A DNA stretch of 58,048 nucleotides, the filler included, from Bipalium vagum (lineage: Eukaryota): NCBI GenBank assembly GCA_037834085.1. It is 3 parts of 3 records of this genome, joined end to end, with 100 filler letters (N's around TTAATTAATTAA, not from the genome) between each part and the next. Parts side by side here need not be neighbours in the genome. Positions count along the whole stretch, not along the records: positions 40,873 to 58,048 come from JBBMKC010075926.1; 2 more parts are not named here. One strand, written 5' to 3'. Below, in pieces: positions 1 through 58,048 of the stretch. Positions within the stretch are counted from its first letter, which is position 1; every line of letters begins with the position of its first letter. Below the pieces are notes generated by a model. It saw nothing but the letters and a program-made list of their open reading frames with translations, made no database searches and was not told the DNA's origin. The translations under genes and the position numbers were made by a program.

Positions 1-72
<72 letters not shown>
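1..72. repeat. (ATT)n microsatellite
   Basis: Perfect ATT tandem array at the window start. Confidence 0.98.
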
Positions 73-75
<3 letters not shown>

Positions 76-359
76 CAGAAAAACGAATAACAATTCGAAA
101 TTCAACTTGATGGTCTATTTTCAAAGAAAGCGTTGTAAATAATTTCTTTTAACGGTATTATTTAAAAGAGATTCAATAATATTTTTATGTATGTTAATCT
201 TTTATGTGGACTTCTTTATTCTTTGGATTTCTTAATTTTATTTCTGTACGAGTCTAAAAACATACAATGTGTGTATCAGACAAATGAAGATCTGATTTCA
301 AATGTTTCGTTTTATTCTTACATTACTTTTATTGACAATTTTGACCTAATTAAAACTAA

Positions 360-1310
360 TAAGTGGTGATCACACCAAAACCGGAAGACCTTCAAACTTC
401 TGTATCTTTAAAAATAATGTTAAAAAAAAAATCCAATATAAAATCATGGTAGATATTGAATGAAATAGAAACTAATATTTGAAGTTTATTGATTTTTTTT
501 TGTTCTTAGAAAATGTCTAAGAAATTAGATAGAAGAAAATTGATTTTGCACTAATATATATCAAACGAAGGATTGACTTTTCGGCAAAATTATAAAACGT
601 TAATTTGCCAAATTCCACATTCAGAAAGGTTCTAAAAAAATTCATGATGTGCCTGATCATTGAAAGAAAACCTGGGGGCGGTTGAGAACACAGCCAACGT
701 AAAAATAATGCTGCTCAACGAGTTCTGAAAGAAGATTCAAATAATCATAATTTTTCATCCCGGACCGTTGCAAAAACTGCAAAGAAATCCCAATCATTTA
801 AAAGAAAAGTTAAAAGTATGTGGTCTGAGAAGCTACAAAGCTCAAGCAGCTCCAGATCGTGACGCCGAACAAAATATGCCTGCGAAATCTCGTTCTCGAA
901 AGTTGTACGATACACAATTTACAAAGTATGAATGTTTAATTATGGATGTTGAAATGTATTGGTATAAAAAGTTAAAATATATTGTTGGTCAAAATTGTTA
1001 TACGCCCAGAGCACGACAGGATGCTCCTGAAGAATTCAAAAAGAAGATAAAGTTAAGATATATGGTTTGTCAGGCGATATACTGATGTGATCTGAATAGT
1101 GAACCTTACCTGACAAATTGAACAATAAATAACCAAATTTATGTGAATAAAGCTTGCAAAAGAGACTGTTACCATTTATAAGAAAGCATTAGGTGAAGTT
1201 TATTAGGCTCAAAAAAATTTGTTAGTAAACATTTGTTGATACAATTGTTCAGAATCAATCCAAAGAATATTATATAATATTGATTGGAAGTCCCCAAAAA
1301 ATTTACTGTA
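360..1310 (+). mobile_element. Decayed Tc1/mariner-superfamily transposon, DD37E (ITmD37E)-like, 3' part deleted
   Basis: ATG ~512 (MSKKLDRRKLIL) and ERKPGGG. ORF 768-1085 has CLIMDVEMY (cf. CxxMDDETY) and YMVCQAI (cf. YMVWQAI). These are followed by TINNQIY..LQKRLLPFIRKH with stops and frameshifts. Boundaries are approximate and no TIR pair was confirmed. Confidence 0.65.
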
Positions 1311-2115
1311 TTACTATTTATCTCATCGTCTTAGAAATATTGTGAACAATATAATATAACATAAATTATTTCTTTTGTCTTTCAAGTTGGACAGATTGTC
1401 CCATATGATTTTGCTCATTGTATCTCCAAATGTGACATTAAAACAATGGACCAAATATTCTCCTTTGAATCAAGATATTGTTAATTTGAAATCCATAAAT
1501 GAAATGCTTTCATAAATCAAAAACAAAAAAATTTTGTTTTAATCCGATAGTCAAATGTATAAAATATAAAAGGATTACTGATTAAAAATATTTTTTATTT
1601 CTTATAAGAATTTAAACAAAATTTATATTCTACATTCAGAGAAGAAATATTATTAGCAAAGAAATTATAAAAGAAATACTATTTAGAACGAAATATTATT
1701 ATATTATTATATTATTATAGAAAAAGAATTATACATTATGAAAGGTGACATGTTTAATTTTTTTTATTCAATTGATTAATTAAAATTAATAAAGATTTCT
1801 AATATCGAAAAATGTATCATCAGACATCGCTAAAATCGCAACATAATATGATATTAATAAAATAAAAATATAATACAAAAATAAGAATAATAAAAATGAT
1901 GAATAATTAAAACAAAAATCCAATGAAATGGTAAAATTGGAAAGCCAACAAAAATGACTAAACCACTTTATCCTTTAACGGATCACTGTTGGAGCTCGGC
2001 AAGATGGAAATTGGTATTGGTAATCTTTACATGCCTCATTGAAGTCGTCGAATTTCACATAATCTTTTCTCTCAAGAATCAATAATCATTTTTTGTTTTA
2101 ATTAAGTAAATGTAT

Positions 2116-4209
2116 TTATTGGTAATAATTTAATATCTGTCTACCGAACATTTCTTCGATCCATTTCTTAATTTCCGTTTCCGAATAGTTTTCCATTTTC
2201 ATTGAGCTTGGTACGGTGTTCCAATCCGTTAGTGATTCCCTGGCCAGCCTCATGCTTCCAGCAATGCTCTCCTTCCAAGACAGATTTTTCTTGAATTTCA
2301 AGTAAAGAGAACAGCTCGCTAAACAGTCTCCTGCTCCGCTAGTTTTGATTATTTCCTTTTCCGAAATAAAAGCTTCCGATTGTTCTATGAAGAACATTTC
2401 CTCTCGCGAAGCAAGAACCACACCCTCCGAGCCCAATTTTATCATCCACGTCGGTATGAGGTCTAATAATTTCAATTTGGTAATAATTTGTTTTATATAA
2501 TCAAAATTCGATTGCTGTTCGACTTTTTCAATGTTCAATTGAAAATGTGGGCTCTTGTTGATTGTTTCAACGATTTCAATGAATTCGAAAATGTTTGGAG
2601 AAATAATATCGATGGGAAACCGAAGGTCTGTGAGCTTGTCCACTATTTTCAAGGGTTTGTGGACAAGCAAAATATCCGTAGGTTCTACGAATATTTTTAT
2701 TCCCCGTTTTTTGGCGTATTTTATAACTTGTTCCATGGCTTGCTGCGTTAAATTACAATCAACGCAAATCAGCGTAAGATGATGTATGATGTCTTCTAAA
2801 TGATTTTTCAGATAGTCCCAATTTATCTGGTGAAAAATTGATAAACTTCCCACATGAAACAAGATCTCACTGTTCTGGCATGACAAAATGGAACAATTTG
2901 CCGTTTCGTAAGCGTCCGTGAAATGAACTCGAGAAAAATCAAGAGAACCGGAGTTGTTGATTATATAATCACCATTGTAGTCCTTACCAAGTGCTGAGAG
3001 AAAGTAACATTTCTCATTTAATCTATGGAACACCTCGGCTAGATTTCGTCCAACTCCGCCGGATGTTATTTTGGTCGTACAATCATAGGTACCCCTAGGG
3101 GTTATCGTTTGTAAATCGACTACACCAGAATCTTTAATTATCTGGTTACTGTCTACAATGCTCCCTCCAATTACGGCAAATTGAGATTTTTCTTCGGAAA
3201 TTATTTTTTCTTTATCTATTATACTTTTTTGTTTTAATTTGTGATAACCCTTTGCTAATTTTGATGCCACGCGAACATTGTTCTTAATGAGTTCCATGTT
3301 TAACATTAATGATTTTCCGCTTGTCAATACGTTGATCTCGTTCAATACAAACGGAGTGACATGAGAACCCTTCATATTATTTAATTTGGCTTTTTCTAAG
3401 CTCTTACCAATTGCTTCTTCGATCATATTTTTTTCTTTTTCTAAATTGCTCGGAAAAGGTATTGCTACCAGCATACCTGAGCCCAATTTTATTTTGCTCA
3501 TATTTTGAATGGTCTCAGCAATCCGGCTGATTGATTCCAGATTGTTTGGTGATTTGATCCCGTTCGACAGAGAGAAGAAGCTTGGGAAATCTGTGGAACC
3601 TAAAGAACAGACAAATACACCCTCAGTTTCTAAATACTCTAAAGTTTTTCTAATATCAAGAAAAGATTTTATTCCTGATGATACAACACAGATCGGCGTT
3701 CTTCCTAGTTCCCTTAAATCGGCACTAATATCCATACTTGTTTCTACATCCCTATGAACCCCTCCGATACCTCCTGTACCGAAAATATTAACACCCAACA
3801 TATGAGCTGCAATCATTGTACCCGATACAGTGGTACCGCCATATTTCATATGTTGACACATGTAAAAATTATGTCTGGACACCTTAAAAACTTCATCTGG
3901 TCTCTTTACAGAGCTTGCCAATTCCTCCATTTCAAAATGCGTAAATCCGGCTTTTATTTTTCCATTCATTACGCCTATTGTAATGGGAGTGACCTCTTCT
4001 TCTTCAGCTATTTTTTCTAATTCCAAGGCCAGTTGAAAGTTTGTGGGCCATGGCATTCCATGAGTTATAACTGCACTTTCTAAGGCAATGACAGGCCTGT
4101 CTTCGTGAAGCGCTTGAGATACCTTTTCAGTTTTGACAAATAATTCATTTATTAATGTGGAACATTTTCTCACGAAAAACCTTTTCGTCTTGCCAACATT
4201 TTGCCACAT
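2116..4209 (-). CDS. Bifunctional pseudouridine-5'-phosphate glycosidase (PsuG/IndA-like) + PfkB-family pseudouridine kinase, 697 aa, single exon
   Basis: N-domain motifs: VIALESAVITHGMPWP, GGTTVSGTMIAA, GTGGIGGVHR, DISADLRELGRT, SGIKSFLD..TLEYLETEGV, VTPFVL. C-domain PfkB motifs: GGVGRNLA, LGKD..G, EPTD, SPN..E, KLGSEG, TSGAGD. Uninterrupted 2094-nt ORF, with AATAAA overlapping the stop codon. Confidence 0.95.
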   Translation of the reverse strand: MWQNVGKTKRFFVRKCSTLINELFVKTEKVSQALHEDRPVIALESAVITHGMPWPTNFQLALELEKIAEEEEVTPITIGVMNGKIKAGFTHFEMEELASSVKRPDEVFKVSRHNFYMCQHMKYGGTTVSGTMIAAHMLGVNIFGTGGIGGVHRDVETSMDISADLRELGRTPICVVSSGIKSFLDIRKTLEYLETEGVFVCSLGSTDFPSFFSLSNGIKSPNNLESISRIAETIQNMSKIKLGSGMLVAIPFPSNLEKEKNMIEEAIGKSLEKAKLNNMKGSHVTPFVLNEINVLTSGKSLMLNMELIKNNVRVASKLAKGYHKLKQKSIIDKEKIISEEKSQFAVIGGSIVDSNQIIKDSGVVDLQTITPRGTYDCTTKITSGGVGRNLAEVFHRLNEKCYFLSALGKDYNGDYIINNSGSLDFSRVHFTDAYETANCSILSCQNSEILFHVGSLSIFHQINWDYLKNHLEDIIHHLTLICVDCNLTQQAMEQVIKYAKKRGIKIFVEPTDILLVHKPLKIVDKLTDLRFPIDIISPNIFEFIEIVETINKSPHFQLNIEKVEQQSNFDYIKQIITKLKLLDLIPTWMIKLGSEGVVLASREEMFFIEQSEAFISEKEIIKTSGAGDCLASCSLYLKFKKNLSWKESIAGSMRLARESLTDWNTVPSSMKMENYSETEIKKWIEEMFGRQILNYYQ

Positions 4210-4375
4210 GAATGTTTAGTTTTATATAAAACTTAATTATGAAAGTTTCGAATTTTTTGGTTCATGAACTTTGTCATTTGACCTAACCGAATAAACTTTG
4301 ATATTTGTAATTATATTAATTTCAAATGGTCATCAATTTTATGTAATTAAAATTCAGATGTAATCAAAAAATATT

Positions 4376-4516
4376 NNNNNNNNNNNNNNNNNNNNNNNNN
4401 NNNNNNNNNNNNNNNNNNNNNNNNNNNNNNNNNNNNNNNNNNNNNNNNNNNNNNNNNNNNNNNNNNNNNNNNNNNNNNNNNNNNNNNNNNNNNNNNNNNN
4501 NNNNNNNNNNNNNNNN
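4376..4516. other. Assembly gap (141 N)
   Basis: Run of N. Confidence 0.99.
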
Positions 4517-4563
4517 TTTATTATCAGATGTTTTAAAGTTAAAAATATATTCATAAATTAAAA
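4517..4563 (+). mobile_element. Fragment of a mariner 5' subterminal region, related to the element at 5735
   Basis: ttatcagatgttttaaagttaaaaatatattcataaattaaa here matches ttatcagtggttttttaaagttaaagatatattcataaattaaa at ~5752-5795. Confidence 0.6.
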
Positions 4564-5620
4564 ATCTTGGTAGCTGACAGTGAAACAATCCATTGGGTAT
4601 TTTAGAAAATCTTTTGATATCTTTATCTCTTTAGAATTAGAAAGGGATATGGTTACCCTTCGAATTTCTTCTGAAACTAGAGGTACCTCTAAAAGCACCT
4701 TTAAAGAAAGAAGTGCTTTGTCTCATTTTCTCCATCTTTACATTCAAAGTTCTTACAGTTTGAAGTGGCAGAACAGCAAGTGGAGTAATCTTATTGCTGA
4801 TACTGTTAAACTGTGCCCTCCAGTAAATAAAATGATTTTTAACGGTGGTTTGAGTGACTTCGGCTTCAAATTTATTCATAAAGCTCGCTCGAACTCTCTT
4901 CCTATCAATGCAAGACCGTGGAATAAATTTAAAAATTCTCATGTCTGCAGTCACTTTTCTGAGGAATCAATGACTCATGCGTTGCAAAATTTTTTTCCAA
5001 GCATGTCATTGTGTACAGAACGTCACAATGCTTGTTTAAAGAAAATTGCTGATGCACTTTGTAGTCCTCACATTATTGTAGTCATTGACAAGAAATGTGA
5101 GCTCTTGAAAGATTGCAACGAACGTGTTGATCTTTTGATCACACATGTTGAGAAAAAAAAAGATTTTTCTCATTGATATCAAATGTCCGATGGATATCCT
5201 GGAAAATTTCAGGAATTCAAATGAAGGCAATTTAACTAAATACGCAGATCTTCGTAATCAACTTCAAGTGTTGAAGCCTGATTATAAAGTTGTATTGCAT
5301 ACATGCATAATTTGGTCCCTAGGAACAGTACCGCCAAAAAAGTTGATGTATTGTAGAAAATAGGTGTCCGGAGGTCAACAATTGGTCCACTTCTCGAGGA
5401 ATGTGCAGCATCAAATATTAAATACTCGGAAAAGTTTGGCAGTACCATGTTACAGGAATCCAGAGATCTTTTTAAAACTGTGATATTCTCCGATGACGAC
5501 ATTGCTGGGCGAAGAAGGCTGAAGCAAAATTCTACATAAGTGAAGAGCTCATCTGACAAAGATCTATGCAGATCTACTGTGTACTGAAGAAATAAACTCA
5601 AAATTATTTTTATTAAATAA
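4564..5620 (+). mobile_element. 5'-truncated non-LTR retrotransposon with restriction-like endonuclease (NeSL/Utopia/R5-like), 3' end
   Basis: FKFIHKARSNSLPINARPW, a degenerate CCHC knuckle (C..ESMTHALQN), RHN and RVDL. After a frameshift in the poly-A run at ~5152-5161 come IFLIDIKCP, KY and SLG, which form the PD-(D/E)xK RLE core. Confidence 0.85.
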
Positions 5621-5698
5621 ATTTTATAATATAAAATGTATTAAATTAAGTAAAATATTTTTTTTTATTATTTTTATTATTATTTTCATTATTATTTT

Positions 5699-5734
5699 TT
5701 ATTATTATTATTATTATTAGTAGTAGTAGTAGTA
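5699..5734. repeat. Compound (TTA)n(TAG)n microsatellite
   Basis: Direct reading. It supplies the TA next to the mariner left end. Confidence 0.9.
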
Positions 5735-7006
5735 TTGGGTTGAGGAATAAATTATCAGTGGTTTTTTAAAGTTAAAGATATATTCATAAATTAAACACTT
5801 TCACAAAATTTTTTATGTTAATAGGTATATTGATTTTGTTTTAATATATAGTATATTTGAATTTAATATGTATTTAATTTTTGCTATCATTTTCAGCTTA
5901 TAAAATGGAATTTCAGGTTGATAAAATTGAGCATTTACCACACCGTCTCCTATTAGCATTTAATCGAGGTGTTAGCGTGAAATCAGTTTAGCTTATGGCA
6001 AAGAGGAAACGCTTGAAAAAACTTCCCGAAGCTGGTTTACCCGCTTTAAAAATGGGAATTTTGATCTGAAGGACGGATAACACAGTGGTCGACCAACTGT
6101 GTTTGATGAAGAACGTTTGAACCAGTTTCTTCAAGAAAATTCTCGTCAAACGACTAGAGAATTAGCGAAGCAGACGAATTGTAACCAAAAAACGGTTTTG
6201 AACCACCTGCATTCAATGGACAAGGTTCAGAAACTCGGTGCTTGGGCCACACTGACTGAGCGAAAAGATTAGAAATCAGCGCATCATAATTTCCGCCAGT
6301 TTGATTGCTCAACATCGCTCAACACAGAGTCACAAGAAACGCTTTCTTTACCGCATTGTTACTGGAGATGAAAAATGGTGCCTATACATCAATATAAAGC
6401 GACGTAAAGAAGGCCTCAGCCCCGACAAAGATGCAACTCCTAGAGCAAAACAATATTTTCATCCTCGGAAGATTATGTTGTGTGTATGGTGGGACTAGGA
6501 ACGCATAATCCGTCATGAATTGCTTGGGCAAAACCAAACAGTTAATGCGGAGTTCTGCGTTCAAAAACTGCACCTACTTAATAAAGAAATTCAGCAAAAA
6601 AAGACCAAATCGGCAAAGCAGTTTTCTTCTGCAGCACGAAAATGTTCGTCCTCACATCACTAATATGACCAAAGCAGCGATTCAGGAACTCCAATTGGAA
6701 GTGTTGCCTCACCCCTCAAATTCACCAGAATTGGCACCATCGGATTTTTATCTCTTTCGATCACTTTCAAATTCTTTACGTGGCATATCATTAAATAATG
6801 GCGTGGAATTGAGCCCTTGGTTGGACGAATTCTTTCAGTCCAGACCGAAGGAATTTTATGGTCGAGGCCGTTATCAACAACAATGGAGACTTTATTGTTG
6901 ACTACTTTATTTTAATTTTGTTAATAATACATTGTGTACTAATTCCTTTATTTTTTATTCAAATAAAGTTATTTAAAAAACGCTCATGAATTATTCTTCA
7001 ACCTGA
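5735..7006 (+). mobile_element. Near full-length decayed mariner (DD34D), mellifera-like
   Basis: TIRs: TTGGGTTGAGGAATAAATTATCAGTGGTTTTTT and rc TCAGGTTGAAGAATAATTCATGAGCGTTTTTT; length ~1.27 kb. Transposase from ATG 5904 (MEFQVDKIEHL..LLLAFNRG) with IVTGDEKW, HPRKIMLCVWWD, LQHENVRPH and HPSNSPELAPSDFYLF, broken by stops and frameshifts. Confidence 0.92.
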
Positions 7007-8011
7007 TTCTTTTAAGTATATTATAATGATCTTTATATGTTAGTGTATTACTCATTTATTTTTAAACATTATTTATCTATTTTTACCATATCATTTTAAT
7101 ATATTATATTTTTCCTTTATATTATGATATATTGAAAATTTTCTTACTAAAATACTCACTTTACAATTTTTAATCTTGTTTGAATAACTGAAAAAAATTC
7201 TCTAAATTTTTTAATTATTTAATCATGTTTAAATATTTTAAAAATGTTTTATAATTTTCAGTATTCATAATATTTTCATTGAAAATTTTCAATTACTAAA
7301 ATTACAAGCTGAAATGAAATTAGTGAACACTGCAGTATATGATTAGATAAAATAAGTAAATAATTCTTATTCTGAAGATAATCAAACTTAATAATTAATT
7401 ACATATTTCATTTTTTCTTAACTTTTTCAAAAATCTGATTTAACATAATTAAAAATATCAGATAATTTTTTTATTATTTCAGCTTATTATGGAATAAATT
7501 TATAAGTTTATTTAAGTTTGAAAACAATTATTTTAATTTTCATTATAAATTATTTTTTATAAATATTTCATGAAAAATCAATAATAAATATTTAATTTTT
7601 TTTTTAATTTATTAATTGATATTTATCGGAATTTTTATAAATATTATTTTATATTTTATCGATTATATAAATTTATATTCGAGTTCATGTGTTGCGTATT
7701 ATAATATATTACAATAATATTTTTTATACAAATTATATAATTAATATTAATTTATTTTTCAATTTCTTATTGAGATAAAAGATATATTATTATTGACTTT
7801 GTAAATAATAATAGTAAAATAGTATACACAAAATAAAAATGTTTTTCTTAACATAATAAACATTTGCTATAAAGCAAAGTATTATATTCTTCATTAAGAT
7901 CTTTATAATTTGAATTTTATTGAGGATATTTGAGGAAACAGGGAAAATGCGCTACTTTCGCTCTGTAATTATTGTTTATAATTATATGTAGATGTAAAAT
8001 CCAGGATAATA

Positions 8012-8250
8012 TTGGGTTGGAAAGAAAGAAATTGCCGTTTTTCTTGAAGATATAAAAGAAATAAAATAATAAATTATTATTAAATTAGAAATTTTCACGT
8101 GTTATCAACGACCTCTTAACATATGGAAAAAGTTTCTTGACCAACCACGAGTTTATTTATTGAGTGATTCATAGTCAATAAAATTGAGAAATAGTTTAAA
8201 TCATACTTGAGTTACATTTTGTCGAAAAACCACAACCAAATTTTCTCGAT
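8012..8250 (-). mobile_element. Internally deleted mariner relic
   Basis: TA followed by the mariner-type TIR TTGGGTTGGAAAGAAAGAAATTGCCGTTTT. The minus strand reads ..EVVDNT.. like a transposase C-terminus. Right boundary uncertain. Confidence 0.45.
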
Positions 8251-11200
8251 ATACTTTCTAGTAATCAAATATTGCTGCATCTTCCATACATCCCTGGCCT
8301 GGATCAATCGGATTTTCATTTTTTTCGTACACTCAAGGATTACTTACGATGTCAGAAGTTTATTGACAATAATCATGTCAAATAAAATGTGCTAAATTGG
8401 ATACGATGTCAAGATAAGTCATTCTTTGCAGCCGGTATAAATAACTTATTCACAGATTTATATTAATTTTAACAAAATACAAGAATTTTTTGATATACAC
8501 ATATTATATAATAGAATATAATAATAATCAATTAACTTACTGATCAATTCCAACATAATAAGTTTTTTTTTAAATTCTTTTATCAATGACTGAGAGTCTT
8601 TCAAAGTTCACTAGATCTTCACTCAACTCTGACGATTTTCATAAACACAACCTGAACGATCTTTATTTTACTAATAACTGTTTTTTAATCTAACCAAAAT
8701 ACAAAATTCTGAACCCACTGTTCAGATTCATAAAATTAATTATTTTTAAATTATTTTGACCAATTATACTTTTATATATTAAACTTATTTTATACAATTA
8801 TATACTTAAACCAACATGTTTGAAAATTTTTTAGATACATAACTTAATTAGAATTCAATGTAGTTCAACAAATATTTAAGTTTTACTATACTAATAATTA
8901 ATTATAATAGGTAAAAATTTAGTTAATTCAATTATAACTAATAATAATGAAATACTTTTACTTATATACTAAATAATATTTTCAACCTTTTAATTAAAGT
9001 TGATAAGAAGTTTTCAATTAATATTACTAATAATGGTTTTATATCAAAGCTCCAACAAAGTTATTTTTAATTTTTATTTTAAGAATCATATTAATATTGA
9101 AAATAAAACTATTACAAATTTGTTTATTTGAACTAAGTTAAACAACTTAACAATTCACGCTTCAATTTTAAATTTAATTTTTGTTATTGTTTAAAAATTT
9201 TTTTTCAAAAATAAAGAAATTTAATCAGTTATGGTACTCATAAATGACTAGAGATATAAATATATATTTGCAACTGTAAGCTTTAACTTTTTTGTTGTTT
9301 TTTCATTATTGTACATGATACTTTAAAAATGAAAAAAGGCTGTATAACTATTCTTTTTAGTTCCATTTAAGTGATTGATTCACTTTAACCACTGAATTTA
9401 TTTTATAATTATTTACTCATATCGATTAAAAATGTGTAAGTTTATTTCTTAAATATTTCAATACTTATTATTTAATTTTCTACCAATTTTCAAGTAAATT
9501 CTTTCCGAAAAATCTCTATTGATTTTAAATTATTGCCTAAATGGGTTTTTGTATTTTATATAAAAAAATCTTATATAATTCTGGTTGTCAAAAAATAAGA
9601 GCTTTACTGTGACACTTTGGTGACCTTGGTAATCAACAAACAATTAACGTTTGAGCAGAATGTTCCATAGAAAAATTCAAATTGAAAATTTTTTCAGTAA
9701 TGACTAATAATACTATTAATAATAATTATTATTAAATTAATAACTTAATTCAAATTACAATTTTTATTTTAGTGTTATAAAAGAAAAACAAATTTTAATA
9801 ATTAAAATTTTTTAATTAATAAATTTGTTTCTGTCGAAAATGACATAATATAATTTTTGTATACATTTGTTGTAAAATATTGACTAAAACTCATGAACGA
9901 TTATAATAAATATTTATATAATTTTAGCGGACAAAAGAAAGAAATCAGTGAAATTATTTCATTAATAATTGATTTTAATTTTTTTTGGTTAACTTTTTTA
10001 AGCTTTTCAAATTATTTAAGTTTTTTTTAATCTTAAAATTGGTTTCTTTTGTCTTTAATTATTTATTTTTATCGAGTTACATTGAAAAAAAAATTATCTC
10101 AATTTTTTGAACAGTTTACAACTGTTATTTCTTTTAATAATTTTATTATTAAAATGAACAGTTAAATATTATATTATTTATGATCTTCAAATATAAAATA
10201 ACGAAATGTTACTCGATTTATCCAATCTATATAATATAATCAAAATTTCTGTTATGAGTATATAATTATTCAAAGGAAAATTATATAAAATAATTTTATT
10301 ATTATTGTCATTATCAATTTTCCGATTTTTTTTATTTATTAATATATCTAATAGATTTAACTTAAAATAAAGGTGAATGATTATTATGTTATCCTCAAAA
10401 GATGTAATAAATAAAATATAAGCTCTAATAGTTTATTTGTTATTTTTTAATTTTTAAGGTTTATCCTTTAGGGATTATAAATTTTTATATATTTCATTTT
10501 TATCATCAACGATCTGAATTGAAATATTAAAAGATTGTTGTTAAAATATCAGTGATATTAGATGTTAATGATATTATTCTGATTTAATATATTTTTATAA
10601 TATTATATATGTATATATACTATTATGTGTATGCGTTTGATAATTTTAATGAGAATTTACAGTTAAATATTAGAAAATGTTTAAAATACAGAAACTAGTA
10701 ATTAACATTTTTCTTTATGAACATTAATGCAATACAAATATGTGAAAATTCTTCAAAAAATATTTTGTTTTATTTATCATATTGTTTTTCCTTGGTTTTA
10801 ATAGAAAATTTTCTAAAATTTAATAAAATTTCATTTTAATTTATATAATGAGATATAATCAATAGAAATAAATTCCTTGCTACAATATATAGTTTGCTTA
10901 ACAAGATCAGATATTTTTATATCAAGCTTTGGTTACATTGACAAAAGTAATGGAATGTACTTCTTTAAATATTCTGATTATGGTTTTTTTTTAATTATGG
11001 TCGTGGTAAATTAGAAATTTTTTTCTTAAATCTTGTTTGAATATTTAACAGAAAAAATGAAGAAAACCCAAGGATAGTGTGGAATAATATTTTTTGGATT
11101 AATAAATTTTATATCTTTTGTTTTAACTAAAACACGTTTGTTAACTTAAACAAATATTTATTTTGTAAGAGGCGCATTTATAATTTGAAAACGTAATTTT

Positions 11201-12659
11201 TAGCACAAAAATGTATTGATGACATCTCGGAATTTTGCAAAATAGTCTTGAATTTTAATTGAGAATTCTTAATGGAATACGAATGAACTACAACATGAGC
11301 CAAAGAATTAATTTTTAAAGTTACTTTATTTGTATTTAAAATTATTTTAATTAAGCATTTTTAAGGTAAACTTTTAAATGACTTACCAATATATAATGTA
11401 TATTTAATGAATAATATTTTAAACTGTTATTTATATTCTTTGATATTGTCATCTTGATTTGCGCAACAGTTTGTTTTATATACAATTTTTAAGTCTAATA
11501 AATCAGTTTTAAAAATGTAAAGGAATTGATGATGTTTAGTTGATAATTTATCTCAGTTTCCAGCTTGAAAACCGATCTAAAATATAGGAAATATTTATAA
11601 ATGGATCTGTCACAATACCAATCTTAAATACGTTAATTTTTCAGTAAAGACTTTCAATTTGGATCATATTTCAGCTTGACTTTTACAAACTTTTTGTGTA
11701 GAAATGTAAATCATAATTAGTCTTTATATGAAGCCTACCTCCATAAACTTTTGGCACCTTACAAATTCAGGGATTTTTTTTCTTCTTAGTGATGACCAAT
11801 TTAAACAGGTGTCACTGTAAAAATGTTATGATGACTTATAATTTTTCACTTTATCTCAGAAGAAAACTAAAGACAGATTTGGAACCAGCATCTCAAGCAC
11901 TATTTAAACATCTAATTTTATCTTAGATGAAAATGTTTTTTGACCAGTGTTATTAATTCAATTTAAATATCAATTAATGATTAGTAAAAACTATTAAATA
12001 ATTAAGCAAAATGTTTGGAGAATTTTCTGTGAATATAATTACAAAAATGATAATATATATTATTTAAAAGATTTTCATTTTTGGTTGAGATAGAAAAATT
12101 TTATGAATGAAGAGTTTTTAAAGTGATATATTGATAAAGTGCTTCTTAATTATTAATTTATTTGTATACATTTATTAATTATTTAGTTCAGCAAAATTCA
12201 TTCTGTATGTTTCTCCGATCGACTGTCCTAAAAATATGAATAAAATAATAAAAATAAATAAATTGAAAATGTCAATTTTTCATACAGATTTTTGTGACAA
12301 TTTTTTAAATTCTGAAATCGACAGTATGGAAAAACAAATATTTGATTATATGAAAAATTCCTTCCGTGCATAATTCCCGTCCTAATTTTATGAAAAATAC
12401 TTTGTGATAATATTTGCCATAATCTATTTTCACTTTTATATAGTAATTGTTCAGCCATTGGATGTAGTTATCATAATCATAAATAATTTCTTATCTGTAT
12501 TTTAATTAGAATTCGTTTTTAAATTATGATGATATTATAAAAAATAAACATCATCCATTAATACTCTTTATTAAAATATCTTATATATACCCGGAACAAA
12601 AGATTTTCAGAATTAGATAAATAAAATTTACAAAAAAATTGAATAATAAAAATTCCTTA

Positions 12660-25689: not shown

Positions 25690-25875
25690 CAGTTTGGTCC
25701 AACGAATTGTCCACCTCTTTAAAAAATCCATAAATTTGTAATTTTGGTAATAAAAGTTAAATAATTTAACAATTATTTAAATAAAATGTGTTTAAATAAG
25801 CTAAATTGTTTATTTTAACGATATTTTGATTTAAATAAAACTATCAGGGGGTGGACAATTCGTTGGACCAAACTG
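25690..25875. mobile_element. Tc1-type MITE, 186 bp, perfect 26-bp TIRs, TA TSD
   Basis: CAGTTTGGTCCAACGAATTGTCCACC at both ends (inverted), flanked by TA. Confidence 0.92.
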
Positions 25876-27439
25876 TATAAAATGAAATAATGCTACCATA
25901 AGGATGCTCCGTGATCTTCCAATGTAATAACATTGACTAAATGACTGTTAAAATTCAAAAATATTGATCACTATTTCTACTTTATAGTAATAAGGGAAAT
26001 CTTCGACGAGAAAACACACATTTTAATAAAGACCTTTTCAAAGTGGATAATATTATGAAAAAACTTTTATGAATCTAAGTTTAGTACTTCGATAACTGAT
26101 ACCGTAAGATAGCACTTTACACTTTTTCTGAGAATAATTGTACTGAAGGTTCTTGACTGTTAATTACATCCATTTTACCCACAGAAAATATTCCAAAGTT
26201 GCTATAATTGGTAACTTTTATTTTTATTATTATTATTTTATTGAAACACAAATTAATTCTGTGATGTTTGTTTTAATTTTCAAAATAATCAATATAAAAC
26301 TCATTTTGTCACAGAACCAAAAGAAGACATTATATTATTATAATAATTTGTTTAAGATTCTTTATCTAGATTTTTTCATAAGCAAATTATATAAATAAAT
26401 TATAACATGGGATTCACAATTTTTGGGAACAATAAGTAAATTGTTTTGAAACATTTTGAATTTCCTTGGTCTGCCCATGTTTTCCAGTTCACCGAAGGTT
26501 TGGTAATGTACATCTCTTAGGTTTGTCTTTTAAAATATGGAGTTGTGAGAATTAAATGTCAGCGACACAGACGTATTGAACAAAATAAAATGATTTTTGA
26601 ATGGAAAAATTGATTTTGTGAAAATCTAAGTTTCGATATTCTCTTATTCTATAAAAGTGCTTTCATTTATTGAATCAGTCATTCGTTATTACTGAGAAAT
26701 GGACATTTTTTCTTATATGCATATAGGTAATACACTTGTACTTGTATTTTTTTATACACAGGGTGTGTAAAAATGACTACCTGATTGTAACGAGTACTTT
26801 TGCAAAATATTTTCAATACAGGGCCAAAACGTTCTGACACAAAACCTATTATATAATATTTTTCAATTAAGTAAAAATAAATAATAACAACAACAATAAT
26901 AATAATAAAAATATTCTGATTAAAGATTGTATTTTTACGGTTTCCGATGATATTCTGATTATCTTCTCTGGTTGTGAGTAAATTTTTATCTTCAAATGTT
27001 CTCCAAAAATGAGTTGATGAAAATTCTGCTGATCTGAAAACCAAAGTATATGTTCTGGCTTTAACAAATCCTTCATGGAAATATTCTAAGGAAATTCTTA
27101 TTTGAGAAAAATGATTAAAAAATATTAATGTCCACATTAAATGACAACATGGTGGTATGAATACTGAAACATCAATATTTAGCGATGCAATTTACGGTTT
27201 CAAGAAAACGTGAAACCACGACAATCTGATTAAGAATTACATTAATACTTTTTCATACAGTAGTATTCTTTCAACATAATCCATATGGTAATCGTCCGAA
27301 TCATTTTTCTATATACATAAAGTTTGAAACATTTTTGTAAAACATTACACACTGATTAATCTATCTAACCTCCATACGATCATTACTTACCGAAGTCTTA
27401 ATCATGTATTCATATTTGTGGTACAATCTTTCAACAATC

Positions 27440-28146
27440 TATCCTTCTTGAGCCGATCAGCTCCTTAGTTCGAAAGGACTAGAGATTTTCGGTTTGGAAG
27501 AGAATTATTACAGCCGATGAAAGTTGGATTTTCTTTCGTAATTCCAATGGAGGAAAGCAATGGCTTCAACCTGGTCAGCCAGCTCAGTAAGTTGTCTCTG
27601 CAAGTCACTTCGAAAAGAAAGTGATGTGTGTTTGGTATTGGTGAGGCCCTGTACATTGGGAATTTGTTTCAGATGGAAAAGGTGTCGATGGCCATCTTTA
27701 TGTCGATCAATTACAACGAGCTTATGACGCTTTGAGTACTTGCTACCCAACACTATTTAATCGCAGTAGACCAATTCTACAGCATGACAATGCCCCAGAT
27801 ACGTCAAGTATTCCGAATCAAAAAATTCAAGAACTGTAAGATATTGTAATCATCCTTCATCCAGAGTATAGACCAGACCTTGCACCTTCTGACTATCATT
27901 TTTTTTCGGTCTCTGTCTCTCTTTTTACGAGGGCGATGTTTCAGTTCACAAAATGAGGTTAAAACTGAAATTCGCCGAATTTTCGCCTCAAAGACGCCAG
28001 ACTGATATTGATATGGGATTTCTCAATTGGCAGAAAGTCATCGAAAATGATGGAATGTATTTCGTTGAAAAACATAATTTGTGTTATAAATGTTTTGTAA
28101 ATAAAATGTTTTCAGATAAACATGAAAGACTTTTGACTCACCCTGA
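27440..28146 (+). mobile_element. Mariner 3' two-thirds, decayed
   Basis: RIITADESW, FEKKVMCVW, LQHDNAP and HPEYRPDLAPSDYHFF. Right TIR ends ..GACTTTTGACTCACCCTGA|TA. Confidence 0.85.
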
Positions 28147-29327
28147 TAGGTGAAAAAATATTTATATATTTCTGTTTTAAACACATCTTTTATTGAGTAA
28201 AAATTTGATTTTTTATTATTTAAAAATAAAAATTATTTATTAATTGCATTTTTAGAATAAAGCACTTATTTTTAAAGGTTTCTGTTAAAGGAGCACATAT
28301 TGTGAGATATAGGACAATATGCTAGATTGGGCGTCTTAAATGAGTCTACTAAATTACAGTTCTGCCAATTCTATAATTTAGGCAGCTAATTAGACTTATC
28401 CCAAAAATTAATGAATTATAGATTTTTCATTAATTATTTTCACATTATACTTAAGAACATTGAAAAAACACTTGTAGTGAACTCTATGAATACTAATCCA
28501 GTAAGATGATAAGCAAATCTGCATATCATAATAATATTTTTATTATTATTTTATTTATTTAAAAAAGACAATTCTAAATAACAAAAGGTTCTTCATAAAT
28601 ATTGTATTCATAAATCATTGAAATCAAAAATTTTTGCCAATAAATTATTTTCAGAACGGTTTTTATAGTTTTTTTTAATAAATAAGATTTTCCAAAGACC
28701 TAAACGTGTCCCATCATTCTTGGTCATGTATAACCATTCGAACAAATACCAGACAAATTGTTATTGTGACATATGATATAAATAATTGGAACATGTCAGG
28801 GTCTGAAGTACACAGGAATGACAAGATACCTTTATTATTATATGGATTTAAATGACAAACATTTCTAATTTAGCTTTCGACACCTATCTTATATTGAACA
28901 TACAAATTTACTTTTATGTTAGATGTGATTTAAATGCATAAGATCTTTTTGTCTATCAAAATTACCGAATTTCGTTCGAACATAGTGTACAACATACATT
29001 CGACATTTCTATTCAAATAATGACTTAGACTTCTATTAACATATATCAGTTTATAATCCATTAACCTAAGCTTTTATTAATAGTTTACTTTGTGACATCA
29101 CAAACCTGAAATACTGAAAATCAGTAAATCCATGGGAATCCCTTATTAATGATGTTTTATTAAATCCTGTATTATATAAATTATTAACTAAACTGTTAAC
29201 CTGAGTTTTTCATTGACAAAAAGAGAAATGTTCAAATTTCCATTGAAAAATCTCGACATAAAAATTGTAAAGGTTGAAATTAAATATTATACAAAATATT
29301 TTAATATTCAATAATTTTCGATATGTA

Positions 29328-30742
29328 TATTGATGGAAAGAAGTATTCGGAAACTTAAATGAAATAGGTTTCGATAATCAAAATCTGTTAAATTTTTGAA
29401 TAAGTCAATAGAAAACTTTTATTGAATTCATGTAGTTTCATAAAAATTCGAAAATTTATAAATTTCATTGGGAAAAAAATATTCTAACAGTGCTTTTTTT
29501 TTAAAATTTCAGCTTCTGATTAAAAAAATGAAATATTGAGCAAAATGAAACCTCTTTCAATAATCTATTTTGCTTAATTATAATTAATTACTTTAAAAAT
29601 TTTTAAATGGCACAACAAAGCCGAGTTAAGTGAAGTAACAAAGACACGAAATAGTGTTTCGTTCTATAAAAACAAAATTAGCTTACGAAAAATTACAAAA
29701 AAAAACTGAATGTAATAAAACAGTTTCAAGCTGGGTCCACTACAAATGAGAAGAGATCAGACAGACCAAAGTCAGTAATAGACTGATAAAACAGAAATAT
29801 TGCTAAAAAGGAATAAAAAATCCACTAATAAGTTATCGCAAACTTGCATAAGACATCGCTTCAACTTCAGAAACTGTTTCATTCAAGACCATTAAAAATT
29901 GATTACATAAAACAGGTTGTTAAGCTAGAGTTCCTAGAAAAAAACTTTTCGTTACTGAAATAAACGGACAAAAAGACTTGAATTTGGTAAAGCTCATATT
30001 GACACTGTTTTCGAATTCTGGTATCATGTTTTATTTACTGAGAAAGGTAAATACAATATTTTTGGTTCTGATATGCAAGACTTTTTTTGGAGAAAATCTA
30101 AGACTGAACGTTTACATCAAAATTACATGCCAACTGTAAGATCTGGAGGTGGTATTGTTATGATTTGGGACTGTATGAGTTCAACTGGTGTAAGTGAACT
30201 TATAATAATAGAAGTGATTATGACTGTTCTGGAGTATGTTAAAATACCACTGGGCAATTTAATTAAGTATTAAAAAACGTTACTTGTTCAAAAAGAATAA
30301 TAATCCGAGCATAAAATACATAGAAATATTTGGTCAGTCTAAGGCTAGAAAAATATTGGTTACTACCATAATCGCCGGGTTTTAACACTATTGGAAATTT
30401 GGAATTGCATTTGGAGAGAAAACTTATGAGGAGTTGGTGAAATCATGGTAACAAATAAAACTACAAAACTATTAGTGAAATCAACGCCTAGAAGATTCCA
30501 GGTATTACTTAGTACTTAGGTACAAAGTTTTAGATTGTTGGTGTCGAAAATCCACTTTGCTTTCAAAAGTTAAAAATATTTTTTCCAGATAAAATTTAGT
30601 TTTACAAACTTTTATGAAAACTATTTGAAATAAATAAATCTTTGTGTTTCTATTGATTTATGTGAAAACCTGAAAGGTTCAGTTAACAAAAACCTGTTTC
30701 AGCTTAAAAAGTGAAATGTACGAAAACTTTTTTCCATCACTG
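29328..30742 (+). mobile_element. Decayed Tc1-like element (DD34E)
   Basis: TIRs TATTGATGGAAAGAAGTATTCG and rc CAGTGATGGAAAAAAGTTTTCG. Motifs VLFTEKGKYNIFGSD, TVRSGGGIVMIWDCMSSTGV and SPGFNTIGNL (cf. SPDLNPIENLW). Confidence 0.88.
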
Positions 30743-31479
30743 AATATATTTTTTGGAGAAAATGACAAATAATCTTTTTTTAAAAATTAAAATATAAACT
30801 GATTGGTTGAAAATCTACTTAAAAATAAAATTAAGAAATTAATAATAATATATAAGTTTTAAATATTGGAAGTTTCTTAAATATATAAATTCTAACATTT
30901 AATAAACGTAAAGAGAATTTTTAAAAATCAAATATTAAAAATTTTCAGGTATTTTTATACTCTGTAACAGTAAATATTCATTTTATATTATTATTATTGA
31001 CTTTATATTTTCCTTTTTATCAAGGTTTTCGAAAATTATTAATGCTTTTCCTTAAAATTTGAATTTATAATAAAAAAATTAAAATCCTTAATTAAAACAA
31101 TAGTAAAATATTATTGAAACTAAAAATATTTTATTAACATTTAAACAATTTTCTGACGGAATATTTCTTTTAAAAATTCTTGATCAATCACATTTTTATA
31201 GATATTTACATTTTACTTTTTTTCTATTTTTATTTTTGTTTTAACTTATTTTCACCTAGAATTTATTTATTTTATTTGAGAACACTATTGAATATTTTTC
31301 ATTTTTATAATTAATGATCAAATTATTTTTTTTCAATATTCGGATTGATTTTGATTTATTTTGAAAATATCAATAGAACTAATCGATGAAAATAATTATT
31401 TTTAATTAGAATTTTATTATTTTATTGAATTAATTTCGAAAAATAAAAAAATGTAGGATTCTTCTGTCTTATAATTTAT

Positions 31480-32280
31480 CATGTCATTTGAAGTCATTAC
31501 CTAAACACACACAAACACGCACACGCGCATACACACTGGTTTTCGTATAAATTAACACACGTCAATGTTCGGGTGATTTTTTTGAACATTACGTTGACAC
31601 GATATTTGTTGGTTAACCTATTATCGTATGAAATCCACAAAGGTTGTTTATAGCCGCCAATGTATTGTTATGGTCAGAGTACGATGCAAATTTGGTAAAG
31701 GTTTTGTTTCAAATGGTTGTGTTACGCTTTCTGGCATAGAATTGGAGTGAATAATAATCAAGAGACTGTATGCTATTGTCGCTGTGTGTGTATGTATGGC
31801 ACGTTCAATGAATTCAATATTAGCCAATGTGTATACATGTGTATTTGTATGTCTGACTGGCTGTGTACGTGTGGAGTGTTGGTAAAATTTTGTAGCGAAT
31901 TCGTTTAATAGTGAAATGGCCGGTTAACTGAGTTAAAGCAATACTTGAGAAGGTGTGCAAAATCAACGCAGAACAAATTGAAAATTGATCAAAGGTTGAT
32001 TAGACTTGTTTTGTCGTCTGTAGGCAACAATAATTTATTGGTGAATGTGTGCATTTATTTGTGTGTGTTTCCGTTTGTATGCATTGATGATGTGATGACA
32101 GGCTGCAATCAATAGAAGTGGCTCCTAAGCGAAGAAATGGCTCATTGTGACGTCGCTGTTGTACTATTGTGCGATTATCGATTTTGTACTGTGTTCATTT
32201 AATGTCATTGTTTCGCTTGTAAATCATTTTAGCGTTCTTTGGAACCAGGAAAGTCTTTATTGTTGAGGTCGGAAAGAAAT
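31480..32280. promoter_or_regulatory. Candidate cis-regulatory module (non-coding, CpG-retaining island)
   Basis: Markedly less AT-rich than the flanks, with CA/GT tracts and no TE or coding motifs. Contains ATGCAAAT (31684), GATCAAAGG (31987), TGACAG (32096), TGACGTC (32148), two GCCAAT and several ATTGT/AACAAT sites. Confidence 0.45.
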
Positions 32281-32639
32281 TTTATGTGGGAACTTTCATA
32301 AAATATTATTTTAAATATTGATTATAGATAAATAATAATTTGATTTTGAAAGTTTTTTTCCAGTCTAAAAATCGATTTTTTTCACCAAATTTAATTTTAA
32401 ATTTTTCCTCTGCAATTTGAGTTTTAAATATTCTGTAACATTGTAAAAAATTTTAGGAAATATGGGTAGGATTTTTTATAACTAATTTTAAATTTATTTA
32501 AGCTGGTGATAAAGAATATAAAAGTTTGGTTGGTAAATATTGAATAGATTGCGTGGAAATGTTTCTTTTGGTTTCAGTAGTTCATAGCACAAAATTCCAT
32601 TAATTAACGTTATATTAACTTACACTCATTTTCAAAAGT

Positions 32640-32970
32640 CCTAGGCAGGTGAAATTTATTAAAGAAAATGTTATGAGTTCATAGAATTTTTGTTTCGGCT
32701 ACAGGGATCCCGCAACAGAGCAATATGACCGTTCTTTGCCTGGTTATCTACTGCAACCAGATTCTTACACTATTTAAGTCGAGTGAAATTACATAGGTAA
32801 TTAAAAATATCGTATCTTCCGAGGAACAATAGTATTTATTTCACCGTATTGCATCTGCGCAAAGACTAATAGTTGAAAACCAAGATTAACCGCTCCCAGG
32901 ATCTTTCCAATAGACTATTCTGACCGCTGAGCTCTATCTCCTGACTAATTTTCAATTAATCTCACAGTCA
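32640..32970 (-). mobile_element. tRNA-derived SINE-like repeat (longer copy)
   Basis: rc begins TGACTGTGAGATTAATTGAAAATTAGTCAGGAGATAGAGCTCAGCGGTCAGA, matching the copy at 53716. It has an A-box and an eroded B-box (GGTTAATC). The 3' end is approximate. Confidence 0.65.
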
Positions 32971-33019
32971 ATTCAAAACATATAGAGAATATTATTAATT
33001 TTAGTTCCAATACTACATG

Positions 33020-33800
33020 ATACGACCGAAGAAAAAATGACTTTACTGTACTTAGAATTTAAAGAGAGATGTCGCTGAAGAAATTGGAAATCAAAAACGA
33101 GTGATTGGATTATTTCTTTGGATCTGCAGTGTTAACAAAACAAATTCAAAAAATTATACAAAACGTCATATGAAATGTGGGAATTTATTACCTGGGTAAC
33201 CTAAAATTAAGCTCAGGAGGGAAAAAACCTATGGAAAAGCTTAGGAAAAGAGTCTTCCCTATCTTTTCAGTAAGATAATTATTTTTTAGATAAATATCTG
33301 TTTTTTAAGAAAACCATTGACCAGTTATCCTCAAACACCAAGTAATACGTTACGAAGAATATACTTAACTCAAACGTTAGAAAGTTTTCAGGAGCATTCT
33401 AAAACGTTTTCTGAATCAAAAAATTGAAACATGTGAAGTTAATTGTTTAAAATAGAATTTATTAGATTGCAAAAGATCCCTAAGGAGTAGTGAAGTTAAG
33501 AAAGTTAAGCTCACAATTTTATCTAGTACAGACTTCTTAATTTGAGCAATTACAATAATTGTCGTCCGGGATGATGGCTTACCTGAAAAAATCAGACTGA
33601 CAATTTTCAGAATTCAATTTCAAGGTAAAATTAGAAGAGAAAAGTCTAAAATAAATTCAACGTTGGATCAGTTTGCCCGATCCGGAAAAGATCTCGCCAA
33701 TGATCTGAACACAAATAACAGAAAATGAAGTGGAGATTATTGTAAGAGATGAGCTTTATGAAACTCGTCAACGGTTTTCTCTTCTTTACGATATTGCGAA
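33020..33800 (+). mobile_element. Decayed RTE-like LINE, 3' RT region
   Basis: Ordered remnants LEFKE/DVA (cf. LDFADDVA), VIGL..SVNKT, EFI-LG (cf. F.YLG) and DDGLPEKI..QGKIRRE..LDQF..KDL (cf. RLPK..GKRRRGRP..W.D..DL). Confidence 0.5.
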
Positions 33801-34699
33801 AAGAAAAACTGTTAATTATCACATTTAATAATATTTTTCATAAATAATTAATAATTTATTATTGTTATTATTTGAAAGAAAAAATTAAATTAGAAAAGTA
33901 GTTTTCATTATGATGTTTTGGTTTTAAATGTGAAGATCCCGGAAAGGAACTTGGAAAACAATATAGTGTATATTTGAAAGAAATAATTATTGGAAAAGAT
34001 ACCAGATTAAGCGTTTCATTACGGTTGGATAAGTGATTTCCGTTTGTTTATGAAAATTTCAGTAACAGATATGTACAATAAAAGTCTTTAAGAGGAACAT
34101 AAGATTTTCACGAGAGTTCTGGTTGATAAGAAATATTGTGAAGATTTATTAAAGATTTTTTATTAATTGTCAACCCTATTCTGTAAAATGTTCGTTTTTC
34201 ATTATGTTGTCTACAGTTTTTACTTAAACGTTTACAATGTGTTTCAACAGGCTTGAAGCGCACCTCAAAAACTATAAACGAGTAGGTTTCTGGGATGGTA
34301 GTAGACTAAGTGTAGTTTTGCATTGGTTTCAGCATTTTCAGCTAACTTTGTTAACATATCAGTATCATTAAAATATAAAACTATTATAGTACATCGAAAT
34401 TAAAACTGTAACTCTCTTGTGATAGGCTTTTCTTATTAAAGAAGAGAATTTTCTCTTTTGAGGTAAACTAAAATAAGCTAACTTTCATTTATAAAGGTCT
34501 TTGGCACTTAACTGAAGTTGAAATTGATTTGTCATGAAATGTTAAATTTTATTTGAGAACCATGTGAAAATTATTGGAACGATTTTTTGATTACATATCA
34601 ATTATTTTAGAAATGAATACCTATACAAATGGATTTAATAGTTTTATTATAGGTAAATCGTTGTGTCAAATTGACGTGTTTTAATTTGGAAAAATTTTT

Positions 34700-35720
34700 G
34701 AATTTTGAAATGGAAGACCAAGAACAACAATCTTTCATATTGAATTATGGATAATTGTTGTTCGAAATGAGAAATGTTGAATCAAAATGTGGTACGGTGT
34801 AGAATTATGTTATGCTTTCGATGTAAATAAAATATGTCAGAAGATTGCAGAACAATTTTTTTAAAAAATAAGAATCAGGATTCCAGAAGACCTTATATTA
34901 ATTATAATGAAGAGAGCGATTGGAATCAATTTCAAAAGACATTAGTAAACGTTGCTATGGTAATATTTCCGACATATCAAATATTACTGAAATCACAAAG
35001 GGTAGTGAGCAAAGAATTTTTGCAGATGAACAATTCGGACATAACCAAAAGAAAAATGTGTCCATTATCTCATAATAGATGATCAGAAAAATAAATGGTT
35101 TTAACTGTGCTGACAATACTGCCGTAACACACTGGAAACATGTGTTGGCATTTATGAAAACTGGTTCAACCTACATTCATTCATTCGCGAAATATATCTC
35201 AGAAAGAAAATTCCTGTGTTATGTATAAAATAATGACAATAACCGCTGTTTCTTTACTCAGCTCTGAAAAGAATTTTAATTGTGTCGTCATTTTGAAATT
35301 CAATCAGAATACGAAGCCCAGCGATCGTCAAAAAATCACAGAAAAGGTTAAGTGTCAAAAGTTGAATTATAATCACTTCTGACTTCATACGAATTGATGC
35401 ATAATGAAATCATCTATGCAGTCTACAGAAAGATGTATTGGTGATCAGACATTTTCTTCTACCTTTGATAATACTCTCTTACATGTTAGTAAAAGTAACT
35501 TGGGAAAATTATATGAATTTTGTGACAGTCTAACTTCAATAGCCACTGCTATCAGTCCGCATAATCTAATGAGTTACAAATTAACGACCTATAATTTTTG
35601 GTCTACCAATTAACTAGCAAAACATTGGACTAAAAAGGAAGAAAAAATAACTCCCTTCGATACGAAGTCTTTAATCGTTGACAAGATTTTTGTTTCTATG
35701 GAAGAGGCTGTCAGTGTTAC
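34700..35720 (+). mobile_element. Possible decayed SWIM-finger DNA transposon (MULE/Kolobok-like)
   Basis: FNCADNTAVTHWKHVLAF at ~35100 resembles CxC..CKHVxA. The surrounding sequence is coding-like with stops. Confidence 0.25.
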
Positions 35721-37399
35721 TCATTAAAGATTAATATTAACATTTTAATCTTGTATATATATTTTAAAAATAAAAATCTTCTTGGTTTTTAAATTTTTTT
35801 TACAAATCCACTTCTTTATGGGATTGAGTAAGTGGTATTCTAAAATAATTTTGAAGAAAATATAAGGTTAAGTTAATATTTGGGAAAACCAATATTTATT
35901 AAACTAAAATATTTTTGAAAGTTGATCCCAATGTTAATTATATCTTAATAACTATTATTATAATTAATAATAATACTTATTCACCAGGACTTTTTTAAAA
36001 TATAATTAACCTAAATCTTGATATTATTTTTTTACTTCTTTTTGCTATTTATATATTAATGTTATAATTATATATAATTCATTATTTCAGTGAATGTTTT
36101 CTTATCAATTTTATGACATATATTCTTCTTTTAGTTATAAATTTATTTTATATTAAGTATCTCATAAAATCTAACTATTAGCTCTACTGAAAAGTTAACT
36201 TATCCATATTTTTTCATTTTTTGCTTTTCTACTATCGATTATCTTAATTATTGATTATCTTTTTGACTTACTTTTAGTTTTTTTATAAAGCAATCATCTG
36301 ATGTACAGGCCTGTTCTTCGTCATATGATTCTTTCGAAAGACTTTTTTTTTAGAATTATAACCAGGTCATATTATTTTAACCATTGGTCGATAAATTAAA
36401 AATCGATTTAAAAATTTTCTTTGGAATTAAAAAATATTATATTAAATATTTTGGTTCAATTTTAACTAAATAAGTAGTTTTTACTCAAAATTAAATTAAT
36501 AATAATTTAATTTAATTAAATTTTAAATAAAATTAATAATATTAAAAATTTTTATTAATATTTTTGACGGTATTATTCAGCAAGCGTTCTTTGACCAAAA
36601 AATGAAATTGATTGAGAGTTGTTACATAAAAGTTGAATTTGCTTTAGTCATTTTCAGTGGTGATCTCTTCTATGTATGATTTTCCAGTAAAAAAACTTAA
36701 AATAATAAAAAAATCACAATCTTATTAAGAAGAAAAGAATTCAAAACACAAATGTCATCCATATTTAAAATGAAAAATTATTGTTTAAAAAAGTAAAAAT
36801 TAAATGAAAAAAAGCGAAGACTCCAGAAATGCCATTTAATGTCAAATGGTTGATTTTCATACTTAAGAGGTCATAGAAATTAAGTAATTAAATATAAAAT
36901 TATTGAGTTAAATAAATGAAGAAGTACACTAAATTCCATTTATTTGTTAATAATTTAATTACATGGAAAACATGTGACATGCGTTTTCGTTCGAGTTGAC
37001 TGATTTTTCCATTCACAAGGAATTGAGTAGAAACCAACAAGATAAATAACCCTATTGAAATCAATAAAGAAATTAAAAAATTTAAGTATACTTTTTTTTT
37101 AAAATAATTTTTTAAAAATATATTGAATTAATTATCTTTTTCAGGATACCATTAGGTAAATAAAAATTGCGAAAACTTTTAAGAGATCCCATATTATACA
37201 TGTGCTTATTTCGTGAAATTTGAATTTGAATTTGAATTTGAAATATGGTAATATTTTAATTTTAACTAACCAGGTTTAGTCTTATTCCCCATTCTTTAGT
37301 TTGATTAGGTCCTACGGTAATTCTAACAAATGAAATATGACAAAATGTGAAAATACGAAATTTATTAAAAGTCAGTACAATATCACGAAAAATATCAAT

Positions 37400-37860
37400 A
37401 TCAGGTTAGTCGCAAAAAAATCCTTTTCAGTCAAGACTTCCCGAATCGTGCGCACACTATATAGATACGTAACTAATATAGTCACCGATCTACTACTACT
37501 CTTTCACTAAACTATTAACAAAAATACCCAATAACAAGTGATTATTAAAATAAAGTAATTATTCTTAATTACTATTATCGATAAAATAGCAATAATAATA
37601 CAAAATAGAATAAAATTGAAGTTAATAAATATAATGTAATAATAAAATATAAAATATAAATTCTCATTGAACAGATAAATCCAGCGACGAATCCCTTATC
37701 GCATCACTAGCCGTTGGTGGAACTCGACGGAACCCGGGTATAACTACAAATAAGAATCCATAATTATCTCTAAGACAAAGTTACCTTTAAGAATAAAACC
37801 CCCACGTCAAATTTTCTCAATAACCATATCTTTTTTGTAAATTATATTATATCTTTTTAT
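37400..37860 (-). mobile_element. Deleted LTR-like relic related to 42850 and 47595
   Basis: rc carries gacgtgggggtttt (cf. gccgtggggatttt) and ctagtgatgcga..gtcgct..tgag (cf. ctagagggcga..tcgct..tgag), followed by a T-rich tract. Boundaries uncertain. Confidence 0.4.
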
Positions 37861-40772
37861 ATTAACAATATTCACGACCTTTTTTCGTAATATTGAGGAT
37901 TGGAATCTACAAGGACTTTGAAATGACTGTTATCAGACTAAAATGTTAAGTTAATTAGAATCCTTCAACCAAGTTTACCAATGACTGATTTTGTTTATGT
38001 AGAAGTATGCGATCGAACAGTCTTATTACAAAATTCATTTGAATTTGGTTTTATGGTCATTTTTGACAGTAATTTTCAGATTATTGTCTGGTTTCAATGA
38101 ATCAATTTATAATAAATAACTCCTTAGTCTTATCAAATGCTAGAAATTTGTTTCTGAGGTTCAAGATTTTGTTGTTATCCTGAAGTTTGTGTGTTGATCT
38201 CAATTCAAATATTTTTTCTTGTGGTTGGAAAATTGAAGTACAGTTATCATGTTCATTATCGGTTATAACGCATGACAAGATTTTTTCTCCAGACAATTCG
38301 CGATTTCTTGACAAAAATTTTCATGCAGCAATTAATTTATGCAATCTATCAAAATCTCATCACATAAATCAAAATTAATCTTCATAGATCGAGAAAGCAT
38401 AGGTGCCCAGTACTTTCACTAAATGTAACTTTCTCATCATATATTTATAGAAATATTTGTCGGATTTACCCATCGATTAAACTCGAACAATAAAATATAA
38501 AATATCTTCATAAGCTGAATTAACATTATTTTTAAATAATAAAATTAGAAACGAACTTCTGTATTGATTAATTAATTCTTTAAATTTTGTTTATTTATTG
38601 ATAATTTAGTGAAATTTGATAAAGATATTGTATTTATTATTAATCCAATAAAAACATTAAAATAATTTTAACAAAATCATAAATTATCAAAGTTCCAAGT
38701 TTTTAAAATATAAAAACCGAGTTCCATTTTTATACATAAGTACCTTTAATATTAAACAAAAGTTAATGTATAATGAAAAACTTTGGACAAATATTCGAGG
38801 GTTTTCTGTTAAGAAATAATACAGAAATTTTATCTGCGACAAAAAAAGTTCACAAAGATTAATAATAATTAAGTACCAACCGGTTAATTCATATTTCACA
38901 CAACTCAGAGTTTTATTCATCTAGCAAATTTTTGAATTTTTTTTATAAAGATTAGAAATCTTAAGAAACTTGTCAGCTATAAAAATTATTTTTTATCAAC
39001 CCTTGTATCATTTGTTAAAGCCATAAACCAGTCAAATGGATACTGTAAAGAGTGTCAGATAAATATATTGCGAACCTTTTAAATTTTGGCTTAGTGCACC
39101 ACAATGTAAGGAAATGATAAAAATGTCTTTTAAAGAATTCGGCATTTGATAATAGCAAAAAATTCTTTCGGTTGCTGTACAAAAAGGATTTCTTAAAAAA
39201 GTAGTCTAAAGCCATTCAAAATACGTGTATATTTCAGTAAAAATTAATAATCAATATGAACTTTTACCTTTTGAAAATTTAGGACTTACTATTTAGATTA
39301 GTTTTATTTTTTACATATAATTGTTTCATACCCTTAGATTCTTCCTGTGCAATATTTATATTTTGGGAGTTCAATGATTAAAATGTGACTAACTCAATCT
39401 TGGATGAGTACTTGTATAATGTCCTTTAATCAACGTAATTTTCACTAAAATAATAAGGTCAGATTTCATACGTAGAGACTTCTATCCATATATTAAGATA
39501 AAATGTACCTAAGAAGGCAAATGTTTTCTAATTGTGGAGGAATTTCGTTTTACCATTTATCAAAGAAATATATAAACTTATTTGTAAAATATTTTTCAAG
39601 CTAATATTGTGTACTCATTTAAATGTAATTCTTTTAATATATATAGGGGAGACAGAGTACTTCAGAACAAGTATTAGTGAAAATTGGCAATCAAGCAGAA
39701 CCAGGAAAGTCTTAGGCCATTCTATGAATTGCGTTGTACGAAAATTTTAGGTCAGTGCAGAATAATTTAGAGTAATTATGAGAAATTTCGATAATAACGA
39801 TGAACGAAAGATGTACGAATCATTATTAATAAAAGACAGAGAAAATAGGCATTAATATTCACATTGGAAAAAGTAAAAATCAATGGATTATCAGTGTGTT
39901 CTCTGATTAATTAAAAATACTTTTTAAAAATGAATAATATTATATTTCACCAATCAGAATTTGATAAAATATTTTAATAAAAATTTAAACAATCTTTTGA
40001 TAGATTTAAATTTTTAACATAAATTATTGACGAAAAACTGAAAAAAGGTTCAAAAAGTGTTTCATTATGTTAATTTTTAACAAATTTTGTCGCAAATTGA
40101 TAAAAAGCGTTTATTCGAAAAATAAATAAATATATAAAATAAATATGTAATATTATAACAATTTTTCCATAATAAAAATCATTTTTTCAAATGTCTTTCA
40201 GTTGTGAGTGGAGAAAAATAATCATTTTGTTTTCTGATAATGCTAATATTTTCACATCATTATTAATCCTTAATTTTTCGCAAGTTTATTAAAAGGTATA
40301 TTAAAAATATGTTTATTAATAATTAATGATTTAAATGTATTTATCGAAAATATCGTTGTATATTTTTTGGGACTGTCTTGATATTTGATTAAGTCTTCAT
40401 TGGTCGAGTATTGTTAATATTAAGGAAATTCATTATTTCGCGAAAAATTAAACAGAATCGAAAACTGAATTATTTAAGATTTTCGACCTTCATTATTAGA
40501 GAAATAGAATATATTTTATGCGTCCTAGATTTATATTAATGTCACATATGATTAATTCCCTTTGTTATTTCAAATAATATAATATTCTTCTGGCTTAAAA
40601 TATCAAATATCGCCTTATTCGCCAAAGATTAACAGCCGTTTATTCTGGTGTAATGAATTGTTTATGAGTCTTTAGAATCAATTTTTATTATCACAAAATA
40701 GCCGACATTATATATATGGCTCTTAGCCCAGATCTCTATAATTTTATTCAGTTAGTCACTAAATAATAATAA

Positions 40773-40872
40773 NNNNNNNNNNNNNNNNNNNNNNNNNNNN
40801 NNNNNNNNNNNNNNNNTTAATTAATTAANNNNNNNNNNNNNNNNNNNNNNNNNNNNNNNNNNNNNNNNNNNN
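40773..40872. other. Artificial contig spacer (44 N + TTAATTAATTAA + 44 N)
   Basis: Identical to 21193-21292. Confidence 0.95.

Positions 40873-40940
<68 letters not shown>
40873..40940. repeat. (AAT)n microsatellite at contig end
   Basis: Direct reading. Confidence 0.97.
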
Positions 40941-40942
<2 letters not shown>

Positions 40943-41595
40943 TTCAATAATAAAATTAATTTAATTATGAAAATCACACTTTTAATTAATACTAATAATA
41001 ATGACAATAATTCCAAAAAAATAATAAATATTATCTAATCTCTACAATTAGTACCAGTGTGTTAAAAATATGCTTTTCTTTAGTTAAAGGGGGAATGTAT
41101 TTCCTATGATGAGCGATTGGACAACAATCGAGTAAACAACTTGCCAATACAAATATATAAATACGGGGGTTTTCTACGAACTGTCGAGATAATTGTTTTG
41201 GGAGATCGTTTTTAAAGTTTTAGAAAAGTTGAGAAAAATCCAAAGATCTTATTTATTGAATATCAAAAGTATCAGAAAAATGGTTTTTAAAAATTTCATT
41301 TGTTCAATTTCACTGTCAGAAGATTCATTAGATAACCGTTATTTTCTTCTCAAGAATTGGGCCGTTTTTATGATTTTTTGGTTTGATTTATTATTTTTTT
41401 GACTCGTATATTGCTTCGTGATAATTTTTATTGAGTGAAATTGTGAATTTTCTTTTATACAACTAAGGTTTATTGTGATTATTTTGATTCATATAAGAAA
41501 ACTTTAATAAAAATAAGTGAATGGTGATTAAAGTTTAAGATTATAACTTAACAAATGTTAAGGATAATTAATTATAAAAATATTACCTCACTTAT

Positions 41596-42500
41596 GTTGG
41601 GTTGGCCAAAGGTACAAACCATGAAGATCGTGAATAGTAATGATCTAGGTCGCTTCGCTAGATCATTATATATAGGCTGACCAACTCCCTCAAAAGGCAG
41701 TGTAAATAATAAAAGATTCATGAATAAACAAAGCGATCAGCAGTATATTTGTTATCACAACTGCAAGATTTGAAATCTAATTCACACTCAATATTCAACA
41801 ATAAAAACAATAAGCTATTTAATTAATAAAATACTTTGTTGAAGAAGTCCTGTTAACAAAAGTTCATATTTTGTCGCCTAGAGCGAAGCAGAATTGAAGT
41901 ACCAAAAGAAGAATAAAAGAATATAAGATAATATTAAAAAGTTAGTGATGAAAAGAATCTACTTCTATCACTAAATAAACCTTAATTAATTATTTATTTT
42001 ATCGGTTAAACACTTTTGGAATTAATACAAATTCCTTATCTATTATTATTACCGGAGTCTTAAGAGCTTTTTAAATAGATATCAAATCGTATTCAAAGTT
42101 GTTAAGGGCATCTTGAATTGAAAACTAAGAGTTTATATATTCCTATTTTCCACATTCTAGAGCTTCTCATTGGCTGTATTCTAACTTATTAATAATAAAT
42201 TTATGTGTGGGCGGTTTTTATTTGAGGTAAGTTTTACTTCCTAATAATAGAGTTATGGTGGTTACTTTTTTAAATAAGTTCTTTTTTTTAAAACTTACAA
42301 TATTTAGTAATTTTACTCCCACATCCTTTATTTCATAAATTTTGATAATAATAATTAATCACGTTGGTCATATTTTTAATTAATATTTTAAACTCACATT
42401 TTATATATTATATTTAAAAAATTATATTATATTTTAACATTATTATTTATTTATAAAATGATAATTTTTAATTATTTTAAACAATATTTTCACATATAAA
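41596..42500 (-). mobile_element. Solo-LTR-like element with intact-looking Pol II promoter
   Basis: Minus strand order: CCGCCC (~42210), GCCAAT (~42172), TATATAAA (~42135). A terminal TGTTGGG sits at 41596 and there is strong A/T skew. The right boundary and TSD were not resolved. Confidence 0.4.
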
Positions 42501-42849
42501 ATATAAATTCACATTCATTTCTGAGAATTATTAAAAATAAGAAACTAGGCTTTACAAAGCCTTTTCATGCACATTAATTAATGTAAAATAAAATCAAATA
42601 TCAAATGGAAAAATGTTCCAATATCGATTATTAATTTCGAAAGCTGTCATCACTCTCCATTGGCTCTTAATGCTCCTTGATATTGTCAGCGATTTTCTTT
42701 CTTGGAGGTTTGTGTTGGTTTAGTCTGATTTTTTTTACCAGCTTTACTTTAGATCCAAACAATATTTTAATAATAAATATTAAAAAAAGCAATATATCAA
42801 AATCTCGTCATCGAGAAAATAATATATAGCTTCATTAATTATTATTTCC

Positions 42850-43667
42850 TGAAAGAAGATATGTCCCGTCATGGGGACTATAATTTTTTTAATAAATTAT
42901 TTTATCGACTATTTTATCTCGGCTGGAGATTAATGGCTATAAAGAGACGGCCATTCTTAAGAAGCCACCCAGAAAACATTGGAAAATTAGAGAAGATTAT
43001 TTTCAATACAGTCGCAAAGAGTGGATTATTTTCAGGATAGTCGTTACAGTTTCCAAAGAAGAAGATCATCGCTGTTTTAGTAATTTTCAATTATTTTCAT
43101 TTATGTTGATGATGACGATGCAAACTGATTTACCAAGGGAGCCCAGTGAGTTTGGAAATCCCTAGGTGAATTGAAAAGGACCTAGAGGACGACCCAAAAG
43201 CCTCTTGTCGCTCCTGATGAGGTTGTTATTGATTTACTTTTATTTTCTTTTTGTGATTTATTCTATATTCTCATAAATTGTTTCATTATTATATTACATT
43301 CATTTCTGATCATTTAATATTAAGGAAAGTTGACTTATTATTATTATATTTTTATTGACATTGGATCACTGGGTCTCGTAATTTATAGAAACTTAATTAT
43401 TTGACAGATTGAGATTTTTGTGTGATGATTTTTTTGTGTTTTAATGAAATTTTACTGTGATCGTTTTGATTCAATTTGGGGAGCGAATAAGGTTTTATTG
43501 TGGATTTTGATTCAATTGAGTTTAAATTTGTGTAACAGTAAAAGTGAAGCGAATAAAACATTAGAAAGTGAGAAGTTATCGATTTTTGAGCGAAAGTTAT
43601 TTGTTTCAAGGTATAATAACACTTACAAAGATTTATTTTGTGTATTAGTAAGACTCCGGCCTTTACA
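42850..43667 (+). mobile_element. Solo LTR-like element A
   Basis: Termini TG(-)AAAG...CTTTACA, TATAAAG at ~42938 and AATAAA at ~43552. Shares hairpins and an ~90-nt block with 47595-48627. No clean TSD. Confidence 0.6.
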
Positions 43668-45830
43668 AAATGAGTTAAAATTTGTGATTCATTGAATAAA
43701 TTAAATAAGTGTCATATATTACTTGTAAGATTACGTCAGAATTCAGGATAATTCTATTGGAAATAATTACTTAGAAGGTGCAAACTAGGAAGTCTTGCAA
43801 CACCAGTCATATTCACCAGATATTGGTCCTCCGGTGTTCCATTTGTTCCGCTCAATGCAATCCTCGCTTCTTGAGTTCCGATGAAGACCTTCAAAAATAG
43901 ATTTCTTCAAAAGAACCAGATTTTTTTTCTTGAATTCCATTTGTTGCCCTAAAAATGGTCCTGAAAAAGTGTTCCTCCTTCGACTAAGCTCGTTTATAGT
44001 TAGAGCACATTTTGTATTTCCTTGCAGATCCAATATAGTTTTATTTGACTTTTAAAAACTTATTTTTGATTGTAATGTGAGTTCTTATACATTTAAAAAA
44101 ATTCACTCTTATTAATAACACAAGACTGAACTTATTATTTCTTTCTTTCCGCATCTAAAAGGCATTCTACAACGAATTTCAATCATTCAAATCAAAATCG
44201 TACAGTTCATGGAACTAATGGAGCTTTTGCACTCATTGTGAATATTAAAATGTATCAGAGAATCATTTATTCTTTTTCTTATTTGGGCTTCCAAAGTGAG
44301 TTCAATTAATAAATAATTATTTTTGACCATTTTTATTGCCTCTTCATTTACAATTCGCCTCAAAAAATCAACAAGAGGACAATTTTTAAGTAACCATCTC
44401 TCGTAGTTAAAAATATCTTCGAAGTGTTCACGCTGATTTTTTTTCTAATTTCTTTTAGCAAGGTCGCGAAAATCGTTTTGGGTATTTTCCGTTAATTTTT
44501 CTTATTACTTATTAAAATTTGGGCATGGATTAGCCCTTATTTTTCATTTTTGTTAATTATAATCTAAAAAAATTGTCTAGGAATTTAAGATATATCCACG
44601 TGGAAATATGTCTAGGTAATAAAAATAAAATAAAAATCAATTCATTTACTCATGAAAATCAAATTTCCAGTTAATTAAAACATTTTTAGATTTAATTTAA
44701 CTTTGCAATTTGTTTTAATTAATAAATAATTTTGATTTACTTTAATGAATATTTTTCTGTTTTATCAAAACCGGAATATAAAATTTGTTGAACATTTCAT
44801 TTGAATTTCATTTTATTTGTTTGACATTTTTACATTGGTTAATTTATGGATAAAACCGTAAATTGATTTATTATTTAAAACTTTGACTTATTGTTATATT
44901 TAATGTCATTAAATTAGATATTTAATGGTTTTATTCAAATATAAGATAAGAAATATTAAGAAAACTTTAGGTTAATTCAATAAGAAAAATGAAACATTGG
45001 ATAAACTTCCGTATTTCTTAATAAAATATTTAAAATAAAATAAAATAATAAAATACCCTATTCGAAACTTTTTTGTGCTTTAAGTGATCTTACTAAAGGT
45101 AGACTAATTGAAGGTTGCTGATTTAAAAAATGATATTCATTGCATCACACCAAATTTCTAAGATACCTGACTATTTAATAATATTAACAATGTTAATTAA
45201 AAATACAAAAGGAATTTGTATAAATGTTTATTGAGACATGATTTTGCAGAAATTTCTCTTTTGCAACGTTTTTCAGACAGCAGCAATAATGTTGCTACTG
45301 TCAGTTATTGATTATTCTTTTTATAACCGGAATGTCTTAGTGAAATCTTTCACCTTGTTCTTCGCTATAATCGCCACAATTATTCGGAAAATACTCCAAA
45401 TGGGAGTATCATAAAATGAACTTTGAGACTCATATTGCATCTTAAAACCTTGAATACTTGTAACATTATATGTACAATATCTTCATAATTGATTCGTTTG
45501 ATGTTATCCTTGAAAGCTAATCACTTATGTTTTTCATTTTCTATCATTTTTGTAACGAAATTTGAGTCTTACATGAAACGTTTTACGTCTAACACTGTAA
45601 ATATTCCTGCTAAAAGTTTGTCGCTTGTAATTTTTTATTTTTTATTTTCCCCATAATGAATATACGGAAATTTTTCTTCAAAGAGGAGGGAAACGTAGGA
45701 AATATATTCAGAAACATTTAGTTAAATTGTATAGCAATATACATATGTATAATATAATATTACTGTTACGTAATATATTTTTATTTTAAAATTTTGTTTA
45801 AATAAAGGTGATGATTTATTAAGTTAAGAA

Positions 45831-46772
45831 ATGATTAGACTTGTCATTGCTTTGACCATCTCACTATTTGCTGCTGTCCAAGGGGTAATGACAATTTTAA
45901 AATTTTGCTAAATTATTAAAACTATTTTCAGTTTTCTGGAATAATATTATTTATTTCATCTCTTGTTATGCTTATACCTGCCACTATGACTCCAGTCATG
46001 GAACCAAATAGTCCATTTGTGATAATCTTCCTAACGATAATATGTGTTTCTTTATATAAGATCGTCAACTCTATAATCGTTCTAGTGGCAATGAAAAGAA
46101 GGAGTTCCCTTATTTTAAAGATAGGCGGAACAATGTTAATGATTCTGCTGATATTTAAGATCACTGTTGCTTCAGGATACCTTAGTAAAGGCATTGAGGT
46201 TTGATTTTTCTTCCTGGAAATCAAGATACTTACTTAATTCTAGATGGAACCGGAAATCGAAAAGTTTCTCAACGATTCAGTTGCAGATAAAATAATGTAC
46301 AAATCATCAAACCTTCTCAGACCGGCTGATATAATCCAATTTTCCGTTCGTTTTGGTGTTATTGAATAACTAATTTTATTACATTTTAGTTTAAATGTTG
46401 CGGATCGGTAAATTACAATGATTACAAAATGTTAAAGGAAGAATTGCCCAAATCATGTTGTCCATCGTTTGGAGGCTGTGACAAGATGGCTGTGAAGTCG
46501 GACATGCCAGACTTGGTAAATAATTTTAATAGAATTAATATTTATTATCAATTAAATCTATCATTTAGAGAACTGGATGCAAAGATCCAATCTATACACT
46601 TTTGTTTCGAAAATCAAATTTGTTAATTGCTCTTTTGGGAGCATTTCTTTTGTTGCTGGACGGGACATTCGTCGGACTTTGTTTGGGATTTCCCTTTAAA
46701 AGAAACCCAATACAAAATGAAAACTTTACACCGGTTAATATCCTCAATTCAGAGTTATCATCCGTCGTTTAA
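45831..46772 (+). CDS. Tetraspanin, divergent, 5 exons, 250 aa
   Basis: Exons 45831-45884, 45932-46198, 46244-46345, 46390-46515 and 46569-46772. GT-AG introns of 47/45/44/53 nt, all phase 0. Four TM segments, and EC2 with DIIQFSFKCCG, LPKSCC, C and TGC (6 Cys). AATAAA directly follows the stop. Confidence 0.92.
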
Positions 46773-47594
46773 AATAAATCAATATTTTTGAGGTAGAATA
46801 ATAAATTTTATTATTATTTTTATAATAATTATTATTTCTATTATTTAATTGAAGTCAAGTTTATGACACAAAGATAGGACCAAAGTTTAACATTAAAACA
46901 AAATTAAGAATATTTTTCAGTCTCATAATCATTTGTAAGTAACATTTCCTATGGTTTTCTGATAATACTAAATTAAAGCAGCGTTAAACATTTAATATGT
47001 AAAAGGTAATTAGTGGTATAAATCGGGCCAGGATAGTTCACGAGCGTAAATCTAGAGAATCCAACAAATTAGAGTTAATAGGAACGACTGAGCCACAAGA
47101 GAACAATAACATTCTCTGAAATGTGGTCTCTTGAAAAAACTCCACTTTACTTGAATGTTTCATATTTTTTTTTGTGCTTCGGTTAAACAATCATTAAAAA
47201 GCAACTAGAATATTTTTGCGGAAATAATTTTTTTCTTTTTTTGCGGAATTGATTCGCACAGAGTATACAAAGCTGGGCTTTGTATGTACCCAACTTGATT
47301 CAATGGTTTTAGTGTGAGCACCTGTTTCACATCATTCAAATTAATGGAATGATTTTAATGATTCAAGCAATTAATTCAAGCAATTTTATGACCTCAAATA
47401 GTATACATTCACACACAGCAATCTCTGTAAAGCAGTTTTTGACATAGTTGACATACAGAAAAAAAAGTGTGACGTTACTGATTTTGTTACAGTGAAAATT
47501 AAATTTTGTTATTGATACTGTTATTGGTATATGTACCTTTTAAAAAATTACGTTGAGTTACGGTACAATATTTATATATAAAAGTTTTATCTAA

Positions 47595-48627
47595 TAGAAA
47601 TGTTGGGTTTTGGAGCAATAATAATGAGGATAATAATAATAGTAATGGTAATTATAAAAAAATATTAAAAATATAATAATTAGTTATAATAATAAAAATT
47701 AATTATATTATTTTGTTTTGCAATTTAATAATAACAATAATAATGATAATAAGAATTTTTAAATGATAGTAATAGGAATAATAATAGTAATTTTTAATTA
47801 ATAATAATAATAATAAAAATTTTCTTTACTAAATAATTTTTTTAAAATAATTTTTTTGTCATTTTCATAATGACAAAATCCCGCCGTGGGGATTTTTCGG
47901 CAGATTAGCTAATGGATTCCCTGATAGAATTCCATTAGCCTTGATGAGACTATCTCGGCGTAGAGATAGTTAATGACTATTAGGGAAAATAACCGTCTCT
48001 AAGCGTAGGGATTGGTGATCGTAGACCAATCTCTACGACTATAAAAGAAGATGACTATTCCCGTCAATTTGCACAAGAACGCTGTCCCAAAAACGTTAAT
48101 ACGGAGAACGAAAATTCGAGGAAGCACCAATCTACGAATTCAGAAGGATTACGAGCCGAAGAAAGGATCTCAAGGTATTTCAAGTGGATATGACTACGCA
48201 GGAGAATTCTACAAGGGGACCCAGCGAGCTTGGGAACCCCTAGCGACCTGAGAAGGACCTAGAGGGCGACCCGAGGACCCCTTTTCGCTCTTTGTGAGAC
48301 CGATCCATTTACTTATTTTGTTTTTGTTTTCTTTATTAAATTATTGATTTGATTATATTTTTCTTTATTATTAACGTTGTCATTGAACTTGATTTTATTT
48401 CATTTTATTCGATAATAAATTTTCGGTTTTGATTTGAATTGATTTTGAAGTTGTAATTGTTGTGATAGAGTGAATAAAGTTTTATTTTAAGTATTTTGAT
48501 TCATTTCCTAAGGATGTGGATACGGCATTGTGGCGGGTGTTTTGATTCAAAAAGGTTGAGAGGAATTACGGACACAACGATTTTTAAAAAGTAAGGAGTC
48601 ACGAGCACACGATCACACGTTACTACA
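47595..48627 (+). mobile_element. Solo LTR B (~1.03 kb) of an LTR retrotransposon
   Basis: 5-bp direct repeat TCTAA at 47590-94 and 48628-32. Termini (TG)TAGAAATGT...ACGTTACTACA, with the 5' TG apparently lost. TATAAAAG at 48040 and AATAAA at ~48413/48473. The 5' half is A-rich and the 3' half T-rich. Confidence 0.7.
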
Positions 48628-48726
48628 TCTAAGTATAATAGTAACAGAAATCAGAAAAATAATTAAAAATATGAAATATGAAAATAAAGAATATAAAATT
48701 ATATTTCAGAACATTAGAAATATTTT

Positions 48727-49320
48727 TTAATTACCATCTTTATCTGAGTAATACCTCGCGATTAATAACAGAGAATCTTCAAGAATTAAATCATTCATTA
48801 TATTTCTTCTAGCTGATAGGATCCATTTCAAAATAGAAAATAATCTCTCCACAGAAACTTGTGTTCCTTGTACGACAAGTACTATTTTCGCAATTTTGGC
48901 TAAAATTTCATTTTTTCCAGACTTATTCCAATAATCTAAAATATTAATAGTATCACTTATCGAATGAATTTCTGTATCTCTAAAATCATTAAGCATCTGA
49001 GAAATTTGATTTTCTTTAATATTCTTTGACTCAGCAAATGATGATAATTCTTGGTGTATATATCTTGGTTTAAGTTTTGCTAATTTTAAATTTTTTCCTC
49101 AATTTGACGAATAATATTTGAAAAAACAATTTTCCCCGGAAAAATTAGCATTTCACTAGACAAATCAATATTTTCTTTCAAATTATCTATATTTGCATCA
49201 ATTATAGTTTTCAACGATACATTTTCTATATGATAGTAAAGTTTAGCTAGATTTTGTTTTCAGATATTTTCAAAAGACTAGAAATCTTGAATGTAGATAT
49301 ATGCCTTTATCTTGTAAGCG
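48727..49320 (-). mobile_element. hAT transposase C-terminal (dimerisation domain) relic
   Basis: ILDYW..LAKIAKIVLVVQGTQVSVERLFSILKWILSARRN.M...LE is the hATC signature. Confidence 0.88.
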
Positions 49321-49499
49321 TCTTCCAATGATTCTAATTTTTAAGATTTGAATATTTAAACAAAATAATTACATAAAGTTTTAATTGTAACGAAATTGGA
49401 ACAAAATTAAATTTTCATTTGGTTAAAAATAACGTTATTTGGCTAAATTGAAAATTTGGTTACCGGTGCCAATAAAGTTATAAGGAAAATTGGGGATTT

Positions 49500-49886
49500 T
49501 GCGTTATTGTGTTTCGTTAAAGTAACGGTATGCCAACTGTGGTTTTTTGTTGAAAAAAGAATTACAGCACTGGAATATCCTCCATATTCCCTGATTTATC
49601 ACCCTCTGATTTTTTCTTTTCCAAAAAATAAAATCTGTGGTAAAAAAACTCGTTTTGAGTCATTAGAAGCTGTTAAAAAGAAAACCGAAATGTTATTAAA
49701 ACAGTAGTCAGAAGATGAACTTCAACATGCCTTCAACCAATGGAAAATAAGAATGCTTCGATGTGTGTCTGCCAAAGTAAAATATTTTGGAGATAGATTA
49801 TAAATGTAATGGATTAAATAAATGTATAAATATTGAATATAAATATTCTTTTTGATCCAGTCTCGTTACTTTATAGACAGACCATA
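49500..49886 (+). mobile_element. Mariner 3' fragment (irritans-like)
   Basis: LEYPPYS.., RFESLEAVKK and FNQWKIRMLRCV. TIR CAGTCTCGTTACTTTATAGACAGACC followed by TA. Confidence 0.8.
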
Positions 49887-50203
49887 TATATTAATAATTT
49901 TTGTTCCAGGTGTAATCAATTCCATTTTTTTATAAATTTTTTAAAAAATATTTTTAATTTTTTAAATTTTTAGAGAAAATTAAAACAGAACAATCTGAAA
50001 AATGTTTTATATTATATTAAATGGCATTTCATTTTTTTATTATTCAAAATCAACCTTGTTGTACGAGTATCAAACTTCACTATGGTTTATGATTGAATTA
50101 TGTCCAACTTGAAAGAATTCCCACGAGACACAATTTCTCAAAACATTGGAGAAATGGAATTAGATAAATCACAGTAAAATCTTTATAAACATTATTTACA
50201 AAG

Positions 50204-51251
50204 CTACACAATGGCAGAACCTTTTTCTGGTACTGTATTGAGCTCAGTTGGAGCAGAAGGCCTGCTTTTTCTCAGGGATCCATTGGGAATCATTAGAGGT
50301 GGATCATCAGCTGGTAATTTCTTCATATATTTTTCATTGAAGATGGACCACAGATGACAAATAACCTCTGCAGTGATAATGTCACCAGCATTCAAAGACA
50401 TCATCCTCAAAAGAAACACTCCATCACGACGAAGAAAACATTTGGTAAAAGTGTCAACCAATTTTCCATGGCCGGTGTCGGAAATTGTAATTTTTTCATT
50501 TAAAAACAAAAATTTCCTGATGAAAGAACTGTTCTGTTTCATAACACAAATTTTTCTGAGCCATTGCACCAAACTCAACACATTTACAATACTACAAAAA
50601 AGGATCCAGTGCCAAAGAAAAATGTATATTTTCTCGTTTAACATGTTTATGGGCAGAACGCACTGAGCCATGACAGCGTTGGTTTTCGTTCCCAAATGTC
50701 TGATTTTGGCATAACAGAATGCCACTCGGGGAAAAATGAGAGTGACCTGCCAATCTTTTCCGTTGATTAAATTGTTCAATACTTTAATTCCAAAGAATGA
50801 AAAACTGTCAAAGCCCAAAAATCGTTTCATCAAAAACAGCTGACCGACTGCATTTGCAATGTATAGTAGCTTCATAATGAAATATCCAAGAACAACGAAA
50901 TAACCCATACGTCTGAGAGCTATACAGAGTGAGCAATTATTATAAAGGTGTTGGACGAAGCTTTTTCTTTTAGAATTTTTGTCAGAATGCTAAAGGTTTA
51001 CTTTCATGAATTGGAAAGCTAATTGAAATTATTTAAGACCTGAACTATCATTTGTTCCAGAGTTCTGGCTAGATAAGAAGTCATCCTTTCTCTTGTTTCT
51101 TCATTAGAATGCACGGCCTGGTTAGCACCATCTATCATGTGCTGGATATCGGTTCCTGCTTGATTGTGGCAAAACACAGTCCAGATTATTCGAGGAATGT
51201 GGAATAGAATGCACTGAAGAGCAAGCACAAAAGGGACCCATTGATAATACA
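50204..51251 (-). CDS. Innexin (gap-junction protein), last two exons; 5' exons not found in the window
   Basis: Exon 51251-51040 (acceptor gatag, YYQWVPFVLALQ...MIVQ), a 50-nt phase-0 intron at 51039-50990, then exon 50989-50204 with NAVGQLFLM..FLG, FPRVAFC, QCVLPINMLNEKIYIFLW and FLRRDGVFLLRM. Confidence 0.95.
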
Positions 51252-53715
51252 CTATCGTCAATAGATATTCATGTATTATGTAATTAATCATTGTAAGAAA
51301 TATAATAATAATAATAATAATAATAATAAATTGCTAAATAAAACCATTGGTTAACATTTTTGATTGAAAGATTGTTTTGAAATTTAATTTTGAAATTGGT
51401 TTTTGTTCACCAAAAAATTTTAAGTACCTTTGGTCATGTTTGAAGTCGTTTTTGGAAAAGTAAGGATCTTTAGAAGTAAGTCATTTCTACGTCACATGTT
51501 TCCTAGTAACTGGTCACTTTTAATCATTATTAATAAATCAATGTAGTTTTCAGGAACAGTAGCGCCTATTAAATACTGTATCTAATCTTTTAATCTCCTT
51601 ATTCTCTATATATCACCTGTCTTCTCAAACCGAAAATGAACCCTAACTTTTTCTATTTATGTTTTGATAAAAAGTTTTCATCACTTTTCTCATCTTGCTC
51701 AAAAGTTTGTTTTTTATTTATTTATCATGTTGTAATAGACTTGTGACAGGAAAAAATAATAGACCCAAGGTAAACCTTAACATGTACTAGGGGTTGAATC
51801 AAATGTGGAATTGAACCGGAGTCAGTATAGAATTAAATGATTGAAAGAAAAGTAAGAAAATATAACTAATTGCTGGTGATGGAGTGACCATGTTAACAAG
51901 AAAAGACATTTTTATGAAATAAATAATAAGTTAATGCAGAAGAATTTAGAGTGAATATGAATAATTTTGATAATATTTATGAAATGAGATTTGCATATCA
52001 TTATTAATAAAAGATCGACAATCTGAGATTAACATATTCAACTGGAGAAAATAAAAATTAATAGATTTTCCTGATTAATTTTAAAATATTATTAAAAAAA
52101 GTTTTTAATAAAACAGAGGTTGAAATTCGGTTTGGCCTTCTTTTGTTTAAACGGGAAATTTAGAATTTTTAATAAGTTTTTAAAAAAATTTGTTAATGAG
52201 AATGTTTTATAGTTCTCTTCATGGCTACAATTATTGATTTTAACAAAGATTACAATTTATTTAGAATTTCTAAGGTCATGAATACGGTTTGTAAAATACA
52301 AACTTGTAATACGAAAGATGTAGCATGATTGGAAAATATTAAAATTGTTATTATTATCAAAATTTGACTATATATGGTTTGAAAACCTTTCGTTCAATTA
52401 CATAGTTGATTGAAAAAATATGGAACATATCTTCCTTTTTTGGATATGATGGAGTCATTATATTTTTGATATCAAATATATTTTATTCACATTTTAAACA
52501 CAAAATTTGTAACAATCAATAATCAGATTCCTGAAGAAGGCTGTTACCTTGTAAATAAATTATTTAAATAAAAATTAAGAACTTAAGTAATATTATAATA
52601 TAAAAATTGAAAGATTATTTTATTTCAAGTTTAAAATAATTATAATTAGTCCATTAAAACAAAATGAGGTCTAACCCAATTTAATCCCAGCCAGAATTTG
52701 ATAAAATATCTTAATTAAAAATGATACTATCATTTAATTGATTAAAATGTATAAAATCAAATATTAATGACTGAAGACTGGTAAAGTTCGAAAGACATAT
52801 CATAATAATGAATGTTTAAACTGATTTTGTTGTCAAATGACAAACATTATGTACTTGAAAATAAATTGATTTGGTTCACAATAGTAATTTTTAAAAATAC
52901 ACTATTTACTAAGTGTCAGGATTATAAACGGGCATTTTGGTGGTACATGTTTCGCATGCAGTTTTATTAAATAATGAACAGAAAAATGAACAATAAAAAA
53001 TGGCAGAAAATATTTGGCTTATTTATATTCAAGTATTTTACAGAACTTATGGACACATTTGTAAAACTTGAAACGGGAACCTAACAAATCAATTGAAATA
53101 AAATAAATTTAAATTTAAAAAATCTTAATTTGCTTCTTAAAAGTTTTTTAATATTGAATCTTTTGAATAAAATTTTTAAAAAATGTAAGAACATCTTTCA
53201 AGAAGTCTACAACAATACAGCAAAAAATTAAGAAAATTGTCAAGGTCATTTTTTTGTAAAAGTTCATGTAAATAAATATGAAAATCTTTGAAAAACAAGT
53301 CTTGATTTCTTTGTAAGGTAATTTTGAGATATTTTTATAGAAATAATAATTCAAAAATAACAGTTGCAAGGTTATTATTTGAAAATAAAAATAAAGTACA
53401 TTTGTTCTTGAATAAAAACCTAATCAATATTCTGCATGATAGAAGTTATTAATATTCAACACAAACGTTTTTTCCTGTAAAATTTTAAATAATCCATTAA
53501 ATTAAAATTTTCATTTATTTTTCTTTTATTCATTATTAATAGTTTGTTTTAATCGTCTTAGTGGAAAAGTATTTTATTAATAAAAATTTTTTTATTATTA
53601 ATATTTTTAACTATTATAATAATTTAAATATATTTTTTATAATTTTAAAATATTTTTTAAAAGGTGAATAATAAAATTTAATGTATCACCTTTTCTGTGC
53701 GATAAAACAACAATA

Positions 53716-53850
53716 TGACTGTGAGATAAATTGAAAATTAGTCTGGGGATGTAGCTCAGCGGTCAGAGCAGTGCATGCGCATGTGAATCTCCGGTTAATT
53801 TTCACTAACAATGACTAATATCCTCGGTATCTTAGTACGCCTTGAATCTT
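53716..53850 (+). mobile_element. tRNA(Ala-like)-derived SINE-like repeat (internally deleted copy)
   Basis: A 29-nt leader is followed by GGGGATGTAGCTCAGCGGTCAGAGCA (tRNA 5' half, A-box). It matches the copy at 32640-32970 and has no complete cloverleaf. Confidence 0.65.
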
Positions 53851-55472
53851 TTTACTATCGAATTAAATTCAAATTACAAGTTGAATTACAATGCAGATAA
53901 CCGTCACGAATTCTCCAGTCAATCCAATGTCAATATTATTATGATTCTCTATACTTGGAACACCATTCGGCAGTCCATTAGATGAACAATATTGTTATTG
54001 TGATAATTTAATGATATTTATTCAATTTAGAAGACAACCAATTTTCATTTTGGAAACGGGCTGAAGATAGGAAATGCTTGTTACTTTGGAAAGTCTTTGT
54101 CTTCAGTAAGTTCTTGACTTGATTTACGATTTTTTGTATTATGTTTTTAATGGAAGCTAAATTAAAACCCTCCAAAGTTTGCCAAAAAGATTTGCAAGGC
54201 TTATGGCAATCAAATTTCCAGATGTGTTCTTAATTACCGATAAAACTATTAAAAAAAGTCTCGCCTTCTTGAAACTCTTGAATAGTAATTGTTGTACAAT
54301 TAAAGATATGTTGCACAAGGTCAATGAAGTTTAAAAACATTTTAGGTGACTCGACAAGAATTTATCAACATTCAGAAACAAAGATCATTTGATCAAGCTA
54401 TTGTATTTATTAAATATTTAGGAGCTTTTGTGATAAACCAAACAAAATTTTCAGCGAGTGTTTCCTCCTTAAGTATATTTTCAGGTAAAAATGATGTCAA
54501 GTTTCTCTATTTCTTAAAACTTGAAAAGATTATAAAATAGAACTAATTATATATTATTACTATTATTATATATTGATAAAAATGTTTTTCTGTCTATCCA
54601 AAATCATTGATATTATTAATAATAATATTTTATAAATCAATAAAAATGTGACCTCCACAAGGTCTGGAAGTATATAGCTCTATATTATTTAATATTCGAT
54701 TTTATCGAAAGGATTTCTACGGGGTATTAATAAATTATAATAATAATTAATTATTAATTTTTATTATAATATTTTTATTATTATAAATACGATCGCATAT
54801 TATTAAAATTTAAAAGAAATTTGATAATATATAAAATATATATTTTATATATATATACATATATTTTATTTATTTATAAATATTTTAATGAAAATGAATA
54901 ATGTTAAAGAATATTTTAAGAATTTTTTCTTTTAAAAATCTCCTAAGACTGAAAATGAGTCTTAACATACTCTCCTAATTTTTTAAAGCAAAATATGAAA
55001 ATTTTGAAAGAAAAATGTGACTCCACTTCTACACCTGTCCAGAATGGTTGAATTGAAAAATTTTCCCATTTCCAGAAGTCCATTAAAATATTTGTTTGAA
55101 CAGGTTAGCAAATAAACCAAACGTTCTGTTAACGTTATAAAAACAAAAATACTCAGAAATAACTTTGTCCTCCAATAAGGTGGTATTTGTATTATTCATT
55201 CTTCCAAAACCAACTGACAAGAAGTGTTCCTATTTATTTTCTAGAGTTACTTTCTTGAACTTTAACATTTTCTGGACATTCTTATGACTTTTGCTGATAA
55301 AATCTTAGGACAACATGAATGTATATTTATTTAGTGTAAAAGAAATTATGGTGTTTATGTTGTACGAATATTGTTTTATATAAATCAATTAGTAAATATT
55401 GAATATTACATCAATTGGTAACGTTAACTTTTGTATGTTTAGTAATGTTAAATTTATTTATCTTACATTTTT

Positions 55473-56705
55473 TCAGGTTTATGCATTGAAAGTGAGCCTT
55501 TATTTTACAATATTGTATCTTTATTTAATAAGTAATATAAATATTAAGTAAATAAAAAACGAAAAAGATAATTTAGTAAAAATAGTTTCTATCATTAATA
55601 ATACCTTTCCACATTTTTCAGAAAGCTAATGAATTCTTAGATAAAAAAAATCGGAATCTTTGATAACTGTCCAACCAGTGAACCAGTTTTCAGCTTCCTC
55701 GAAGGATTGGAAGTGCTTCTCGGAAAGTGAGTGTGCCATCGACATAAATAGATGGTAGTCAGAAGGGGCGCAGTCTGGTGAATAACCTGCATGTGATAGC
55801 ACTTCCCATTAAAGCAACTCTAACGTTTTCTGGACTCGTTTGTTGACGTGGCCGGGCGTTGCCATGCAGCAAAATTACTTTGTGCTGCCTTTTCTCATAT
55901 TTTGGTCTTTTTTCGCGAAATGTTGGGTCAGGTGTATTAATTGTTTTCGGTACAACTGTCCTGTAACTGTTTCACCTTGCTTTATCACCTCATGATGGAT
56001 CATATCCCCTTGGTCCCACTAGTTGCTCAGGAGAGCCTTTTCCCCATGAATATTCTTTTTGGGTGTTGCTTTGAAGGGCTGTCCGGGATCGCAATTTTTT
56101 TCTGCTTTTTTTGTCGAGCAATCAAAATTTCACTTGTGACTACGTTTTTCCATGTCGTTCATCTTGAGGTCGTGTGGTACGCATCTTACTACTTGTATGC
56201 CTTTCCAATGGCCTTTAGACGTCGACTAATTAAAGATTGAGAAGCATTTAATGATTTAGGTAGATCAGTTTGAGTTTGGCACAAATCTTTAGTCAACAAT
56301 GCTTCCAGATCTTGATCTTCAAACTCTTCTGCTTGTCCTTGGCGCTATTTATCTTCCACCATAAATTCGTTCTTTCGAAAACGTGAAAACCATCTTTTGC
56401 AAGCGATTATTGATAAATCATTGTCCTCATAAGCCTCGACAAAGATTCTGTGAGTTTCTGATACAGATTTTTAATAACAAAATGAAATAAGATTACTTTT
56501 CACAAATATTGCTTATTTTGTATATAAACTGTAATCTAAAAAGGATAAAAATAAGATATAGTTAAAGATATCAGAATGTATTTTTATAGATTATTTTTGA
56601 ACAATGTATAAACAATATATATATTCAAATAGTGATTTAAACAAATGAATAAATTTTCTTTTTATAGATATTTAAAAAAGGCTCACTTTCAATGTTTATA
56701 CCTAA
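55473..56705 (-). mobile_element. Near full-length decayed mariner, mauritiana (Mos1)-like
   Basis: TIRs TCAGGTTTATGCATTGAAAGTGAGCC and rc TTAGGTATAAACATTGAAAGTGAGCC. Minus strand LLHGNARP and LSHAGYSPDCAPSDYHLFMSMAHSLSEKHF (cf. Mos1 LPHAAYSPDLAPSDYHLFASMGHALAEQRF). Confidence 0.9.
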
Positions 56706-56829
56706 TTAATTAAATTTAAGCTCTAAAAATCATTACATGCCAAAAAGGTAAATTTGCTGATTTTTTGATCGAGTTCAAATTGGAAGCTGAAACTACTCAG
56801 AAAATGTATTATTAATAGTTTTATACCAA

Positions 56830-57988
56830 TAATAAGCGTACAGTGCTATGTTGATCAACACACAAAATCAGCTTTCTATGTAACTACATACTATTTCCAG
56901 GCACTTTGTCCATCGATTTAAAAATGAAAATGACCAGTTTTAAAGAAAGAAAGATTTTTTCCTTGAAAAGATCTTGTACGAATCTTATTTTTCTTCCTTG
57001 TACTCTATTTATGTTCTCGTAAACAAGAAGAAATCACTAGGAGAGAGGTGGTGGGTGTGAAACTAGTACGAAGTCTATTAGGGATTACATCCATAGTTAG
57101 ATAAGTTGTGTGAGCTGCAGAGTTCTGATGTAAATGATGAAGCACTTGATTCTTTAGTTTCCATAGTAACTTTCTTACAGAACTAAAAAGTTTGCAGTAG
57201 TAGGTTGAGTAGATAATCTCAGGAGTAAAGTCAGTCTTTATCACACATTTTGCATACAAAAACACACTAACCATGAAACATGCCCTATAAGATATCTATG
57301 AACGAGGCGTTTCCGGTGGTCTTTTCTTCTGGAAAACCCTATTTACAAGAATCACACCAGTTGTATGGAACATATGGACTCGATCGTGTTTCATCCTCCT
57401 TTATAATATTATGTTAAAGAGCATGGTCAGATTTTCTTGGCACACTTCTATTCGCTTTTCTCATATATCCGCTGTCAACAAACATGGAGGAATCTACTGC
57501 ATAATTTTCTGATTCCAAACGCTCTTCAGCATATTTTATACGGTCTTCTTGATTAAATTAACTCTAATAGACAGCTCTGTCTGGGTAATTCGTCTGTCTT
57601 CACAATTATTTCTTATTCACAATTATTTCTTATTTTTTATTTATTTCACAATTATTTTTATTTTTAATTTTTTGAATTTTGTTCCTGCGAGAAGAAACTC
57701 TCTGAACCAACAATAAATAATAGTCTTTTATGGAACTTCATTTCCATATGCTTCTTGCATCTGAAAAAATGACCCTCTTTTTTGTCCTCCTCAAAAATGA
57801 AAAACGGATAATTCTTTGAAATTCATCTTACTGGTCCCTTTTTATAAGAAAGCGCCGCAAATAATTTATTTCCGGTCATTGTTTAAAACAAATTCAATAA
57901 TATTTGCTTATATACTTTTTATGTAGAAAATCTCATTGACTTCCTAATTTTCTGAGCAAGTCTAATGACTTTTTATGCACACCACATA
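56830..57988 (-). mobile_element. Decayed mariner (irritans-like)
   Basis: Minus strand NIIKEDET (cf. ITGDETW), MVSVF and LHQNSAAHT (cf. HHDNAPAH). A TIR-like end ..GACTTTTTATGCACACCACA lies at ~57986. Left boundary approximate. Confidence 0.75.
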
Positions 57989-58048
57989 TAAAAAATAATA
58001 AATAATGATTAGTAAAGGGTTTGGGTGGAAAATTGTATAATTTATAAT

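Follow-up and report, generated by a model that had tools for sequence, protein, structure and literature searches.

A 90-nt block that is shared by two otherwise diverged LTRs of 1–2 kb in the flatworm Bipalium vagum (assembly GCA_037834085.1) is overlapped by a 17-codon upstream ORF (uORF), and we tentatively favor the reading that block and ORF form a 5'-leader control element, uORF plus hairpins, which would sort the element RNA between translation and packaging. The window referred to here is the whole stretch of DNA analyzed, 58,048 nt with filler included, and its features are collected in Table 1. To our knowledge, the division of RNA between translation and packaging has been little studied outside of yeast where LTR retrotransposons are concerned, those of invertebrates included. 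A block of this size with a short ORF, found in many copies in LTRs that otherwise have little in common, would be a compact and statistically tractable case, and a marker for grouping LTR families that cannot otherwise be aligned.

The two repeats, A and B, are solo LTRs and belong to a single retrotransposon lineage of high abundance. Their solo nature had been proposed in a first-pass annotation and is borne out by their ends and target duplications, which also make them larger than that annotation implied. Both have TGTT...AACA termini, that is, TG...CA ends with short inverted termini, and within the window TGTTGGGTT occurs only at their starts. The possibility that A and B are the two ends of one element was ruled out because each single LTR has its own 4-bp target duplication. 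The LTR family that carries the block is abundant: 656 contig pieces from one run map onto the block, and at the end of LTR B (48646), 100 contig pieces continue into unlike sequence. None of the 14 ORFs scanned, from the 17 listed in the window, is retroelement-like. The TGT...ACA ends and 4-bp target duplications are also those of the Saci2-like Ty3/gypsy elements of flatworms, whose LTRs, unlike A and B (2027 and 1046 bp), are only a few hundred bases long; the accessible part of the text that describes them makes no mention of a hairpin, a secondary structure or a uORF (PMC12471100). Long LTRs and a high copy number are shared with Burro, likewise a flatworm Ty3/gypsy element (PMC6431247, accessible part). 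In a protein search of the window, the named matches were at most 39% identical, the host being a divergent animal.

Table 1. Features of LTRs A and B, with positions counted along the window (prob., predicted pair probability)
Feature	Position	Strand	Remarks
Solo LTR A, 2027 bp	41595..43621	+	starts TGTTGGGTT, ends TAACA; flanks CTTA/CTTA
Related hairpins upstream of TATA box, A	42803-42816, 42863-42878, 42916-42930	.	z -5.6
TATA-like box, A	42938..42944	+	from sequence, putative function; ATG depletion begins downstream
17-codon ORF, A	43112..43165	+	MTMQTDLPREPSEFGNP-stop; extra in-frame ATGs at 43103, 43109, 43118
Predicted hairpin 1, A	43136..43163	+	covers ORF codons 9-17; prob. 0.9-1.0 except one broken pair
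Predicted hairpin 2, A	43162..43185	+	GNRA loop, GA bulge; upper stem decayed; stop codon in 5' strand
Predicted hairpin 3, A	43186..43214	+	13-nt loop; upper 4 pairs prob. 0.95-0.99, lower 4 pairs 0
AATAAG version of poly(A)-signal hairpin, A	43486-43499	+	from sequence
Solo LTR B, 1046 bp	47601..48646	+	starts TGTTGGGTT, ends TAACA; flanks GAAA/GAAA
Five hairpins upstream of TATA box, B	47875..48037	.	z -4.7 and -6.3
TATA-like box, B	48040..48046	+	from sequence, putative function; ATG depletion begins downstream
17-codon ORF, B	48190..48243	+	MTTQENSTRGPSELGNP-stop; no gap and no stop relative to A
Predicted hairpin 1, B	48214..48241	+	prob. 0.3-0.5 (inner stem) and about 0.15 (outer stem)
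Predicted hairpin 2, B	48240..48262	+	prob. 0.83-0.96
Predicted hairpin 3, B	48263..48291	+	13-nt loop; 7 pairs prob. 0.43-0.47
Splice-donor-like GTGAGA after hairpin 3, B	48294..48299	+	weak; from sequence
AATAAA in small hairpin, B	48473..48486	+	candidate poly(A) signal; predicted unpaired fraction 0.02

The block (43134-43222 in A, 48212-48298 in B) is far better conserved than its flanks, as had been noted on first inspection. Alignment within the window yields 74% identity over 121 nt (43134-43254 versus 48212-48327, E 4e-14). In a test that moved along LTR B in 40-nt steps, for which the A region was locally shuffled 20 times as the comparison, the four steps at 48200-48260 beat all 20 shuffles with the widest margins, five other steps did so narrowly, and step 48280 did not. 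Ungapped identity between A and B agrees with this, at 25/31 and 42/57 inside of the block versus 15/60 before and 22/60 after it. The stems, the GAAA and GAGA loops, the TATA boxes and the downstream AATAA sites quoted in the first-pass annotation were all found in place. A model built from the two copies detected no further copy, within either LTR or elsewhere in the window (next best hit 12 bits, E 0.096), and pattern scans of viral and metagenome contigs gave no homologue outside of the source genome: five patterns had 0 matches in the viral contigs, where a looser pattern had 1, and the metagenome contigs had 0 pattern matches and 11 to the looser pattern. All 12 loose-pattern loci were rejected, as their likeness ends at the pattern (best nhmmer E 0.17); the best model scores among them, 18.7 bits, belong to GC-rich palindromic repeats that match on both strands and had been preselected by the pattern. 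No description of the block was found in the literature covered, which leaves most subscription journals and Repbase outside.

The block had been placed in the transcribed region, and the depletion of ATG after the TATA box makes this likely, on the + strand. With the ORF starts counted, there are 7 ATGs after the box in A versus 13.4 expected (P 0.0095) and 2 in B versus 7.8 (P 0.004). No depletion is seen for the reverse triplet CAT or in the upstream parts of U3. When the ORF is left out, an exclusion made after it had been seen, ATG is the most depleted of the 64 triplets (4 versus 17.1). Among 184 intervals ranked by ATG depletion the two leaders are placed 2 and 4, with an interval over the U3 start of A placed 5, and the lack of ATG ahead of the ORF is by itself unremarkable (P 0.27 and 0.30). 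Judged by its triplets, the region after the TATA box appears to resemble a scanned 5' leader.

The ORF, which the first-pass annotation had overlooked, is present in both copies and covers hairpin 1. Relative to a putative transcription start at TATA+30, it is the first ATG frame in both LTRs, and in both its TAG stop lies in the 5' strand of hairpin 2, at the base of that hairpin. Its ATG is separated from the block by 22 nt that are gap-free at only 12/22 identity. Between A and B, five codon changes are synonymous and seven non-synonymous; the lone third-position changes are all synonymous (5/5), and the frame is the best of six. Taken by itself, the excess of synonymous changes does not reach significance (P 0.084); its combination with the lack of a stop gives P 0.055. 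Both the "compensatory" change in the hairpin and the loop changes are synonymous in the ORF, showing that a single such change within an LTR hairpin can equally be a silent change of a codon. A Gag start or read-through across the block was rejected, as no frame of A stays open beyond the block or the bases just past it, and so was a +1 shift at CCC-TAG, after which a stop is reached in A one codon past the shift site. It is improbable that the ORF encodes a sequence-dependent stalling peptide (Gly-Asn-Pro-stop) and that a ribosome paused at the stop would refold the hairpins, as a translate/package switch conserved in several LTR families of an animal lineage. The 2A stop-go peptide motif is DxExNPG-P, and the end of the ORF, PSE(F/L)GNP-stop, departs from it.

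The description of the block as a covarying module was not confirmed. Of 25 pairs compared between A and B, 1 is changed on both sides and 1 on one side, 6 cannot form in one of the copies and 1 contains a gap; the score is matched in 241 of 500 shuffles. The lone compensatory change is also a synonymous third position in the ORF over hairpin 1, the only hairpin that RNAalifold recovers from the A and B pair. The folding z-scores of the block are -2.77 (A) and -1.17 (B), and the 90-nt intervals after it score -1.3 or weaker, except for the last of B (-2.35). According to the predicted pair probabilities the natural copies fold differently, with hairpin 1 dominant in A and hairpin 2 in B; hairpin 2 is not formed in the predicted fold of A (probability about 0). 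One and the same CT (43162-63 in A, 48240-41 in B) is part of the hairpin-1 outer stem and of the hairpin-2 base, and therefore these two hairpins cannot both form as drawn. Hairpin 3 of B has a rival in a long-range pairing of the 5' purines of the block with the hairpin loop (0.2-0.4). By eye, A could accommodate a pseudoknot of the hairpin-3 loop with the bases that follow, but B could not, and this candidate was rejected.

Variation among other copies, read from unphased tables of a single run, which is possibly the source of the window itself, indirectly lends some support to hairpins 2 and 3. Of the 7 pairs that are broken or gapped, 4 are kept by the letter common among the other copies, the remaining 3 being outside of the rows listed. 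Hairpin 2 of B is one base shorter than in most other copies listed, and all 8 of the long records listed have a gap against B there. One hairpin-2 pair is lost in a variant at 48249 that makes up about 4.5% of depth. Within 48237-48274, 5 of the 13 C positions have a C-to-T variant and none of the 12 G positions has a G-to-A variant (one-sided P 0.024, in a test chosen after the data had been seen), while over the whole 6.2 kb the two changes are even (114 versus 137); the local bias is as expected if G-U pairs are tolerated on the + strand. This strand asymmetry and the plus-strand ATG depletion oppose a purely double-stranded signal, the notion being that there is no special selection on RNA and that the block acts near the promoter at the level of DNA, or only looks conserved as a GC-rich segment swapped among LTR families by recombination. 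Such an origin would fit with the absence of covariation, with the fact that most block positions are simply identical, and with the prediction that both strands of the block fold about equally well. Against a single exchange, however, contigs join the block to the TATA region via several unlike spacers (eight contigs, in 4 rows among the 15 listed of 234 joint rows), which suggests that several LTR families keep both the TATA region and the block. We consider this account improbable.

According to the uORF-plus-hairpin reading, transcription would start about 30 nt past the TATA box, and ribosomes would scan to the 17-codon ORF and translate it. Translation would melt hairpin 1 and terminate inside of hairpin 2, and such termination would both damp downstream gag translation and open the stems. 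In RNA not engaged in translation, hairpins 2 and 3 would stay folded and serve as a handle for Gag or for dimerization, a step modeled on the analogy with Rous sarcoma virus (RSV) uORF3/psi alone. An unlikely alternative is that the block is a structural packaging or dimerization signal only, in which the self-complementary CCTAGG at the junction of hairpins 1 and 2 would pair two genomes, and the ORF would be a by-product of a conserved ATG motif and the TAG in CTAG. Consistent with this, conservation runs 57 nt beyond the ORF stop (42/57), variants in other copies mostly preserve hairpins 2 and 3, and the ORF statistics are borderline. This reading nevertheless leaves unexplained why an otherwise ATG-depleted leader retains a single ATG frame and why the poorly conserved interval between ATG and block is free of gaps, and the CCTAGG palindrome sits in a stem and not in an exposed loop.

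Among known systems, the block would best be likened to the leader element of RSV that comprises uORF3 and the O3 stem-loop (minimal psi), a likeness of layout in which no sequence likeness is expected. RSV psi lies outside of the LTR, 3' of the primer-binding site, whereas the block is inside of the LTR, with 456 nt (A) and 403 nt (B) from the ORF stop to the LTR end; unlike uORF3, the ORF here overlaps hairpin 1. RSV psi has a main stem that closes the three stem-loops; here, a long-range pairing is predicted with a probability of 0.4-0.6 in B and 0 in A. As described in the available sections of PMC5035971, RSV psi is 82 nt long and forms three stem-loops just 3' of the uORF3 stop, and in the predicted fold of the block, too, the stop of a short uORF in an LTR-retroelement leader abuts a three-stem element of 80-90 nt. 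The RSV uORFs have been proposed to balance translation versus packaging; blocked translation lowered packaging by only 25%, and uORF3 translation is therefore not required in RSV (PMC5035971, same sections). A 5'-proximal short ORF that ends at a structure in a long leader is also found in the ribosome shunts of CaMV/RTBV and prototype foamy virus (PFV). In the available parts of these reports, shunt ORFs have 3-4 codons in PFV and a dispensable coding sequence in CaMV, and end some 6 nt short of a large stem, which is then bypassed (PMC2241666, PMC2761275, PMC5902531), unlike the ORF here, which has 17 codons and a stop inside of a small hairpin, with no large stem after it. The leader is ATG-depleted, and scanning therefore fits rather than shunt bypass.

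In B, the GTGAGA just past hairpin 3, which lies about 180 nt ahead of the hairpin-occluded AATAAA, could be a 5' splice site, at which U1 would suppress the 5'-LTR poly(A) signal or a leader intron would open. Foamy viruses provide a precedent for U1/donor control with a donor upstream of an LTR poly(A) signal (PMC3694450, sections available), and the next AG lies 150 nt on in B and 101 nt on in A, beyond a T-rich tract. Unlike in foamy viruses, as far as the same sections go, the GT is present in only one of the two copies (A has ATGAGG at 43217), and no U3-dependent refolding at the donor is predicted: accessibility of the site with U3 barely shifts (0.22 versus 0.22 in B, 0.46 versus 0.38 in A). 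By a composition estimate, an AG-free tract of this kind is plausible by chance in T-rich sequence, and no intron-loss joint is found among the 15 rows listed of 234. A splice site is regarded as quite improbable.

An undescribed self-cleaving ribozyme, also raised in the first-pass annotation, found no support and is highly improbable. The high identity, the conserved C-rich 13-nt loop, which could form tertiary pairs, and one long-range pairing predicted in B would be compatible with a ribozyme, but the core motifs of the hammerhead, twister and HDV ribozymes, as we know them, are not common to both copies, and cleavage 170 nt into the leader would uncap an RNA whose leader looks scanned. 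Rfam searches returned no fitting family (best E 1.8) and none at gathering score, in line with the annotation, in which the block could not be matched to a known family. CTGATGA occurs at 43214 in A only, where the rest of the hammerhead core is absent, and this candidate was rejected.

The hairpins upstream of the TATA box, likewise overlooked by the first-pass annotation, are predicted to be stronger than those of the block; their stems differ, and a G-N-C-R-T-N loop recurs.

LTRs A and B, the two diverged LTRs of the window, lie in AT-rich animal DNA whose genes include an innexin and a pseudouridine-metabolising gene. Their shared termini, including the 9-mer TGTTGGGTT that is absent elsewhere in the window, and their separate 4-bp target duplications confirm their LTR status, and at the 3' end of B (48646) 100 contig pieces cross into dissimilar sequence. 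Similar TGT...ACA ends and 4-bp duplications have been reported in flatworms for Saci2-like Ty3/gypsy elements (PMC12471100), although A and B are known here from their LTRs alone. The U3 of A, upstream of its TATA box, is ~900 bp longer than that of B and may contain an insertion; a perfect 11-bp hairpin with CTAG in its stem (41638-41668), near the 5' end of A, has no counterpart seen in B. High-depth repeats adjoin A (43622-43880) and lie between the LTRs (46740-46946).

Features of the window
Feature	Position	Strand	Details
Pseudouridine glycosidase-kinase frame, fused	2116-4215	-	stop-free, 699 codons
LTR A	41595-43621		2027 bp; starts TGTTGGGTT, ends TAACA; target duplication CTTA
Hairpins upstream of TATA, A	42803-42816, 42863-42878, 42916-42930		
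17-codon ORF, A	43112-43165		first ATG frame past TATA+30
LTR B	47601-48646		1046 bp; starts TGTTGGGTT, ends TAACA; target duplication GAAA
Hairpin run upstream of TATA, B	47875-48037		
17-codon ORF, B	48190-48243		first ATG frame past TATA+30
hAT transposase dimerisation-domain fragment	48727-49098	-	80 bp past LTR B
Innexin gene	50204-51333	-	at least 2 exons

The block, a stretch of about 90 nt (43134-43222 in A, 48212-48298 in B), aligns between the two LTRs at 74% over 121 nt (E 4e-14), and no other part of them is conserved as well. X1, a single DNA run that contains the region and may be the window's own source, places 656 contig pieces on a 104-nt stretch of B, with a summed depth peaking near 41,000 versus ~20 for single pieces, which is not a copy number. 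Compared with B, each of the 8 long X1 records listed carries 7-12 letter differences plus 1-2 gaps, and the TATA region is joined to the block via unlike spacers (8 contigs; 4 of the 15 joint rows listed). Pattern and model searches of viral and metagenome contigs found no homologue outside the Bipalium vagum genome. The block is a real, abundant, lineage-restricted LTR element. It appears undescribed so far, no description having been found in the literature searched, whose coverage excluded Repbase and most subscription journals.

The first-pass annotation was right that the block is conserved, but overlooked a 17-codon ORF that in both LTRs spans hairpin 1, the first of three proposed stem-loops, and whose stop codon is the TAG within the CTAG that forms the hairpin 2 base. 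Between A and B, 5 codons of the ORF differ synonymously and 7 non-synonymously, without a stop or gap, and its frame is the best of six, with P only 0.055-0.084 against the null. The ATG context is stronger evidence than these statistics. Downstream of the TATA box, ORF starts counted, A has 7 ATGs versus 13.4 expected (P 0.0095) and B has 2 versus 7.8 (P 0.004); neither LTR showed depletion of CAT there or of ATG in U3. Outside the ORF, ATG is the most depleted of the 64 triplets (4 versus 17.1 expected). The two leaders, downstream of the TATA boxes, rank 2 and 4 among 184 windows for ATG depletion, although rank 5 goes to a window over the start of U3 in A. The ATG at 48051, 11 nt past the TATA box of B and upstream of the inferred start, is missing from ~88% of the depth there. 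Judged from sequence, ATG depletion with a single kept ORF would fit a scanned + strand leader with one upstream ORF.

The covariation claimed for the hairpins could not be demonstrated: among 25 proposed pairs, 1 differs at both partners, 1 at a single partner, 6 fail to pair in one of the two copies and 1 includes a gap, and 241 of 500 shuffles scored as well. The supposed compensatory change and the TGAG/CGAG loop change of hairpin 1 turn out to be synonymous Asn and Ser positions of the ORF. Hairpin 1's outer stem shares two bases with the hairpin 2 base; the predicted fold of A forms hairpin 1 and lacks hairpin 2, that of B forms mainly hairpin 2, and folding z-scores are -2.77 (A) and -1.17 (B). 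Variation among other copies, listed in unphased tables, lends the hairpins indirect support. For 4 of the 7 pairs that are broken or gapped, the letter common in those copies preserves pairing (the remaining 3 fall outside the variant positions listed), so the window copies look decayed. Among the variants listed for 48237-48274, C-to-T affects 5 of the 13 C positions and G-to-A none of the 12 G positions (P 0.024, from a test picked post hoc with the data already seen), versus 114 and 137 listed over the whole 6.2 kb; this asymmetry fits G-U-tolerant stems on the + strand, and one variant at 48249 disrupts a pair. A packaging or dimer signal of structure only is unlikely, and absence of RNA-level selection on the block quite unlikely. 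A new ribozyme, an option in the earlier annotation, is most improbable: the block matches no Rfam family, and the copies have no core motif in common.

Short ORFs beside structured leader elements are a known retroelement device, and we tentatively favor, at a little under an even chance, a uORF-plus-hairpin control element. Ribosomes translating the ORF would melt hairpin 1, and termination within hairpin 2 would reduce gag translation; in RNA that escapes translation, hairpins 2 and 3 would stay folded and serve as a Gag or dimer handle. The nearest parallel comes from Rous sarcoma virus: three stem-loops in its 82-nt psi directly follow the uORF3 stop, although a translation block lowered packaging by only 25% (PMC5035971). 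Membership of that psi family was rejected because the block element sits 403-456 nt inside the LTR. Ribosome shunting uses an ORF stop ~6 nt upstream of a large stem (PMC2241666) and, in foamy viruses, ORFs of 3-4 codons (PMC2761275; context PMC5902531); it was rejected for this ORF, which has 17 codons and no large predicted stem after it. Foamy viruses also suppress the 5'-LTR poly(A) site with a splice donor (PMC3694450). A like donor 3' of hairpin 3 is very unlikely, the idea being weakened because the GT is missing in A and U3 leaves the predicted accessibility of the site nearly unaltered. TTTTGATTCA, a candidate cleavage or downstream element, occurs twice per LTR 3' of the candidate poly(A) signal (43464 and 43505 in A; 48494 and 48540 in B).

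The strongest predicted LTR hairpins are found 5' of the TATA box, where folding scores (z of -4.7 and -6.3 for B and -5.6 for A) are stronger than those of the block. Four of them, with differing stems, have a common G-N-C-R-T-N hexaloop. Across the window this loop pattern has 372 matches, 7 of which carry a stem of at least 4 bp, and these hairpins account for 4 of the 7. Common variants listed keep the pairs in B. These hairpins would be carried at the 3' end of the genomic RNA, and could suit covariation testing better than the block.

Elsewhere, a broken tRNA-like stretch, GGGGATGTAGCTCAG... (53742-53795), was recognised by eye and has no Rfam match at gathering score. Named relatives in the protein search are at most 39% identical, and only two further relatives of the pseudouridine glycosidase-kinase exceed 40%.
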